From: Azoarcus sp.
GTDB lineage: Bacteria; Pseudomonadota; Gammaproteobacteria; Burkholderiales; Rhodocyclaceae
Length of the DNA stretch: 64,000 bases
Assembly: GCA_031268195.1 (NCBI GenBank)
Contig: JAIRXQ010000024.1
Coordinates: 36,428-100,427, forward strand
Direction of reading: 5' to 3'
The notes under the pieces: model-generated
Seen by the model: the letters and a program-made list of their open reading frames with translations, nothing else
Database searches by the model: none
What the model was told of the DNA's origin: nothing
Position numbers and translations under genes: made by a program
In this document: positions 1 to 64,000 of the stretch, one piece after another
Layout: the number at the start of each line of letters is the position of its first letter
How positions within the stretch are numbered: position 1 is the first letter of the stretch

Positions 1-180
1 GTCGCGCCTGCCAAAGATCTGACAAAAGACATCCCCTATACGGTCGAACTGCGCTTCCGGCACGATACCGCCCAACTGCCCAAACCGTTTCAGCTCTCAG
101 CGGTGGCCGGCGGCGAATGGAAAGTCGATACCGACTGGCTGAAATGGGTTTTCCTGCCCGAAATGGCGAAGGTACGATGA
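1..180 (+). CDS. C-terminal fragment of a DUF4390-like protein (5' truncated)
   Basis: Frame 1 reads VAPAKDL...LPKPFQLSAVAGGEWKVDTDWLKW...KVR*. Its TGA overlaps the ATG of the kinase; this gene usually precedes ntrY. Confidence 0.55.
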   Translation, partial: VAPAKDLTKDIPYTVELRFRHDTAQLPKPFQLSAVAGGEWKVDTDWLKWVFLPEMAKVR

Positions 181-2291
181 AGCACTTCGTAATCACCATC
201 CTCGCCATCCTGACTGCCGCGTCCCTATATCTGCTGACCTCGGCCAGCGCCAACACCGATCTGTTCAGCAGCTCGTATCCTGTCCTGTTCGCGGTCAACG
301 GCGTCGTGGCAGTCGCACTGGCATCATCGGTTCTCTATCAGTTGATTCGCCTGTGGCGCGAATATCGCACCCACCGCTTCGGGTCGCGCCTCAAATACCG
401 CATGATGATGATGTTCGCATTGATGGCGCTGTTGCCGGGGCTGGCGGTCTACGCGGTGTCCCTGCAATTCGTCGTGCGCAGCATCGAATCCTGGTTCGAT
501 GTGCGGGTCGACTCCGCGCTCGAAGGCGGCCTCGCCCTGGGGCAAAATGCAGTCGATTTCCTCGTCGGACAGCTCAGGGACAAAGCCTCCGGCATGGCGC
601 TGAATCTTGAAAACCAGCACAACATTTCCGCGGCGCAACTCAATCAATTGCGCGAATGGGCGGGCGTCGGCAGCGCCACCGTCCTAACCCTGAACGGACA
701 GATACAAGCCACCGCGACCGACGACAATACCGCCCGCCTGCTCCCGGTCACGCCGACGCTCCAGCAATTGCGCCAAGCCTGGCAAAGACGCAATCTCAGC
801 ATCGTCGATGGCAACCCGCTGGCCATCCGCGTTCTGGTTCCGCTGCCTGGGCGCAGCCTGGCCGACGAACCCCGCCTGTTGCAACTGACGCAATTCGTTC
901 CAGCCTCGTTCAGCGAGCATATCGAGGCCGTCAACAAAGCGTCCGACGCTTACCAGCAGCTTTCGCTGACGCGCGGCAATCTCAAATTCATCTATACGTT
1001 CACGCTCACGCTGACGTTGTTGATCGCGCTGCTCGCCGCCATTGCGCTTGCTTTCGTGCTTGCCCGCCATCTCGCCGCGCCTTTGCGTCTGCTCGCGGAA
1101 GGCACGCAGGCGGTCGCCAAAGGCGATTTCAGTCCGCGTCGGGCTTTGCCCGCCCGCGATGAACTGGGCGTCCTGACCCAATCCTTCAACCAGATGATTC
1201 GCCAGCTCGACGAAGCGCGGGCGCAGACCAACGCCAGCCGTGCGGAAGTCGAATCCGCGCGCGCCTATCTCGAAAGCGTCCTCGCCAACTTGTCGGCGGG
1301 CGTGCTGACTTTCAGCCCTGAAGGCGCTTTGCGCGCCGCCAATCGCGGTTCGCTGGAAATACTCTCGGATGACCTCGAAGGTTTCGAGAACATCGCGCTC
1401 GCCGACTGGCCACGCCAAACGATTTTGCGCGATGCACTCATCGCGGGCTTTGCCAACCATGACGGCGACTGGCAAAGCGAACTCGAAATTCCGCAGGCGG
1501 ACAGCACGCCGCTCACCTTGCTGGTGCACGGCTCCCGCCTGCCGGAAGGCAGCGGCGGCGGACGGATCGTGGTGTTCGACGACATCACCCGGCTCATCGA
1601 GGCGCAACGTACTGCGGCCTGGGCCGAGATCGCCCGCCGGCTCGCGCACGAAATCAAGAACCCGCTGACGCCGATCCAGCTGTCGGCCGAGCGGCTTGCC
1701 CTCAAGCTCACCGGCCAGCTCGACGATAGCGGCAAACAAATGCTCGATCGCGCCACGTTTACCATCGTCAATCAGGTCGAAGCGGTGAAAAATCTGGTCA
1801 ATGCCTTCCGCGATTACGCACGTCTGCCCACGCCCACGCTCGGCGCGCTCGATCTGGGTGAGCTGATGCGTGAAATCCTTGTCCTTTATGAAAGCTCCAC
1901 GGCGAAAATCGACCTGCGGTTGCCGGACGATTTACCGCAAGTGCTTGGCGATGCTTCGCAAATTCGCCAGATTGTCCACAATATGTTACAAAACGCACAG
2001 GATGCATTGGCCGGACGTGAAAACGGCGAAATCGTGCTCGACGCTCGCGCTGAAGGCGATGCCGTGCTATTGTCATGCTGGGACAACGGCTCTGGTTTTC
2101 CTCAGGCAGTGCTGGCACATGCGTTCGAGCCTTACTTCACGACCAAAGCCAAAGGCACGGGTCTGGGGTTGGCCATGATCAAAAAAATCGTTACAGAGCA
2201 TGGAGGCGATGTGAAAATCTCCAACCGGGAAGGGGGGGGTGCAGAATTGCGCATCCGTTTACGAACAGCCATAAAAAACGGTGAACACTGA
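177..2291 (+). CDS. ntrY: NtrY-like membrane sensor histidine kinase (HAMP, PAS-like, HisKA, HATPase)
   Basis: TM helices, HAMP (DELGVLTQSFNQM), H-box LAHEIKNPLTP, DNGSG and GTGLGL boxes. Start set at ATG 177 (ATGA overlap). Confidence 0.85.
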   Translation: MKHFVITILAILTAASLYLLTSASANTDLFSSSYPVLFAVNGVVAVALASSVLYQLIRLWREYRTHRFGSRLKYRMMMMFALMALLPGLAVYAVSLQFVVRSIESWFDVRVDSALEGGLALGQNAVDFLVGQLRDKASGMALNLENQHNISAAQLNQLREWAGVGSATVLTLNGQIQATATDDNTARLLPVTPTLQQLRQAWQRRNLSIVDGNPLAIRVLVPLPGRSLADEPRLLQLTQFVPASFSEHIEAVNKASDAYQQLSLTRGNLKFIYTFTLTLTLLIALLAAIALAFVLARHLAAPLRLLAEGTQAVAKGDFSPRRALPARDELGVLTQSFNQMIRQLDEARAQTNASRAEVESARAYLESVLANLSAGVLTFSPEGALRAANRGSLEILSDDLEGFENIALADWPRQTILRDALIAGFANHDGDWQSELEIPQADSTPLTLLVHGSRLPEGSGGGRIVVFDDITRLIEAQRTAAWAEIARRLAHEIKNPLTPIQLSAERLALKLTGQLDDSGKQMLDRATFTIVNQVEAVKNLVNAFRDYARLPTPTLGALDLGELMREILVLYESSTAKIDLRLPDDLPQVLGDASQIRQIVHNMLQNAQDALAGRENGEIVLDARAEGDAVLLSCWDNGSGFPQAVLAHAFEPYFTTKAKGTGLGLAMIKKIVTEHGGDVKISNREGGGAELRIRLRTAIKNGEH

Positions 2292-2293
2292 AG

Positions 2294-3535
2294 ATGGCGA
2301 AGCTACTCATCGTTGACGACGAAATCGGCATCCGGGAACTGCTCTCCGAAATCCTGCGGGATGAGGGCCACGACGTCGAGCTGGCCGAGGATGCGGCCGC
2401 CGCCCGCGCGGTGCGCAACGCTTCCTGCCCGGACATGGTGCTGCTCGACATCTGGATGCCTGATACCGATGGCATCACACTGCTCAAAGAATGGGCCGCT
2501 GCCGGACAACTGACCATGCCGGTCGTCATGATGTCCGGACACGGCACCATCGACACCGCTGTCGAAGCCACCCGCATCGGCGCCATCGACTACCTCGAAA
2601 AACCCATCTCGCTGCAAAAACTCCTGTCGGCGGTCAAACGCGGCCTGCAACGCACGCCGCCGGTGATCGCACCCATGCCGCTCACGCTGGCGGCTTTTCC
2701 CGATTCCGCGCCCTTGCGCGACCTGAACCGGCGTCTGCGCCTGGCCGCCGAACACGCGCGCGTGATTCTGCTCCGGACCAGTCCGGATCATCTGGGCGAA
2801 CTCGCGGCCCACAGCCTGCAATCACCGGGCGCGCCCTGGCTCGATCTCGGTACGCTGAACGGCGCGGTCGATCCCGCGCGGCTCGCCTCGCATCACGGCG
2901 GACAGCTTTATCTCGCCGGGCCGGAGCGGTTGTTGCGCCCGCAGCAGAAAAATCTCGCCTTCGTCCTCGAACGGCTGGAGCGCTACAACCTGAAGCTCAT
3001 CGTCGCCTGCAACGCGAGCCGCGAAGAACTGCTGGCCGCTGGCTGGGAGGCCGCGCTCGTCGACGCCCTGTTCGCCCATGTCCTGAACGTGCCCACGCTC
3101 ACCGAACTGCGCGACGACCTGCCCGAAATCATTTGCCGCATCCTGCGCCACCTCGTCGATACCAAGGAAGTGCCGCCACACCGTTTTTCGCCCGCGGCGC
3201 TCACCCAACTGCGACGGCGCGACTGGCATGGCGGCTACGGCGAACTGGCGGCCACGATCCGTAATCTCGCGCTGGCCGCTTCCGAAGAAGAAATCACCTT
3301 GCCCGAGATCGGCTTGCCGTCCGCCGCCGAGCCGCCGAGCAGCCCGATTTCGTTCGATCAGCCTCTGCGCGAAGCACGCGAAATATTCGAGCGCATGTAT
3401 TTCGAGCATCATCTGCGACTCGAAAAAGGCAACATGACCCGGCTCGCCCAGAAAACCGGGCTCGAACGCACGCATCTTTACCGCAAGCTCAAACAGCTTG
3501 GCCTGCACGGCGGCCGCCGCCGCGAAGAGAGCTGA
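2294..3535 (+). CDS. ntrX: NtrX-like response regulator (REC, degenerate AAA-like region, Fis HTH)
   Basis: LLIVDDE, LLDIWMP, C-terminal GNMTRLAQKTGLERTHLYRKLK; directly follows the kinase. Confidence 0.8.
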   Translation: MAKLLIVDDEIGIRELLSEILRDEGHDVELAEDAAAARAVRNASCPDMVLLDIWMPDTDGITLLKEWAAAGQLTMPVVMMSGHGTIDTAVEATRIGAIDYLEKPISLQKLLSAVKRGLQRTPPVIAPMPLTLAAFPDSAPLRDLNRRLRLAAEHARVILLRTSPDHLGELAAHSLQSPGAPWLDLGTLNGAVDPARLASHHGGQLYLAGPERLLRPQQKNLAFVLERLERYNLKLIVACNASREELLAAGWEAALVDALFAHVLNVPTLTELRDDLPEIICRILRHLVDTKEVPPHRFSPAALTQLRRRDWHGGYGELAATIRNLALAASEEEITLPEIGLPSAAEPPSSPISFDQPLREAREIFERMYFEHHLRLEKGNMTRLAQKTGLERTHLYRKLKQLGLHGGRRREES

Positions 3536-3646
3536 CGCCGCACCTGTTCCCGCCGGCAGGCAGGACTTGCCGCAGTGCAACAATGCCGCCGCCACATGCC
3601 GAACGCGCGTAGAATCGCCCTTTCCCGAATTTTGTGGATGGCTCCG

Positions 3647-5040
3647 GTGAAGATCATCATCCTGGGCGCGGGACAGGTCGGCACTTCCGTCGCGGAGGGA
3701 CTCGTTTCCGAGGCCAACGACATCTCCCTCGTCGACACCGATGCGGAGAGTCTGGCCGAATTGCGCAACCGTTTCGAGGTGCGCACCGTCTGCGGCAATG
3801 CCGCTTCGCCATCGGTGCTGCGCGAAGCGGGCGCCGAAGACGCCGATCTGCTGATCGCCGTCACCCAGTCCGACCAGACCAACCTGTGCGCCTGCAAGAT
3901 CGCACGCACGCTGTTCAACCTGCCCACGCGCATCGCGCGCCTGCGCTCGGCGGACTATGTCGACCATCCCGAACTGCTCGACAACAACAATTTCGCAGTG
4001 GATTTTTCCATCTGCCCGGAACAGATCGTCACCGACTACATCCGCCGCCTGATCGATTTCCCGGAAGCATTGCAGGCGCTCGACTTCGCGGGCGGGCTGG
4101 TCAAGCTCACCAGCGCCATCGCGCGTGAAGGCAATCCGCTGGTCGGCCAGCCACTCGCCAGCCTGCACGAACAGTTGCCGGACGTGGAAGCGCACATCGC
4201 GGCGATCTACCGCAACGGCAACCCGATCCTGCCTGCGGGCGACACCGTGGTCACGCCAGGCGACGAGGTGTTCTGTCTGGCCTCCAGCCATCATATCCGC
4301 GCAGTCATGCAAAGCTTGTGCGGCGTCTCGCCGCCGATGCGCCGCATCATGATCGCCGGCGGCGGCAACATCGGCCTGCGGCTGGCGGCCTCGCTCAATG
4401 AAAAATTCAACGTCAAACTGCTCGAAATCGATGCCCGTCGCGCAGAAAAGCTCGCCACCAGCCTGCATGACACACTCGTCCTGCACGGCAACACCACCGA
4501 CGAAAAGTTGCTCGAAAACGAAGGCATCGACGAAACCGATCTGTTCGTCGCGCTCACCAACGACGAGGAGGACAACATCATGTCGGCCTCGCTCGCCAAG
4601 CGCATGGGCGCACGCCACACGCTGGCGCTGGTCAATCGCAAAAGCTACATCGGGCTGGTCGAGGGCGAGCTCATCGACATCGCCATTTCGCCCGCGCAGG
4701 CATCGATCGGCGTGCTGCTCGCGCACGTCCGCCGGGGCGACGTGGCCGCCGTGCACAGCCTGCGGCGCGGCGCGGCGGAGGCGCTGGAGATCATCGCGCA
4801 CGGCGAGAGCGGCACCTCCAGAGTGGTCGGGCGCGCAGTGGGCGAAATTCCGCTGCCCGAAGGCGTCACCTTCAACGCCATCGTGCGCAAAACCGGCAAG
4901 CCGGACGAAGGCCCGGAAGTGCTCATCCCGCACCGCGACACGATCATCGAAAACGAAGACCACATCATCGTGTTCTGTCCGCACAAGAATCTGGTGAAGA
5001 AAGTCGAAAAGCTGTTTCAGGTCGGGTTCACCTTCCTTTG

Positions 5041-5041
<1 letters not shown>
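3647..5041 (+). CDS. trkA: Trk K+ transporter NAD-binding subunit
   Basis: KIIILGAGQVG and IMIAGGGNIG Rossmann motifs (two RCK units); GTG start at 3647 inferred. Confidence 0.93.
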
Positions 5042-6513
<1,472 letters not shown>

Positions 6514-6558
6514 AGACAGGCGATAATGGCGCCTTTGGCCCCGCTGCGAGGATTCCCC

Positions 6559-7617
6559 GTGAGCCGAATCAAGAACGACACCTTCCTCACCGCGCTGTTG
6601 CGCGAGCCGACGCCTTACACCCCCATCTGGCTGATGCGGCAGGCCGGGCGCTATCTGCCCGAATACCGCGAAACCCGCCAGCGCGCGGGCAGTTTCCTTG
6701 CCCTGTGTAAAAACCCGTCGCTGGCCTGCGAGGTGACCTTGCAGCCGCTGGCGCGCTTCGATCTCGATGCGGCGATCCTTTTCTCCGACATCCTCACCGT
6801 GCCCGATGCAATGGGGCTGGGGCTGTACTTTGCCGAGGGTGAAGGGCCGAAGTTCGAGCGCCCCTTGCGCGAGGAACGGGATATTCGCAACCTCGCCGCG
6901 CCCGATCCGCATGCCGGGCTGCGCTACGTGATGGACGCCGTGGCCGAAATCCGCCGCGCACTGGACGGCAGCGTGCCGCTGATCGGCTTCTCCGGCAGCC
7001 CGTGGACACTGGCCTGCTACATGGTCGAAGGCGGCTCCTCCAGCGATTACCGCACGGTGAAAGCGCTCGCCTACACGCGGCCCGACCTCATGCACCATAT
7101 TCTCGATGTCACCACGCGCGCCGTCACCGACTACCTCAACGCCCAGATCGAGGCGGGCGCGCAGGCGGTCATGGTGTTCGATTCGTGGGGCGGCACGCTC
7201 TCGGAGGCCGCCTATCACGAATTCTCGCTCGCCTATCTGCAACGGATTGCCGCTGGACTCACGCGCGAGCGCGAAGGCCGGCGCGTGCCGAGCATCGTAT
7301 TTACCAAGGGTGGCGGCTTGTGGCTGGAAGCCATCGCCGCCAGCGGCTTCGATGCCGTCGGGCTCGACTGGACGCTGGACATCGGCCGCGCCCGCGCACG
7401 GGTAGGCGAGCGCGTCGCGCTGCAAGGCAACCTCGATCCCGCCGTACTGTGCGCCAGCCCGCAGGCCGTCGCTGCCGAAGCGCGCCGCGTGCTCGAAGCC
7501 TTCGGCCCGCATCCGGGACATGTGTTCAATCTCGGGCACGGCATTTCGCAATACACCCCGCCCGAAAACGTCGCCGCGCTGGTCGAGGCAGTACACCGCT
7601 ACGCGCACACGCCTTGA
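6559..7617 (+). CDS. hemE: Uroporphyrinogen decarboxylase
   Basis: [27 protein letters not shown]; GTG start after a GAGGA RBS. Confidence 0.96.
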
Positions 7618-7618
7618 C

Positions 7619-7816
7619 TTATGCACACGAACACCATCCGTAGCAACGTTTGAGGCGCGGATGCTCGCTAATACAAAAATTGTGCAATGCGTTGATTTTT
7701 GGGCGGTATTTTTTTGCCTCATGAACAGGCAAAATGTGACTTTCTCCACAACAGCGCAGGTTTCGGGCTTTTTTACGCAGCTTGCCCACAAAGTTATCCA
7801 CAACATCTGTGGGCAA
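7619..7816. promoter_or_regulatory. Cluster of DnaA-box-like 9-mers between hemE and priA
   Basis: TTATGCACA 7619-7627, TTCTCCACA 7742-7750, TTGCCCACA 7782-7790, perfect TTATCCACA 7794-7802, inverted TGTGGGCAA 7808-7816. Confidence 0.6.
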
Positions 7817-7956
7817 GCGGAAGTCATCCTGCCAGGGCAAACACTTACCGTCTTTCCTCGTGACACGGCCTTAAGATTTCGGCCTAACCCATTGGGACGC
7901 TACGCACTTCCTGCGCCAAACACGCTTTTCCGTCCTGTCACCTGACCGTTCCGCTC

Positions 7957-9957
7957 ATGCCTGTCGTCCGCGTCGCCCTTCCCATTCCGCTGCCACAACT
8001 GTTCGACTATCTGGCCGAGGACGCGAGCGCCGCCGACATCGGCCACTGCGTGCGCGTCCCGTTCGGGCACGGCGAAAAAAGCGGACTCATCCTCGCGCTG
8101 CCGGAACGCACCGAGCTCGATCCCGCCCGCCTGAAACCGGTCGCCTACATCCAGCGCGATGTGCCCGCGCTGCCGCCCGACTGGATCGAATTGGTCGAAT
8201 TCACCGCCTGTTACTATCACGCGCCGCTTGGCGAAGTGATCGCGCTCGCGCTGCCGCCGGGCCTGCGCCGCGCCAAAGCACCCGCCAAGCGCCGCAAGGC
8301 GAAAACCCGCGCGCCGGACGACGCACCGCCGCCCGCCGCCGCCTTGCCGACGCTCACCGCGGGACAGGCCGCCGCGCTGGCCACCTGCTGCGCCGCCGAA
8401 GGCTTCGCAGCCTGGCTGCTCGCGGGCGTCACCGGCAGCGGCAAAACCGAGGTTTACCTGCGTCTGGCCGCCAACGCGCTCGCGGCTGGAAAACAGGTGT
8501 TGATGCTGGTGCCGGAAATCGCGCTCACCCCGCAGCTGGAAGCGCGCGTACACGACCGCTTTCCCGCCGCGCACATCGTCAGCCTGCATTCGGCGCTCGC
8601 GCCCGGCGCGCGGGCGCGCGGCTTCGTGCAGGCGCTCACGGGCGAGGCCGACATCGTGCTCGGCACGCGGCTGGCCGTGTTCGCGCCCCTGCCGCGGCCG
8701 GGACTTTTCCTGATCGACGAAGAGCATGACGCCTCCTACAAGCAGCAGGAAGGCATCCGCTACAGCGCGCGTGATCTCGCCATCTGGCGCGCGCATCAGC
8801 ATGGCGTGGCGGTGGTGCTCGGCTCCGCCACCCCGGCGCTGGAGAGCTGGCGGCACGCGCAGGACGGGCGCTACCGCCTGCTGACGCTTCCCGCCCGCGC
8901 CCGCGCCGCCGCGCTCCCCACGGTCAAGACCGTCGACACCCGGCGCTGCCGTCTCGACGAAGGCTTTGGCCCGCAGCTCCTCGCCGCGCTGGCCGCCCAC
9001 CTCGAACGCGGCGAACAGAGCCTCGTTTTCCTCAACCGGCGCGGCTATGCCCCGGTGCTTTCCTGCCCCGCCTGCGGCTGGGTGAGCCAGTGCCCGCACT
9101 GTTCGGCCAATCGTGTCGTCCACCTCGCCGATCGCCGCCTGCGTTGCCATCACTGCGGCGCGGAGGCGCCCATTCCACGCGCCTGCCCGGTGTGCGGCAA
9201 TCAGGACATCCACCCCTACGGCTACGGCACGCAACGCATCGAAGCAAAGCTCAAGACGCTCTTTCCCTCCGCCCGCATCCTGCGCCTCGACCGCGACGCC
9301 GCCCGCACCCGCGCCCGCTGGGAGAGCCTGCTCGCCACCATCGCCGCGGGCGAGGCCGATATCCTCGTCGGCACGCAGATGATGGCCAAGGGGCACGACT
9401 TCCCGCTGCTGACGCTCGTCGGCGTCCTCGGCGCGGATGCCTCACTGCACGCCGCCGATTTTCGCGCCCCGGAGCGCCTGTTCCAGCAGTTGATGCAGGT
9501 CGGTGGGCGTGCCGGGCGCGCCGAGCTGCCCGGTGAGGTTTTGATTCAGACCGAATACCCCGAACATCCGCTCTATCGCTGCCTGACCCGCCACGATTTC
9601 GCCGCCTTCGCCGCGCTGGAACTCGACGCCCGCCACGCCGCCGCTTTCCCGCCCTTTTCGTTTCAGGCGATGCTGAAAGCCGACGCTCCCCAGCTTGCCG
9701 ACGCCGTCGATTTCCTGCGTCAGGCGCGCCAACTGGCGGCGAAATACGCCCACGCCACGAGCGCTGTCCGCGTTTTCGACCCCGTGCCCATGCGCCTCAC
9801 CCGCCTCGCCCGCCGCGAGCGCGCGCAACTGCTCCTCGAAGCCGACCGCCGCGCCGCGCTACAGGATTTCCTCTCCCGCTGGCTGGAAGAAGTTCGCGCC
9901 CTGCGCCCGCCGCGCGAGCTGCGCTGGCAGGTGGATGTCGATCCGCTGGAGGTGTGA
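7957..9957 (+). CDS. priA: Primosomal protein N' (replication restart helicase)
   Basis: GVTGSGKTEVY, DEEH, FLNRRGYAP, four CxxC, GTQMMAKGHDFP, QVGGRAGR. Confidence 0.96.
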   Translation: MPVVRVALPIPLPQLFDYLAEDASAADIGHCVRVPFGHGEKSGLILALPERTELDPARLKPVAYIQRDVPALPPDWIELVEFTACYYHAPLGEVIALALPPGLRRAKAPAKRRKAKTRAPDDAPPPAAALPTLTAGQAAALATCCAAEGFAAWLLAGVTGSGKTEVYLRLAANALAAGKQVLMLVPEIALTPQLEARVHDRFPAAHIVSLHSALAPGARARGFVQALTGEADIVLGTRLAVFAPLPRPGLFLIDEEHDASYKQQEGIRYSARDLAIWRAHQHGVAVVLGSATPALESWRHAQDGRYRLLTLPARARAAALPTVKTVDTRRCRLDEGFGPQLLAALAAHLERGEQSLVFLNRRGYAPVLSCPACGWVSQCPHCSANRVVHLADRRLRCHHCGAEAPIPRACPVCGNQDIHPYGYGTQRIEAKLKTLFPSARILRLDRDAARTRARWESLLATIAAGEADILVGTQMMAKGHDFPLLTLVGVLGADASLHAADFRAPERLFQQLMQVGGRAGRAELPGEVLIQTEYPEHPLYRCLTRHDFAAFAALELDARHAAAFPPFSFQAMLKADAPQLADAVDFLRQARQLAAKYAHATSAVRVFDPVPMRLTRLARRERAQLLLEADRRAALQDFLSRWLEEVRALRPPRELRWQVDVDPLEV

Positions 9958-9999
9958 GGCACAAGGTATGAGGCGCAGGAAGCGCCCCACCGGATGCCC

Positions 10000-10236
10000 T
10001 TATTTTTTTCCCACGTTATTGTAAATATCGCGGTTCGCCTGCTTGGCGTTGATGCAATTTTCCGTCTTGTTGAGTTTGTCGGGATTTGCCTTGCATTCAC
10101 GCACGACCTCCATGCGTTCGGCGTCGTGGTCCTTGTACCACTCGACACTCTGGACCTCGCGCTCGCAGGCGGTCAGGATCAGGGCGAGCGCGGCGAAGGC
10201 GAACGCGGTTGATGTCGTGGTCATGGTCTTGGTCAT
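10000..10236 (-). CDS. Small lipoprotein resembling EexN/TrbK entry-exclusion lipoproteins
   Basis: Lipobox LTAC then SVEWYKDHDAER...C...NPDKL...NC.NAKQA; ATGA overlap with the FTR1 stop. Confidence 0.65.
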   Translation of the reverse strand: MTKTMTTTSTAFAFAALALILTACEREVQSVEWYKDHDAERMEVVRECKANPDKLNKTENCINAKQANRDIYNNVGKK

Positions 10237-11549
10237 GATGCTTCCTTTTCGAGGATGAATGAACGTTTGCGAATGGCAAACCAGAGGCACGGCAACACAA
10301 GCAGAACCGCCTGCGCGCCAAGGCTTTGCGCGCTGGGAGCGATGCCAAGCCAGCTGATTTGCGGGAAACCGGGAAGGTAGATACTGGCGATCCAGCCCGC
10401 CGCCTGAAGCTCGACGATGGCCTGGCCGAGAAAAACGACCGACATGCCGTAGAGCAGCGCCGAGGTCGCCCCGAAGAACAGGCCAAAGGGCAGCCGCAGC
10501 GCAGCATGGCGCAACAGAAAATAAAAGCCGACGAGCAGCATGGCCGCGAGCACGAATCCTGCCCGCAGCGCACCTTCCTGGCCGGGCGAACCGGCCGCGA
10601 GCGCGCCGTAGAACAGCACCGTCTCCGCGCCTTCGCGATACACGGCGAGGCAGGCCGCGCCGCCCAGGGCGATGAGCGATCCCTTGCCGAGCGCGCTATC
10701 CATCTGGCGCGCGATCCATTCCTCCCAGCGCCGCGCCTCGCGCTTGGCGAACAGCCAGCAACTCACGTAGAACAACATGGCGCTGGCCGCGAGCATGGTG
10801 ACCCCCTCCACGGCGGCCAGCGGCGCGCCGATGCCCTTGAGCAGGCTGTCGAGCGCCCAGCCGGTGATGAGCGAGAGCACGATCGCCACCGCCACCCCCG
10901 CGTGGATCACCCACACCTTGTCCGCGGCGCCGGCGCGGCGCAGGTAGGCTGCGAGCGCGCCGACCACCAGCATGGCTTCGACGCCCTCGCGCAGCAGGAT
11001 GAGGAGCGATTTGAGAAACGCGCCGGTGCCGCCGTCGGCCCCGGCGGCACCGGCCTCGTCGTAGAGACGTTGCGCATCGCCCAGCTTCGCCCGCAGTTCG
11101 CGCCAGGAATTTTCCAGCCGCGCGCGCGGCACGCCGCGCATGGCATCGCCGTTCAGCGCACCGAACAGCACTTCCAGTTCATTTTTGAGGCCGGCATCGC
11201 GTACGCCGAGATCGAGTTCGAGCGCCTCGAAGCGCGCGAAATAGAGCGTCGAGAATTCGGTAGCCGTGGTGAGGGAATTATTTTCGTCATAAGCGGCGAC
11301 GGCGGCATCGCCACGCTCGATGATGCTGGCGACGACCGCCGCGCCATCCGGGGCATCGGCGTAAAGAGGGGAGGCGAAGCCGGCGAGTAGGGAGAAGAAA
11401 AAAACACTCAGACAGAAACGAATCACCCTGCATCCCGCGCCGCCCTCCCCACGGCTGTCTTTCGTCGCCGGGGCACGCACTGCGCGCCTCCCACCCACGC
11501 CCTCCGTGTTGCGCGCGTAGCGCATCCGCAATGACTGAAACATATTCAC
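10233..11549 (-). CDS. FTR1/EfeU-family iron permease with an N-terminal periplasmic domain
   Basis: Both RExxE motifs intact (LLREGVEA, YREGAET), about 7 TM helices, FGLFFGATSALLY...GQAIVELQ. Start uncertain (GTG 11549 or GTG 11426). Confidence 0.88.
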   Translation of the reverse strand: MNMFQSLRMRYARNTEGVGGRRAVRAPATKDSRGEGGAGCRVIRFCLSVFFFSLLAGFASPLYADAPDGAAVVASIIERGDAAVAAYDENNSLTTATEFSTLYFARFEALELDLGVRDAGLKNELEVLFGALNGDAMRGVPRARLENSWRELRAKLGDAQRLYDEAGAAGADGGTGAFLKSLLILLREGVEAMLVVGALAAYLRRAGAADKVWVIHAGVAVAIVLSLITGWALDSLLKGIGAPLAAVEGVTMLAASAMLFYVSCWLFAKREARRWEEWIARQMDSALGKGSLIALGGAACLAVYREGAETVLFYGALAAGSPGQEGALRAGFVLAAMLLVGFYFLLRHAALRLPFGLFFGATSALLYGMSVVFLGQAIVELQAAGWIASIYLPGFPQISWLGIAPSAQSLGAQAVLLVLPCLWFAIRKRSFILEKEAS

Positions 11550-13732
11550 CTCTCGGCCAATATCAGGTTATAGAGCTTGCGCGCGCTCGCCTCGATCCGC
11601 TTGGGTGCATCGTTGCGGGCGGGGGCATAGCGCCAGTCGGCGTAGGCATGCGCCAGGGTCTCCAGCGCATCGCGCCACACCGGGCGAGCCGTACCGACGC
11701 GGCGGGCAAAAGCGGACGGGCATTCCCACGCCTCGCGCTTGTAGCCGCGCCGGGCGAGCAGGCGCGCGAGGCGGTTCCACGCGCGTTGCGGCGGCGGCAG
11801 GTGGCGGGATTCTCGCCACCACGCCAGTGCCTGCGTGGCCGTCATCACCACGGCGCTGCCCAGCGATGCGCCGAGCAGCAGCCACACCCATGCGAACTTG
11901 CCGCCGAGCGTCTTGCCGAGTTTTTCGCCCAATTTGCCGCCGAGCCCGGCGAGTAGGGCTTGCTGCTTCTGACCGTCGAGGCGAAACAGCCAGCGCGTGA
12001 AAAAATCTTCCAGACTGGGCAAACGAAACGCGGTTGGCGGGGCAAAAGCGATTGCCGAAGGCGTCATTTGCGTCGTCGCGGGCGTGGGGGCGCGCTGCGG
12101 CGCGCCCTTGTCGGCGGCGGACTGCGCGGGTTTGGGCGCGGGCGTGGCAGCGGGTTTGGGTTGCGCCTCGGGTTGCCGCGCCGCCTCCGCAAACCGTTCG
12201 GGCGCGACCAGATCGACGGGATCGATGCGCCGCCAGCCGCGCGCCTCGTCCCAGATCTCCGTCCACGCGTGGGCGTGACTTTTTTTGACGATCACATAAT
12301 CGGTGAGCGCCATCAGCTTGCCGCCGCGATAGCCGGTGACGAGGCGCGCCGGGACGCCCGCCGCGCGCATCAGATAAACGAACGCACCCGCAAACAGATC
12401 GGCGTTGCCTTCGCGCGTATCGAACCAGAAGGCGTCGAACGCGTCCGGCCCGGCGCGAAGCTCGAACTGGTCACGCACCTTGTAGCCGTCCTTCGCCAGG
12501 ACGCCGAGCACGCGTTGCAGGCGCTCGTCCAGCGGTCGCGCGGCGAGTTCCGCACCCAGGGCGCGCAAGCGGGGATTGCCGCGCTCGGGCAGCGCCAACG
12601 CGCGGCGGTGCACGGCTTCATCGAGCGCACCGCCGTCTTCCCACTCCAGCCAGGAGCGCAGACGGTAACGGGTTTCCGCCGCCACCGGACGATGCGCGAG
12701 CACCTGCCAATCGGCGCTGACGAAGGATTCCGCCGCGAGCGCGGCGGGTAAATCCAGCCCGTAGAGCCACAGACGGTCGTGCGGCGTCAGGCGCACGGTG
12801 TAGCTGATTTCGTGCGTAGCGCGCGCCAGCGTCGCGGAAAAAGCGCTCGCCTTCGTCCAGCCGCGCCGCATCAGGGCGCGTCCCTGGCCTTCCTCGTATT
12901 CCGCATCGAGCCGCCATTCCGTGCCGTCGAAGTCGTAATACACCGGGCCGCGCCAGTAGAGCAGGCTCGTGGGCGGCACCCAGCCGTCGAACTCGGCCAC
13001 CAGCACCGGGCGCGTCTCCGCCACGCCCGTTTGCGTCTGCCCTTGTCCGGGCTTGAGCCGGGTGGAGACGCCCAGGCCCTGATTCGATTTCTCCAGCCCG
13101 ATCGAAAGCGGCAGGCCGAAGGAGAGGCCGATGTCCCAAAGCGGGCCGGGGATGCGCGGGAAAAACAGGAAGAGGACGGCGGCAAGCGGCAGGGCGAGGA
13201 CAAGGCGCAGCGCGTTGGCGCGCAGGATGCGCGTCACCGGGGGCGAAGGATGATGCCTCCCCGCTGCCGTCTCCAGCACCGCCAGCGCCGACAAAGCCAG
13301 CGCCGCGACGAACGCCAGCCCCGCCCACTCACTCCATTGCAGCAATCCGATCGCGCCCGCCACCACGCCCGCCGCCGCGATCAGGGCAAACTCGCGCGCC
13401 CCGCGCGCCTCGGCCCATTTCAGCGCGAGCACCAGCAAGAGCGCAACGCGCAGCGTGCGAGCCTCCAGCCAACCCCAGGCAAGCCCGGCGAGCGCGACGG
13501 CCACGGCGAGAACGAGCAGGCGAAGCAGCGCTGTCCACGTTTTGTGCGGCAGCGCACGGCTGGCGAACGCCAGCGCAAACGCGGGCCACGCGGGCCACGG
13601 CAGCGCGGGGGCGTGCGCCAGCAGCGCCACCAGCAGCAGCACGAAGCTCCAGCGCAGGCAGGCGCGCTGACATTGGGGCGAATGAGCATTCGCCCAAAAC
13701 AGAGCGTTCAACGCCCGCCGTACAAATTCCAT
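11546..13732 (-). CDS. DUF3488 plus transglutaminase-like (TgpA-type) membrane protein; catalytic Cys apparently replaced by Ala
   Basis: N-terminal TMs, LFLFFPRIPGPLW, YWRGPVY, GNADLFA...RAAGVPARLVTGYRGG, HAHAWTE, IDP. Confidence 0.85.
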   Translation of the reverse strand: MEFVRRALNALFWANAHSPQCQRACLRWSFVLLLVALLAHAPALPWPAWPAFALAFASRALPHKTWTALLRLLVLAVAVALAGLAWGWLEARTLRVALLLVLALKWAEARGAREFALIAAAGVVAGAIGLLQWSEWAGLAFVAALALSALAVLETAAGRHHPSPPVTRILRANALRLVLALPLAAVLFLFFPRIPGPLWDIGLSFGLPLSIGLEKSNQGLGVSTRLKPGQGQTQTGVAETRPVLVAEFDGWVPPTSLLYWRGPVYYDFDGTEWRLDAEYEEGQGRALMRRGWTKASAFSATLARATHEISYTVRLTPHDRLWLYGLDLPAALAAESFVSADWQVLAHRPVAAETRYRLRSWLEWEDGGALDEAVHRRALALPERGNPRLRALGAELAARPLDERLQRVLGVLAKDGYKVRDQFELRAGPDAFDAFWFDTREGNADLFAGAFVYLMRAAGVPARLVTGYRGGKLMALTDYVIVKKSHAHAWTEIWDEARGWRRIDPVDLVAPERFAEAARQPEAQPKPAATPAPKPAQSAADKGAPQRAPTPATTQMTPSAIAFAPPTAFRLPSLEDFFTRWLFRLDGQKQQALLAGLGGKLGEKLGKTLGGKFAWVWLLLGASLGSAVVMTATQALAWWRESRHLPPPQRAWNRLARLLARRGYKREAWECPSAFARRVGTARPVWRDALETLAHAYADWRYAPARNDAPKRIEASARKLYNLILAER

Positions 13733-14100
13733 GCGATCACGTCATCCTTGCTTTCCACACCGTCCGGCCCAAGCGAAAACAGTTCATAGGCATACGCCTG
13801 GCCCGGATTGCGGTACTGATAGGGTCGCCCCCACGGATCGAGCGGCAAAAAAGGAATCTCGCCGTTTTCGACCAGCACTTTGAGCCCGGCCTCCGTGCCG
13901 GGCATCCTCGAGCCGAGCAGCAGCACGCTGCGCAGCGCCCGGATGTCATCGCGGGCGCGGGCATAGTTGGCGTCCTCGCCTTTGGGCAGCCCGGAGACGA
14001 GAAACCATGCCATCCCGGCAGCGGCGGCGGCGGGCACGAACAGCGCCAGACATTCGGCGAGGCTCGGAAGACGAAAAACAGTCGCAGCTTTCGTGGTCAC
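13708..14100 (-). CDS. GspG-like pseudopilin domain protein without a canonical prepilin cleavage site
   Basis: LDPWGRPYQYRNPG and LFSLGPDG..DDV GspG motifs; N-terminus RLP-SLAECL instead of G|FTLxE; AGGAGG RBS. Confidence 0.8.
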   Translation of the reverse strand: MTTKAATVFRLPSLAECLALFVPAAAAAGMAWFLVSGLPKGEDANYARARDDIRALRSVLLLGSRMPGTEAGLKVLVENGEIPFLPLDPWGRPYQYRNPGQAYAYELFSLGPDGVESKDDVIAWNLYGGR

Positions 14101-14149
14101 GATTTGGCCTCCTTTTTGCCAACGGCATGATCCGTATCATCCCTGCTCA

Positions 14150-15217
14150 TCATGGTTCATCCTTGTGCGCCATCCGCGCCAGCTGCCTGTTTGCGTTGCG
14201 TGCGATTTCCTTTTGCCGCTCGCACAGCGCCACGTCCTCGTCAGGCTCGAAAACCCATTCCCAGCCCCAACCGTCGCCATCGTCGATCATCGCCACGATC
14301 TGAACCACGCCGATTTCGACAGAAGAATCGGCCGGGGCATTCGCCAGCGGAAATGTCTCGCCCTGGGAAGGGGAGCGCGTTTGCTTCGTTTCCCCCGGAA
14401 ACAAGCCATGTTCCCAATTGCGCTTGTCCAGCTGCGCGTAAAGAGAACGCTGTGCTTCGGGAAACAGCGGGTCTTTCATCGGCGGCGCCCAACCGATGCC
14501 GAATCGCACCTGCGCACGGGGCTTGCTTTCTCCCGCGAACATGTGCCGCGCATTCACGGTCATGCTCTTGATGCGGTAACGGCTTGCGTTGGCGACGGTG
14601 AGCACCAAGAGATTGTTCATGCCCTGACGCTCGAAGGTGGCGCTCAACAAGCGGACCTTCTCCAATTCGTGCTGTGCAGTCGCACAACGCACATAAGCGG
14701 CCTCGGCTTCGGCCTTGATGATTTGGTAGGACTCCTGTTCCCTCTGGGCGCGGGCGCGTCTTTCTTCCGCGCCATGCGCGCGCGTCTGCATCCTGCGCAG
14801 ACGCTTTTCGCGCAATCCATACGCGGCGGCCCGAATTTCGGGGAGCGTCCTGCCCGCCAAGGAGTGCCTTGCCTTCAATGCAACGACCCCCGGCGAGTTC
14901 AACATCCGCTCGAGCACATAAACGGCGTTGTCGACACCGGCCAGATAGGCAAAAGACTCCGTCCACTTGAAAGGACTGCTGGGGCGCACGTTCTCCCAGA
15001 GATTGAGGATGAAATCCTGCTGCTCCGAACTGTCCATGCCGGCAGTCATTCTTTTCACCGAAGCGATCATGGCCTCTCTGCCGCGGTCATCGAGGCGCAG
15101 TGTCTGCACCCCCCGCTCACGCTCCTCGGCGCCGCCGCAGCCCGCCAGCGCCGAGAGCGCCGCCACGACGGCGCCGAGCCGGAACACCGGCAAAAGGGGC
15201 GGCATGGGCGCGCCCAC
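14150..15217 (-). CDS. Hypothetical lipoprotein
   Basis: Lipobox ALAGC, coiled-coil-like middle, GGAGG RBS; abuts the cytochrome stop. Confidence 0.65.
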   Translation of the reverse strand: MGAPMPPLLPVFRLGAVVAALSALAGCGGAEERERGVQTLRLDDRGREAMIASVKRMTAGMDSSEQQDFILNLWENVRPSSPFKWTESFAYLAGVDNAVYVLERMLNSPGVVALKARHSLAGRTLPEIRAAAYGLREKRLRRMQTRAHGAEERRARAQREQESYQIIKAEAEAAYVRCATAQHELEKVRLLSATFERQGMNNLLVLTVANASRYRIKSMTVNARHMFAGESKPRAQVRFGIGWAPPMKDPLFPEAQRSLYAQLDKRNWEHGLFPGETKQTRSPSQGETFPLANAPADSSVEIGVVQIVAMIDDGDGWGWEWVFEPDEDVALCERQKEIARNANRQLARMAHKDEP

Positions 15218-16863
15218 TACGATTCGCCCTCCTTTTTGCGGCCCGCCTCGTCACCGGCGCGCCGGACGACGCTGGCGCGCGCCGCCCCGACGAAGCGCGC
15301 TTCCTCCAACAGCAGCGGCGGGAGAATCACGTCGACCTTCTTGCCCAAACCCTGGCTCTCGATGTTCTTCAGGATGTCTTGCACCGCGATGCGATACCAC
15401 AGGCGCACATCCACCGTCACCGCGGCCTGCCTGTCCGCGGGCAGTTCGACGCGCACGTCGATCACATCGGTCTGCCCCGGCGAAATGGGCTTGCGCGTGT
15501 AATGCAGTGTAAAGGCATCGAACAGCCGGTGGCGGCCATCGAGCTTGCCGTCGATGTCGCGCACCTCCTTCATCCAGCGCACGGCCTGGGGATCTTCCGC
15601 GCCCTTCGTCTCATCGAAGCGGCCTTGGTGGAAAACGGTGTTGCCCGCCGCATCCTTCGCCTCCACTTCGAGCCACATATAACGCTGGTCGAGCGGGCCG
15701 GTCGGCAGCGCATGGCCCGCCCCGGCGTTGGTCACCGAGACGCGCAGATGCAGCGCGCCATCGGCGGGCGCGCCGGGCACGGCCTCCACACGCAGCTCGG
15801 CGGCTTCGCGCAGCAGGGCGACCACCTGCTCGTTCGTCTTGCTCAATGCCTTGTCGAAGGTCGCACGGTCGTAGAGGCGGTTCAGCCCCGGAGGCGAGCC
15901 GCCGCGCAGGGTGTAAAGCAGCCCGGAAGGCAGGCCGGTGTTGGAGAGCAGGTAATTATTGCCCGCGATGCGGTGCGACACCGTTTTCCGGGGTCGCTCG
16001 CCGCGCTTCAGGGCCGCGACGAACCCGGCAGGGTCGGCGGCCATGTGGCAGTCCTGGCACTGCACGTTTGCCTTCGCCCACGGCGAGTGACGCCATTCGT
16101 CATACGTGTCCTGCAAATTCATCGGCGGCGTCGTGCCATTGACCGAAGTGGGACGAATCTCCGTGTGGCACGCGCCGCACAGGGCGCTCTGGCCCATCAG
16201 CGGCTGCACGCGGCGGGCGCGCATGTCCTCCGAATGGCGCTTGGGCGCGGCGGCGATCAGCGCCGGATGCGCATAACGGAAAATGCCGTTGATATCGATT
16301 TCGAGCGCGCCGTTCCCGGCCAGCGGCTCGGCCTTGTTGACGGCGTGGCAGACGATGCAGGCGGCGCCTTCTTCCATCGCGGCGATTTCCTGCACGCTGT
16401 TGGCCAGTGTCACCGCCCCGGAGAGCGTGCCGAGCGGGTTGTGGCAAGCCTCGCACCAGCGCCCTTTTTCGATGCCGTGCGACTGACCGGCGCGGGTCGC
16501 GGAAGCATTCTCCAGTACTGTGCTGTCGTAGATCAGATCCTTGTCGGAGATGGCGTGCATCGAGCTTGCCCACTCCAGCGTTTCCTTGCGGTGGCACTCG
16601 CCGCAGCTCAACGCCCCCGGCACCGCGCGCCAGTTGAGAAGCTTGCCGTCGGGCGTGGAAATCTCCGCCGGATGGAAGGCTGACTGCGCCTTGCCGAAAG
16701 GCTGCGAATAAAGCGGCAAATCCCGCGCCACTTCAACCGTCAGATCGGTGGGCGGCGGCAAGAGTTTATCGAGCGCGAGCGCCGCCACGACCGTGATGAC
16801 GAGGGCGAGCAGAAAACGCGTGAGCGGCAGCGAGAAAACGCGAGCGGGTAATTTGATTTTCAT
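15217..16863 (-). CDS. Membrane-anchored pentaheme c-type cytochrome (c554-like core plus C-terminal beta domain)
   Basis: Five CxxCH: CGECH, CEACH, CIVCH, CGACH, CQDCH; N-terminal TM/signal; NAGAGHALPTG motif. Confidence 0.88.
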   Translation of the reverse strand: MKIKLPARVFSLPLTRFLLALVITVVAALALDKLLPPPTDLTVEVARDLPLYSQPFGKAQSAFHPAEISTPDGKLLNWRAVPGALSCGECHRKETLEWASSMHAISDKDLIYDSTVLENASATRAGQSHGIEKGRWCEACHNPLGTLSGAVTLANSVQEIAAMEEGAACIVCHAVNKAEPLAGNGALEIDINGIFRYAHPALIAAAPKRHSEDMRARRVQPLMGQSALCGACHTEIRPTSVNGTTPPMNLQDTYDEWRHSPWAKANVQCQDCHMAADPAGFVAALKRGERPRKTVSHRIAGNNYLLSNTGLPSGLLYTLRGGSPPGLNRLYDRATFDKALSKTNEQVVALLREAAELRVEAVPGAPADGALHLRVSVTNAGAGHALPTGPLDQRYMWLEVEAKDAAGNTVFHQGRFDETKGAEDPQAVRWMKEVRDIDGKLDGRHRLFDAFTLHYTRKPISPGQTDVIDVRVELPADRQAAVTVDVRLWYRIAVQDILKNIESQGLGKKVDVILPPLLLEEARFVGAARASVVRRAGDEAGRKKEGES

Positions 16864-17453
16864 GACAGCGCCCGCTTGGGAAAGTGCAGCAGCACGAAAA
16901 AGACGAACAACCCGGCAAAGGTGATGTGCACCCGCAGGAGCGCCGCCGCCGTGCCGAACGGCATCACCGTGGGCTTCCCGGTCAGGTAGAGCACGGCGGG
17001 CGCGGCGATCACCAGACCGCTGGCGACCGTCAGCAGCAAACAGCAGGTGAGCATGTAGCCGAGGATGCGGTGATAAAGAGATTCACCCCGGTAGATTTGA
17101 TGCAGCATCCGCCAGGGCATCACGAGATTGAGCAGCTTCTCCTTGCCGTCGTGCAGATGGACGAACAGGAAGGGAATGAAGAACACCAGCGCCAGCGCGC
17201 CGGAGACGAGATGCGCCACCAGCGCCACCAGCGTGAGATGCCCGTTGCCAAGCGGCATCGCCAGCACGACTCCTGTCGCGGTGGCAATGCCAAGGCTGTA
17301 GACCATCGCCAGCAGGAGATGGCGCGAGGATTCGCGCGTGCGCCAGACCAGGAGGCCAGAGGAGGCGGGCGCGGCCTCATTCTTGCCTTTTTCCGGCGTG
17401 GACGTAGCCGGGGGGGGAGTTGCCTCTTTCCAGACAAGCACATCGTCATTCAT
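16860..17453 (-). CDS. 4-TM His-containing membrane protein (cytochrome b-like)
   Basis: Four hydrophobic helices with His (AHLVSG, FVHLH, RVH...LLHF 14 residues apart); ATG 17453; ATGA-coupled to the cytochrome. Confidence 0.65.
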   Translation of the reverse strand: MNDDVLVWKEATPPPATSTPEKGKNEAAPASSGLLVWRTRESSRHLLLAMVYSLGIATATGVVLAMPLGNGHLTLVALVAHLVSGALALVFFIPFLFVHLHDGKEKLLNLVMPWRMLHQIYRGESLYHRILGYMLTCCLLLTVASGLVIAAPAVLYLTGKPTVMPFGTAAALLRVHITFAGLFVFFVLLHFPKRALS

Positions 17454-18318
17454 GATCTTCGCTCCACAAATACAGTGCCAACCGTTGCAGGCATGCGCTG
17501 CGATGCGCGCGGCCGCGTCCCGGCGGCAGCGACGGGCCGTCATCGAGGCGCAAGCCGTACTCCAGCCCGCAGCGCTCGGCCTCGCATACCCATTGGCAAA
17601 GCTGCGACAGGCGGCTTTCCACATCGCCCGCACAGGCGGCGATGTCCAGCCACAACGCGTGGCCACCCCGTCCGCCGTCGAAATCATTGACCACCAGCTC
17701 CCCATTGCCGCTGCGCGCCGCAATGCGCCAGTTGACCCGGCGCGGCGCATCGCCCGGCGCATAGCGCCGCACGCCGCGAAAATCGCTCGCTTCCTGCTTG
17801 CTGTGCGCCGGGTTGGGCGCGTGTCCCGGCAGGGGCGCCGTGCCCGCCGGATGCGGCCAGACGAGCGCCATCATGTCCGGCAAGGCGCGGCGCGCCCGCC
17901 ACAACCCGAGCGGATGCGGCGAGACGAGGCACAGGCCGCGCACCGTACGCCGGCCGCGCGCGGGGGCGGGCAACGAGCATTCGAGCGGCGCGTCGCCCAC
18001 GCCCGGCGCGCCCTGCGCAGCGGGCGTGACGAGTTGCAGCGGATCGCGCCGCCGCGCCTTTTCATCGCGCACGCTACCCGCGAGATTCAGCGCCTCGCCC
18101 GCAAACGCGGTGGCTTGCGGCGCGGGCAGCCATTCCAGGCCGGCAAGGTTGCGGCGGCACTGCCAGCCCGCCGTCATCCACACCGAGAGCAGCACGAAGG
18201 CAAACGCAAACACAAGGTTGTTGCCGTAATTGATCGCCACCGCCAGCAGCGCCAGCACCGCCACAAGCCAGAACAGCCCGGCGGCGGTGGGCACGAGAAC
18301 GATGCGCGACGGCTTCAT
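17446..18318 (-). CDS. DUF58 domain protein
   Basis: AINYGNNL, PLGLWRA, DFRGVRRYAPGDAPRRVNWR; follows MoxR. Confidence 0.88.
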   Translation of the reverse strand: MKPSRIVLVPTAAGLFWLVAVLALLAVAINYGNNLVFAFAFVLLSVWMTAGWQCRRNLAGLEWLPAPQATAFAGEALNLAGSVRDEKARRRDPLQLVTPAAQGAPGVGDAPLECSLPAPARGRRTVRGLCLVSPHPLGLWRARRALPDMMALVWPHPAGTAPLPGHAPNPAHSKQEASDFRGVRRYAPGDAPRRVNWRIAARSGNGELVVNDFDGGRGGHALWLDIAACAGDVESRLSQLCQWVCEAERCGLEYGLRLDDGPSLPPGRGRAHRSACLQRLALYLWSEDHE

Positions 18319-18331
18319 GACAGCCTCACGC

Positions 18332-19273
18332 TCACGGCAGCGGCACGGCCGCCAAAAGCTCGCGCGCCGCCGCCGCCGATTCGCGCGCATCCCCGATGCC
18401 GAGGCGATGCATCGCCACACACGGAAACACCGCCTGCACATCGTCCGGCAACACATGATCGCGCCCGTCGAGCAGCGCCCACGCCCGCGCCGCCGCCAGC
18501 AGGGCCTGCGCGCCGCGCGGCGAGAGCCCGTAGGCCAGCCCCGCGCCGTGGCGGGTGTGCTCGGCCAGCGCGCGGATATAAGCCAGCAGCGGCTCGGCGG
18601 CGTGCAGGGCGCGCGCGCGCGTCTGCAAATCGAGCAGCCGCGCCGCGTCCAGCGCCGCTTCGAGCCGCTCGAGCAGCACACGGCGGTCCTCGCCGCGCAG
18701 GATTTCCAGCTCCGCCGTCGCATCCGGGTAGCCGAGCGACAGGCGCATCAGAAAGCGGTCGAGCTGCGCCTCCGGCAGCGGATTGGTGGAACTCTGGTCG
18801 ACCGGGTTCTGGGTGGCGATGACAAAAAAAGGCTTCGGCAGCGGGCGGCTTTCGCCGTCGCTCGACACCTGCCGCTCCTCCATCGCCTCCAGCAGCGCCG
18901 ATTGCGTCTTGGGCGAAGCGCGGTTGATCTCGTCGGCCAACAACACCTGCGTGAACACCGGGCCGGGATGAAAAACGAACGCCCCCGTATCGCGCTGGAA
19001 AATCGCCGCCCCCGTCAAATCGCCCGGCAGCATGTCACTGGTAAATTGCACACGCTTGAACGCCAGCCCCATGACACGGGCCAGCGCATGCGCAAACACC
19101 GTCTTGCCCATGCCCGGCAAATCTTCGAGCAGCAGATGCCCGCCCGCGACGAGACAGGCCAGCGCCAGCCGTACCGCCTCGGCCTTGCCGAGCAGAATTT
19201 CGCCCACGGCGTCGGCGGCGCGCTGGAGATCGGTAGCGGTGGCGGCGGCGGGGGGGGTATGCAGATCGTTCAT
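18332..19273 (-). CDS. MoxR-family AAA+ ATPase
   Basis: HLLLEDLPGMGKT, LLADEINRASPKTQSALLEAMEE, ATQNP, LPEAQLDRF. Confidence 0.93.
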   Translation of the reverse strand: MNDLHTPPAAATATDLQRAADAVGEILLGKAEAVRLALACLVAGGHLLLEDLPGMGKTVFAHALARVMGLAFKRVQFTSDMLPGDLTGAAIFQRDTGAFVFHPGPVFTQVLLADEINRASPKTQSALLEAMEERQVSSDGESRPLPKPFFVIATQNPVDQSSTNPLPEAQLDRFLMRLSLGYPDATAELEILRGEDRRVLLERLEAALDAARLLDLQTRARALHAAEPLLAYIRALAEHTRHGAGLAYGLSPRGAQALLAAARAWALLDGRDHVLPDDVQAVFPCVAMHRLGIGDARESAAAARELLAAVPLP

Positions 19274-19286
19274 GCGGCGGATGTCC

Positions 19287-20324
19287 TTAAAAGCGTTGCT
19301 GATAGCCCACAGCGGCCGACCAGCTGTCGAGATTGACTTCGTTGAGATCGGTGCGTCCCCTGCCGCCGGAAGCGGGGTAGTAATAGCGATCACCCCGTCT
19401 CAGCCGCAGCATCTGCTGATCCAGCCGGAGCGTGAGCGCGCGCTCGGGCGTCAGCCACCACGCCGCGCCCATGCCCAGTTGCCAGCCATAGCTGTCGCCC
19501 TTTTGACGATGCGTGGTCGGCTGCGCCAGATCGCCGCGCAGGTTCCAGGTCGAATCGGCGCGCAGCTTGAACCACTGCCGCTTCGCCGAAATATTGAAAG
19601 CGAACCTCTCCGTGGGCTGCGCATCGATCCGCAACCCCAGCCACGGACCGCGCCAGCTGGGCCGGTAGTGCGAATCCAGCCCGTGGAAGCGGCCCAGATC
19701 ACCGTACACCGTGTCGATGACCAGCACCCCGTGGCGCATCCGCATGTCGTGTTCCTGGTAGGCGTAGCCGAGCATCGGCTTGAAGCTGACGCGGGCAAAC
19801 GGATCGAATCGCCAGCCCACGCCGGCGGACAGGCGGGTGGCGCTGCTGCCGTCCACCTTGGCGTAAGAGCGCGAGAACTCACCGCGCCGGTTGTCGTATA
19901 AGTAATCGGAGTCCCGGTTTCTCCCGTCGAAGGCGGTGGCGTGCGCCAGATCCATCTCCGCGACGAAACCCTCGTCACCTTCCCAATCGAAGTCGACGCG
20001 CAACTCCGCCATGTCCGTTTTCCACTTGAGCTCGGAGACGATGTTCGGCACCCCGCCCGCTCCCGCGATGTTGTAATCGATCGTCTCCCGCCGATAACCA
20101 AGCGAGATCGACCATGTGGCGTTGCCATCGATGAAACTGGCCGCAGCGTCCCCGGGCGCGGGCGGCTCCGCCACGCGGCGGATTTTCGCCACTGGGGCCG
20201 CCGGGCGCGCCTGTGGCGTCTCGTACACCCAGATGTTTGCTTCATCGAGCGGATGCGCCGCCAGCGGCGCGGAGAGCAGCGCAAAGAGCGCCAGCGGCAA
20301 AAAACGGGCGTGGTGGCATTTCAT
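19287..20324 (-). CDS. Omptin-like outer-membrane beta-barrel
   Basis: Signal peptide; VSELKWK, GRNRDSDY and YRPSWRGPWLGL parallel recalled OmpT segments (VSQLDWK, NMVDQDW, YKQRFKMPYIGL); C-terminal Phe. Confidence 0.7.
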   Translation of the reverse strand: MKCHHARFLPLALFALLSAPLAAHPLDEANIWVYETPQARPAAPVAKIRRVAEPPAPGDAAASFIDGNATWSISLGYRRETIDYNIAGAGGVPNIVSELKWKTDMAELRVDFDWEGDEGFVAEMDLAHATAFDGRNRDSDYLYDNRRGEFSRSYAKVDGSSATRLSAGVGWRFDPFARVSFKPMLGYAYQEHDMRMRHGVLVIDTVYGDLGRFHGLDSHYRPSWRGPWLGLRIDAQPTERFAFNISAKRQWFKLRADSTWNLRGDLAQPTTHRQKGDSYGWQLGMGAAWWLTPERALTLRLDQQMLRLRRGDRYYYPASGGRGRTDLNEVNLDSWSAAVGYQQRF

Positions 20325-22669
20325 GGCTGTTCCACGGCTTGTTCGTAGGGTTGATGGGAGATGGCGTAGGCCCACGTCCAGGAGCGTTCGCCGCCCGCGG
20401 CGTCGAGCTGCTTGCGTTCCACCACCATGGCCGCCCAGCGCCCGACGATGCGCGTCGGCGTCAGCGTCGCGGGCCGGGCGTTCAGGTTGATGACGCGCAG
20501 CGCCGTGATGTAGTAGCCGTCTTTCTGCCAGGCGGCCACCGCCTGGAATTCCAGATCGTCGCCCAGCTGGCGCGTCTGACGCGCGGCAATGGGCAGGTGA
20601 ACCGGCTGCAAATCTCCGGGCGGCGGCGCGGTGGGGTCTTCCTGCCGCACCGCGTCGGCGGCGGCGCGCGCCAAGCCGCCGAGACGTTCGAGCTCGGCCT
20701 TGTTGCTGCTCGCCGCCGCAGCGGCGGGCGGGGCGGCCGCCGGCGTTGCGCCGCCTGCCGCCGCGGCCAGCCCGAAAGCCGGGTCGAACATGGAGTCGCG
20801 CTTCTCGGGTTTGGCCGTCGCGGCCAGTCCCTGCGAGGAGCCGCCGGCATCCAGCGAACGCACTTCGGCCTCCTTGCCCCGCGCCAGCGTGTCGCTTTCT
20901 TCCGGCGTCTCCAGCACGTGCGGCGTAATCAGCAGCACGATCTGCTTGCGCACGTTGGATTTCACCTTTTTCTTGAAGAGCACGCCGAGGCCCGGAATAT
21001 CGCCGAGCAAAGGGACTTTTTCTTCCGCATCGGAGACGCGCTGCGAAATCATGCCGCCCACCGCCACGGTGAGTCCGTCGCGCGCATGCGCGGTCACCTG
21101 CAGGTTGGCGGTGTTGACCGTGTCGATGGGGTAATCGAAGGTTTCGCCGTTGGGCAGCGGCAGCGGCATGCGCGCGCCGCCCGCGTTGATGCGGGAATTG
21201 TCCTGGTCGACGGTGAGCGTCACCGAGCGGTCGGCGTTGATGCGCGGCAAAATGATGAGTGTCTGGCCGACGTTGCGCCGCTCGGTCTCCACCGTGATCG
21301 TGGTGTTGTTTGCGCCGGTGGTGCCGGTGGTGCTGTCGGATTCCGCGCCGGTGATGAGAATTTGTTCATCCCCGATGAAAAGGCGCGCGGGCTGGTTGTT
21401 CGATGCCACCAACATCGGCGTGGCAAGCACGTTGACACGGTTTTCACTCTCCAGCATTTGCAGGCGCAGGCGCAGGGTGTCGCTCACCAGTTGCCAGACG
21501 GCGGTGGCGGTTTCCTCGGGGCCGAAATTGCCGAGCGAGGCGGCGTTGCGGGGATAGCCGCCTGCCACGCTGCCGTCGATGTCGCTGCCGTGGTTCAGGC
21601 CGTACGGCCCGCTCGTGCCGTTGTCCCGCACGCGGGTGGTGCTGTTGCCGCTCAAGCCGATGTCGAACACCGAGCGGAAGTCGCCCCCCAGCTCCACTTC
21701 GAGGATGCGCATCTCCAGCAGCACCTGACGCGGCGGGTGATCCATGTCCGTGACGAGTTTGTCGATGTCTTTCAGCGCCGCCTCGTCGCTGGTGCGCACC
21801 AGCAGCAGATTGTGCTGCTTGTTGTAGGTAATGTTGATCGGCGGGCCCTGGTTGGAGACCGCCTGTTGCAGCTCGGAGGCCTCGACGCGCATCACCGCGC
21901 TGCCATCGATGTCGAGCGAAGCTTCCAGACCGGCTTGCGAGACGTTGGCGATTTCCGTGCGCGGGTCTTTCCCCGCCATCTGTCTCACGCCCCGACTGCC
22001 GCCGCTGCGCCGCGTGGTCGCGCCTTCCGGACTCATGGAAAAGCCGCGGCTCGAACCGCCGCCCAGTCCCATGCCGCCGCTTGCGCCGTTCATGCCGCTC
22101 GAGCGGCTTCCCGTGCTGCCGGTTTGCGTGCGGGCGGTGCTGCCCATTTCGAGCGGCGGCATTTCCTCCACTGGCTCGACGAGATTGACCCGTTCGCCAT
22201 AGAGCGCGGCAATCGCGTTGGCAATGCTGACGACATTGTTGTGGCGAAGCATGTAGTTGCGCGTGATCTCGTCGCGCGTGATGGCGATGTCCTGCTGGTA
22301 TTCCTTGGCATCCATCAGGATGTAAGCCTTGGTCTGGCTGTCGTAGCGATACCAGACCCCGGCGGCGCGCGAAAGGCTTCTCACCATGCCTTCGACATTG
22401 ACATCGCGCAGGTAGAGCGACACTTTCTTGTTCGCCACGCTGGAGGTGACGACGATGCTGGTCTTGCCGATCTGCGAGATGAACTGCGCCGCTTCATCGA
22501 GCGTGATCTGCTTGAAATACACGTCTCCCGGCGAACCGTTGGCGTCGAGCCTGGCGGGCTGTAGCGGGCGCGCGGCGGCGGGTAGCGCGGCCGTGAGCGC
22601 CAGCGCCAGCGCCGTAACCCGCAAAACGGGGGAAAAGCATTCGAGTCTTCGCATGGTTGACCTGTTCAT
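20321..22669 (-). CDS. Secretin (GspD/PilQ family) with an extra C-terminal domain
   Basis: Signal, N0-like and N3 domains, QVLLEMRILEV, VLATPMLVASNNQPA, TVAVGGMI, KVPLLGDIPGLGVLFK, IVLLITPHV. Confidence 0.92.
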   Translation of the reverse strand: MNRSTMRRLECFSPVLRVTALALALTAALPAAARPLQPARLDANGSPGDVYFKQITLDEAAQFISQIGKTSIVVTSSVANKKVSLYLRDVNVEGMVRSLSRAAGVWYRYDSQTKAYILMDAKEYQQDIAITRDEITRNYMLRHNNVVSIANAIAALYGERVNLVEPVEEMPPLEMGSTARTQTGSTGSRSSGMNGASGGMGLGGGSSRGFSMSPEGATTRRSGGSRGVRQMAGKDPRTEIANVSQAGLEASLDIDGSAVMRVEASELQQAVSNQGPPINITYNKQHNLLLVRTSDEAALKDIDKLVTDMDHPPRQVLLEMRILEVELGGDFRSVFDIGLSGNSTTRVRDNGTSGPYGLNHGSDIDGSVAGGYPRNAASLGNFGPEETATAVWQLVSDTLRLRLQMLESENRVNVLATPMLVASNNQPARLFIGDEQILITGAESDSTTGTTGANNTTITVETERRNVGQTLIILPRINADRSVTLTVDQDNSRINAGGARMPLPLPNGETFDYPIDTVNTANLQVTAHARDGLTVAVGGMISQRVSDAEEKVPLLGDIPGLGVLFKKKVKSNVRKQIVLLITPHVLETPEESDTLARGKEAEVRSLDAGGSSQGLAATAKPEKRDSMFDPAFGLAAAAGGATPAAAPPAAAAASSNKAELERLGGLARAAADAVRQEDPTAPPPGDLQPVHLPIAARQTRQLGDDLEFQAVAAWQKDGYYITALRVINLNARPATLTPTRIVGRWAAMVVERKQLDAAGGERSWTWAYAISHQPYEQAVEQP

Positions 22670-23181
22670 CTGACCTGCAATTTGTATTGCGGCGCGCCAG
22701 CGCCGCGCAGCATCACGCCGTCGGCCTCCACCGTCACCGTGTAACGGATGTCATTGACATTGAGTTCATCGCCGTCGCGCACGACGAGGGTGTCCTTGCC
22801 CGATTCGATCTTGGCGACGCCGCCGTCCGGCCCGCGCACCACCGCACGCAGGCGCAGGCTGTCGCTCAAGGTCATGCCCTCGCCAGGGCCGACGCGCGGC
22901 GTGGACGTGCTCTCGCGCAACCGCGGTGACACCTCGAAGGGATCGCGCTCCGGCGCATCCGGGGTGATCGAAGTGCGCGGCGGCGCGATGACGAGCGGCG
23001 AGAAACCGGCGGCGGCGTTGCCGGTGCGCCGATCCACCTCGGCGCGGTATTGGTCGATCACCCGCATCCCTTCGACGATGGGTTGCGGCGTCTCCGGCGG
23101 CAGCGCGGTTTGCGCCGTGGCCACGCAGGAAAGCAGGACGAACGGGACGATGAAAAATGGATACGTGCGCACGGCGTTCAT
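22666..23181 (-). CDS. PilP-like exported accessory protein
   Basis: Signal peptide, Pro-rich linker, RDPF motif, short beta domain; directly upstream of the secretin; GGAGG RBS. Confidence 0.55.
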   Translation of the reverse strand: MNAVRTYPFFIVPFVLLSCVATAQTALPPETPQPIVEGMRVIDQYRAEVDRRTGNAAAGFSPLVIAPPRTSITPDAPERDPFEVSPRLRESTSTPRVGPGEGMTLSDSLRLRAVVRGPDGGVAKIESGKDTLVVRDGDELNVNDIRYTVTVEADGVMLRGAGAPQYKLQVR

Positions 23182-24410
23182 GCTCCTCCGGTAGAAACCG
23201 ACAACATCGCCTGAAAGAAGGCGAAATAAGTGAAACCCACGATGCTGCCGACCACCAGCACGAGCACAGGCACGATCATTTCGGAGAGCAGCCTGACGCG
23301 ATTGTCGAGCGCCTTCTGGTAATAACCGCCGAGCGTCTCCATCACCGTGTCCAACTGGCCGCTTTTTTCGCCCACCGCCGCCATGTGTTGAACGAGGCGG
23401 GGCAATATGGGCCGGTCGAGCGCGGCAGCCAGCGTGCGGCCCGACAACACATCGTCGGCCGCGCCCGCAAAGGCGCTGGCATAGGTGGCGTTGCCCGAAA
23501 TCTGCTCGCAGGTGCGCAAGGACTCGAGCACCGTCAGGCGGCTCCTGATGAGCACGCCGAAAACCCACGTCGCCTGGGTCATCGCCGCCAGAACGATGGT
23601 GCTGCCCAGCAGCGGCAGATAGAGCGCCACGCGGTCGATGACTTTTTTCGCGGGCGGGAAACGCCGCCCCAGCGGTATCGCCATCACGGCCGCCACCACC
23701 GTGAGTCCGAGCGGGCCGCCCCAGACAGCGAGCCAGTCGGAGACATCCATCAGCGTGCTCGCCGCCCAGGGCAACGCCTTGCCGCGCGCGGCGAGGAAAG
23801 ACATGAACTTCGGTATGACGGAAGCCACCAGAAAATAGATGATGCCGGCGGAGGCGACCACCAGAATCATCGGATAGATCGATACCGTGAGGATTTGCCG
23901 CCGCACGTCGGCGCGGCGCTCGATCATCGCCGCCAGCCGCTCGAACACGGCGCCCAGTTCGCCCGATGCTTCGCCCGCCTCGATCAGCTTCAGGGCCAGG
24001 CGGTCGAACAGTTCCTTCTCGCTCTCGCACGCCACCGACATACTGCTGCCGCGCTGAATGCGCACGGCGATGCGATCGAGCGTATTGGCGAGCCGCACGC
24101 TGCGCGTCAGGCGCGAGGCGGCGGACAAGGATTCGAGCAGGGTATGCCCGGACTTGAGCATCAACTGCATCTGGCTGAAGAACAACACCCGGTCGCCGTT
24201 GCTGAACGAGCGTTGACTCGACATCCAGCGGAAAAAGCCCTTGATCGCCGCCCACACCCCATCGCCACCCAGTTCGCCCTGCACGAGGGTGAGCACTTTC
24301 AGCCCCTGCTCGCGCAACTGCCGCCGCGCGGCGGATTCGTCCGGCGCCTCCATCTGGCCGCGCATCTCCGCGCCGCGCGCATCGAGGCAGAGGTAGGCGT
24401 AGGCGCTCAC
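23178..24410 (-). CDS. Type IV filament inner-membrane platform protein (PilC/GspF)
   Basis: Two T2SSF repeats (FFSQMQLMLKSG...GEASGEL...YP; GEKSGQLD..METLG.YY); GTG start. Confidence 0.93.
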   Translation of the reverse strand: MSAYAYLCLDARGAEMRGQMEAPDESAARRQLREQGLKVLTLVQGELGGDGVWAAIKGFFRWMSSQRSFSNGDRVLFFSQMQLMLKSGHTLLESLSAASRLTRSVRLANTLDRIAVRIQRGSSMSVACESEKELFDRLALKLIEAGEASGELGAVFERLAAMIERRADVRRQILTVSIYPMILVVASAGIIYFLVASVIPKFMSFLAARGKALPWAASTLMDVSDWLAVWGGPLGLTVVAAVMAIPLGRRFPPAKKVIDRVALYLPLLGSTIVLAAMTQATWVFGVLIRSRLTVLESLRTCEQISGNATYASAFAGAADDVLSGRTLAAALDRPILPRLVQHMAAVGEKSGQLDTVMETLGGYYQKALDNRVRLLSEMIVPVLVLVVGSIVGFTYFAFFQAMLSVSTGGA

Positions 24411-26005
24411 AAGAACACCCTCGCTTCCTCGAAGCTCGTCAGCCCGTCGAGCACCTTGGCGCGCGCATCGTCCGCCAAGCGCCAGTAATCCTTCGCCGTC
24501 TCCGCGATCACACGCTCGCCCGCCCCGTTTGAGATCGCCGCCGCCAGATCGGCATCCACCCACAGCGCCTCATACAACCCGATGCGGCCGCGATAGCCGG
24601 AGCCGAGGCAGCGCGGGCAGCCGCAAGGCGCAAAGATGCGCGGCGCGGCCGCCTCCTCCGCAATGCCGAGCAGGCGGCGCTCCTGCGGCGCGGCGTCCCG
24701 CTCGCGCTTGCAATGCGGGCACAACATGCGCACCAGCCGCTGCGCGAGGATGCCGCGCAGCGTTGCGCCGAGCATGAAACGCTCGCAGCCGATGTCCGTC
24801 AGCCGCGTCACCGCGCCGGGAGCGCTGTTGGTGTGCAGGGTGGACAGCACCATATGCCCGGTAGTGGCCGCCTTCAGCGCCACGTCGGCCGTGTCGAGGT
24901 CGCGGATTTCGCCCACCAGGATCACGTCCGGATCGTGGCGTAGGAAAGAGCGCAAGGCGCTCGCGAACCCCACCTTGCTATTGACCTGCACCTGCGAGAC
25001 GCCGGGAATCACCTGCTCGATGGGGTCTTCGGCGGTGAGGATGTTGAGGCTGTCGGCGTCGAGCTCGCGCAGCGCGCAATACAACGTCGTGCTCTTGCCG
25101 CTGCCGGTCGGCCCCGTCACCAGCACGATGCCATGCGGATGGCTCAGCGCCTCGCGCAGCCGCGTGACGGCGGCGGGCGAAAGGCCGAGCGCGTCGAGCC
25201 GCTGCCGCCCCGGATCGCTTTTCATCACCCGCAGCGTCAGGCGTTCGCCGAACTTCACCGGCGCGGAAGCCACCCGCATCTCGATGTCGCCGCCTTCGCC
25301 GGAAGGGTAGATCAGCCCGCCGTCCTGCGGCGCGCGCGCCTCCGCAATGTCCATGCCCGAAAGCACCTTCACACGCGAAATGAGCGCATCGCCCAGCTCC
25401 TTGGCCAGCGGCGCGCCGAACACTTCGAGACGCCCGTCCACCCGCAGCCGTACGCGCGCGCCGTTTTTGATCGACTCGATGTGGATGTCGGAGGCGCGGC
25501 GCAGGAAAGCCTCGCGCACGATACGCTCGAACAGCCGCACCGGGTCTTCGGTCTCCCCCCCCGCGCTTGCCTCGTGTCCGCGCAGGCGCAGAATCAGCAG
25601 CGCCAACCCTTCCGGCTCCGCCAGCGCCAGCGGCAGCACGCCCACGACGCGGCGCGCGCTCTCGATGCCGATCACATCGTCCGGATTGCCCACCACCAGA
25701 TGCGCCGCCCCGCCCGCGTCGCGCAGCACCGCCATCGGATGGCGTTTCAGCAGCGGCGCGGGCAGCTTGGCAAGCAACACCTCGTCCGCCGTCCAGCGCG
25801 CCAGATGCGCGTAAGGCAGCCCGCGCACCTCGGCCAGCGCGAGGTAGAACGCCGTTTGCGGCAACGAACATTCGACGGCGAGCGCCTCCATCAAACTCAC
25901 CCGCCGCGCCCGCGCCACCGGCCGCAGCCGCGCCAACTGGTCGTTGTCGAACAGGCCCGCCTGCAAACCGGCCTGAATCAGCGTGGCTTCGGCGAGGTCG
26001 CTCAT
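24407..26005 (-). CDS. Assembly ATPase (PilB/GspE)
   Basis: RRASDIHIE, GPTGSGKSTT, EDPIE, LRHDPDVILVGEIRD, GHMVLSTLH, CPHC/CPRC zinc site. Confidence 0.93.
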   Translation of the reverse strand: MSDLAEATLIQAGLQAGLFDNDQLARLRPVARARRVSLMEALAVECSLPQTAFYLALAEVRGLPYAHLARWTADEVLLAKLPAPLLKRHPMAVLRDAGGAAHLVVGNPDDVIGIESARRVVGVLPLALAEPEGLALLILRLRGHEASAGGETEDPVRLFERIVREAFLRRASDIHIESIKNGARVRLRVDGRLEVFGAPLAKELGDALISRVKVLSGMDIAEARAPQDGGLIYPSGEGGDIEMRVASAPVKFGERLTLRVMKSDPGRQRLDALGLSPAAVTRLREALSHPHGIVLVTGPTGSGKSTTLYCALRELDADSLNILTAEDPIEQVIPGVSQVQVNSKVGFASALRSFLRHDPDVILVGEIRDLDTADVALKAATTGHMVLSTLHTNSAPGAVTRLTDIGCERFMLGATLRGILAQRLVRMLCPHCKRERDAAPQERRLLGIAEEAAAPRIFAPCGCPRCLGSGYRGRIGLYEALWVDADLAAAISNGAGERVIAETAKDYWRLADDARAKVLDGLTSFEEARVFL

Positions 26006-26751
26006 TTGCACTCGTCCTCTTTCAGCCACCGCCCGCCCGCCCGGATGTGGTCGAGCGTGTTACGAAATCCCGGTTCGAGCGCCACCGCTTGTTCGGCATA
26101 AGAAAGCGCCCGTTCGTCGCCCATGTGAAAAGCCAATGTCGACATCATAAAAAGTGACTTGGCATCCTGAGGCAATCCCATGCTCTCCCGGTACGCTTGC
26201 GCTTCGCGTAGAAGATGCAGGGCTTTGGCACAATTCCCGGTTGTCTGTTCTTCTATTGCCCGTAAAGCCCCGATTTCTTTATCCCAAGCCGGCTCGATTA
26301 TTTTGAGCAGATTGACTTCATTGACGGCAGCCTGCATTTTTCCTTTCAAATCATGAATGGCATTTTTTTCTTCTGCCGTGAAACGACGCTCCCACGCTGC
26401 TTGCATTTTTGTCGGCGGCAAATGGTGCAATTCGCTGGCAATGCTTTCCGCTTTTGCCGCGAACTCCAGCTCGGTCTCCATCTCTTTCACCGTCAGATGA
26501 CGCAACAACGATGCGCCCAAGGCCTGCCGGTAGCCTTTCGAGCGAAAAATGACAACGAGTTCCGGGATAGATGTTTTCTGGCCTTCCTCTTGCGCTATGC
26601 GTTGTGCGGCGTCCATGGTTCTCTCGACCGACGATATATATTGGTCCGCAAGCCGCTCCGCCAGCTCGATGTCGGAAGTGTCTTTCGAGCAGCCCACCAT
26701 GAAAAACACCGCCAGCGTCAAGGTGATGAAACGAATAAAAAATCGTTTCAT
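26002..26751 (-). CDS. Hypothetical lipoprotein, low GC, TPR-like C-terminal helices
   Basis: Lipobox MVGC; ATGA overlaps on both sides; 28/60 GC at 26281-26340. Confidence 0.7.
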   Translation of the reverse strand: MKRFFIRFITLTLAVFFMVGCSKDTSDIELAERLADQYISSVERTMDAAQRIAQEEGQKTSIPELVVIFRSKGYRQALGASLLRHLTVKEMETELEFAAKAESIASELHHLPPTKMQAAWERRFTAEEKNAIHDLKGKMQAAVNEVNLLKIIEPAWDKEIGALRAIEEQTTGNCAKALHLLREAQAYRESMGLPQDAKSLFMMSTLAFHMGDERALSYAEQAVALEPGFRNTLDHIRAGGRWLKEDECK

Positions 26752-27893
26752 GCCCGCCTCCCCGCCACCGCTGCCGCCGCTTCGCCGCCGCCGTGCTTCA
26801 GCAGCCAGTCGAAGCCTTCCGGGTTGCGGACGAGCGGGCGGGCGACGTCGACCGCGACGCGCTTGTCGCGCACCAGTTGCGCCAGCGACTGATCGTAGGT
26901 CTGCATGCCGAGGCTCGCGCCGGATTCCATCGCCGAATAAATCTGCGCGCTGCGCCCGGAGGCGATGAGGTTGGCCACCGCCGGGGTGCCGCGCAGCACT
27001 TCCACCGCCGGGACGCGCCCGCTCTTGTCGGCGCGCGGCAGCAGTTGTTGCGCCACCACCGCCTTCATGACGAAGGAGAAACGGTGCCGCGCCAGCTCCT
27101 GCTCCTCGCCGGGGAAGCCGCCGATGAAACGTTCCGCCGCGCCCACCGCGTCGCCGGTGTGCAGGGTGGAAAAAACGAGATGGCCGGTTTCGGCGGCGGT
27201 GAGCGCGGCGCGCATGGTTTCGGTGTCGCGCATCTCGCCCACCAGGATCACGTCCGGGTCCTCACGCATCGCGGCGCGCACCGCCAGGGCGAAATCGGGC
27301 GTGTCGGTGCCCAGTTCGCGGTGGCTGACGAGGCTTTGCAGCGGACGATGCACAAACTCCACCGGGTCTTCGATGGTGAGGATGTGGCGCGCCAGATGCG
27401 CGTTGATCTCGTGGATCAGGGTGGCAAGCGTGGTGCTCTTGCCACTGCCGGTAACGCCCGTCACCAGCACGAGGCCGTTGGGCAGATAGGCGAGCTCCTT
27501 CAATTCCGCCGGGAGCATGAGTTCGCCGAGGCTGGCGAAACGTTCCGGCAGATGCCGCGCCACCAGCGCCAGCGCGCCGAGCGACTTGAAGAAATTGAGC
27601 CGGAAACGGAAACCGCCCGGCGAGGTATAGCCGAGATCGGCGCTGCCGCTCTCGTCCAGCGAGCGCTGGCGAATGGCATCGAGCAGATACGCGGCGAGCG
27701 CCCCCATGTCGGCGGCGTCCCAATGGCGCTCGCCGCAGACGCGCAGTTCGCCGTGCGCGCGCCAGTGCGCCGCGCGCCCGACCGCCAGATGCAGGTCGGA
27801 GGCGGCCCGCACGGGAAGTTGCTCCACCAGCAGGTGGAAAGCCGCCACGGGCGGCAGGCCCGCATCGGGGAGGCGTTCGGCTTCAGATGGCAA
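26748..27893 (-). CDS. pilT: PilT/PilU-family retraction ATPase
   Basis: ASDLHL, GVTGSGKSTT, EDPVEF, MREDPDVILVGEMRD, ETGHLVFSTLH, GMQTYDQSL. Confidence 0.88.
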   Translation of the reverse strand: MPSEAERLPDAGLPPVAAFHLLVEQLPVRAASDLHLAVGRAAHWRAHGELRVCGERHWDAADMGALAAYLLDAIRQRSLDESGSADLGYTSPGGFRFRLNFFKSLGALALVARHLPERFASLGELMLPAELKELAYLPNGLVLVTGVTGSGKSTTLATLIHEINAHLARHILTIEDPVEFVHRPLQSLVSHRELGTDTPDFALAVRAAMREDPDVILVGEMRDTETMRAALTAAETGHLVFSTLHTGDAVGAAERFIGGFPGEEQELARHRFSFVMKAVVAQQLLPRADKSGRVPAVEVLRGTPAVANLIASGRSAQIYSAMESGASLGMQTYDQSLAQLVRDKRVAVDVARPLVRNPEGFDWLLKHGGGEAAAAVAGRRA

Positions 27894-28596
27894 GGTGAAT
27901 CTCCACTTCCAGCCACTGCTTGGGCGGCGCGGCGGTGGCGCCGAGGCTGCCGTCGCGGTCGGCGGCCGGCGCGGCGTTGACGCCGATGTCGCTCCACACC
28001 GGCGCGGCGGTTCTCGACAAATCCTTCAGCCCGTCGAGAAATTCCATCAGCCCGCGATAGCTCGCGCGCGCCTTCAGCCGCAGCAGCGGGCGCTTGTAGG
28101 CATTGCCTTCAGCGGCGCTCTTGAGCAATTCCAGCGTCGGCGGGCGGTCGCGGTCCTCAGTGCGGCGGTAGATGTGTTCGAGCGCGGTGACTTCCATGTC
28201 CCCGCTCGCGGCCAGATTCGTGAGTTCGGTTTTCAGCGCCTGCAGACTTTCGAGGTCTTCCAGCGGCACGAAGCGGCCGATCAGCCGCGTCCGTTCTTTT
28301 TCGAGCTCTTCCAGCGCGGCGCGCGCCTTGCCGAATTCGATGTGCGTGGTCTGAATATCCTGCCCGTCGAAATTGAAATTCTTCAGCGCCGCTTCCGCGC
28401 CGCCAGAGGCGCGGAAGCGCGCCGTCTGCTTTTGTTCCTTGTAGCGCAAATCGCCCAACTGCTTGTCGCCCGGCATCCAGAGCAGCAGCCCGTAGAACAG
28501 CGCGATGAGAAAGCAGGCCGCGCCCACGAGTTGATGGCGCTCGGGGGCGGAAAAGTGCTGCCAGAACGCCACGATGCGCCGCAGGGCTTTTTTCAT
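27883..28596 (-). CDS. PilO/GspM-like bitopic membrane protein
   Basis: One N-terminal TM, coiled coil, ferredoxin-like tail (ASYRGLMEFLDGL); lies after the PilN-like gene. Confidence 0.6.
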   Translation of the reverse strand: MKKALRRIVAFWQHFSAPERHQLVGAACFLIALFYGLLLWMPGDKQLGDLRYKEQKQTARFRASGGAEAALKNFNFDGQDIQTTHIEFGKARAALEELEKERTRLIGRFVPLEDLESLQALKTELTNLAASGDMEVTALEHIYRRTEDRDRPPTLELLKSAAEGNAYKRPLLRLKARASYRGLMEFLDGLKDLSRTAAPVWSDIGVNAAPAADRDGSLGATAAPPKQWLEVEIHLAI

Positions 28597-30596
28597 GGTG
28601 TGTCCTCCGTTGTCGCCGTCTCCGCCGCCGCCGAATCTGACGCGGTGGACATAGCGGGCGTGGCAGATGCGGCGGGCGCCGCGGGAAGCGTTTTTTCTTC
28701 GCCTTCCGGCAGCCCGAGTTCTTCCGCCGGCGCGCGCGGCAGCAGCCAGAACGACACGAAATAACCGGGCCTGCCCAGACGCCCCTTGCCCGCGCGCACG
28801 TCCGTCTGCGCCACCGCATAGCCGAAACCGGAGAGTTCACGCTGCACGCGCTGCGCGAAGGATTGCGCGCCGCCGTAGTGGTTCGCCCAGCCGACGATCA
28901 TTACATCGCCGATCTCGCCGCCGCCCGATTTGCTGTTCTTCACCACCTCCAGCACCACGTCGTCACTGATGGCGCGAGCGAGCGTGCGCAGCAGCTGCGG
29001 CAGGTGACTCGTCATGTTCTCGATGGCCTGCAGCCGCTCCACCTCGGGCATCATTTGCGCGAGTTGAGTCCGCGCCCGCTCCAGTTCCTGTTTCTCCCGC
29101 TTGGCCGTCTGCATGACGCCGGCTTCCTGCTGCCTGACCGTCGCCTGCCGCGCGTTTTGCGCATCGGCGAGATCGAAGCGCGTCTGGATAGCCTTGATCT
29201 CCATGCGTTGCCGGATGCCCACCCCTGTGACGATGGCGATGACGAGGAGCGGGCAGGCGGCATGCCAGAACCCGACGCGCTTCCACGGCGGTTTGGGCAG
29301 CTCGCCGAAGCGAATGAGCGGCAGCGGCTGGCGCCTTGTCCGGTACTGGCGGGCGAGGCATTCGAGCAGGCCGCGATGCGCCTCGCCCGCGCCGACGATG
29401 CGCGGCGCCTTGCCCCAGAGGCGCGGAATTTCGTCGCCCAGCGCCGTGATCGCCGCCTCGTCGGCGGCAGTCAGGCAGACGATATCCAGCGCCTCGACAC
29501 CGCTCGCGCGCCAATCCGCCACCAGCCGCAGCAGCCAGTCGGCGGCAAGCGGCCGCTCCACGCGCCCCTCGAGGCGCGCCGCAACGATGTGCTCGTGCTG
29601 GCGCAGCACGGCGACGATTTCCTCGCCGTGGATTTCGAGCGCCACGCGGCTGGCGCGGCGCTCGTCCAGCCAGCCGTCCGCCGCAGCGTCCTCCGCCGCG
29701 GACGCGGCGGCGGGGGGGATGGCCTCGCTCACGCTCCAGGCCAGCGGCAGACCGCCGAGGAGCTTCAATCCATGCTGCTTGCAGGCACGCTCGAACTGGC
29801 TCCACAGCGCCAGCCCGGTGGCCGAGGCCAACCACCTCGGCGCCTCGCCCACTCCGCCTGCCTCGCCCTTGTGTCCCGCCCAGCCGCAGGCGAGCGCGGA
29901 TTCGAGCATTTGCAGCTTCTCCTGCAGCCTCAAGGCTTCCTGCACGTCCTCCTTGGCGATGAAGCCCAGCTCGCAGGCCACCTGCCCGAAATAGGTCGGC
30001 GTGTTCGACTGCTCGCGCCGCAGCGCCAGCGCCAGCACGACCTGTTCGCGCTGCTGCGCCGTCAACCGGCCGCGCGCCGCCAACGCCGCGCCGATCGTCC
30101 ACAGCGCCCCCGCCTCCGCCACCGCCGGTTCCATCTCGGCGCGCGCCAGCTCGCGCATTTGCAGCGGTGGGCGCGGCTTGTCCGGGTCGACCGGCATGTC
30201 CACGCGCGCCGGAACGATGAAGGCCGCCGCCACGTAGCATTGCCGGGGCACGCGGATGCCCGCGCCCCTGAGGCGCTCCAGGGCCTCGCCGAGCGCGGGG
30301 CCGAATTCGGTCTGCCGCGACGCCGCTTCCACGGAGAACTGCCACGCGCCGCCACGCTTCGCCGCGCTCACCACCGACAGGCGGCCCACCTCCCAGACGA
30401 TGAGGAGCAGGCCGGGCGCAAGCCGCGCGCGCGCCCACCCCCAGCCGCGTTTCATGCCGTCCCGCGCCCGCGCCAACCAGACGCGCCACGCGGCGGCGGG
30501 TTCCTCCGGCGGCAGGGCAAACACGCGCGGCTCGAACACGAAGCCGCGCCGCTTGGGCAGGATGGGCGCAAGCGCGTTCCGGTCGAAAACGTTCAT
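28593..30596 (-). CDS. PilM/PilN (GspL-like) fusion with an internal MshEN-like motif
   Basis: Large cytoplasmic part, single TM (ACPLLVIAIVTGVGI), coiled coil, PilN-like end (DDVVLEVV...IVGWA...AQSFAQRV). Confidence 0.6.
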   Translation of the reverse strand: MNVFDRNALAPILPKRRGFVFEPRVFALPPEEPAAAWRVWLARARDGMKRGWGWARARLAPGLLLIVWEVGRLSVVSAAKRGGAWQFSVEAASRQTEFGPALGEALERLRGAGIRVPRQCYVAAAFIVPARVDMPVDPDKPRPPLQMRELARAEMEPAVAEAGALWTIGAALAARGRLTAQQREQVVLALALRREQSNTPTYFGQVACELGFIAKEDVQEALRLQEKLQMLESALACGWAGHKGEAGGVGEAPRWLASATGLALWSQFERACKQHGLKLLGGLPLAWSVSEAIPPAAASAAEDAAADGWLDERRASRVALEIHGEEIVAVLRQHEHIVAARLEGRVERPLAADWLLRLVADWRASGVEALDIVCLTAADEAAITALGDEIPRLWGKAPRIVGAGEAHRGLLECLARQYRTRRQPLPLIRFGELPKPPWKRVGFWHAACPLLVIAIVTGVGIRQRMEIKAIQTRFDLADAQNARQATVRQQEAGVMQTAKREKQELERARTQLAQMMPEVERLQAIENMTSHLPQLLRTLARAISDDVVLEVVKNSKSGGGEIGDVMIVGWANHYGGAQSFAQRVQRELSGFGYAVAQTDVRAGKGRLGRPGYFVSFWLLPRAPAEELGLPEGEEKTLPAAPAASATPAMSTASDSAAAETATTEDTP

Positions 30597-31567
30597 GGCC
30601 GCACCTCCAGTGTGGCATTGGGAAGCTGGACACCGGGGAAAAAGTCGAGCGGCACCGTCACGGGCGCGGTGCTGGACGGATACACGCCGGAGGCGCTCAG
30701 CAGCACCAGCAGATGCCGCCCTATAGGCACGCCCGGGCACGCGCCGGGGCCGGGGAACGTCACTATGCAACTCTCATCGACCGCGATGTCGGTGTCGCAC
30801 TTCCCGCTGCTATAGCGCAGCCACTCGCCGTTCGTCCCGGTATTGCGGAACACCAGCAATGCCGCTTGCAAATCGCTGAGCGCGCTGAGCGACGCGGAGG
30901 TCCGGTTGCGGATCGTGACCTTCCAGCCCGTCAGATCCACCGTCCAGTCGGCTTCGGCAATCGTCGTGCGCGCGTCCTTCTCGCCGTCTGGGAGGTTGTC
31001 CAGACCATTGCTGGCGATCTGCAACGGCGGTCCGGGCATGAACGTCCAACCGAAATTGACATCGTCCGTTTCATCGAAGGTGCTTGTTTCGGAAATGTCG
31101 GTCTCCGTGCCCACGTTGCCCCAACCGTCGCGGAATGCGCCGCTTGCGCCGGACAAATAATCACCACGATGGCCCTTCGTCAGCGTGATCGCCGCCGCCG
31201 CCGGGCCCACGTCATCCAGGGTGCCGGTCTGGACGCAAGTCGTGTCCGTGTTGCCGGAGAACTTCACGCTCCGCGCCAGCTGCGACAGCATGGGTGACGA
31301 CTCAAGGTTGTTGCTGCGCAATTCCGCGATGGATGCCGGCAGCCGGCCGTTGTCCGCCACGAAGCCAGACAGCCGCACTTCGCCGCCGTAGGCCGGGCCG
31401 TCGATGCCGACGATGGCGCGGCGCAGGATGTTGAGGCGGTTGCGGGTGTCGTCGATGCGTATCTGGGCGCGGTCCTCGCTCACCAGCCCGAACGCGGCCA
31501 GCGCGGTGGCGGAGAGAATCGCCACCACCAGCAGCAGTTCGATGAGAGTGAAACCCCTGGTCTTCAC
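30593..31567 (-). CDS. Prepilin-type (minor pilin/pseudopilin) protein
   Basis: MKTRG|FTLIELLLVV class III signal; DGWGN and SNGLD GspG-like motifs. Confidence 0.88.
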   Translation of the reverse strand: MKTRGFTLIELLLVVAILSATALAAFGLVSEDRAQIRIDDTRNRLNILRRAIVGIDGPAYGGEVRLSGFVADNGRLPASIAELRSNNLESSPMLSQLARSVKFSGNTDTTCVQTGTLDDVGPAAAAITLTKGHRGDYLSGASGAFRDGWGNVGTETDISETSTFDETDDVNFGWTFMPGPPLQIASNGLDNLPDGEKDARTTIAEADWTVDLTGWKVTIRNRTSASLSALSDLQAALLVFRNTGTNGEWLRYSSGKCDTDIAVDESCIVTFPGPGACPGVPIGRHLLVLLSASGVYPSSTAPVTVPLDFFPGVQLPNATLEVRP

Positions 31568-31574
31568 GCGCGCC

Positions 31575-32105
31575 TCACTTTTCCTCTTCCTCTTGCTCTT
31601 GCACTTCCTCGAACGAGGTGATCACCAGCGCCGGGCCATAACGGTTGTTGTAGACGTGGAAGGCATAGAACGTGCGGGCGTCCCCGGCTTTGAGTTCGGC
31701 GCCGATGCGCGCCGCCGTCTGCTTTTCGACATAGGCGGCCAGCGGCTTGTCGCCACCGTAGTCGAGCACCACACGCTGCTCTACCTCGAGCTCGGCGTCG
31801 GCGCCCATCATGCCCATCACCTTTTTCAGGTACTCGGCCTTCTGCGGCGAGGGCAGCTGTGCGAGGCGGGCGCGGAAACTCACCGGCTTCGGCTCGAAGA
31901 TGGCGCGCATGCCGCCGGTGCGGCTGGCGGGTACGAGTTGGACGAGATCGGTCTTTTTGAAGCGGGCGCGCAGATCGGCGGCGGCGGGCGTGCTCGCGGC
32001 AGGCGCGGCGGCGGCAGGCGCGCGCTCGGCCCGCGCCGGGGCGACGAGGCAAAAAGCGAGCGCCAGCGCGGCGGCAAGGACGGGGAGGCGGGTTTTCGGG
32101 TTCAT
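31575..32105 (-). CDS. Hypothetical exported protein
   Basis: Sec signal ending APARA, Ala/Pro linker, acidic tail; embedded in the operon. Confidence 0.7.
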   Translation of the reverse strand: MNPKTRLPVLAAALALAFCLVAPARAERAPAAAAPAASTPAAADLRARFKKTDLVQLVPASRTGGMRAIFEPKPVSFRARLAQLPSPQKAEYLKKVMGMMGADAELEVEQRVVLDYGGDKPLAAYVEKQTAARIGAELKAGDARTFYAFHVYNNRYGPALVITSFEEVQEQEEEEK

Positions 32106-32129
32106 CGTCGTTTTATCGAAGGTTGAAAG

Positions 32130-33011
32130 TCAAAGGCAGATCACCACGTCGTCAGCGCCGCCCGGCTCATCGGCGTTGGCCTGGCAGGCGTAACCGGCGG
32201 TAGCGGTGTTCTTGCCGCCATACACGCCGTCCGCGCCCCAATAGACGACGCGCGGCGGGTCGAGCAGAAAAAGAAAAGGGCGGGCGTGATAGTTGAATTC
32301 GAGGATTTCCTCGCCCAGCTGGGTCGAGATGGACGAACCGGGCTCGTCGCCGTCGAACACGCCGCCCTGCGCATCCGGCAGATTTCCGCGCCAGACGAGA
32401 AAGCAACCCGTTCCGCCCTGATGACATGCGGCATTATTTCCGCGCACGGGCCAAAACTTCGGGCCCGCGCCCAGGGCGGGGACGATGAACCGGGGGCTGC
32501 CGCTGCCGGGGGCGGATTCTTGCGCATCGTCGGGTTTGCCGAGATCCGCCCACACGTCGACCCAGTGCCGGTTCGCAAGCGGCAAATAAGGGCCGTTCCA
32601 GCCACGATGGGTTTCGGGGTTCCAGTTCTCCAAAAACCTGAGCGGATGCGTGTCGTCGAGCGCCGGGCGCTCGTACAGCAAAAACAGGTTGGCCGGGGAA
32701 GCGAGCCATGCCGCCAGTTGGGCATCGTTGGATCCGCCGGAACCGTATTTGACGCCGAAGGAACCCGCCGCGATCGCGCCGCCGCCGCCCTCCGAGACCA
32801 GCCGCCACGGCCCTTCACCGGGCCAGTAGCCGGTATCGGCGTGAAAGCGCTTGAGCGCATCGGCCAGTTGCAGCAGTTGCGCACGCGCCAGTTGATCTTC
32901 GGCCCGGCGATCGACGTTCAGATACGCCCCCCACGCCACATAGGAGAGGGCGGCGAGGATGGCGCAGACACAAAGCAGTTCGATCAGCGTGAAACCGGCG
33001 TTTGGGCGCAT
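32130..33011 (-). CDS. Prepilin-type GspG-like protein with insertions
   Basis: MRPNAG|FTLIELLCV; LKRFHADTGYWP, GWNGPYL, YWGADG, DDVV motifs. Confidence 0.88.
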   Translation of the reverse strand: MRPNAGFTLIELLCVCAILAALSYVAWGAYLNVDRRAEDQLARAQLLQLADALKRFHADTGYWPGEGPWRLVSEGGGGAIAAGSFGVKYGSGGSNDAQLAAWLASPANLFLLYERPALDDTHPLRFLENWNPETHRGWNGPYLPLANRHWVDVWADLGKPDDAQESAPGSGSPRFIVPALGAGPKFWPVRGNNAACHQGGTGCFLVWRGNLPDAQGGVFDGDEPGSSISTQLGEEILEFNYHARPFLFLLDPPRVVYWGADGVYGGKNTATAGYACQANADEPGGADDVVICL

Positions 33012-33036
33012 AGGAACGAAAAGTGACACTCCGGGG

Positions 33037-33069
33037 TAAAAAACCGGCGCTCACGAGGGGAGCGCCGGT
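33037..33069 (-). terminator. Intrinsic terminator/attenuator after the major pilin gene
   Basis: Perfect 10-bp stem accggcgctc (33043-52)/gagcgccggt (33060-69) followed by a T run on the minus strand. Confidence 0.8.
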
Positions 33070-33131
33070 CAAAACGTGAAAGCGGACAACACGCAAACCG
33101 CCTTCAAACGGGATGAAGCTCCCTGATGCGA

Positions 33132-34190
33132 TTAGGTCGGACGCATGCCGTCGAGTTCGCCCAGTTCCTCGTCCTTGGTGTCGCCCGCGCCATCGATGAT
33201 GGCCTGGAAGATCGCCTGACCGCCCGCCGACTGTTCATCTTCTGCAAAGACGCCGGGGGTGGCGGTTTCTGCCATGATTACCTTTGTCGGATTCACGTTG
33301 AACAACACGATGAAGCGGTTGTATTCGTCGGCGGCGACGTGGCGATAAACCGGTGTGTTCGACATGGAACCGAGTTGTGACGGCGAGAACAGCGTCGAAT
33401 CCGGGCCGATGCCGAAGGCGATGAGCTTGTTCTCGTTGGTGGCGCTGCTACTACCGTACACGCTCGCACCGATGGGCACGCCGACGCGTTGCGGATCTCC
33501 TGCCCAAACCATGACCGGATCGCCATTCGCGAACTGGACGTTATTTTCCGCGCCGCAACCATTGGCAGTCGCAACGCGGAAGATGTTTTGCGCCGTCACA
33601 TCGGTGAGCTTGCTGCGAATCAGCCCACCGATACCATCGTCGTCCCTGCTATTTTCGCAAGTTCTCACGCCGGTCGCGAACCCCTCTGGCTCTGCATCTG
33701 TATCCACTACGCGGACGCGCCTGATACCGACAGTGTTCAGCGCCTTGATGTCGTCGGCGACGAATACATCTTCATCAAGATTGGCTCCTCCTGTCTCAAA
33801 CAGATCTGTGCTAATGATTGCCAGCGGATTCGCCCCCGTCAGCACACCACCGCTACTGGCAAACAGCGAATCCCATACGTCCGGGTAAGCGTTGTTCAGC
33901 ACGCGGAACGTCTGGATGCCCTTGGAGAGTTCATCCATCATCGCCACATGCGCGCCGGCCGCGTTCTTGCGGTCGGTGTCTTGCAACATGATGGTGGCGG
34001 TGCCGGAGATGGCGGCGAGGATGAGCACCACGACCAGCAGTTCGAGCAGCGTGAAGCCGCCTTGTTTGGCGCGGATTTTTTCGAACTTGCGGCGCAGGCC
34101 GCGATCCTTGACGGCGGCGGTGTCGACGGCTTGCAGCTTGTTTTTGAGTTCGCTTCTGGACATCGCCAGCAGCTTGGACAACATGGTCAT
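33132..34190 (-). CDS. Probable major type IV pilin, 352 aa with a 45-aa leader
   Basis: ...KIRAKQGG|FTLLELLVVV (G45|F46, E at +5); AAGGAG RBS; first large gene of the run, followed by a terminator. Confidence 0.85.
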   Translation of the reverse strand: MTMLSKLLAMSRSELKNKLQAVDTAAVKDRGLRRKFEKIRAKQGGFTLLELLVVVLILAAISGTATIMLQDTDRKNAAGAHVAMMDELSKGIQTFRVLNNAYPDVWDSLFASSGGVLTGANPLAIISTDLFETGGANLDEDVFVADDIKALNTVGIRRVRVVDTDAEPEGFATGVRTCENSRDDDGIGGLIRSKLTDVTAQNIFRVATANGCGAENNVQFANGDPVMVWAGDPQRVGVPIGASVYGSSSATNENKLIAFGIGPDSTLFSPSQLGSMSNTPVYRHVAADEYNRFIVLFNVNPTKVIMAETATPGVFAEDEQSAGGQAIFQAIIDGAGDTKDEELGELDGMRPT

Positions 34191-34377
34191 GAATGACTCC
34201 TTCGGATGATGAATTGATTCGATTCGGCTGCGGTTTCCCCCACGGAAATCCTTTTGGCCGTCTTACGAAAGTTCCGGCGCAATGCCGGCGTTCCCGCTGC
34301 GGCCCCATGCCGCCAGCCAGTTTGCTTCATCCGTCAGGCCCACCCTGACCGGAAAACCTGCCTGTTTCCTTCAGCGC

Positions 34378-34596
34378 CTAAGCCGCTGAAGACAAACAAT
34401 CCACAACGAACCGGTACTGCTTGCCGCAATGCAAAATGACTTCCTTCTGCCCCCGCCTCAGGATGCGGATCTCCACCCGGAGTTCCGCAAAACCGTCGTG
34501 CCCGAAGGCTTCCAGATACAGCTCATTGAGCTTGGCCAACACCTGGTCGTTAGACTGGACGGACTTCCCGCCCGCCGCTTTCTCCAGGTTCTGCAT
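34378..34596 (-). CDS. Small hypothetical protein (72 aa)
   Basis: MQNLEK...HDGFAELRVEIRILRRGQKEVILHCGKQYRFVVD; AAGGGG RBS; first ORF after the promoter. Confidence 0.65.
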   Translation of the reverse strand: MQNLEKAAGGKSVQSNDQVLAKLNELYLEAFGHDGFAELRVEIRILRRGQKEVILHCGKQYRFVVDCLSSAA

Positions 34597-34632
34597 CGGG
34601 GAAACCCCTTCGTTGCCGTTGATGTGACGCAA

Positions 34633-34661
34633 ACGATAATTATTCTTATTTTTGTTGTCAA
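34633..34661 (-). promoter_or_regulatory. Sigma70 promoter overlapped by a Fur box
   Basis: -35 TTGACA (34661-34656), 17-bp spacer, -10 TATCGT (34638-34633); AAAAATAAGAATAATTATC (34653-34635) matches 14/19 of GATAATGATAATCATTATC. Confidence 0.75.
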
Positions 34662-34757
34662 CACCCTCATGAAATAAAATGGCAAACCGTTGCAAACAGG
34701 CCGCCCGCCGGGGGGTCGGCGCGAGGGCGATGAGCGCGAAATATGAGTTTTTCGTTT

Positions 34758-34795
34758 AGGCGGCTCGCCGTAGGCGAGACGGAAGGAGTGGCGCG
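34758..34795 (+). repeat. Dispersed hairpin repeat, copy 1 (38-bp core)
   Basis: aggcggctcgccgtaggcgagacggaaggagtggcgcg; 37/38 identical to 35661-35698. Confidence 0.85.
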
Positions 34796-34952
34796 CGCGC
34801 TTAGCGCAACTTCGGTTCAAGTATTCACATGCCCGGCAGCCGGACGGCAAAAGACACGTGCGGGAATACACGCAGTGCGCCAGCGGCACGGGCGGGCGCC
34901 CTGGCGGGCGGTGGTAGACTCAGTTCATTGAACCAAGCTTAGCGGAGCCGTC

Positions 34953-35198
34953 ATGCAGACCTACAACCTTCACGATGCCAGGACGCACCTGTCGCATCTG
35001 GTCGAGCAGGCCGCCCGAGGCGAAAGCTTCATCATCGCCAAGGCTGGCAAACCAATGGTCAGGGTCATCGCGCTCGACACGCCCGAGCCATCCCAAAGCA
35101 AACGCCTGGGTTTCATGGCGGGGCAGATTGAGGTGCCAGACGATTTCGACCGTCTGGGCGAGGCGGAAATCGCGCGCCTGTTTGCGGGTGGCGCATGA
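34953..35198 (+). CDS. Phd/YefM-family antitoxin
   Basis: YNLHDARTHLSHLVEQAARGESFIIAKAGKPMVRV; ATGA overlap with the PIN toxin. Confidence 0.9.
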   Translation: MQTYNLHDARTHLSHLVEQAARGESFIIAKAGKPMVRVIALDTPEPSQSKRLGFMAGQIEVPDDFDRLGEAEIARLFAGGA

Positions 35199-35581
35199 AG
35201 TTGCTGCTCGACACGCATCTGCTGCTGTGGGCTGCGCAGGATTCGGATCGCCTTTCCGCGCAGGCGCGCGGGTTGCTGGACAGCCCTGAAAATGAGCTGC
35301 TTTTCAGTGTCGCCAGTCTGTGGGAGATCGTCATCAAACGCAGCCTGGGGCGCGAAGACTTCAAGGTCGACCCACATCTGTTGCGCTGCGGCCTGCTGGA
35401 CAACGGTTATCGGGAGATGCCGATCACAAGCGCACACGTTCTGGGTGTAGCGGCATTAGCGGCCATCCATAAAGACCCCTTCGATCGCCTGCTCGTCGCG
35501 CAAGCGGAGGCCGAGGGCATCACCTTGCTGACAGCGGACACGATTCTGGGCAGGTACGCCGGGCCGGTGCGACGGGTCTGA
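35195..35581 (+). CDS. vapC: VapC-family PIN-domain toxin
   Basis: LLLDTHLLLW, SVASLWEI, HKDPFDRLLVAQA, LLTAD. Confidence 0.9.
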   Translation: MKLLLDTHLLLWAAQDSDRLSAQARGLLDSPENELLFSVASLWEIVIKRSLGREDFKVDPHLLRCGLLDNGYREMPITSAHVLGVAALAAIHKDPFDRLLVAQAEAEGITLLTADTILGRYAGPVRRV

Positions 35582-35637
35582 GCGGATCACCAGACAGGTC
35601 GCGGCCGCGCGTATCGCAGCGCGGTCGTGGTGCGGCT

Positions 35638-35699
35638 GATAGAGCCTTCCTCTCCGCGGAAGGCGGCTCGCCGCAGGCGAGACGGAAGGAGTGGCGCGG
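35638..35699 (+). repeat. Dispersed hairpin repeat, copy 2 (62 bp)
   Basis: 59/62 identical to the reverse complement of 58717-58778. Confidence 0.85.
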
Positions 35700-35760
35700 G
35701 GCCATCGTCCCCTACGGGGGAAGGTGCGCGACGGCCGCAAATTTTCCGTGACGATTCCGG

Positions 35761-35789
35761 CGCGCGCCTCAGCCCGCGTGCAACGCCGC
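35761..35789. repeat. 29-bp direct repeat, distal copy (duplicates the 3' end of the fabMG-like gene)
   Basis: cgcgcgcctcagcccgcgtgcaacgccgc; 27/29 identical to 36440-36468. Confidence 0.85.
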
Positions 35790-36076
35790 TATATTCGCCG
35801 CGTGGCCGCCGTATACACCTCGGCATCACGGCGGCGCCCCGCAGCAATGATCAACACCTCGATTGCCGCGGCATTGACCCGATACACAATCCGTACGCTC
35901 CCGGTGCGGATGCGCCGACATCCGGCAAGACGCCCGGCCAGCGGCTTGCCCAGCTTGTCAGGCGCGCCGTTCTGAATTCGTTTCGTGATGACGTTGAGGA
36001 TGATGCGGGCCTCGGCATCGCCCAGTGCCTGTAGATCGTCGACGACGGCGTGGTGATAGATGACGCGCCAGGTCAT
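35789..36076 (-). CDS. RelE/ParE-family toxin
   Basis: MTWRVIY...GKPLAGRLAGCRRIRTGSVRIVY; overlaps the antitoxin by 4 nt. Confidence 0.88.
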   Translation of the reverse strand: MTWRVIYHHAVVDDLQALGDAEARIILNVITKRIQNGAPDKLGKPLAGRLAGCRRIRTGSVRIVYRVNAAAIEVLIIAAGRRRDAEVYTAATRRI

Positions 36077-36369
36077 TGTTCAAGCCGGGCGTCGTCCACG
36101 CCAAAACGCGCCAGCATGTCGGCGTGGGCGATGGCGCTCGCCGGGTCGAAGCTTGCCAGCCGTTCGGCGGCCAGAATGTCGATGCGCAGATCTTCGAGTT
36201 CATCCATCAGCGCTTCATAGTGGTTGGCCGGTAAAAGGACGGCGGTAATTTCGTTGTTGCGGAGCACGACGAATTTGTCCTGTTCGCCGCTTTCGATCCG
36301 CTCGAAGATCTCTTTTGCCCGACGTTGAATGTCGGTGACGGAAATTGTTTCGTTGGTCCGCACTTCCAT
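36073..36369 (-). CDS. Phd/YefM-family antitoxin
   Basis: ISVTDIQRRAKEIF...VVLRNNEITAVLL...YEALMDELED. Confidence 0.85.
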   Translation of the reverse strand: MEVRTNETISVTDIQRRAKEIFERIESGEQDKFVVLRNNEITAVLLPANHYEALMDELEDLRIDILAAERLASFDPASAIAHADMLARFGVDDARLEQ

Positions 36370-36388
36370 GATGCACCCCGGTGAGTTG

Positions 36389-36416
36389 TTTTAATCTTAC
36401 TATTATATGATTAAAA
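36389..36416 (-). promoter_or_regulatory. Putative TA autoregulatory operator around a TATAAT -10
   Basis: Inverted repeat TTTTAATC (36389-96)/GATTAAAA (36409-16) enclosing minus-strand TATAAT (36402-07). Confidence 0.65.
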
Positions 36417-36439
36417 TCAAATTTTACCAGGCAGGCTGT

Positions 36440-36468
36440 CGCGCGCCTCAGCCCGCGTGCAGTGCCGC
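36440..36468. repeat. 29-bp direct repeat, proximal copy (contains the fabMG-like stop codon)
   Basis: cgcgcgcctcagcccgcgtgcagtgccgc. Confidence 0.85.
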
Positions 36469-37770
36469 CATTTTGCGCGCGACCGCGTCGTGGCCGAGCC
36501 ACAGCACTGGCGCGGCGGGTTCGGCGGCTTCGTTGAAGATCAGCGGGCCAGTGGCTTCGAGTACGTGCGTGCTCAGGCGTTCGGTGATGAGTTCGTGGCG
36601 CGATTTGTGTTGCGCGGTGATTTCTTCGGCGGTGGAAATCATCATCTGCGCGAGCGCCGGGGTGTTGTCCATCGGCCAGGCATCGAAATCGCGGAAGCGG
36701 CGCATCGTTTCGCTGGTGTTGTAGGTGTCCAGGCGCGCAAGAATGCCGTCGAGCGCGGCGGGGTCGGTGAGCAGGGCGCGGCTGGCGGCCCATTGCGCTT
36801 CGCCCCAGGCGGCGCAGCCTTCGCGCCGGTAGGCGTTCAGCAGGGGAATCAGCGACAGTTCGATGCCGACGAAAATGTCGGATGAATTGGTGCGGATTTC
36901 GGGGCAGTTGAATACCACGGCCTTCACGCCCTTGTCCCACGCGGCGCGGGCGATGTCTTCGAGGCGCTTTTTGGCGTAGCCCTGTGTGTAGTTGGTGTAG
37001 GTCTGCCACTGGTATTGGCCGTCGATGAGAATCTCGGTGCCGTGGTAGCCGTAGGCGGTGTAGCGCACCTGCCCGCCTTCGCGCTCGATGCGTTCGCGCA
37101 GGGCGGCGCTGGCCGCGATGAGCGCGGCGAAGGTGTTGCCGGTGACTTCTTCGAAGTTCATCAGGTTGAGCTTGCCGAGATCGCTGTCGAGCAGGGCGCG
37201 CGAGGACATGAAGCGTTCGCCGCGCCCTTTGTAGATGCGGTTGGCGATGGCGAGGAACACTTTGGCCTTGATGAGTCCGCCCGCCATGGTGTGCGCGAAA
37301 AAGACGTTCGCGCCGGGGGGGATCAGAGCTTCGATCCGGCGCACGGCTTCGGCCGCCGAGGCGTTGAAGCGCGCCACGCCCGCCGCGCGACAGGCGGCGA
37401 TGCGATCCCAATCGAGTTTGTCTTCCTGCCACGTCTTGAGGGTCAGCGCGCCCGCCAGTTCGGTGACGGTGGGGCCACCGTCCGCCGGGGTGTCGAGATC
37501 GAACCCGGCCATCAACGGGATGTTGACGATGCGCCCGCCCAGGTTGGCCTCGGCGGCGGCGAGTTCTTCGTCATCGAGCGGACGCAGGCTGCCATCCGGC
37601 GCGCGGCGGCCCACGGTCGTGCCGATCACCGTCATGCCCGCGGCGCGTGCCTGCGCCACGAGGCCGTTGGCGTAGCCACGCCCGAAAAGTTCTCCGAAAA
37701 GGACGAAAACATCGCCCGCGCCGAACAGGCTCTGGCGGGACAGGGTACGAAGGGGAACAAGTGCGCTCAC
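36448..37770 (-). CDS. Probable FabMG-type enoyl-ACP reductase
   Basis: GDVFVLFGELFGRGYANGL, TVGRR, FAHTMAGG, YGYHGTE, YTNYTQG..K, FNCPEI.TNSS; family assigned from recall. Confidence 0.65.
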   Translation of the reverse strand: MSALVPLRTLSRQSLFGAGDVFVLFGELFGRGYANGLVAQARAAGMTVIGTTVGRRAPDGSLRPLDDEELAAAEANLGGRIVNIPLMAGFDLDTPADGGPTVTELAGALTLKTWQEDKLDWDRIAACRAAGVARFNASAAEAVRRIEALIPPGANVFFAHTMAGGLIKAKVFLAIANRIYKGRGERFMSSRALLDSDLGKLNLMNFEEVTGNTFAALIAASAALRERIEREGGQVRYTAYGYHGTEILIDGQYQWQTYTNYTQGYAKKRLEDIARAAWDKGVKAVVFNCPEIRTNSSDIFVGIELSLIPLLNAYRREGCAAWGEAQWAASRALLTDPAALDGILARLDTYNTSETMRRFRDFDAWPMDNTPALAQMMISTAEEITAQHKSRHELITERLSTHVLEATGPLIFNEAAEPAAPVLWLGHDAVARKMAALHAG

Positions 37771-37829
37771 GACAAAGACCTCTCTATACGGGCATGACGA
37801 AAAACCGTGATTCTAGAAAAAAGCGGCGC

Positions 37830-38678
37830 TCATTGCATGGGCATGGCGCGTAGGCGGGCGATACGCTCCCCGGTGGGCGGATGCGTCGAGAACAGATTGC
37901 GCAGACCGCCGCCGAGCAGTGGGTTGATGATCATCATCTGCGCCGTGGCGAGGTGTTCCTCGGCGGTTTCGAACGGAATGCTTTTTGCGTAGGCGTCGAT
38001 CTTCTTCAGGGCGTCGGCCAGCGCGTCCGGGTCGCCGCAAAATTCCGCGCCGCCCGCGTCCGCGCCGAATTCGCGCGTGCGGCTGACCGCCATCTGGATC
38101 AGCATCGCCGCCAGCGGGGCGAGGAACATCATCAGCATGGCGGCGAGCGGATGGGCGCGCTCGCCCTCGCCGTGGCGTCCGCCGAAGAGCATGCCGAACT
38201 GCGCCAGCACCGAAATCGCCCCCGCCACGCTGGCGGAAATCGTGGAGATCAGGATGTCGCGATGCTTGACGTGCGCCAGTTCGTGCCCCATGACGCCGCG
38301 CAGTTCGCGTTCGGTGAGCAGCCTCATGATGCCGGTGGTGGCGCACACGGCCGCGTGTTCGGGGTTGCGCCCGGTGGCGAAGGCGTTGGGCTGCGCTTCG
38401 TCGATAATGTAGACCTTTGGCATCGGCAGTTCGGCGCGTTCGGCCAGATCTTTCACCATGTTGTAGAGCTGCGGCGCGTTGCGCTTGTCGACGGGCTGCG
38501 CATTGTACATTTTCAGCACCGCCTGGTCGGAAAACCAGTAGGCCCACAGGTTGGCCGCGCCGCCGAAGACGAGGGCGATGAGCATCCCCTGCTGCCCGCC
38601 GAGCGCGCCGCCCACAACGCCGAACAGGGCGATGATGCCCGCCATCAGGATGGAGGTCTTCAGCCAGTTGCCAAACAT
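37830..38678 (-). CDS. htpX: Zinc metalloprotease HtpX
   Basis: [33 protein letters not shown]. Confidence 0.95.
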
Positions 38679-38700
38679 GTGTTCTGTCTCCTTTTATTTG

Positions 38701-39648
38701 TCATCTGTCGGGCAATGCGAACCGCTCGCCCGGCAACAGCGCGAAACCGCGCAGGAATTCCGCCGCCGCCATGCGCCGGCTGCCCGGGCGCTGCAACTGC
38801 GCGATGACGAGCGCGCCTTCGCCGCACGCGACCACGATGCCGTCCGCGCCGACGCGCAGGACGAGGCCCGGTTCACCGCTTTCCCTGCAGGTGCGCGCCG
38901 CCCGGAATTTGATCGTGGTGTCATGGACATGGCCGATCGCACCGGGGAACGGATCGAAGGCCCGCACCGCGCGCGCCAGTTCCACCGCCGGACGCCGCCA
39001 GTCGAGCGCGGCTTCGGCGCGTGAAATTTTGTGGGCGTAGGTGGCTTCCGTCTCCGGTTGCGGTTCGGGAACGAGATCGCCCGCCGCCAAGTGCGCCAGC
39101 GTCTCGACGATGGCGTCCGCCCCCAGGCGGGCGAGCTTGTCGTGCAGCGTCGCGGCGGTGTCTTCACCCGCGATGGGCAGCGCGCGCCGCAGCAGCATCG
39201 GGCCGGTGTCCAGCCCGGCGTCCATCTGCATGATGGTGATGCCGGTTTGCACATCGCCCGCGGCAATGGCGCGCTGGATCGGCGCGGCGCCGCGCCAGCG
39301 CGGCAGCAGCGAGGCATGGATGTTCACGCACCCCAGGCGCGGCAGGGCCAGCGCCTGGGGCGGCAGCAGCAGGCCATAGGCGGCGACAACCAGCACATCG
39401 GCCTGACAGGCCGCAAGCGGCGTGCGCTGCGCTTCGCTTTTCAAGCTCTGGGGCTGCTCGATGCTCAGCCCATGCGCCAGCGCGCAGCGTTTGACCGCGC
39501 CCGGCACGATTTTCATGCCGCGTCCGGCGGCCCGATCCGGCTGCGTCAGCACCAGCGGCACCTGGTAGCCCGCCCGGAGGATCGCCTCCAGCGCGGCGGC
39601 GGCGAATTCCGGCGTGCCCGCGAAGGCCACGCGCAAAGCGGCGCTCAT
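38701..39648 (-). CDS. fmt: Methionyl-tRNA formyltransferase
   Basis: FAGTPEFA, TQPDRAAGRG, NIHASLLPRWRGAAPIQRA, MDAGLDTG. Confidence 0.96.
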   Translation of the reverse strand: MSAALRVAFAGTPEFAAAALEAILRAGYQVPLVLTQPDRAAGRGMKIVPGAVKRCALAHGLSIEQPQSLKSEAQRTPLAACQADVLVVAAYGLLLPPQALALPRLGCVNIHASLLPRWRGAAPIQRAIAAGDVQTGITIMQMDAGLDTGPMLLRRALPIAGEDTAATLHDKLARLGADAIVETLAHLAAGDLVPEPQPETEATYAHKISRAEAALDWRRPAVELARAVRAFDPFPGAIGHVHDTTIKFRAARTCRESGEPGLVLRVGADGIVVACGEGALVIAQLQRPGSRRMAAAEFLRGFALLPGERFALPDR

Positions 39649-39711
39649 GGGGAATCCTCCCTGCGCCGGCCGGGCGCGGCGCCCGTGAAACGCGTCCGTG
39701 CCGCCCGGCCG

Positions 39712-40227
39712 TCAGTCCTTCGCATCTTTGTCGTCCTGCGCCTGTTTGAACAGCCGGGTTTTGATGCGGCCCTGCTTGAGCCGCGAGAGGTATTCGACGA
39801 ACACTTTGCCGTCGAGGTGATCGAATTCGTGTTGGAGGCACACCGCGAGCAATCCTTCGGCCTCCAGCTCGAACGGCTCGCCTTTTTCGTTCAGCGCCCG
39901 CACTGTCACGCGCTCGGCGCGCGGCACGGTTTCCCGCACGCCGGGTACGGAAAGACAGCCCTCCTCGCTCTCGCATGCGCCCTCGCGTCCGACGATTTCG
40001 CCGTTGATGAACACTTGCAGCGTGTCGCGCTTCTCGCTCACGTCGATAACCGCGATGCGCTGGTGGACGTCGACCTGCGTGGCGGCGAGTCCGACGCCTT
40101 CGGCAGCGTACATGGTTTCGGCCATGTCGCGGATCAGGGCCGCGACGGACGCATCCAGCGCCTCGACCGGGGCGGCTTTGGTATGCAGGCGGAGATCGGG
40201 AAAACGGAGAATGGGTAGCAGAGCCAT
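39712..40227 (-). CDS. def: Peptide deformylase
   Basis: [23 protein letters not shown]; real start [11 protein letters not shown] at 40227. Confidence 0.96.
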
Positions 40228-40335
40228 AGAACGAAAGAGAAGAAAACCGTCACGAACAGAATCCGGCGCGCGCTCTAACATGAGTTCCGGTGTTTTGTGC
40301 CGAAAACTTGTGCCGAAAACATAAGGAAGCGAGCA

Positions 40336-41370
40336 ATGTCCAAGATTATATCTTCCCTCATCGCCGGCATCGCGCTTACCGCCTGCGCCATCGTACAGGC
40401 CGCGCCGCCCGCCGTCGCCACCAGCGCGCCGGATTCCTATACCGTCGTCAAGGGCGATACCCTGTGGGATATCTCCGGCCGCTTCCTGCAAGAGCCCTGG
40501 CGTTGGCCCGAAGTCTGGCAAATGAACACGGACGAGATCAAGAATCCGCACCTCATCTATCCTGGCCAGATCGTCGTGCTCGACCGCAGCGGCCCATATC
40601 TGCGGCTCGGCAAGCCGGTTGCGGACAGCAGCGGCAAGGCTATCGGTGAAGGCCGATTGCAGCCGCGCGTCTATGAGACGCCGGTCGACGAGGCGATTTC
40701 CACCATTCCGCTCAAAGTCATCGCGCCCTTCCTCACCCGGCCCCTGGTGGCCGACGAGGCACGCCTCATCGGCGCGGCCACCATCGTCGCCACCGAAACC
40801 AGCCGCGTCTATCTGGGGCAGGGCGACACCATTTTCGCCAAAAACGTGCGCGCGGATGTCGATCGGTGGGCGGTTTTCCGCCCCGCCAAGCCGCTGATCG
40901 ATCCCGTCACTCAAAAGCAGATCGCCTTTGAAGCGCAGTATCTCGGCATTGCCAGAGTCACCGAGCGCACCGATCCGGTCACGTTGCAGATCATCGAAGC
41001 CGTCGAGGAAATCGGCGCGGGCGATCTGATGCTGCCCGTCGAGGGCGAACTGGTCTTTTCCTACGCGCCGCACGCGCCCACACAAGCTATCGATGCACAC
41101 ATGATCTCCATTTATCGCGGCGTGCTCGAAACCGGCAAATTGAGCGTGGTCGCCATCAACGCGGGCAAGGAAGACGGGCTCGATCCCGGCAGCGTGCTGG
41201 CGATGTTCCGCGATCGCGGCACGGCCACCCACGGCCAGCAGCGCCACAAATTGCCCGAAAAACGCTACGGGTCGCTACTGGTGTTCCGTGTGTTCGATCG
41301 TGTATCCTATGCCCTGATCATGGACACCGATGGACAGGCAACGATCGGGGACGCCGTCAGGAACCCCTGA
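40336..41370 (+). CDS. LysM peptidoglycan-binding protein (TsaP-like)
   Basis: Signal, [13 protein letters not shown]...WPEVW...[11 protein letters not shown]; typical def-divergent position before dprA. Confidence 0.88.
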
Positions 41371-41406
41371 AAACCCCTGAAGGAAGCCCTGAAAGCACAC
41401 GACGCC

Positions 41407-42576
41407 CTGAAAACACACGACGATAAGGCGGCTCAAGACGAGCTTGCCGAGTGGATTCGCTTCGCACTCACCCCGGTCAGCCCCAAGCGGCAGCTCGAAC
41501 TGCTTGCCGCGTTCGGCTTGCCGGGGCAAGTTTTTGCTCAATCGCACAGCAGGCTCGCCAGCCTCGCCGGAACCAAAACGGCCGAGGCGCTGCGCACCGG
41601 CCCCAAACCGGAAGCCGTCGAAGCCGCGCTCGCCTGGGCCGCGGGTGACGGCAACCATCTCCTGACGCTGGCCGACGCCGCCTATCCCAAAGCCTTGCTG
41701 GAAATCCCGGACCCGCCCATCGCGCTCTACGTCAAGGGCAACCCGGCGCTGCTCGCGCGCCCGGCACTGGCGCTGGTCGGTTCGCGCACCGGCACCGCGC
41801 AGGGCGAAGCCAACGCCGAAGCGTTCGCGCGCAGTCTGGGCGAAGCGGGGCTGACCATCATCAGCGGCCTCGCCCTCGGGATCGATGCCGCCGCGCACCG
41901 GGGCGCACTCGAAACCGCGGGCGGCACGGTGGCCGTCCTCGGCACCGGCATCGACCGCATCTATCCTGCCGCCAACGAAAGCCTGACGCGAGAAATCGCC
42001 GCGCGCGGCGCGCTGGTGAGCGAATTCCCGCTCGGCATGCCGCCGGCGCGCCACCACTTTCCGCGCCGCAACCGCCTGATCGCCGGTCTGGCGCAAGGCG
42101 TGCTGGTGGTGGAGGCGACGCTCAACAGCGGCTCCCTCATCACCGCGCGTCTGGCGCTCGAAAGCGGCCGCGAGGTTTTTGCCATCCCCGGCTCCATCCA
42201 TTCCCCTCTGGCGCGCGGCTGCCATCACTTGATCCGCGAAGGCGCGAAGTTGGTCGAAACCGCCGAGGACGTGCTCGAAGAGCTGCGCGCCCGCCTGGGC
42301 AACAGCCTGCCGCCGCGCCCCGAAAAACCACGCACTCGCCGCGCCGCGCCCGCCAGACGCGCCAGCGCGCCGCCCGCCCGCCTCGACCTTCCCCCCGAAG
42401 CCTGCAAAGTGCTGGAAGCTCTCGGCCCCGAGCCCCGCGACATCGACAGCCTCGCGCTGGCCACCGGCCTCACGGTCGATGCGCTCAACGTGCATCTGCT
42501 CACGCTGGAACTGGAAGGACTCGCGGCACGGCAGCCGGGCGGCGGCTTTCAGCGGCTGCACCGCCCGCTTCTTTGA
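41407..42576 (+). CDS. dprA: DNA-processing protein DprA (start uncertain, CTG candidates only)
   Basis: YPKALLEIPDPP, LVGSR, ISGLALGIDAAAH, FPRRNRLIAGL, SGSLITA, PGSIHSP..GCHHLIREGA. Confidence 0.92.
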   Translation: MKTHDDKAAQDELAEWIRFALTPVSPKRQLELLAAFGLPGQVFAQSHSRLASLAGTKTAEALRTGPKPEAVEAALAWAAGDGNHLLTLADAAYPKALLEIPDPPIALYVKGNPALLARPALALVGSRTGTAQGEANAEAFARSLGEAGLTIISGLALGIDAAAHRGALETAGGTVAVLGTGIDRIYPAANESLTREIAARGALVSEFPLGMPPARHHFPRRNRLIAGLAQGVLVVEATLNSGSLITARLALESGREVFAIPGSIHSPLARGCHHLIREGAKLVETAEDVLEELRARLGNSLPPRPEKPRTRRAAPARRASAPPARLDLPPEACKVLEALGPEPRDIDSLALATGLTVDALNVHLLTLELEGLAARQPGGGFQRLHRPLL

Positions 42577-42624
42577 CGAAAATTCTCCCGCGCCGCGCGG
42601 CGATTGCGCCGATTGGCGGGGAGC

Positions 42625-42668
42625 GGATGGGGGCAGGATGGGGACAGGATGGGGGCAGGACAGGGGCA
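42625..42668 (+). repeat. Four imperfect 11-bp tandem repeats
   Basis: ggatgggggca ggatggggaca ggatgggggca ggacaggggca. Confidence 0.7.
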
Positions 42669-42821
42669 GAACAGGACAGGCAATGAGCGCCGCTACATCG
42701 ACCGGCCGACCGTCAAATATTTGCTTTTTCCACTTAGTTGCTTGCAAGGCCGTCCATAGCGTCTTTATCATCCGCCGCTCTACAACCCCAAGGGCATCGC
42801 GCCCGGCACCGGCCAAGCCGT

Positions 42822-45341
42822 ATGAGCAAACAACTGATCATCGCGGAAAAACCTTCGGTGGCGCAGGACATCGCCCGCGCACTGGGCGGTTTCACCAAGG
42901 AAAAAGACTACTTCGAGTCGGAGGACTACGTGCTTTCCTCGGCACTCGGCCATCTGCTCGAACTGACCGTGCCCGAAGAATTCGAGGTGAAGCGCGGCAA
43001 ATGGACCTTCGCGCATCTGCCGGTGATTCCGCCGCACTTCGCGCTCAAGCCCATCGAAAAGACCAGTGATCGCCTGAAACAGCTTACCCGCCTCATCAAG
43101 AGAAAGGACGTGGGCGGACTCATCAACGCCTGCGACGCGGGGCGCGAGGGCGAGTTGATCTTCAACTTCATCGCCCAGCACACGGGCGCGGCAAAACCCA
43201 TGCGCCGCCTGTGGCTGCAATCCATGACCCCAAACGCCATCCGCGACGGCTTCCAGCGCCTGCGCGCCGCAAGCGAGGTCGAGGGGCTGCGCTGCGCCGC
43301 CGTGTGCCGCGCCGAATCGGACTGGCTGATCGGCATCAATGGCACGCGCGCCATGACCGCGTTCAACTCCAGGACCGGCGGTTTCCATCTCACCACCGTC
43401 GGACGTGTGCAGACGCCGACGCTGGCCATCGTGGTCGAGCGCGAGGGGCGCATCCGCAAGTTCAAGCCGCGCGACTATTGGGAGCTGGAAGCGCGCTTCG
43501 CCTGCGAGGGCGGGGAATACGGCGGGCGCTGGTTCGACGAAAAATTCAAGCGGCCCGAAGGCGACGAGCACGCCAATGCGCATCGCCTGTGGGAGGCGGC
43601 CCGCGCCGAGGCCATCCGCGCCAAATGCGCCGGGCAACCGGGCACGGTCACTGAAGAATCAAAGCCGTCGACGCAGCTCTCGCCGCTCCTGTTCGATCTC
43701 ACCAGCCTGCAACGCGAGGCCAACGGGCGCTTCGGCTTCTCGGCGCGCACGACGCTGCAACTGGCGCAGGCGCTCTACGAACGTCACAAGGCGCTCACCT
43801 ACCCGCGTACCGATGCGCGCGCCTTGCCGGAAGACTATGTCGACACGGTCAAGGATATCCTCGGGAATCTGCCTGCCGAATACGCCCCGTTCGCCACCGA
43901 GATCGCCAGTAAGGGCTGGGTGCGTCCGAACAAGCGCATCTTCGACAACGGCAAGATTTCCGACCACTTCGCCATCATTCCCACCGGCACGGTGCCGAAA
44001 AGCCTCTCGGAGGCCGAGCAGAAAATCTACGATCTCGTCACGCGCCGCTTCCTCGCCGTGTTCTACCCGGCGGCGGAATTCAGGCTCACGACCCGCCTCA
44101 CCCGCGTCGCGGGCGAGGTGTTCAAGACCGAGGGCAAGATCCTGGTCAATCCCGGCTGGCTCGTGGTGCGCAAGGGCGCGCTCGAAGCGCAAAAAGAAAG
44201 CGAGGAGCAGGCGCACATCACCCCGGTGCGCCCCAACGAGACGGTGCGCACGCAAGATATCCTCATCCGCGCCCTGCAAACCCGCCCCCCGGCCCGCTTC
44301 AACGAAGCGACGCTGCTCTCCGCGATGGAGGGCGCGGGCAAGATGGTCGATGACGAGGAACTGCGCGCGGCGATGGCCGAACGCGGCCTCGGCACCCCGG
44401 CGACGCGGGCGCAGATCATCGAAGGGTTGATCGCGGAGCAATACCTGCACCGCGAAGGGCGCGAGCTGATTCCGAGCGCCAAGGCGTTCTCGCTCATCAC
44501 GCTCATCAAGGGACTGGGGATCGATGCGCTCGCCTCGCCGCAGCTCACCGGCGGCTGGGAACACAAGCTCGCCCGCATGGAGCGCGGCGAGCTCACGCGC
44601 GAAGCATTCATGAGCGAGATCGCCACCATGGCCCGCGACATGGTCGAGCGCGCCAAGCAGTACGAATCCGACACCGTCCCCGGCGACTTCGCCACCCTGG
44701 GCGAGCCGTGCCCGAAATGCGGCGGCACGGTGAAAGAGAATTACAAGAAGTTCGCCTGTCAGCAATGCGGCTGGAGCACATGGAAAATCGTTGCCAGCCG
44801 CCAGTTCGAGATCGGCGAGATCGAAACCTTGCTGCGCACGGGCCGCATCGGACCGCTGATCGGCTTTCGCAACAAGATGGGACGCCTGTTCAACGCCGAA
44901 ATCATCCTGAACGACGACCAACAGCCCACTTTCGATTTCGGTCAGCCGCGTGAGGGCGAAGCCGCCGAAGCGGTCGATTTTTCCGCGCAGGAATCCGTCG
45001 GCGCCTGTCCCAAGTGCGGCGCACGCGTTTTCGAGCACGGCGCGGCCTACGTCTGCGAAAAATCGACCGGCCCGCAAAAGAGCTGCGATTTCCGCTCCGG
45101 CAAAATCATCCTGCAACAGCCGGTCGAGCGCGCCCAGATGCAAAAACTGCTCGCGGAAGGCAAAACGGACCTTCTGCGCGGCTTCGTCTCCGCACGCACG
45201 CACCGCAAATTCTCGGCTTTCCTCGTCCGCGGCAAGGACAGCAAGGTCGGGTTCGAATTCGAGCCGAGAGCGCCAAAGGCCGCAAAGGTGGATGGAGAGA
45301 AAAAGCCCGCCGCCAAGCGCGCGGCAAAACAAAAGGAATAG
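42822..45341 (+). CDS. topB: DNA topoisomerase III (type IA) with C-terminal zinc-ribbon repeats
   Basis: LIIAEKPSVA, INACDAGREGELIF, GRVQTPTL, LTYPRTD, GLGTPATRA. Confidence 0.92.
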   Translation: MSKQLIIAEKPSVAQDIARALGGFTKEKDYFESEDYVLSSALGHLLELTVPEEFEVKRGKWTFAHLPVIPPHFALKPIEKTSDRLKQLTRLIKRKDVGGLINACDAGREGELIFNFIAQHTGAAKPMRRLWLQSMTPNAIRDGFQRLRAASEVEGLRCAAVCRAESDWLIGINGTRAMTAFNSRTGGFHLTTVGRVQTPTLAIVVEREGRIRKFKPRDYWELEARFACEGGEYGGRWFDEKFKRPEGDEHANAHRLWEAARAEAIRAKCAGQPGTVTEESKPSTQLSPLLFDLTSLQREANGRFGFSARTTLQLAQALYERHKALTYPRTDARALPEDYVDTVKDILGNLPAEYAPFATEIASKGWVRPNKRIFDNGKISDHFAIIPTGTVPKSLSEAEQKIYDLVTRRFLAVFYPAAEFRLTTRLTRVAGEVFKTEGKILVNPGWLVVRKGALEAQKESEEQAHITPVRPNETVRTQDILIRALQTRPPARFNEATLLSAMEGAGKMVDDEELRAAMAERGLGTPATRAQIIEGLIAEQYLHREGRELIPSAKAFSLITLIKGLGIDALASPQLTGGWEHKLARMERGELTREAFMSEIATMARDMVERAKQYESDTVPGDFATLGEPCPKCGGTVKENYKKFACQQCGWSTWKIVASRQFEIGEIETLLRTGRIGPLIGFRNKMGRLFNAEIILNDDQQPTFDFGQPREGEAAEAVDFSAQESVGACPKCGARVFEHGAAYVCEKSTGPQKSCDFRSGKIILQQPVERAQMQKLLAEGKTDLLRGFVSARTHRKFSAFLVRGKDSKVGFEFEPRAPKAAKVDGEKKPAAKRAAKQKE

Positions 45342-45439
45342 GCTCAGCAATCTTCTTTCGTGGCGCGGATGCGGCGATAGCGGTTTAAAATCCGCCCCTC
45401 GCTCATGGGCATCCGCCCCGCTCGTCAGGTTTTCCTACC

Positions 45440-47050
45440 TTGCCATCTCCCGAACTCGCCCGCGACATCGCGTGCCGCCGCACTTTCGCCATCGTTTCCC
45501 ACCCCGACGCGGGCAAGACCACGCTCACCGAAAAGCTGTTGCTGTTCGGCGGCGCGATTCAGCTTGCGGGAACGGTGAAAGCGCGCAAATCCGCGCGTCA
45601 CGCCACTTCCGACTGGATGGAGGTCGAAAAGCAGCGCGGCATTTCGGTAACCAGCTCGGTGATGCAGTTCGAGTATCTTGGCCACACCATCAATCTGCTC
45701 GATACGCCGGGACACGAGGACTTCTCCGAGGACACCTACCGCGTGCTGACCGCCGTCGATGCGGCGGTGATGGTCATCGACGCAGCCAAGGGCGTGGAGG
45801 CGCAAACCATCAAACTGCTCGACGTCTGCCGCCTGCGCAATACGCCGATCATCACCTTCATCAACAAGCTCGACCGCGAAGTGCGCGAACCTTTCGAGCT
45901 GCTGGCCGAAATCGAGGCCGTGCTCAAGATAAGCTGCGCGCCCGTGACCTGGCCCATTGGTATGGGCAAAGCCTTTCGCGGCGTCTATCACCTGCTCGAC
46001 GACCGCACGCTGGCCTTCACCGCCGGAGAGGAGCACCGCTCCGAGATCGATGTGATCGCCGGGCTCGCCAATCTCGAACTCGACCGCCGCTATCCGGGCG
46101 AAATCGGGCAGGTGCGCAACGATGTGGCGTTGCTCCATGAGGCTTCGCCGCCGTTCGAACTGGCTGAATTCCTCGCCGGACAGCAAAGCCCGGTGTTCTT
46201 CGGCTCCGGCATCAATAACTTCGGCGTGCAGGAAATCCTGCAAGCCCTGATCGGCTGGGCGCCGCCGCCGCAGGCGCGCATCGCTTCCGTGGCTGATGGC
46301 GACAGCCGCATGGTGCAGCCGGATGAGGCGGCGTTTTCCGGCTTCGTTTTCAAGATCCAGGCCAACATGGACCCGCGCCACCGCGACCGCATCGCTTTTT
46401 TCCGCATCTGTTCCGGGCGCTACGAATCGGGCATGAAGGTGCGCCACCTCCGCGCCGGACGCGAGATGAAGCTCGCAAATGCCCTCACGTTCATGGCAAA
46501 TGAGCGCGTGCTGAAAGAAAATGGCGTCGCGGGCGACATCATCGGCATCCACAATCACGGCCAGTTGCAAATCGGAGACACGCTCTCCGAAGGCGAGGCG
46601 CTCGGCTTCAAGGGCATTCCCTATTTTTCGCCCGAGCTGTTCCGCGCCGTGCGCCTGCGCGATCCACTCAAATCGAAGCAATTACAGCAAGGTTTGCGGG
46701 AGTTGGGCGAAGAAGGCGCAATACAGTTGTTCGAGCTCGAAACCGGACAGATGCTGCTTGGCGCGGTCGGCCAACTGCAATTCGAAGTCGTCGCCCAGCG
46801 CCTCAAGGACGAATACAAGGTCGATGCCATTTTTGAAACTACCGACATTCACACCGCGCGCTGGCTCACTTTTCCGGACGACGCGATGCGGCGCAACTTC
46901 GGGCGCGAACAGGCGCACCGCATGGGGCACGACGTCGACGGCAACCTCGTCTATCTCGCCAGCAGCCGCTACAACCTCGAAGTGACGATGGAAAAATGGC
47001 CCAAAGTTGTCTTCCACGCCACGCGCGAGCATGGGCAGGTGCTGGGCTGA
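45440..47050 (+). CDS. prfC: Peptide chain release factor 3
   Basis: [36 protein letters not shown]; TTG start. Confidence 0.96.
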
Positions 47051-47056
47051 ACGATC

Positions 47057-47605
47057 ATGGACGGTGAACACGACACCCGCAATCAGGATGTTATCCGCCG
47101 CACGGGGCGCGGCATGGCATGGCTTGCCGCGCTTGCCCTGATTGGCCTGTTATGGCTATTTTTCGCGGACATCGAGGCACGGCGCAACAGCCCTAACCGC
47201 AACGTGAGCGTCATCCCCGGCGCATCCGCCGAACTGGTTCTGAAACGCAACGCCGCGGGTCACTATGTCGTTCCCGGCACCATCAACGGCCAGCCGGTGA
47301 CGTTCATGCTCGACACCGGCGCAACCACAGTAGCAATCCCCGCGCGTTTGGGTAAACAGCTTGGTCTCCCCGCAGGTCCCACCTTCGAGGTTTCCACCGC
47401 CAACGGCATCGCCCAGGCGCGCCTGACGAGCATCGCGGAGCTTGCCCTCGGCCCCTTCGTCATGCGGCAGGTACAAGCCGGACTCAACCCCGGCATGGAT
47501 CATGACGATACGATCCTGCTCGGTATGAACGTGCTCAAAAGGCTGGAATTTACACAACGCGGCGATACGCTGATTTTGCGGACGCTGCCGCAGCAGGAAA
47601 ACTGA
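47057..47605 (+). CDS. Clan AA (retropepsin-like) aspartic protease
   Basis: N-terminal TM, GHY...GTING, FMLDTGAT, ILLGMNVL. Confidence 0.88.
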   Translation: MDGEHDTRNQDVIRRTGRGMAWLAALALIGLLWLFFADIEARRNSPNRNVSVIPGASAELVLKRNAAGHYVVPGTINGQPVTFMLDTGATTVAIPARLGKQLGLPAGPTFEVSTANGIAQARLTSIAELALGPFVMRQVQAGLNPGMDHDDTILLGMNVLKRLEFTQRGDTLILRTLPQQEN

Positions 47606-47711
47606 CTGGCGGATCGAGCGGCGAATGAGCCGATGCGCCTCGATCCGCGCCAGGCCAGATGAATCCCGCCTGAAAACCCCCTTCAAACCCCCTGCAACGG
47701 CGTTCTTCCGC

Positions 47712-48608
47712 TCACGCCGCGGCCATCTCTCCGCCCAACGCTTCGATCAACGCCGGAATCAGCTTGAGCAGTTCGCCTGTCATCAACGCGAATTCGGCAT
47801 CGAACAGGGCTTCTGCATCGTCCTCGTTGCCCAGCTCCTCGCGCACGACGTCGAGGAAATCGAGGCGCTTGAGTTCAAGTTTGTCAGTCAGCACGAAACT
47901 CAAACGGTCGTTGAAAGTCAGCGCCAGTTTGGTCGGCAGCTTGCCCGCCGCGAGGTGATCCTTGATTTCACCACCATCGAGCGGGTGATGGGCATAGCGC
48001 ACCGTTGCCCTTTCTTCACTTATCGAACGCAACTCGCAGTCTTCGTCGATCGTGAAGTTGGCCGGTGGGGCCTCCGCAAGCCAGGCGGCCATCGCAGCGG
48101 CGGGAGAACGTTCAGTGCGCGGGAGGGCGAGCGGGAAGTCGTCGAGCGTATCACGCAGCTGTTCGAGCACTTCCTCGGCACGCGTCGGGCTGGGGGCATC
48201 GATGCCCATCCAGCCACCGACAGGATCGATCCACGCAAACACGCGCCGGCGGCGAGTGAAGGCGCGTGGCAGCAATTCCTGTGTGATCTGTTCGCGCAGT
48301 TCGCGCAACTGCTTGCGGCCCGGCCTGAAGCCCTGTTTTTCGGCCATGCTTTCGGCACGAGCATCCGCTTCCTGCCTCACGACTGAAGATGGCAACAAAC
48401 GCGCTTCGACACCAAGCGCAATCAGCCAGTGCCCCCCGACCGTGCGCAGGCACGCATCATCACCGCCGGGCGCCACCCAGCCGCGCGACTCCATATCCTG
48501 ACTGCCACAAGGCGACAGCGGCCGCGCGGCCAGACGGGATTCGAGATCGGCGGCGGTGATTTTCCAGCCGGAAGGCAAGCGATAAAGCTGAAGATTCCTG
48601 AACCACAT
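47712..48608 (-). CDS. rdgC: Recombination-associated protein RdgC
   Basis: MWFRNLQLYRL, RGWVAP, LLPRAFT, GKLPTKLAL, DAEFALMTGEL. Confidence 0.94.
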   Translation of the reverse strand: MWFRNLQLYRLPSGWKITAADLESRLAARPLSPCGSQDMESRGWVAPGGDDACLRTVGGHWLIALGVEARLLPSSVVRQEADARAESMAEKQGFRPGRKQLRELREQITQELLPRAFTRRRRVFAWIDPVGGWMGIDAPSPTRAEEVLEQLRDTLDDFPLALPRTERSPAAAMAAWLAEAPPANFTIDEDCELRSISEERATVRYAHHPLDGGEIKDHLAAGKLPTKLALTFNDRLSFVLTDKLELKRLDFLDVVREELGNEDDAEALFDAEFALMTGELLKLIPALIEALGGEMAAA

Positions 48609-48828
48609 GAAAAACTGTTCCTTTCAGTGCAGATGGCCCATGCGGGCAACTTCGTGAATGGCCCACGACATGTCGAGCCCGAACGAATGATAAGCCAAAC
48701 ACAAGCGGTGGCATCCACTGCTTCGCGCATGGCTTCGCCTGGCGCGGTTGGTGGTTGGCTATAGGCAGATGTTCGAACGACAAGCGGGTGTTTGGGGGTG
48801 TCTGGAAACGGGATGGGGGTTTACAAGG

Positions 48829-49107
48829 TTTTCTTTTAAATTAAAAGAATAAAACAACTACATCAGGCAGGAATCTGTGGATAAGTCTGGCAGAGGCCGT
48901 GTGTGCGTTGTTTGCGGCCTTGGAAAACCGGGTGGACAAATGCCGTGGATGCTTGTGGGGGGATTGTTTATCGTTTTGGTGTTTTACCGCGACAGGCCAG
49001 TTGTTCACAATGTTCTCCCATGTCGTCCACGGGCTTGTGCAAATGATGTCTGAAATCGCTACCGATCCATTGTCGCGCTGGGAAATTTTTTGCCGGGTTG
49101 TGGATAA
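48829..49107. promoter_or_regulatory. oriC-like region: AT-rich element plus DnaA boxes
   Basis: AT-rich 48829-48860 with inverted repeat TTCTTTTAA/TTAAAAGAA; TGTGGATAA at 48876-84 and 49099-107; near matches GGTGGACAA 48931-39, TTGTTCACA 49001-09, TGTGCAAAT 49036-44. Confidence 0.55.
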
Positions 49108-50167
49108 CTATGGGGATATCGGCGTGTGCTGGCGGCTGGCGCGAGCTTTAGTTGGCAGGCATGGAGTGGGGGTAAGACTCTGGAGCGATGACTGGGAGAC
49201 GCTCATGCGCCTGTGTCCGCAGGCACAACATGACGGTGTGCGCGTGGCGGGCGTCGAGCTGCGGCATTGGGTGGAGCCGTTTGCGCAGGCAGTGCCGGGC
49301 GACGTGGTGATCGAAGCCTTCGGTTGTGGATTGCCTGCGTCACACGTCCAGGCGATGGCCGCACGAAAACGGCCGCCGGTGTGGATCAATCTCGAATACC
49401 TTTCGGCGGAAGACTGGGTGCGCGGTTGTCACGGCCTTGCTTCGCCACAGGCAAGGGTGGCGCTGAGCAAGTATTTTTTCTTTCCCGGCTTCACGGCGGG
49501 TACCGGTGGGTTGATTCGTGAATCGCGCCTGTTCGAGCGCCGCGATCGTGTGCAGGTGGGACGGCCGCGCAACGAGGTGTTGACCGTGTCGCTGTTCAGT
49601 TACGAACAACCCGCGCTGGCGGGTCTGTTGCATTGCTGGCGAACGGGTAGCGAGCCCATGTGTCTACTCGTGCCCGAGGGCCGCGCGCTCTCCAGTGTGA
49701 ATACGGCGCTCGGCGTGGAACTGACGGCGGGGCAAAGCGCGCGCTTCGGTGTTTTGCAGGTGGAAGTGTTGCCGTTCATGGATCAGGAAAGTTATGACGA
49801 AATATTGTGGCAGTGCGACCTCAACTTCGTGCGTGGCGAGGACTCTTTCGTGCGGGCGCAGTGGGCGGCGCGGCCGCTGGTGTGGCACATCTATCCGCAG
49901 GAGGATGAGGCGCACCTCAAGAAACTCGATGCTTTCCTTGCCCTGTACTGCGCCGGACTTGCCGCGTCCGCTGCAAAAGCATTGGCGGATTTCTGGCACG
50001 CCTGGAATGGTTGCGGCGACCCCGCGGCGGCGTGGCCCGGCTTTGCGCGCATATTGCCGCTGCTCGACGCCCACGCGCGCCACTGGTGCGAGGGCCTGGG
50101 CGAACAGCCAAGTCTGGTCGACGCGCTATGGGATTTCTGTCGACACGCCGTGGGAAAAACTGGCTAA
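49043..50167 (+). CDS. earP: EF-P arginine rhamnosyltransferase
   Basis: FCRVVDNYGDIGVCWRLAR, WINLEYLSAE, FFFPGF..GTGGL, NFVRGEDSFVRAQWA; next to efp. Confidence 0.95.
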   Translation: MMSEIATDPLSRWEIFCRVVDNYGDIGVCWRLARALVGRHGVGVRLWSDDWETLMRLCPQAQHDGVRVAGVELRHWVEPFAQAVPGDVVIEAFGCGLPASHVQAMAARKRPPVWINLEYLSAEDWVRGCHGLASPQARVALSKYFFFPGFTAGTGGLIRESRLFERRDRVQVGRPRNEVLTVSLFSYEQPALAGLLHCWRTGSEPMCLLVPEGRALSSVNTALGVELTAGQSARFGVLQVEVLPFMDQESYDEILWQCDLNFVRGEDSFVRAQWAARPLVWHIYPQEDEAHLKKLDAFLALYCAGLAASAAKALADFWHAWNGCGDPAAAWPGFARILPLLDAHARHWCEGLGEQPSLVDALWDFCRHAVGKTG

Positions 50168-50206
50168 AATCCTGCCTCTTTGTTTTTTAGATTGGCAAGT
50201 CAAAGT

Positions 50207-50764
50207 ATGAAAACCGCTCAAGAACTGCGCTCCGGCAACGTGATCATGGTCGGCAGCGATCCGCTGGTCGTGCAAAAGGCCGAATACAACAAATCGGGCC
50301 GCAATGCCGCCGTGGTGAAGATGAAGTTGAAGAATCTGCTCACCGGCACGCCCGCCGAGGCGGTTTATCGCGCCGACGACAAATTCGAGATCGTCGTGCT
50401 CGACCGTAAGGAAGTGACCTATTCCTACTTTGCCGATCCGATGTACGTGTTCATGGATGCCGAGTACAACCAGTACGAAGTCGAATCCGAGAACATGACC
50501 GATGCCCTCAAGTACCTCGAAGAGGGTCTGGCCTGTGAAGTGGTGTTCTACAACGGCAAGGCGATCTCGGTGGAGTTGCCCACCGGCGTCGTGCGCGAAG
50601 TCATCTACACTGAACCCGCCGTCAAGGGCGATACCTCCGGCAAGGTCATGAAGCCTGCGAAGATCGCCACGGGTTTCGAGCTACAGGTGCCGGCCTTCAT
50701 CGAAATCGGCGACAAGATCGAAATCGATACCCGCACCGACGAATATCGCAGCCGCATCAAGTAA
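50207..50764 (+). CDS. efp: Elongation factor P (Arg32 type)
   Basis: [33 protein letters not shown]. Confidence 0.96.
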
Positions 50765-50792
50765 GCATCGCTGCCGCATCGGGCAAGCGTGT

Positions 50793-52025
50793 CTAAAAGT
50801 TGTCTTTCTCCGGGGGCCATCTGGCCTCCGGGTCGTTTTGCTCGTACTCGGTCGGATCGAGGTGCATTACGATATTGCCCGGCAGCACAGCGCGGGCGCG
50901 GCCCTGCTCCTTGGCTTTGTACATGCGGTAATCGGCCAGTTCCACCAGCGCATGCCAGTCGTCGACCTGGTCGACCTGGGTTTCGACGATGCCGATCGAC
51001 GCCGTCAGCGGTGTGCCGTCTGGACGGTTGCCGAGCCCGCCCGCCTTGAGGCGACAGATGAGCACCGCCAATTGATGCGCGGGCATGTTCGGCAGTAGGG
51101 CGAGGAATTCCTCGCCGCCCCAACGCACCAGCGTGTCACTGCGCCGGAACAGGTTGTGCAGACGCTTGGCGACCTGGCGCAGGATCTGATCCCCGATGTC
51201 ATGGCCATAAGTGTCGTTGATATGCTTGAAATGATCGACGTCGACGAACGCCACCGCCAGTGGACGGCTCGAAATCTCCGACAGATGAAACAGCAATTTG
51301 AGCGTCTCCGAGCCCGAACGCCTCGTGGCCACGCCCGTCAGGGGATCGATCATCGCCCGCTGCACCATGCCTTCCATGTAATGCGACTGGCTCATGCCGG
51401 AGAATACCGCGATGCCCGTCATCATCGTCATGCACCACAGCATGGTGACGATTTCCCCGAAAGGCACCACCGTGCCGTAGGCGAAGGTTCCGATCATGGT
51501 GGTGATGAGTACCGGCAGCGAAAGCAGGATGATTTCCAGCGCGGTCAGGGGAAAAATCGCCAGCCCGCCGAGGACGACGATGGGCATGTAGGTGTAGAAC
51601 CGGGCCATCACCGCCTGTGTCTGGGTGGTGGTGGACAAATCCAGCACCATGACCGAAACCAGGTAGAACACCGATGGCACCAGCATCATCACCACCATCA
51701 TGACGATGGCTTGAACATAGGGCCGGACGCTGGAGAGACTGCGCGGCCAGGCCAGCGTCACGAACACCGCCGCCGAGATGAAGCGCAACTCCATCAACTG
51801 CCAGCAGACCGGCGAATCGAAGGTCACCATGTCGACGATCGACCATAGTGGCACGACTACCGCGAAAAACATGGAAATCAACTGAATACGGGCAATGATG
51901 AGCGAGGCCGCGTAGCGGCGCATGTAGACCGAACGGCCGAAAGGCACGATCAGTCGTTGGATCTGCTCGCGGGACAGTATCCGGGTAAAGATGTGACGGG
52001 AAAAACGTTTCCAGAGATCTCTCAT
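50793..52025 (-). CDS. Membrane-bound diguanylate cyclase
   Basis: Several TMs, DPLTG, DVDHFKHINDTYGH..GD, RRSD I-site, WGGEEF. Confidence 0.9.
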   Translation of the reverse strand: MRDLWKRFSRHIFTRILSREQIQRLIVPFGRSVYMRRYAASLIIARIQLISMFFAVVVPLWSIVDMVTFDSPVCWQLMELRFISAAVFVTLAWPRSLSSVRPYVQAIVMMVVMMLVPSVFYLVSVMVLDLSTTTQTQAVMARFYTYMPIVVLGGLAIFPLTALEIILLSLPVLITTMIGTFAYGTVVPFGEIVTMLWCMTMMTGIAVFSGMSQSHYMEGMVQRAMIDPLTGVATRRSGSETLKLLFHLSEISSRPLAVAFVDVDHFKHINDTYGHDIGDQILRQVAKRLHNLFRRSDTLVRWGGEEFLALLPNMPAHQLAVLICRLKAGGLGNRPDGTPLTASIGIVETQVDQVDDWHALVELADYRMYKAKEQGRARAVLPGNIVMHLDPTEYEQNDPEARWPPEKDNF

Positions 52026-52236
52026 GTCCTGACGCTGAAGCGTAGGCGCCTGCTATCAAAAAATCGCTATTTGTTCGCGGAAGATAATAAAGCGCCGCCA
52101 GATTGCGTATGGATGGGTTATTTCACGGTTGGCGGTGTTTTTGCCTGCCGAGGTCCGGTCGTACGTACAATGAAAGCTGCGTCCTGCCTGTTTCCGCTTT
52201 ACTCGTTCCCGCCTCGTTCGTTCCATCGCCCCCAAA

Positions 52237-57795
<5,559 letters not shown>

Positions 57796-57969
57796 GGTTT
57801 TTTACAGATCGACGCGATCGTCGGCATAATCGTTGCAAATTCGTGCTTCATCCGCAAATTTACACGGATCGTCTGCGTTCCATCCACCCGGCCCCCGCCA
57901 GCGTGAATAGCTCGTCCGCATACTGGCCGATATCTGCTAGAATTTTCGGCTTCAAGGGAGAGACTGAAA

Positions 57970-58662
57970 ATGGAAAAACTGCGGGTGAAAGTGTGGGATG
58001 TGCCGACGCGGCTTTTTCACTGGTCGCTGGTGGTGCTAGTCGCGGCGGCGTTCGCCTCGGGGTTCGTGGGCGGCAACTGGATCGAGTGGCATGGCCGCTG
58101 TGGGCTGGCCGTCGTGGGCCTGCTCGTGTTTCGCATCGTGTGGGGTTTCATCGGTTCCACTTATGCGCGCTTTGTGCAGTTCATTCCCGGTCCGGCGCGG
58201 GTGCTCGCCTATCTGCGCGGACAATGGCACGGTCTTGGGCACAATCCGCTTGGCGCGTTTTCGGTGCTTGGGCTGCTCGCGCTGACCTTGTTTCAGGCAG
58301 GTAGCGGTCTGGTCGCGGATGACAACATTTCTTTCACCGGGCCGCTGAAGGCGCTGGTGAGCCAGGACACCTCCGACGGGTTGACCGGCCTGCATCGTCT
58401 CAATGTCTGGCTGCTCGGTGTGTTGATCTGCCTGCATGTGGCCTCCATCGTTTTCTACGCGCTGGTCAAGAAGCATTTCCTGTTGCCGCCGATGTTGACG
58501 GGGATGGCGGAAACCGACGATTTGCTGGCGAAACCCTTGCGCGGCGGCGGCTGGGTGGCGTTCATCGCCGCGGTGCTGATTGCTGCCGGTGCGGTGTGGG
58601 CCGCCAGCGGCGGGTTGATTCAACCGCCGCCGCCGCCCGCGCAGGAGGCTCCGGCGTGGTGA
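57970..58662 (+). CDS. Cytochrome b (Ni-hydrogenase-type b/b6 domain)
   Basis: VWDVPTRLFHW, WHGRCG, GHNPLG, LHR...LHVASI; four TMs. Confidence 0.88.
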   Translation: MEKLRVKVWDVPTRLFHWSLVVLVAAAFASGFVGGNWIEWHGRCGLAVVGLLVFRIVWGFIGSTYARFVQFIPGPARVLAYLRGQWHGLGHNPLGAFSVLGLLALTLFQAGSGLVADDNISFTGPLKALVSQDTSDGLTGLHRLNVWLLGVLICLHVASIVFYALVKKHFLLPPMLTGMAETDDLLAKPLRGGGWVAFIAAVLIAAGAVWAASGGLIQPPPPPAQEAPAW

Positions 58663-58716
58663 GGCGAGCGCATCGTGGCGGAGGGAGTGGGGGCGAAGCG
58701 GCCTGAGACGCTGGCG

Positions 58717-58778
58717 CCGCGCCACTCCTTCCGTCTCGCCTTCGGCGAGCCACCTTCCTCGGAGAGGAAGGCTCTATC
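58717..58778 (-). repeat. Dispersed hairpin repeat, copy 3 (62 bp, inverted)
   Basis: Reverse complement of 35638-35699 with 3 mismatches. Confidence 0.85.
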
Positions 58779-58958
58779 TCATTCGTCTCGATCCCATCCC
58801 GCGCAAAGGTGGCATCGAGGTGCGCCGACTCATGTTCGGTATGGATGTGTCACGACAAGGGGGGTCATGCGATTGCCCTGGCGAACTACACGAACATACA
58901 TTTTTTGTCGACCGCAGCCGTTAGAATGCATTCCGTTTTTTCAACGGAGCGCATCGTC

Positions 58959-60290
58959 ATGAAACGAATCAAGTGGACATACGCCGTACTGGCCCTGGGC
59001 CTTACGGTGTTGTGGTTGTTCGCCGAGCAGCCGTGGGCGCAGACCTATGCCAGCCTCCGCCCCATCCGCGCCGCCTTCATGCAGCTCACGGGCGTCCTTG
59101 CCTTCGGCGCGATGTGCGCCGGGATGATCCTCGCCTTGCGGCCGGTGTCGATCGAGCCGTTTCTGGGCGGGCTGGATAAAAGCTATCGCCTGCACAAATG
59201 GCTCGGCATCTCGGCGCTGGTGATGAGCGTGCTCCACTGGCTGTGGGAGGAAGTGCCGAAATGGCTGGCGTTGGGCGGGCCGCGTCCGCCGCGCTCGGCG
59301 ATGCCGGCCGATACCGGCTGGTTCGAGGCATTTACGCACCAGATGCACGGCCCCGCCGAGGTGGTGGGCGAATGGACGTTTTACGTCGCCGTCGTGCTGA
59401 TGCTCATCGCGCTCGTCAAACGCTTTCCCTATGAGCACTTTTTCACGACGCACCGGCTGCTCGCCATTGTGTTTTTGCTGCTCGCGTTCCACACCGTCGT
59501 GCTCATGAAGCAACCGTACTGGCAAAGCCCGCTGGGTTGGGTGACGGTCGTGTTGACCGTGGGCGGCACCGTGGGGGCGTTGTTGAGCCTGTTCCGCAGG
59601 ATCGGCCATCAACGGCGGGCGCTTGGCGTGCTCGAAGCGGTGGAGCGCAGCGCCGCCAACACCGTCGTGCGTGTGGATATCCGCCTGCCGAAAGACCGTT
59701 GGGATGGCCATGCGGCAGGACAGTTCGCCTTCGTCAGCTTCGACGACGGCGAGGGCGCGCACCCGTTTACCATCTCCTCGGCGTGGAAGAACGACGGCCA
59801 ACTGAGTTTCCACATCAAGGAGCTGGGCGACTACACCCGCCGCCTCGCGCAGACGCTCAAGGCGGGAAGCCGCGCCACGGTGGAAGGCCCCTATGGCTGT
59901 TTCCGTTTCGAGAGCGACATGCCGCGCCAGATCTGGGTGGCGGGCGGTATCGGCATTACGCCGTTCATGGCGCGCATGGAAGAATTGGCCCACGCTGGCC
60001 GGGCGGCCGGTGCAGTGGATTTGTTCTACAGCACGGCGATGCCGGATGACGCGTTCATCGCGCATTTGCGCCAGCTTGCCGACGCCGCGGGGGTCGCCTT
60101 GCACGTGGTTGTGAGCGGGCGTGACCGGATGCTGGATGGTGAGAGCCTATGCGCCGCCGCGCCGGCATGGCGCGAGTCTTCCCTGTGGTTTTGCGGCCCG
60201 GCGGGTTTCGGGCGCGCGCTGCGCCGGGATCTGGTCAGCCGCGGATTCGAGCCAGCGCATTTTCATCAGGAATTGTTCGATATGCGCTGA
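58959..60290 (+). CDS. Ferric reductase-like transmembrane oxidoreductase with FAD/NAD-binding domains
   Basis: GGLDKSYRLHKWLG, HWLW, HRLL...FH, HPFTISS, EGPYG, VAGGIGITPF, WFCGP, ELF. Confidence 0.88.
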   Translation: MKRIKWTYAVLALGLTVLWLFAEQPWAQTYASLRPIRAAFMQLTGVLAFGAMCAGMILALRPVSIEPFLGGLDKSYRLHKWLGISALVMSVLHWLWEEVPKWLALGGPRPPRSAMPADTGWFEAFTHQMHGPAEVVGEWTFYVAVVLMLIALVKRFPYEHFFTTHRLLAIVFLLLAFHTVVLMKQPYWQSPLGWVTVVLTVGGTVGALLSLFRRIGHQRRALGVLEAVERSAANTVVRVDIRLPKDRWDGHAAGQFAFVSFDDGEGAHPFTISSAWKNDGQLSFHIKELGDYTRRLAQTLKAGSRATVEGPYGCFRFESDMPRQIWVAGGIGITPFMARMEELAHAGRAAGAVDLFYSTAMPDDAFIAHLRQLADAAGVALHVVVSGRDRMLDGESLCAAAPAWRESSLWFCGPAGFGRALRRDLVSRGFEPAHFHQELFDMR

Positions 60291-60320
60291 AAGCGGGCAT
60301 CGGTGATTCCGGGCCGCGTT

Positions 60321-61397
60321 TCATGGGTTCTCCCGCAATTGCCGGATGCGCTCGCCGGTGTTCGGGTGGGAGGAAAGCCAGTCCAGATATTTTTCGCCGC
60401 CGCCGCCGCCGTCTTTGTCACGATCTTTTTGCGCGCGGCGGAGGTGGTGGTGGGCGGCTTCCAGTTTCTCCAGGGCGCTGGCGAGCAGCGCGGGGGATTC
60501 GCCCCGCTGGCGGAGCCTCTCCGCTGCGTAGTCATCGGCTTCGCGTTCCATGTCACGGGAATAGCCTGAACTCAACAGCGCGCCGCTGACGGCACCGACG
60601 GCATAGGAAATATCGCCGAGCCAGGCGGCGGAGATGACCGCGACAGCGGATGACTGAATGAGCATGCGTATGCCGTGCCGTTTGCTCAAGTGGCCAAGTT
60701 CGTGGCCGAGGATGGCGAGGATTTCCGCATCGTCGTCATACAGCGCCACGAGTTCGTCGAGCAGGACGATTTGCCCGCCGGGCAGGGCAAAGGCGTTGGG
60801 GCCGATTGCGGGCGAGGCGCGGAAGCTGAGGACGAGGCGGTCGCCATAAGGGGCAAGGCCGGGATCGGCGGCGGCGAATTTCTGGAAGTCGTCCTGCAGT
60901 TTCCGGCGGCGATCTTCCGGCAGGGCGGAGGGTTTGAACAGGTATTTGTCGAGTTGCGCCAGGGTTTCGTCGGAGAGAGAACGCATGGCGGTGACGGGAA
61001 CGTGGGGCGCGATGAATTTGGCGCCCCAGGGCAGTCCCCAGAAGTAGGCGGCCAGCAGGATCAGGGCAATGCTGGCAAGCGAGGCAAGCGCCCAGCGCCA
61101 GCGGTTTTGCAGACGCACGGCGATGCTGTCGCGGTGGCAGAGGGCCGTAAGCAGGGCATCGAGTTCCGGGCCTTGCCCGACTTCACAAAAGGCGTTGTCA
61201 TTGACAAAGCGCAGGGTGCGCGGCGCGGACCCCTGCGCCTCGGAGGCACGCACGGCGGCGGCGGGAATGCTGCGGCGCACGCCCTCCGGGCTGTCGAGCA
61301 GCAGATGAGCGTCGTCCACGCTCAGGCGCACGGGCTGGCGGCGCGAACTGCGTCCGTCGTAGTAATGGGCATCCAGGCAAGGCGTATTCGGTTGCAT
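60321..61397 (-). CDS. M48-family zinc metallopeptidase
   Basis: NAFALPGG, GHELGH, YSRDMEREAD, WLSSHP. Confidence 0.9.
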   Translation of the reverse strand: MQPNTPCLDAHYYDGRSSRRQPVRLSVDDAHLLLDSPEGVRRSIPAAAVRASEAQGSAPRTLRFVNDNAFCEVGQGPELDALLTALCHRDSIAVRLQNRWRWALASLASIALILLAAYFWGLPWGAKFIAPHVPVTAMRSLSDETLAQLDKYLFKPSALPEDRRRKLQDDFQKFAAADPGLAPYGDRLVLSFRASPAIGPNAFALPGGQIVLLDELVALYDDDAEILAILGHELGHLSKRHGIRMLIQSSAVAVISAAWLGDISYAVGAVSGALLSSGYSRDMEREADDYAAERLRQRGESPALLASALEKLEAAHHHLRRAQKDRDKDGGGGGEKYLDWLSSHPNTGERIRQLRENP

Positions 61398-61403
61398 GCC
61401 GGA

Positions 61404-62684
61404 TCAGAACCCGAAGTCGAAATCGAAGATTTCGGCAACTTCCTCGCCGACGGCGCTTTTTTCCCGCGTCGCGCCGGCGACGAAATCATCGAGACTGCCC
61501 GCGGCAAGCACGGCGGTGTGTTCGGCGCGGTAGCGGGCGATCTTGACCCTGGCCCACGGCCAGTAAAGGCCGAGGGTCAGGATCATGAACAGCAAATTCC
61601 CGGCGAGCACCCAAAAAAAGCGCCAGAAAGTCTGATCGCTCTTGAAACGGTGTTTATCCAGACGGGTTTTGTTCCAGATCAGATTGTTCTGGAGCACCGC
61701 GAACCAGGCTTGCGGTCCGATCAGTAGCAAGATGTACATCAAGGCAATGGCAATGATGAGTACGGCGAAAGCTATGCTGGGTACTATGCCGGGTGCTATG
61801 CCGCGTACGCCGCCCACCGGTATACCTGCAAGGAGGAGTAGCGTTACCAGTATCGGAGCGAATGCTAAAACTACGAGTAACGGGAACAGCACGGAAACGC
61901 GCAGATAAATCCCGTAAAAAGATTTGAGTTTGAACCAGCTCTCGAAGCAGGAAGCGCCAAAAGCCAGGTTATTGAACTGAAAGGCTTTGAGACGGTGCAA
62001 GAGCATGGATATCAGCAGGAACATACCGAGCAGTGACACACCGGACAGTATTTTCCGAAACACGAGCATCCTGAACGCCCCCTCCATGCCAGTCAGTTCG
62101 GTTGTTGTGTATATCACTGCCGCTACCGCTGCCACTGTCCCTGCCAGTGCGATGAACACGAGGAAGGGAACGAGATACGCTTTGCAGAGCCCCTTGTACG
62201 TACCGTGGAAATCGAAATGCAGGCCGCGAAAGGATGTGTTGCGGCTGCGGAAAACAAAGGAGCGGATCATCAGCCAGGGGATCAGCGGCAAAGCGATGAG
62301 CGCCAGCGGGTAAAAGTCATGCGCGAATTTATCGACCAGCGCCAGGGTGCCCAGGAGCGCGACAGCGATGATGCGGCCCTTGAGGATGGCTTTCGGCTCG
62401 CCGTGGTAATCGAACCCGCTGCCGTCGAGTAGCGTATTGCGGTGGAAATATTGCTCACGCCGCACCTTGGCCCATGCCGAATAGATGCCGAACGTCAGGA
62501 TGCTGAGCAGCAGGTTGACAATCCAGATGCGAAAATATTCGTCGCCCGTGCCGGTGAATCGAAGGCGATATTCGACGGGGGCCTCGTCCTGCCGCGCGGG
62601 CGCGGCGTCGTCCGTGGTGGCGGGTCCGGAATGGGGTCCGGCGGGCGCGTCGTCCGGCAACAGGGGCAATGTATCGGCTTGCAT
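61404..62684 (-). CDS. YjgN/DUF898 family membrane protein
   Basis: FTGTGDEYFRIWIVNLLLSILTFGIYSAWAKVR, RNTSFRGLHFDF, LTLGLYWPWA; paired with M48. Confidence 0.9.
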   Translation of the reverse strand: MQADTLPLLPDDAPAGPHSGPATTDDAAPARQDEAPVEYRLRFTGTGDEYFRIWIVNLLLSILTFGIYSAWAKVRREQYFHRNTLLDGSGFDYHGEPKAILKGRIIAVALLGTLALVDKFAHDFYPLALIALPLIPWLMIRSFVFRSRNTSFRGLHFDFHGTYKGLCKAYLVPFLVFIALAGTVAAVAAVIYTTTELTGMEGAFRMLVFRKILSGVSLLGMFLLISMLLHRLKAFQFNNLAFGASCFESWFKLKSFYGIYLRVSVLFPLLVVLAFAPILVTLLLLAGIPVGGVRGIAPGIVPSIAFAVLIIAIALMYILLLIGPQAWFAVLQNNLIWNKTRLDKHRFKSDQTFWRFFWVLAGNLLFMILTLGLYWPWARVKIARYRAEHTAVLAAGSLDDFVAGATREKSAVGEEVAEIFDFDFGF

Positions 62685-62770
62685 GAAAATCTTTTTTGAA
62701 GAAAATACGCAGCAAAGAGAGGGATGTCATTGTATACATGCTTGTATCCCGACGTGAATTTGTCCGCGGA

Positions 62771-62799
62771 TTGACATTTCCTCCGGCGCGGGCTAACTT
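62771..62799 (+). promoter_or_regulatory. Sigma70 promoter of metX
   Basis: TTGACA 62771-76, 17-bp spacer, TAACTT 62794-99. Confidence 0.7.
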
Positions 62800-62809
62800 T
62801 TCCGGCCTT

Positions 62810-62860
62810 TGGCGCCGATTTGATTTCTCGCTTGCGGGCGCCCGACAAATCCGGCTAAAG
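62810..62860 (+). ncRNA. SAM-II riboswitch
   Basis: P1 GGCGC/GCGCC, loop GATTT pairing with AAATC, TTGC and GCTAAA motifs; directly upstream of metX. Confidence 0.8.
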
Positions 62861-62868
62861 CATTGACG

Positions 62869-62905
62869 ACCCAGTCGGCTTCCGCGCCGTCTGGGTTTTT
62901 GTTTT
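62869..62905 (+). terminator. Intrinsic terminator between the riboswitch and metX
   Basis: 11-bp stem acccagtcggc/gccgtctgggt (one T-T mismatch) followed by TTTTGTTTT. Confidence 0.7.
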
Positions 62906-62919
62906 CACACGGATCGCAT

Positions 62920-64000
62920 ATGACCGAACCGCAGATCGAACCGCAATCCGTCGGCGTCGTCGCACCGACGGCGGCCCGTTTCGACGACGTGCTGCATTTG
63001 CGCAGCGGCGACCGCCTGGATGGCTACGAGCTGGTGTATGAGACTTACGGCGAACTCAACGCCGCGCGCAGCAATGCCGTGCTGGTGTGCCACGCGCTGT
63101 CCGGCTCGCACCACGTCGCGGGACGCTACGCCGGCGAGGACGGCGATTCCAGCTGGTGGGACAACCTCGTGGGGCCGGGCAAACCGCTCGATACGCGCAA
63201 GTTTTTCGTCATCGGGGTCAACAATCTCGGCGGCTGTAGCGGTTCGACCGGGCCGCGCTCGACGAATCCGGCCACCGGCAAGCCATGGGGCGCGGATTTC
63301 CCCTTCGTCACTGTGGAGGACTGGGTGGATGCGCAGGCGCGGCTGGCCGAGCGCCTCGGCATCGACAGCCTCGCGGCGGTGATCGGCGGCAGTCTCGGCG
63401 GAATGCAGGCGCTCTCGTGGACGCTGCAATATCCCAATCGGGTGCGGCATGCGGCGGTGATCGCCTCCGCGCCCAAACTCTCGGCGCAGAACATCGCTTT
63501 CAACGAAGTCGCGCGACAGGCGATTCTGACCGACCCCGATTTCCACGACGGCGATTTCTACCAGTACGACGCGGTGCCGGAGCGCGGCCTGCGGCTGGCG
63601 CGCATGGTGGGGCACATCACCTATCTCTCCGATGATGCGATGGGCGAGAAATTCGGGCGTACGCTGCGCCATGGCAAGGCGCTCTACAGCTACGATGTGG
63701 AGTTCGAGATCGAATCCTACTTGCGGCATCAGGGCGACAAATTTGCGCGCGAGTTCGACGCCAACACCTATCTGCTCACCACCAAGGCGCTCGATTACTA
63801 CGACCCCGCCTTTACGCACGGCGGCGATCTCGTCGCGGCGCTGGCGGCGGCGCGCGCGGGCTTCCTTGTCGTTGCGTTCACGACCGACTGGCGTTTTTCC
63901 CCAGCGCGCTCGCGCGAGATCGTCTATGCGCTGGCGCACAACGGCCGCGATGTGAGCTACGCCGAAATCGACTGTCCCGCCGGGCACGACTCCTTTTTGC
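62920..64000 (+). CDS. metX: Homoserine O-acyltransferase (3' truncated; not in the ORF track)
   Basis: [57 protein letters not shown]. Confidence 0.95.

What the first reader, a model, noticed from the sequence alone, without database searches (positions are those of the whole stretch)
10233..17453. FTR1 permease paired with a pentaheme cytochrome c and a cytochrome b-like protein instead of its usual oxidase
Both RExxE motifs of FTR1 are intact. Characterised FTR1/EfeU systems use a multicopper oxidase, EfeB peroxidase, cupredoxin or P19; none is in this operon. Instead there is a membrane-anchored 5x CxxCH cytochrome, ATGA-coupled to a 4-TM protein with His pairs. Inference: a quinone-linked, possibly O2-independent Fe redox module feeding the permease.
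Basis: partly seen in the sequence, partly recalled or inferred. Interest (0 to 1): 0.65.

Follow-up and report, generated by a model that had tools for sequence, protein, structure and literature searches.

The report
Haem-wired FTR1 iron uptake module
An iron-import permease of the FTR1 family is encoded together with a membrane cytochrome b and a five-haem cytochrome c in place of any known helper protein; the same combination recurs in dozens of species from several bacterial phyla, and I found no description of it, so it points to a haem-based way of handling iron before import.

Summary
FTR1 (10233-11549, both RExxE motifs), a membrane-anchored cytochrome c with exactly five CxxCH (15217-16863) and an ATGA-coupled four-helix protein (16860-17453) lie in one minus-strand operon.

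The four-helix protein has four invariant His in 69/69 homologues. Three align with the haem ligands of FdnI as I recall them, and the best fold match is HyaC. It is fused to the cytochrome c in several lineages.

Of 47 related loci with enough flank, 41 carry FTR1 within 10 kb, in several gene orders. They come from Alpha-, Beta- and Gammaproteobacteria, Chloroflexi, Nitrospina, Thermaerobacter and Sulfurovum.

The 95%-complete genome has no P19, EfeO, DyP or multicopper oxidase. Its only cupredoxin is NosZ.

Best reading: a dihaem-b/pentahaem-c electron wire that serves as FTR1's redox partner under iron starvation. The direction of electron flow is open. I lean towards Fe(III) reduction, because six relatives add an NAD(P)H-type reductase gene and four have Fur-box-like sites directly upstream.

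I rate it a new variant of a known kind; no description found.

The parts
10233..11549 (-). FTR1-family iron permease of the FtrC/FetM type. It has a periplasmic helical N-domain of about 110 aa. The start may instead be GTG 11426.
   Evidence: PF03239 at 104.5 bits. REGVE at 10977-10991 and REGAE at 10623-10637. 42% identity to the FTR1 gene of an Azospirillum ftrABCD-like locus and 36% to FetM-type genes on E. coli plasmids, N-domain included. Y103, E108, E111, E126 and W149 are invariant in 21 homologues. It is the only FTR1 in the genome.
11546..13732 (-). TgpA-like membrane protein (TgpA_N + transglutaminase core + DUF4129) with Ala in place of the catalytic Cys; probably a non-catalytic scaffold.
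   Evidence: Pfam. The motif reads GNADLFA. In 24 related loci the aligned residue is Ala/Ser/Ile in 22 and Cys in 2 (L037, L047, the two whose locus holds no FTR1), and the genome's second TgpA on contig C80 also keeps Cys.
13708..14100 (-). GspG-like pseudopilin-fold protein. It follows the cytochrome in every locus of this subfamily. Here the prepilin motif has decayed (LPSLAE against GFSLIE in gammaproteobacterial relatives).
   Evidence: PF08334 T2SSG, E = 4e-14. Alignment of 42 homologues with invariant DPWG..Y.Y and S.GPDG..S.DD.
14150..15217 (-). 355-aa lipoprotein of no known family; a lineage-specific insertion, not part of the conserved module.
   Evidence: No Pfam or NCBIfam hit. 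Absent between the cytochrome and GspG-like genes in close relatives; the only match is 27% in L015.
15217..16863 (-). Membrane-anchored pentahaem cytochrome c with a C-terminal Ig-like domain.
   Evidence: Five CxxCH. Five further invariant His (H103, H210, H297, H384, H445) and no spare Cys. AF2 mean pLDDT 87.8. Best fold and profile match is the pentahaem c552 of T. tepidum, 5ZE8, E = 2e-13, including the H-x-x-PTG motif.
16860..17453 (-). Four-helix, probably dihaem, cytochrome b-like protein, translationally coupled to the cytochrome c.
   Evidence: ATGA overlap. H81, H99, H176 and H190 invariant in 69/69. AF2 mean pLDDT 86.7. Foldseek top hit HyaC 4gd3_A, prob 0.99. Profile hit to FdnI 1kqf_C, E = 5.5e-5, with H81, H176, H190 on FdnI H57, H155, H169. 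Natural fusions to the cytochrome c exist.
17446..18318 (-). DUF58-like protein (weak match), the usual partner of MoxR.
   Evidence: PF01882 E = 0.002, below cut-off. Start at ATG 18318. Its stop overlaps the start of the four-helix gene.
18332..19393 (-). MoxR-class AAA+ ATPase.
   Evidence: PF07726 AAA_3, E = 8e-60, plus AAA_lid_2. Conserved in related loci at 50-87% identity.
10000..10290 (-). EexN-family lipoprotein, last gene of the operon.
   Evidence: NF033894, E = 4e-21. Conserved after FTR1 in six close relatives at 63-70% identity.
34633..34661 (-). Fur-box-like site across the -35/-10 spacer of the promoter that heads the long minus-strand gene array ending in FTR1.
Evidence: TTGACA followed by AATAAGAATAATTATC. 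It matches 14/19 of the Fur consensus and is the only site with 5 or fewer mismatches in the 64-kb window.

Best explanation
Region 10233-19393 is the distal part of a long operon that is probably repressed by Fur.

It encodes an FtrC/FetM-type FTR1 iron permease. It also encodes a dedicated two-protein electron wire: a four-helix dihaem cytochrome b of the FdnI/HyaC superfamily, and a pentahaem cytochrome c held in the inner membrane by one helix.

Proposed arrangement (inferred):
- One b haem sits near the periplasmic face (H81 + H176) and one near the cytoplasmic face (H99 + H190), so electrons can cross the membrane.
- The five c haems, probably all bis-His and therefore pure electron carriers, extend the wire into the periplasm towards the glutamate-rich N-domain of the permease.
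- This wire takes the place of the P19, cupredoxin, polyferredoxin, EfeO/EfeB or multicopper-oxidase partners of other FTR1 systems.

Favoured direction (inferred): outward. Electrons from quinol, or from NAD(P)H through a soluble ferredoxin-reductase-type protein, reduce periplasmic Fe(III) to Fe(II), which the permease takes up.

In this lineage MoxR, DUF58, a Cys-less TgpA-like protein and a GspG-like protein are additional conserved parts. They probably serve assembly or scaffolding.

Shown here: gene content, motifs, conservation and synteny. Inferred: haem binding, topology, partnership with FTR1 and direction of flow.

The confidence given (0.5) is for the whole statement, direction included. 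For the partnership alone, whatever the direction, I would say about 0.75.
For: Linkage of the cytochromes to FTR1:
- 41 of 47 related loci with at least 6 kb of flank on both sides carry FTR1 within 10 kb.
- The gene orders differ: 30 loci X357-4TM-MHC-FTR1; 5 Chloroflexi loci FTR1-X357-4TM-MHC; 12 window-like loci; others permuted. (4TM is the four-helix protein, MHC the pentahaem cytochrome, X357 a conserved 357-aa periplasmic protein.)
- The taxa are Alpha-, Beta- and Gammaproteobacteria, Anaerolineae, Nitrospina, Thermaerobacter and Sulfurovum.
- In Pseudomonas and Paracoccus the three genes overlap by 4 nt.
- MHC and FTR1 identity matrices correlate, r = 0.92, Mantel p = 0.001.

Cytochrome b nature of the four-helix protein:
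- Four His invariant in 69/69.
- Confident four-helix model.
- Top fold hit HyaC.
- Profile hit to FdnI, E = 5.5e-5. Three of the four His align with FdnI H57, H155 and H169, the haem ligands as I recall them from the FdnI structure paper. The helix-4 pair also aligns with a His pair of cytochrome b6.
- Natural 4TM-MHC fusions, one with a precomputed PF01292 hit. The same H-18-H / H-14-H pattern occurs in more distant fusions.

Cytochrome c:
- Five CxxCH plus five invariant distal-ligand candidates, and no spare Cys.
- Related to the pentahaem c552 of PDB 5ZE8.

No alternative partner in the genome.

Iron regulation:
- Fur-box-like site at the operon promoter.
- Sites with 3-4 mismatches lie 35-55 nt upstream of the 4TM gene in L037, L047, L080 and L033.

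Outward direction:
- A Fer2-FAD_binding_6-NAD_binding_1 gene directly follows 4TM-MHC-GspG in L036, L037, L039, L047, L050 and L080. L039 also has FTR1.
- The genome already has FeoB for free Fe(II).
Against: - Nothing biochemical is known: no haem content, redox potentials or iron assays.
- FTR1/FtrC permeases are generally modelled as depending on a ferrous oxidase (PMC11966278). That favours the opposite direction of electron flow.
- The NAD(P)H-type reductase gene is absent from the window's operon. The genome's 37-39% identical homologue on contig C15 is not specific.
- In this window cytochrome and permease are separated by three genes, and the operon also encodes a whole type IV-filament/secretin machine. 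The cytochromes could serve that machine instead.
- Six loci with full flanks lack FTR1.
- A more distant b-c5 fusion sits beside unrelated genes.
- The fourth haem ligand (H99) has no counterpart among the FdnI ligands.
- The four-helix protein reaches no Pfam cut-off.
- I could not measure His-His distances in the model.
Confidence: 0.5

Rival explanations
1. Same parts, opposite direction. The pentahaem cytochrome acts as an O2-independent ferroxidase. It takes an electron from Fe(II) bound at the permease's N-domain and passes it through the two b haems to quinone at the cytoplasmic face, as FdnI and HyaC do. The Fe(III) formed in place is moved by FTR1, as in Fet3-Ftr1 and the FtrABCD model.
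For: - FTR1/FtrC permeases are classed as oxidase-dependent, and FtrABCD uses only Fe(II) (PMC11966278).
- The window's FTR1 is 42% identical to an FtrC-type gene that sits beside P19 and a 4Fe-4S protein.
- FdnI/HyaC-type cytochromes b carry electrons inward to quinone (established knowledge; fold and profile hits).
- The host looks like a termite-gut Azoarcus-like bacterium (names of close homologues). Little O2 would be available there for a copper oxidase.
Against: - Six relatives place an NAD(P)H-type reductase in the block. Such a protein cannot accept electrons from Fe(II) thermodynamically.
- All-bis-His multihaem proteins, and the title of the related c552 structure paper as I recall it, suggest low potentials. 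These suit reduction better than Fe(II) oxidation at neutral pH (inference).
- FeoB is already present for Fe(II).
Confidence: 0.3
2. The cytochrome b/c pair works with the type IV-filament/secretin machine of the same operon, for example as an electron outlet or redox sensor for the pseudopilus. FTR1 is only a co-regulated neighbour.
For: - A GspG-type pseudopilin gene follows the cytochrome in all 42 loci of this subfamily.
- Secretin, ATPases and pilins lie upstream in the window and in most Beta/Gamma relatives.
- Some loci have 4TM-MHC-GspG without FTR1 nearby.
Against: - 35 loci of the other subfamily keep 4TM-MHC-FTR1 with no pilus, secretin or GspG gene.
- Fusion to a TM cytochrome b and a conserved TM anchor argue against export of the cytochrome.
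Confidence: 0.12
3. The wire acts on a substrate other than iron (copper, manganese, a disulfide or sulfur species, reactive oxygen). It only helps iron uptake indirectly, for example by protecting or maturing the permease together with MoxR/DUF58.
For: - Distant relatives include the sulfur-reducing selenoenzyme MccSep/ExtKL.
- A distant b-c5 fusion sits next to a DsbA-like gene.
- From memory, MoxR-vWA pairs insert metal cofactors in other systems (NorQ/NorD, CoxD/CoxE).
Against: - There is no catalytic Cys/Sec and no open haem-coordination candidate: five CxxCH matched by five invariant His.
- The tight FTR1 linkage and the Fur-box-like sites point to iron.
Confidence: 0.06

Closest known systems
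FtrABCD (Bordetella, Brucella, Burkholderia; PMC11966278)
   Same: FtrC-type FTR1 permease with two RExxE motifs and the same helical N-domain: 42% identity to the FTR1 gene of an Azospirillum locus that also has a P19 'iron transporter' and a 4Fe-4S protein. The logic is the same: one periplasmic and one membrane-bound redox protein beside the permease, expressed at low iron.
   Different: No P19 (FtrA), no cupredoxin (FtrB) and no polyferredoxin (FtrD) in the operon or genome. The cofactors would be 5 c-haems and 2 b-haems instead of Cu and Fe-S.
FetMP(-Fls) of E. coli/Salmonella plasmids
   Same: 36% identity over 88% of the permease, including the periplasmic N-domain.
   Different: FetM is longer (628 aa). 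It works with FetP (P19-type) and with neighbouring Fe-S, FMN-binding and ABC genes. None of these is present here.
EfeUOB
   Same: FTR1-family permease; weak EfeU model hit (98.6 bits).
   Different: Far below the EfeU equivalog cut-off of 255 bits. No EfeO (M75) or EfeB (DyP) in the genome.
Yeast reductive iron uptake (Fre1 reductase + Fet3/Ftr1) and two-component NOX-like systems such as MsrQ-Fre (from memory)
   Same: A dihaem-b transmembrane electron path fed from NAD(P)H and coupled to an FTR1 permease. Six relatives encode a separate Fer2-FAD-NAD reductase next to the b-c5 genes.
   Different: The b protein has the FdnI/HyaC fold, not the ferric-reductase-domain fold. A pentahaem cytochrome c is interposed. 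No multicopper oxidase is present.
FdnI / HyaC dihaem cytochromes b (PDB 1KQF chain C, 4GD3 chain A) and the Geobacter b-c fusion CbcL (from memory)
   Same: Four-helix bundle. Three of four invariant His align with FdnI H57, H155 and H169. Best fold hit is HyaC. Like CbcL, a HydC/FdnI-type b domain is joined to a multihaem c domain, fused in some relatives.
   Different: The fourth ligand lies at the cytoplasmic end of helix 2, not on helix 1. No Pfam cut-off is reached. The partner is a pentahaem protein beside an iron permease, not a dehydrogenase or a respiratory conduit.
Pentahaem cytochrome c552 of Thermochromatium tepidum (PDB 5ZE8) and MccSep/ExtKL (PDB 9WT9; bioRxiv 10.1101/2025.11.18.688581)
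   Same: Five-haem domain plus Ig-like domain; the shared H-x-x-PTG motif aligns; Foldseek E = 2e-13, profile E = 2e-13.
   Different: 16% identity. The window's protein has a TM anchor and a cytochrome b partner. It lacks the Sec/Cys active site of MccSep.
[quoted passage not shown]
   Same: A c-type haem placed next to an FTR1 permease.
   Different: From memory, those are small cytochrome c domains fused to the permease (not examined here). Here there is a separate pentahaem protein with its own membrane cytochrome b.

Membership tests
FTR1 / OFeT iron permease (PF03239) | Pfam model above gathering score | tested here: met
   104.5 bits against a cut-off of 25.3.
FTR1 / OFeT iron permease (PF03239) | Two RExxE motifs in transmembrane helices | tested here: met
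   REGVE 187-191 and REGAE 305-309; conserved in 53-55 of 55 linked homologues.
EfeU (NF041756 equivalog) / EfeUOB | Equivalog score, plus EfeO (M75) and EfeB (DyP) partners | tested here: not met
   98.6 bits against a cut-off of 255. No PF09375 or PF04261 hit in the genome.
FtrABCD | FtrC-type permease | tested here: met
   42% identity over 88% to the FTR1 gene of an Azospirillum P19/FTR1/4Fe-4S locus.
FtrABCD | P19 (FtrA), cupredoxin (FtrB) and polyferredoxin (FtrD) partners | tested here: not met
   No PF10634 hit in the genome. The only Cupredoxin_1 hit is NosZ. No Fe-S protein in the operon.
FetMP | FetM-type permease with FetP (P19-type) partner | tested here: not met
   The permease is 36% identical to FetM-type genes, but there is no P19 homologue in the genome.
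Fet3/Ftr1-type oxidase-permease | Multicopper oxidase partner | tested here: not met
   No PF07732 hit in the genome.
Prokaryotic dihaem cytochrome b, FdnI/HyaC type (PF01292) | Pfam model above gathering score | tested here: not met
   No PF01292 hit for the window's protein. 16.6 bits against 30.1 for the Paracoccus homologue. Precomputed PF01292 hits on a few homologues and one fusion.
Prokaryotic dihaem cytochrome b, FdnI/HyaC type (PF01292) | Four-helix bundle with four conserved His placed to ligate two haems across the membrane | tested here: inconclusive
   Four helices at pLDDT 86.7. H81, H99, H176 and H190 invariant in 69/69. Three align with FdnI H57, H155, H169; the fourth is on a different helix. 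HyaC is the top fold hit but at E = 0.5.
Prokaryotic dihaem cytochrome b, FdnI/HyaC type (PF01292) | Binds two b haems; quinone site | not testable with these tools
   Needs haem staining, spectra and quinone-analogue assays.
Pentahaem c552 family (PDB 5ZE8) | Five CxxCH haem domain plus Ig-like C-terminal domain with the H-x-x-PTG motif | tested here: met
   Foldseek E = 2.3e-13, TM 0.68 on the target. Profile E = 2e-13, aligning GAGHALPTG with PHAMPTG.
ExtKL / MccSep (NF040886) | Equivalog score and catalytic Sec/Cys | tested here: not met
   51.3 bits against a cut-off of 250. All 10 Cys lie in CxxCH motifs.
TgpA transglutaminase | Cys-His-Asp catalytic triad | tested here: not met
   Domains present, but Cys is replaced by Ala (GNADLFA), as in 22 of 24 related loci; the paralogue on C80 keeps Cys.
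GspG major pseudopilin (TIGR01710) | Equivalog score and prepilin motif G/FxLxE | tested here: not met
   46.9 bits against a cut-off of 88.85. The N-terminus reads LPSLAE; gammaproteobacterial relatives keep GFSLIE.

The most novel reading that the evidence does not exclude
The whole ~24.6 kb Fur-headed operon would be one envelope-spanning iron-harvesting machine. The secretin, the omptin-like barrel and a GspG-type pseudopilus would reach or admit an external Fe(III) source. The dihaem-b/pentahaem-c wire would deliver cytoplasmic or quinol electrons to reduce it. A MoxR-DUF58-pseudo-transglutaminase unit would assemble or gate the FTR1 permease that imports the product. That would be a new class of reductive iron-acquisition system joining a type IV-filament machine to a respiratory-style haem wire.
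Probability: 0.15. Interest if true: 0.9.

Novelty: new variant of a known kind. Interest (0 to 1): 0.72.

Why it matters
How bacterial FTR1 permeases obtain their redox chemistry is an open question. [quoted passage not shown]

A widespread FTR1 partner that needs neither copper nor O2 would be new: seven haems, wired to the membrane or cytoplasmic electron pool. It would show how bacteria in anoxic or copper-poor habitats such as termite guts, sediments and activated sludge run this transporter.

It would give a function to several families now annotated only as 'hypothetical protein' or 'multiheme c-type cytochrome'.

It also offers testable systems, because cultured Azovibrio, Pseudomonas, Paracoccus, Shinella, Halomonas and Motiliproteus strains carry the module.

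The wider b-c5 unit has 570 cluster representatives at E <= 1e-30. It may be a general, unstudied periplasmic electron outlet.

Tried and rejected
I found no Pfam hit at E <= 5 and no PDB sequence hit. Not confirmed, not excluded.
- The long N-terminal extension of the second-subfamily FTR1 and the window's N-domain gave no Pfam family.
- The 355-aa lipoprotein is not part of the module: it is missing in relatives.
- L012, a close relative without FTR1 after TgpA: the 773-aa ORF in that position has no family and may be spurious. Uninformative.
- Literature searches on FTR1 + multiheme, FTR1 + pentaheme, iron permease + multiheme cytochrome + cytochrome b, and FTR1 + cytochrome b561 + c-type cytochrome found no description of the module.
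- NapC/NirT/CymA membership was considered. Only weak or precomputed Cytochrom_NNT hits exist, the haem count differs, and a separate cytochrome b is present. Rejected.
- A cleaved signal peptide and export of the cytochrome by the T2SS-like machine is made unlikely by the natural fusions to the four-helix protein.

Full report
WHAT IS THERE

All genes from 22669 down to 10000 lie on the minus strand and are tightly packed or overlapping. In order they are:
- a secretin (20321-22669);
- a Pom/omptin-like barrel (19287-20375);
- a MoxR AAA+ ATPase (18332-19393);
- a DUF58-like protein (17446-18318);
- a 197-aa four-helix protein (16860-17453);
- a 548-aa cytochrome c (15217-16863);
- a 355-aa lipoprotein (14150-15217);
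- a GspG-like protein (13708-14100);
- a TgpA-like protein (11546-13732);
- FTR1 (10233-11549);
- an EexN-family lipoprotein (10000-10290).

Further upstream lie T2SS/T4P-type ATPases and pilin-like genes.

- FTR1 scores 104.5 bits on PF03239 and carries REGVE and REGAE.
- The cytochrome has exactly five CxxCH and no other cysteine. It is the only ORF in the genome with five or more such motifs.
- The four-helix gene overlaps the cytochrome start by ATGA and the DUF58-like stop by ATGAATGA.

The FTR1 start is uncertain: GTG 11426 gives a good signal peptide and the length seen in relatives.

THE FOUR-HELIX PROTEIN

I collected the ORF directly upstream of the cytochrome in 68 related loci. H81, H99, H176 and H190, together with G61, G85, G146 and P152, are invariant in all 69 sequences, although identity falls to about 20%.

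- AlphaFold2 gives four long helices at mean pLDDT 86.7.
- Foldseek's only coherent hits are cytochromes b. HyaC of E. coli hydrogenase-1 comes first (probability 0.99, TM 0.54-0.61, but E = 0.5), followed by STEAP1, b6 and bc1.
- A profile of the family finds FdnI (1KQF chain C) at E = 5.5e-5. H81 aligns with FdnI H57, and H176/H190 with H155/H169. These are the haem ligands of FdnI as I recall them from the structure paper. The H176/H190 pair also aligns with a His pair of cytochrome b6.
- The fourth His (H99) lies at the cytoplasmic end of helix 2, not on helix 1 as in FdnI.
- The charge distribution of the loops puts both termini in the cytoplasm. H81 + H176 would then hold a haem near the periplasm and H99 + H190 a haem near the cytoplasm (inference).
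- Several lineages (Pseudothauera, Rubrivivax, a Rhodocyclaceae MAG) fuse this protein to the N-terminus of the cytochrome c. One fusion has a precomputed PF01292 hit. This argues for a physical complex and for a true membrane anchor on the cytochrome rather than a cleaved signal.

All database homologues of the four-helix protein are named 'hypothetical protein'.

THE CYTOCHROME c

The model is confident (pLDDT 87.8). It shows an N-terminal helix, a haem domain and a C-terminal beta-sandwich.
- Its only strong structural relative is the pentahaem c552 of Thermochromatium tepidum (5ZE8; E = 2.3e-13).
- A sequence profile finds the same entry (E = 2e-13) and aligns the invariant GAGHALPTG with its PHAMPTG. 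It then finds the selenoenzyme MccSep/ExtKL.
- Unlike MccSep, it has no spare Cys or Sec.
- Besides the motif histidines, exactly five other His are invariant in 56 sequences: H103, H210, H297, H384 and H445. This fits five bis-His haems, that is, an electron carrier rather than a catalytic haem (inference).

LINKAGE TO FTR1

A scan of one genome per species found at least 401 relatives of the cytochrome. The best 80 loci were fetched.
- Of 47 loci with at least 6 kb on both sides, 41 contain FTR1 within 10 kb (hmmsearch).
- Subfamily 'type 2' (30 loci) has the order X357-4TM-MHC-FTR1. Here 4TM is the four-helix protein, MHC the pentahaem cytochrome, and X357 a conserved 357-aa periplasmic protein. 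The taxa include Pseudomonas, Halomonas, Rhizobiales, Paracoccus, Thermaerobacter and Sulfurovum. Genes overlap by 4 nt, and the FTR1 carries an N-terminal extension of about 490 aa.
- Five Anaerolineae loci have FTR1-X357-4TM-MHC.
- Subfamily 'type 1' includes the window. It always has a GspG-like gene after the cytochrome, and it has MoxR, DUF58 and a TgpA-like gene with FTR1. The two blocks [4TM-MHC-GspG] and [MoxR-(DUF58)-TgpA-FTR1] occur in three relative orders.
- X357 is 60-85% identical between Alpha- and Gammaproteobacteria, so the module moves as a unit.
- Cytochrome and FTR1 identity matrices correlate (r = 0.92, Mantel p = 0.001). Part of this is expected from shared descent.

Both RExxE motifs are conserved in the linked permeases.

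THE PERMEASE

The window's FTR1 is of the FtrC/FetM kind.
- It is 42% identical to the FTR1 gene of an Azospirillum plasmid locus that also has a P19 'iron transporter' and a 4Fe-4S protein.
- It is 36% identical to FetM-type genes on E. coli plasmids.
- Both alignments include the periplasmic helical N-domain.
- In 21 type-1 homologues that domain keeps Y103, E108, E111, E126 and W149. This could be a carboxylate iron site (inference).

NO CANONICAL PARTNER

The 95%-complete assembly has one FTR1.
- It has no match to P19 (PF10634), EfeO/M75 (PF09375), multicopper oxidase (PF07732) or DyP (PF04261). The positive controls worked in each search.
- The single Cupredoxin_1 hit lies in NosZ.
- The genome does have FeoB and two TonB-dependent receptors.

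REGULATION AND DIRECTION

The promoter at about 34660 has TTGACA followed by a 14/19 Fur-box match. This is the only site with 5 or fewer mismatches in the 64-kb window.

Independently, sites with 3-4 mismatches lie 35-55 nt upstream of the four-helix gene in three gammaproteobacterial loci (L037, L047, L080). One also lies upstream of the fused gene in a Sneathiellales locus (L033).

In six loci (L036, L037, L039, L047, L050, L080) the block 4TM-MHC-GspG is followed by a Fer2-FAD_binding_6-NAD_binding_1 protein. This is a cytoplasmic NAD(P)H-type reductase. The Nitrospina locus L039 has this gene and FTR1 together.
- Such a protein can only donate electrons to the wire, which points to outward flow and reduction of a periplasmic acceptor.
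- The window's operon has no such gene. A 37-39% identical homologue on contig C15 is not specific.
- Against this stands the prevailing model that FtrC/Ftr1-type permeases need a ferrous oxidase (PMC11966278).

I therefore treat the partnership as well supported and the direction as open, leaning towards reduction.

ACCESSORY GENES

- The TgpA-like protein has Ala for the catalytic Cys. Across 24 related loci the residue is Ala, Ser or Ile in 22 and Cys in 2 (L037 and L047, whose loci hold no FTR1). The genome's second TgpA, next to a second MoxR on contig C80, keeps Cys.
- The GspG-like protein keeps the GspG core motifs but has lost the prepilin cleavage motif in this clade.
- The 355-aa lipoprotein is a lineage-specific insertion.

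WIDER FAMILY

A profile search of 1.84 billion representatives gives 6168 hits at E <= 1e-3 and 570 at E <= 1e-30.
- Many are 660-680-aa fusions whose N-terminal domain shows the same H-18-H / H-14-H pattern.
- One such fusion lies beside FG-GAP/ASPIC and DsbA-like genes, not FTR1.
- So the b-c5 wire is a broader unstudied module, and the FTR1-linked proteins form one branch of it.

NOVELTY

Four full-text searches found no paper describing this combination.
- Known FTR1 partners are Fet3, EfeO/EfeB, P19/FetP, FtrB/FtrD and fused small cytochrome c domains.
- I rate this a new variant of a known kind: an FTR1 oxidoreductase-permease system.
- Earlier notes of this scan reached a similar view for the type-2 module in another genome. 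That is not independent evidence.

LIMITS

- There is no biochemistry.
- Only the best 80 of 401+ loci were examined.

Noticed in passing
window 12401-12403 (TgpA-like gene 11546-13732): The catalytic Cys of the transglutaminase core is Ala (GNADLFA). In 24 related loci the residue is Ala/Ser/Ile in 22 and Cys in 2 (L037, L047, which lack FTR1 in the locus). A second MoxR-TgpA pair on contig C80 of the same genome keeps Cys (GFCEHFA). The copy in this cassette looks like a conserved pseudo-enzyme.
   Followed up: yes
L036 12004-13041; L080 12110-13183; also L037, L039, L047, L050: A Fer2-FAD_binding_6-NAD_binding_1 reductase gene directly follows 4TM-MHC-GspG in six relatives. Fur-box-like sites lie just upstream of the block in L037, L047 and L080, with a weaker one in L036.
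   Followed up: partly
L053 8282-9355 and 35 other loci: A 357-aa periplasmic protein of no detectable family precedes the four-helix gene in every locus of the second subfamily. It is 60-85% identical between Alpha- and Gammaproteobacteria, so more conserved than the cytochrome. It is absent from the window's genome.
   Followed up: partly
window 13708-14100: The GspG-like gene next to the cytochrome has lost the prepilin motif (LPSLAE), whereas gammaproteobacterial homologues keep GFSLIE. The GspG core motifs (DPWG, GPDG) are invariant in 42 sequences.
   Followed up: partly
window 14150-15217: A 355-aa lipoprotein with a strong Shine-Dalgarno sequence is inserted between the cytochrome and the GspG-like gene in this genome only. 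It has no family.
   Followed up: partly
window 10000-10290: An EexN-family (entry-exclusion-type) lipoprotein gene ends the operon. It is conserved after FTR1 in six close relatives at 63-70% identity, an odd companion for an iron permease.
   Followed up: no
P0161, P0170 (L085 2895-4925): A large, more distant family of 660-680-aa fusions of the same cytochrome b module and pentahaem domain exists (570 representatives at E <= 1e-30). One sits beside FG-GAP/ASPIC and DsbA-like genes rather than FTR1.
   Followed up: partly
genome contig C40 45918-46166 (L082): The genome encodes a NosZ nitrous-oxide reductase, which is its only cupredoxin-domain protein. Contig C85 has three ORFs with four CxxCH each.
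   Followed up: no

What the first reader, a model, noticed from the sequence alone, without database searches (positions are those of the whole stretch)
20324..20700. Secretin carries a C-terminal domain resembling conjugative TraK/DUF3438 proteins
After the secretin core and an Ala-rich linker comes AVAAWQKDGYYITALRVINLNARPATLTPTRIVGRWAAMVVERKQLDAAGGERSWTWAYAI. This parallels my recollection of the C-terminal beta domain of ICE proteins DUF3438/TIGR03749 and F-type TraK (AAW..G.Y.VTAV.L.N......LDP..L.G...A......L...G....T..Y.V). Secretins normally end in a pilotin-binding S-domain. A T4SS outer-membrane-core-type domain fused to a secretin would be unusual.
Basis: inference. Interest (0 to 1): 0.68.

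Follow-up and report, generated by a model that had tools for sequence, protein, structure and literature searches.

The report
Secretin carrying a TraK-like tail
An outer-membrane pore protein (secretin) of a pilus-like machine really does end in a small domain otherwise known only from the outer ring of DNA-transfer (type IV secretion) machines. The fusion is conserved in three phyla, I found no description of it, and in this lineage it is gained and lost together with the omptin-like barrel gene next door.

Summary

- **Gene layout.** The 782-aa secretin (20321-22669, minus strand) has a normal secretin core, one short conserved helix, a roughly 50-residue Ala/Pro-rich linker and a 125-aa tail (20324-20698).
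- **Sequence evidence.** The tail matches the C-terminal third of DUF3438/TIGR03749 (Pfam 31.3 bits, cut-off 25; NCBIfam E 2e-9). A search of 1.8 billion proteins gave 86 hits. About 30 were secretins or secretin fragments with the same tail, and all 44 full-size non-secretin hits were DUF3438 proteins.
- **Structure evidence.** AlphaFold gives a confident fold (pLDDT 95). Its only good PDB matches are TraK of the F and pED208 type IV secretion outer ring (TM 0.62-0.64). A profile-profile comparison with TraK_C gives 95% probability.
- **Distribution.** The tail sits in 33 of 80 related loci, from Alpha-, Beta- and Gammaproteobacteria, Nitrospinota and Nitrospirota.
- **Link to the neighbour.** Tail-less sister loci always lack the omptin-fold "Pom" barrel gene that is ATGA-coupled to the secretin here (7 of 8 independent contrasts, 0 opposite). 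The closest relative lost the two by separate deletions.

Best reading: a TraK-CTD-type docking module under the outer membrane that ties the secretin to an accessory envelope protein, here probably the Pom barrel. Homology is solid. The partner is inferred.

The parts
20321..22669 (-). Secretin gene, 782 aa (an alternative start gives 777 aa). Its nearest curated families are GspD, PilQ and MshL, all below their cut-offs.
   Evidence: ORF and translation; Pfam Secretin E 2.5e-37, Secretin_N; NCBIfam TIGR02517 176.7 bits against a cut-off of 351
20912..21454 (-). Secretin pore domain (PF00263), residues 406-586
20699..20911 (-). Residues 587-657. A short conserved helix-like segment (ETPEESDTLARGKEAEVRSLD), kept also in tail-less relatives, is followed by a low-complexity Ala/Pro/Gly linker of variable length and sequence.
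   Evidence: C-terminal sequences of 24 relatives compared; consensus of alignment A5 is undefined over the linker
20324..20698 (-). TraK-CTD / DUF3438-C-like tail, residues 658-782
   Evidence: Pfam and NCBIfam hits; alignment A2; AlphaFold pLDDT 95.3, pTM 0.88; Foldseek TraK top hits; hhalign 95.3% against TraK_C
20648..20695 (-). Helix alpha1 of the tail (residues 659-674), aligned with the 'LTRFAAQQLYAP' helix of DUF3438 proteins
   Evidence: DSSP on the model, H2-17; alignment A2
20357..20572 (-). Beta-sandwich of the tail (residues 700-771), with invariant G743 and W745 and near-invariant W714, T722, N728, Y768 and S771
   Evidence: strands E43-114 of the model; invariant columns of A2, A3 and A4. 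This is the stretch deleted in frame in the sister locus L013.
20321..20324 (-). ATGA overlap: the secretin stop codon TGA overlaps the ATG of the downstream barrel gene (translational coupling)
   Evidence: sequence read directly; the same CCATGA junction occurs in most relatives
19287..20324 (-). Pom-family (PF17251) outer-membrane barrel, 345 aa. It has an omptin fold with a roughly 40-residue N-terminal extension of low model confidence. It is the proposed partner of the tail.
   Evidence: Pfam Pom E 3e-39; AlphaFold pLDDT 83, residues 28-64 below 50; Foldseek OmpT/Pla TM 0.65-0.73 by query length, 0.81-0.86 by target length; co-occurrence with the tail

Best explanation
The last 125 residues of this secretin are a true homologue of the C-terminal domain shared by ICE TIGR03749/DUF3438 proteins and F-type TraK. 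In the F and pED208 machines that domain forms the upper, outer-membrane-proximal lobes of the outer ring and is clasped by a belt of the lipoprotein TraV.

In the secretin the domain follows the pore domain, one short S-domain-like helix and a flexible linker of roughly 50 residues. One copy per subunit would therefore hang just under the outer membrane around the outside of the barrel. Subunit number was not determined here.

I propose it is a docking module that stands where T2SS and T3SS secretins have their pilotin-binding S-domain, and that it ties the pore to an accessory envelope protein. In this organism and its Rhodocyclales relatives the partner is most likely the omptin-fold Pom barrel, which is translated from the overlapping ATGA directly after the secretin. 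Binding could go through that barrel's poorly modelled N-terminal periplasmic extension, by analogy with the TraV strands that wrap the TraK CTD.

Shown: homology, fold, conservation, and co-gain/co-loss with the barrel gene. Inferred: location, docking function and identity of the partner.

Separate confidences: homology about 0.9; docking module about 0.6; Pom as the partner about 0.4.
For: Homology:
- Pfam DUF3438 31.3 bits and TIGR03749 E 2e-9.
- All 44 full-size non-secretin hits of an exhaustive search are DUF3438/TIGR03749 proteins, matched at their C-terminus. Three of them also hit Pfam TraK_C, as does a further DUF3438 protein found in a genome search (L114).
- hhalign against TraK_C gives 95.3% probability.
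- The AlphaFold model has pLDDT 95.3, with two helices plus five to six strands. This fits the published TraK CTD of 'two alpha helices and six beta strands' (PMC8617172).
- The Foldseek top two hits are the TraK chains.

Role of the TraK CTD: it forms the upper outer-ring/O-layer and is held by the C-terminal domain of the TraV lipoprotein (PMC8770708; PMC8617172).

Selection: the tail is kept at 26-72% identity with invariant G and W residues in about 30 clusters at 50% identity and in 33 of 80 genome loci from three phyla. A single origin of the fusion is not rejected (AU p 0.37).

Partner:
- Among 64 loci with enough downstream DNA, the counts are tail+Pom+ 19, tail+Pom- 11, tail-Pom+ 0 and tail-Pom- 34.
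- On the secretin-core tree there are 8 independent contrasts in the tail. Pom goes the same way in 7 and the opposite way in 0 (p 0.016).
- In sister locus L013 (80% core identity) the beta-sandwich is deleted in frame. The last roughly 10 codons, the stop and the first roughly 9 Pom codons survive. These are therefore two separate deletions.
- L019, L017 and L045 keep the E-x-P/ATGA junction, now coupled directly to moxR.
- Pom is single-copy in tail-bearing Betaproteobacteria genomes. It is absent genome-wide from 7 of 8 tail-less genomes.
- The Pom model has a low-confidence N-terminal extension before the barrel. In most orthologues that extension carries the motifs DPLxxAsMxVF and TLTVF.
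Against: - No physical interaction was tested. AlphaFold-multimer was not available.
- The tail and pom are adjacent in the DNA, so co-loss is mechanically easy, and recombination between cassette variants could inflate the count of 'independent' events.
- Eleven tail-bearing loci (Alphaproteobacteria, Nitrospinota, Nitrospirota) have no Pom gene, and three genomes of that kind that were searched have none anywhere. Pom therefore cannot be the universal partner.
- In those loci the slot after the secretin holds a membrane-anchored di-haem DHOR protein or a different barrel (PF13557).
- No TraV-like or TIGR03751-like lipoprotein is present in the cassette.
- One tail-less genome (G364) has a Pom fragment at a contig edge.
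- The window's own Pom N-terminal extension is shorter and less typical than in its orthologues.
Confidence: 0.55

Rival explanations
1. Pilotin receptor. The tail replaces the S-domain and binds a not-yet-recognised outer-membrane lipoprotein, a functional analogue of TraV or TIGR03751 encoded elsewhere or too diverged to detect. That lipoprotein would pilot or staple the secretin to the outer membrane. The link with Pom would then be indirect.
For: In the T4SS the only documented ligand of this domain is a lipoprotein, the TraV CTD. In ICEs TIGR03749 lies in a K-B-V-like gene order with the lipoprotein TIGR03751. The position after the pore domain is where pilotin-binding S-domains sit (established knowledge of GspD and InvG). 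Tail-bearing loci without Pom exist.
Against: The whole genome has no TIGR03751 match. The only TraV lies beside a separate F-type traK on contig C20. The two lipoprotein candidates in the window (26002-26751 and 14150-15217) have no Pfam family and no detectable homologue in any of the 80 related loci. The PilP-like lipoprotein is present with and without the tail.
Confidence: 0.2
2. Recruitment of periplasmic redox or iron-handling proteins. The tail holds a haem protein (DHOR, or the multihaem cytochrome of this cassette) at the pore, as part of the low-iron pilus/FTR1 machine.
For: DHOR (PF06537) genes occur in 13 related loci, all tail-bearing and none tail-less, directly after the secretin or after Pom. 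With Pom, DHOR or the PF13557 barrel counted as one 'accessory slot', the counts are tail+slot+ 28, tail+slot- 2, tail-slot+ 0 and tail-slot- 34, with p about 0.008 on independent contrasts.
Against: The window itself has no DHOR. Its pentahaem cytochrome and cytochrome b genes are also present in tail-less loci. For DHOR alone only about 1.4 of the 8 contrasts are informative. The DHORs have an N-terminal membrane anchor, so they would sit at the inner membrane.
Confidence: 0.1
3. Self-assembly. The tails bind each other, or the outside of the barrel, to form a stabilising collar with no external partner.
For: TraK is a ring-forming scaffold. The domain is present in cassettes with different neighbouring genes.
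Against: In the F and pED208 structures the TraK CTDs are separated by TraV and held together by it, not by direct contacts. This reading does not explain the strict co-loss with the adjacent accessory gene.
Confidence: 0.1
4. Chance resemblance, or a functionless evolutionary leftover of a gene fusion.
For: TIGR03749 scores far below its full-length cut-off (33.7 against 138.8 bits). The Pfam TraK_C model does not hit.
Against: Sequence, profile-profile and fold evidence agree independently. The tail is conserved with invariant residues across three phyla, while the linker in front of it is not conserved. Where it is lost, it is lost cleanly and together with the neighbouring gene.
Confidence: 0.03

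Closest known systems
TraK C-terminal domain of F-type T4SS (F plasmid PDB 7OKO; pED208 PDB 7SPB; Pfam PF23536 TraK_C)
   Same: Same fold: the Foldseek top two hits, TM 0.62-0.64. Profile-profile homology at 95% probability. Both have helices followed by a small beta-sandwich, lie at the C-terminus of the protein, and belong to an outer-membrane-associated ring machine.
   Different: The Pfam TraK_C model does not detect the tail. It is attached to a secretin pore, not to a TraK N-terminal (VirB9-like) domain. No TraV or TraB partners are in the cassette. The machine is a PilB/PilT/PilC/pilin system, not a T4SS.
TIGR03749 / DUF3438 (PF11920), the TraK-position protein of ICE (PFL_4704-type, MPF-G) conjugation modules
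   Same: This is the closest sequence relative: direct HMM hits, 25-40% identity over about 120 residues, and shared motifs AAW, YVTA, N, G-x-W and YLIS-x-PFE.
   Different: Only the last third of the family model is present. The N-terminal two thirds, the ICE context (TIGR03745/50/46/52/51) and the lipoprotein TIGR03751 are absent from the genome. In a tree, the secretin tails fall largely on one side, apart from the ICE proteins.
S-domain of T2SS/T3SS secretins (GspD/PulD, InvG) with their pilotins (established knowledge, not tested here)
   Same: Same position, C-terminal to the pore domain. It is expected to lie outside the barrel under the outer membrane, and a binding role for an outer-membrane partner is proposed.
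   Different: The fold is unrelated: a 125-aa helix plus beta-sandwich on a long flexible linker, against a roughly 60-aa helical S-domain. No pilotin gene is recognisable. Only one short helix after the pore domain resembles an S-domain remnant.
Outer-membrane barrels attached to secretion machines (for example PDB 9nh1, 'porin I of the Legionella Dot/Icm T4SS machine'; RcpB next to the Tad secretin RcpA, from my own knowledge)
   Same: An outer-membrane beta-barrel is encoded or found beside a large ring complex. Entry 9nh1 is a weaker Foldseek hit of the Pom model, TM 0.46-0.49 by query length.
   Different: Here the barrel has the omptin fold (OmpT/Pla, TM 0.65-0.73 by query length), and the proposed link goes through a T4SS-derived domain fused to the secretin. 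No physical association has been shown.

Membership tests
Secretin (PF00263; GspD/PilQ superfamily) | C-terminal secretin pore domain plus N-terminal ring-building domain(s) | tested here: met
   PF00263 E 2.5e-37 at residues 406-586; Secretin_N at 264-315 (20.5 bits, below its cut-off of 28.2)
Secretin subtype GspD, PilQ, MshL or SctC (NCBIfam equivalogs) | Score above the curated cut-off of one equivalog model | tested here: not met
   Best is TIGR02517 at 176.7 bits against 351.35. PilQ scores 123.1 against 284, and MshL 118.3 against 250. It is an unclassified secretin clade.
DUF3438 (PF11920) | Pfam gathering score (25 bits) | tested here: met
   27.7 bits on the whole protein and 31.3 bits on the tail, but only model positions 169-241 of 252 are matched
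TIGR03749 ICE protein (PFL_4704 family) | Full-length match above the cut-off of 138.8 bits, including the N-terminal domain | tested here: not met
   33.7-37.4 bits, model positions 182-259 only
TIGR03749 ICE protein (PFL_4704 family) | Location in an ICE conjugation module next to TIGR03746, TIGR03752 and TIGR03751 | tested here: not met
   A genuine module has that order. The window's genome has no other DUF3438 and no TIGR03751. The neighbours are pilus, MoxR and FTR1 genes.
TraK_C (PF23536), F-type T4SS | Match to the Pfam model | tested here: not met
   No hit at E<=1. A genome-wide PF23536 search finds only the true traK on contig C20.
TraK_C (PF23536), F-type T4SS | Same fold and remote homology (superfamily level) | tested here: met
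   Foldseek 7spb_C1 and 7oko_3, probability 1.00, TM 0.64 and 0.62. hhalign 95.3%, E 2e-8.
TraK_C (PF23536), F-type T4SS | Binding of a TraV-type lipoprotein C-terminal domain | not testable with these tools
   No multimer prediction was available. No TraV-like gene is in the cassette.
VirB9 C-terminal domain | Structural match to VirB9/TraO/CagX CTD | tested here: not met
   No VirB9-type entry is among the Foldseek hits shown. PMC8617172 equates VirB9/TraO CTD with the TraK N-terminal domain, not the C-terminal one.
Secretin S-domain / pilotin system | Recognisable S-domain and a pilotin gene | tested here: inconclusive
   No Pfam or NCBIfam family other than those listed matches residues 587-782. 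No pilotin family was found in the operon. Short helical S-domains are hard to detect by HMM.

The most novel reading that the evidence does not exclude
The TraK-type tails act as arms, one per secretin subunit, that each capture the N-terminal extension of one omptin-fold Pom barrel made in 1:1 ratio by translational coupling. A beta-barrel would take the place of the lipid-anchored TraV belt of F-type T4SS. The result would be a secretin surrounded by a crown of small barrels: a supercomplex type not described for any secretin, inside an iron-regulated pilus/FTR1 machine. A corollary is that the TraK/DUF3438 CTD is an exchangeable 'outer-membrane docking' module shared between T4SS and secretin systems. 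That would give real substance to the old and otherwise unsupported label 'secretin TraK'.
Probability: 0.25. Interest if true: 0.8.

Novelty: new variant of a known kind. Interest (0 to 1): 0.6.

Why it matters
Secretins and T4SS outer-membrane core complexes are treated as unrelated solutions for crossing the outer membrane. Here a structural domain of the T4SS outer ring is fused to a genuine secretin at the place where other secretins carry their pilotin-binding S-domain. The fusion is old and widespread: Rhodocyclales including Ca. Accumulibacter and Rhodocyclus tenuis, plus Rhodoferax, Methylococcaceae, several Alphaproteobacteria, Nitrospinota and Nitrospirota.

This gives three things:
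- a first functional handle on DUF3438, for which I found no paper;
- a natural experiment (tail-bearing and tail-less sister cassettes) for asking how secretins are anchored or accessorised without a pilotin;
- a concrete, testable partner hypothesis (an omptin-fold barrel) within a large, uncharacterised, probably Fur-regulated pilus/FTR1 cassette.

It also bears on the long-standing annotation of TraK as a 'secretin'.

Tried and rejected
- Direct sequence searches of the tail, the tail profile and a full-length DUF3438 profile against PDB sequences found nothing relevant. Only fold and profile-profile comparison link it to TraK.
- The first word-indexed homologue search was swamped by the Ala-rich linker and returned only 5 hits. 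The exhaustive representative search was needed.
The narrower A5 worked.
- My first iterated Pom HMM was contaminated by out-of-frame ORF extensions overlapping the secretin gene and gave false 'Pom' hits in tail-less loci. It was rebuilt from the aligned regions only.
- I looked for a TraV or TIGR03751-type lipoprotein in the operon and the genome. There is none apart from a separate F-type T4SS on contig C20.
- The window's two non-conserved lipoprotein candidates are rejected as universal partners, because they have no homologue in the 80 loci.
- I checked whether the DHORs could be outer-membrane lipoproteins. They have an N-terminal membrane anchor instead.
- I considered a read-through pseudo-fusion of tail and Pom from locus L036 as a stand-in for a multimer prediction. 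I dropped it because the tool returns no coordinates or inter-domain error, so an interface could not be judged.
- The F plasmid accession AP001918 is not in the plasmid collection.
- Literature: no paper mentions DUF3438, five mention TIGR03749 only in passing, and nothing describes the fusion. One search was useless because of the eukaryotic TRAK proteins.


Full report
**What is there.** The minus-strand ORF 20321-22669 encodes a 782-aa protein. It has a Sec-type signal and an N0-like region. A Gly/Ser-rich stretch, a Secretin_N repeat (264-315) and the secretin pore domain (406-586, E 2.5e-37) follow. No curated secretin subtype is reached: GspD scores 176.7 bits against a cut-off of 351.

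After the pore domain comes one short conserved helix-like segment (ETPEESDTLARGKEAEVRSLD). A low-complexity Ala/Pro/Gly linker of roughly 50 residues follows, and then the 125-residue tail, residues 658-782, window 20324-20698. The quoted sequence is exactly at the stated place.

**Is the resemblance real?** Yes, on three independent lines.

*Family models.* PF11920 (DUF3438) matches residues 707-778 at 27.7 bits on the whole protein and 31.3 bits on the tail alone, against a cut-off of 25. TIGR03749 matches 703-779 onto the last 78 positions of its model, E 2e-9.

*Reverse search.* phmmer of the tail against 1.84 billion representative proteins found 86 proteins at E<=1e-3. About 30 contain a secretin core N-terminal to the match, or are C-terminal fragments of such proteins. 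All 44 non-secretin hits of at least 200 aa are DUF3438/TIGR03749 proteins in which the match is C-terminal, and three of them also hit Pfam TraK_C. The joint alignment shows that homology spans the whole 125 residues. It covers a helix (LARAAADAV against LTRFAAQQLYAP), a Pro-rich turn and a beta-sandwich with the motifs AAW, YVTA, N, G-x-W and Y-x-IS-x-PFE.

*Structure.* AlphaFold2 on that alignment gives pLDDT 95.3 and pTM 0.88, with two helices and five to six strands. Foldseek against the PDB ranks 7spb_C1 first (E 6.7e-4, TM 0.64) and 7oko_3 second (E 4.5e-3, TM 0.62). Every later hit has TM of 0.40 or less. Both chains are TraK of the pED208 and F outer-membrane core complexes; in 7OKO the depositors' name is even 'Type-F conjugative transfer system secretin TraK'. 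A local hhalign of the tail profile against the C-terminal 135 residues of 24 TraK ORFs, found with PF23536 in genomes of the same class, gives 95.3% probability, E 2e-8, over 109 columns.

Sequence searches against PDB sequences alone see nothing, and the Pfam TraK_C model does not hit the tail. The relation to TraK is therefore at superfamily level, and the relation to DUF3438 at family level.

**What that domain does where it is known.** In pED208, TraK has an N-terminal beta-sandwich and a C-terminal domain (Y136-N238). The C-terminal domains form the upper lobed ring of the 13-fold outer ring complex and are separated and bound by the C-terminal domain of the lipoprotein TraV (PMC8770708). 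[quoted passage not shown] Together with the TraB CTD they define the O-layer under the outer membrane. It is the TraK N-terminal domain, not the C-terminal one, that resembles VirB9/TraO CTD (PMC8617172).

In a genuine ICE module from a genome of the same genus the gene order is TIGR03745, TIGR03750, TIGR03746, TIGR03749, TIGR03752, TIGR03751 (a lipoprotein). This is a K-B-V-like arrangement.

**Context.** The secretin lies in a long minus-strand cassette. In order it holds:
- four pilin-like genes, one of them very large
- a PilM/N-like and a T2SS-M-like gene
- a PilT-like ATPase
- a non-conserved lipoprotein
- PilB/GspE, PilC and a PilP-like lipoprotein
- the secretin
- a Pom-family barrel (PF17251, E 3e-39)
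- MoxR and DUF58
- a cytochrome-b-like protein and a multihaem cytochrome
- a second lipoprotein
- a GspG-like pseudopilin
- a TgpA-like transglutaminase
- FTR1

Earlier notes of this scan describe a Fur box at its promoter. The genome (2.5 Mb, 87 contigs) has no other DUF3438 and no TIGR03751. Its only TraK_C and TraV lie together on another contig, as part of a separate F-type T4SS. The tail is thus not a recent copy of a local conjugation gene.

**Distribution.** A scan of one genome per species returned 80 related secretin loci. The nearest are 'Azoarcus sp.' and Zoogloeaceae MAGs, so the window is from a member of the Rhodocyclales. An HMM of the tail finds it, always in the secretin ORF and always at its end, in 33 of the 80 loci. 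These come from:
- Zoogloeaceae
- Ca. Accumulibacter phosphatis (NC_013194.1)
- Rhodocyclus tenuis
- Propionivibrio
- Zoogloea
- Dechloromonas
- Rhodoferax
- a Methylococcaceae MAG
- Hyphomicrobiales
- Kiloniellaceae
- Sneathiellales
- Emcibacter
- Nitrospinaceae
- Nitrospirota

No locus encodes the tail as a separate ORF. In the window's genus, 6 of 22 genomes searched have it. In a tree of tail and DUF3438 C-domains, 28 of 30 secretin tails fall on one side, and a single origin is not rejected (AU p 0.37).

**The link with the neighbouring gene.** The stop codon of the secretin overlaps the start codon of the Pom gene (ATGA, 20321-20324). Most relatives have the same junction. With a clean Pom HMM, Pom is found in 18 loci. 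It is always directly downstream of a tail-bearing secretin and never beside a tail-less one.

Among 64 secretins with at least 1.5 kb of downstream DNA, the counts are tail+Pom+ 19, tail+Pom- 11, tail-Pom+ 0 and tail-Pom- 34. On a maximum-likelihood tree of the secretin cores, tail-less forms are nested several times inside tail-bearing Betaproteobacteria clades. Of 8 phylogenetically independent contrasts in the tail on well-supported branches, Pom changes the same way in 7 and the opposite way in 0 (sign test p 0.016).

Adjacent genes can be lost by a single deletion, so I examined the junctions.
- **L013.** This is the window's sister (80% identical core). It has lost residues equivalent to about 697-770, the beta-sandwich, in frame. 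It keeps the last roughly 10 codons (PFERAMELP against PYEQAVEQP), the stop, and the first roughly 9 codons of Pom (VKIHHVHF against MKCHHARF), followed by a stop and then moxR. That makes two separate deletions flanking a retained 55-nt junction.
- **L019, L017 and L045.** These keep the '...P-stop/ATGA' junction, now coupled directly to moxR. L017 and L045 also keep a 'PF' remnant.

Genome-wide, the four tail-bearing Betaproteobacteria genomes searched, and the window's own, have exactly one Pom gene, the one beside the secretin. Seven of eight tail-less genomes have none. One has a fragment at a contig edge, and none has a tail elsewhere (the profile search had no positive control in the same call).

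The Pom model has the omptin fold (OmpT and Pla, TM 0.65-0.73 by query length and 0.81-0.86 by target length). Residues 28-64, before the barrel, are of low confidence. In most orthologues that extension carries the short strand-like motifs DPLxxAsMxVF and TLTVF.

**Limits of the Pom idea.** Eleven tail-bearing loci lack Pom. In seven Alphaproteobacterial ones the gene after the secretin is a membrane-anchored di-haem DHOR protein. In the two Nitrospinaceae loci a PF13557 barrel lies in that position. L046 and L048 have none of the three genes in the slot.

DHOR also occurs after Pom in five Betaproteobacteria loci and never in tail-less loci. If 'any of Pom, DHOR or the PF13557 barrel' is counted, the table is tail+slot+ 28, tail+slot- 2, tail-slot+ 0 and tail-slot- 34 (p about 0.008). 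The robust statement is that the tail goes with an occupied accessory slot between the secretin gene and moxR. In the window's lineage that accessory is Pom.

**Most likely mechanism.**
- *Shown:* the tail is a TraK-CTD/DUF3438-C homologue, it is under selection, and it is co-inherited with the accessory gene.
- *Inferred from secretin and F-type core-complex structures:* the tail hangs from a flexible linker on the outside of the barrel just under the outer membrane, which is where the TraK CTD sits in the T4SS.
- *Proposed:* it is a docking module, with the barrel's N-terminal extension taking the role of the TraV strands.

Rival readings are listed with their evidence: an unrecognised lipoprotein pilotin, recruitment of haem proteins, a self-assembled collar, and a relic.

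**Novelty.** The Pfam architecture Secretin+DUF3438 is visible in precomputed annotations. I found no paper that mentions DUF3438, and none that describes a secretin with a T4SS core-complex domain. An older review repeats the hypothesis that TraK resembles secretins and their S-domain (PMC7555446). This fusion is the first concrete case I know of in which the two actually meet. I rate it a new variant of a known kind.

Noticed in passing
window 19287-20324 (-): The Pom-family gene downstream of the secretin models as an omptin-fold barrel (OmpT and Pla top hits, TM 0.65-0.73 by query length). Before the barrel it has an N-terminal extension of low confidence. It is the only Pom gene in the genome.
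   Followed up: partly
own genome, contig C20 about 5397-8200 (loci L093, L117, L118): A separate F-type T4SS is present elsewhere in the genome: a bona fide TraK_C (E 1.5e-23) and TraV (36.7 bits) about 2.5 kb apart. It is unrelated to the secretin cassette.
   Followed up: no
L012 12199-14863 and L016 2112-4683: Two 'Azoarcus sp.' MAGs carry two tandem Pom paralogues after the tail-bearing secretin instead of one.
   Followed up: no
L020, L025, L026, L028, L036, L038, L041, L047, L052, L062, L066, L069, L088: A membrane-anchored di-haem oxidoreductase (DHOR, PF06537) gene follows the tail-bearing secretin, or follows Pom, in 13 loci. It is never found in tail-less loci. The window uses a pentahaem cytochrome plus a cytochrome-b-like pair instead.
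   Followed up: partly
L013 11743-11960: The window's closest relative shows gene decay in action. There is an in-frame deletion of the tail's beta-sandwich, a degenerating alpha1 helix, and a 16-codon stub of Pom (VKIHHVHFITEPQGNT*) before moxR.
   Followed up: yes
L036 11567-11836: In an Accumulibacter MAG the secretin and Pom genes are separated by a 270-nt insert with short direct repeats (GATGACAG/ATCAGATGACAG) and a GC-rich palindromic stretch. This replaces the usual ATGA overlap and may be a small repeat element.
   Followed up: no
window 26002-26751 (-) and 14150-15217 (-): Two lipoprotein-like ORFs inside the cassette have no Pfam family and no detectable homologue in any of the 80 related loci. 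The first also has lower third-position GC than its neighbours. They look like lineage-specific insertions.
   Followed up: partly
G364 contig C91, 1-663: The genome holding the tail-less locus L023 has a Pom fragment at a contig edge, with no tail anywhere in the assembly. This is either a second, broken cassette or an exception to the tail-Pom rule.
   Followed up: no
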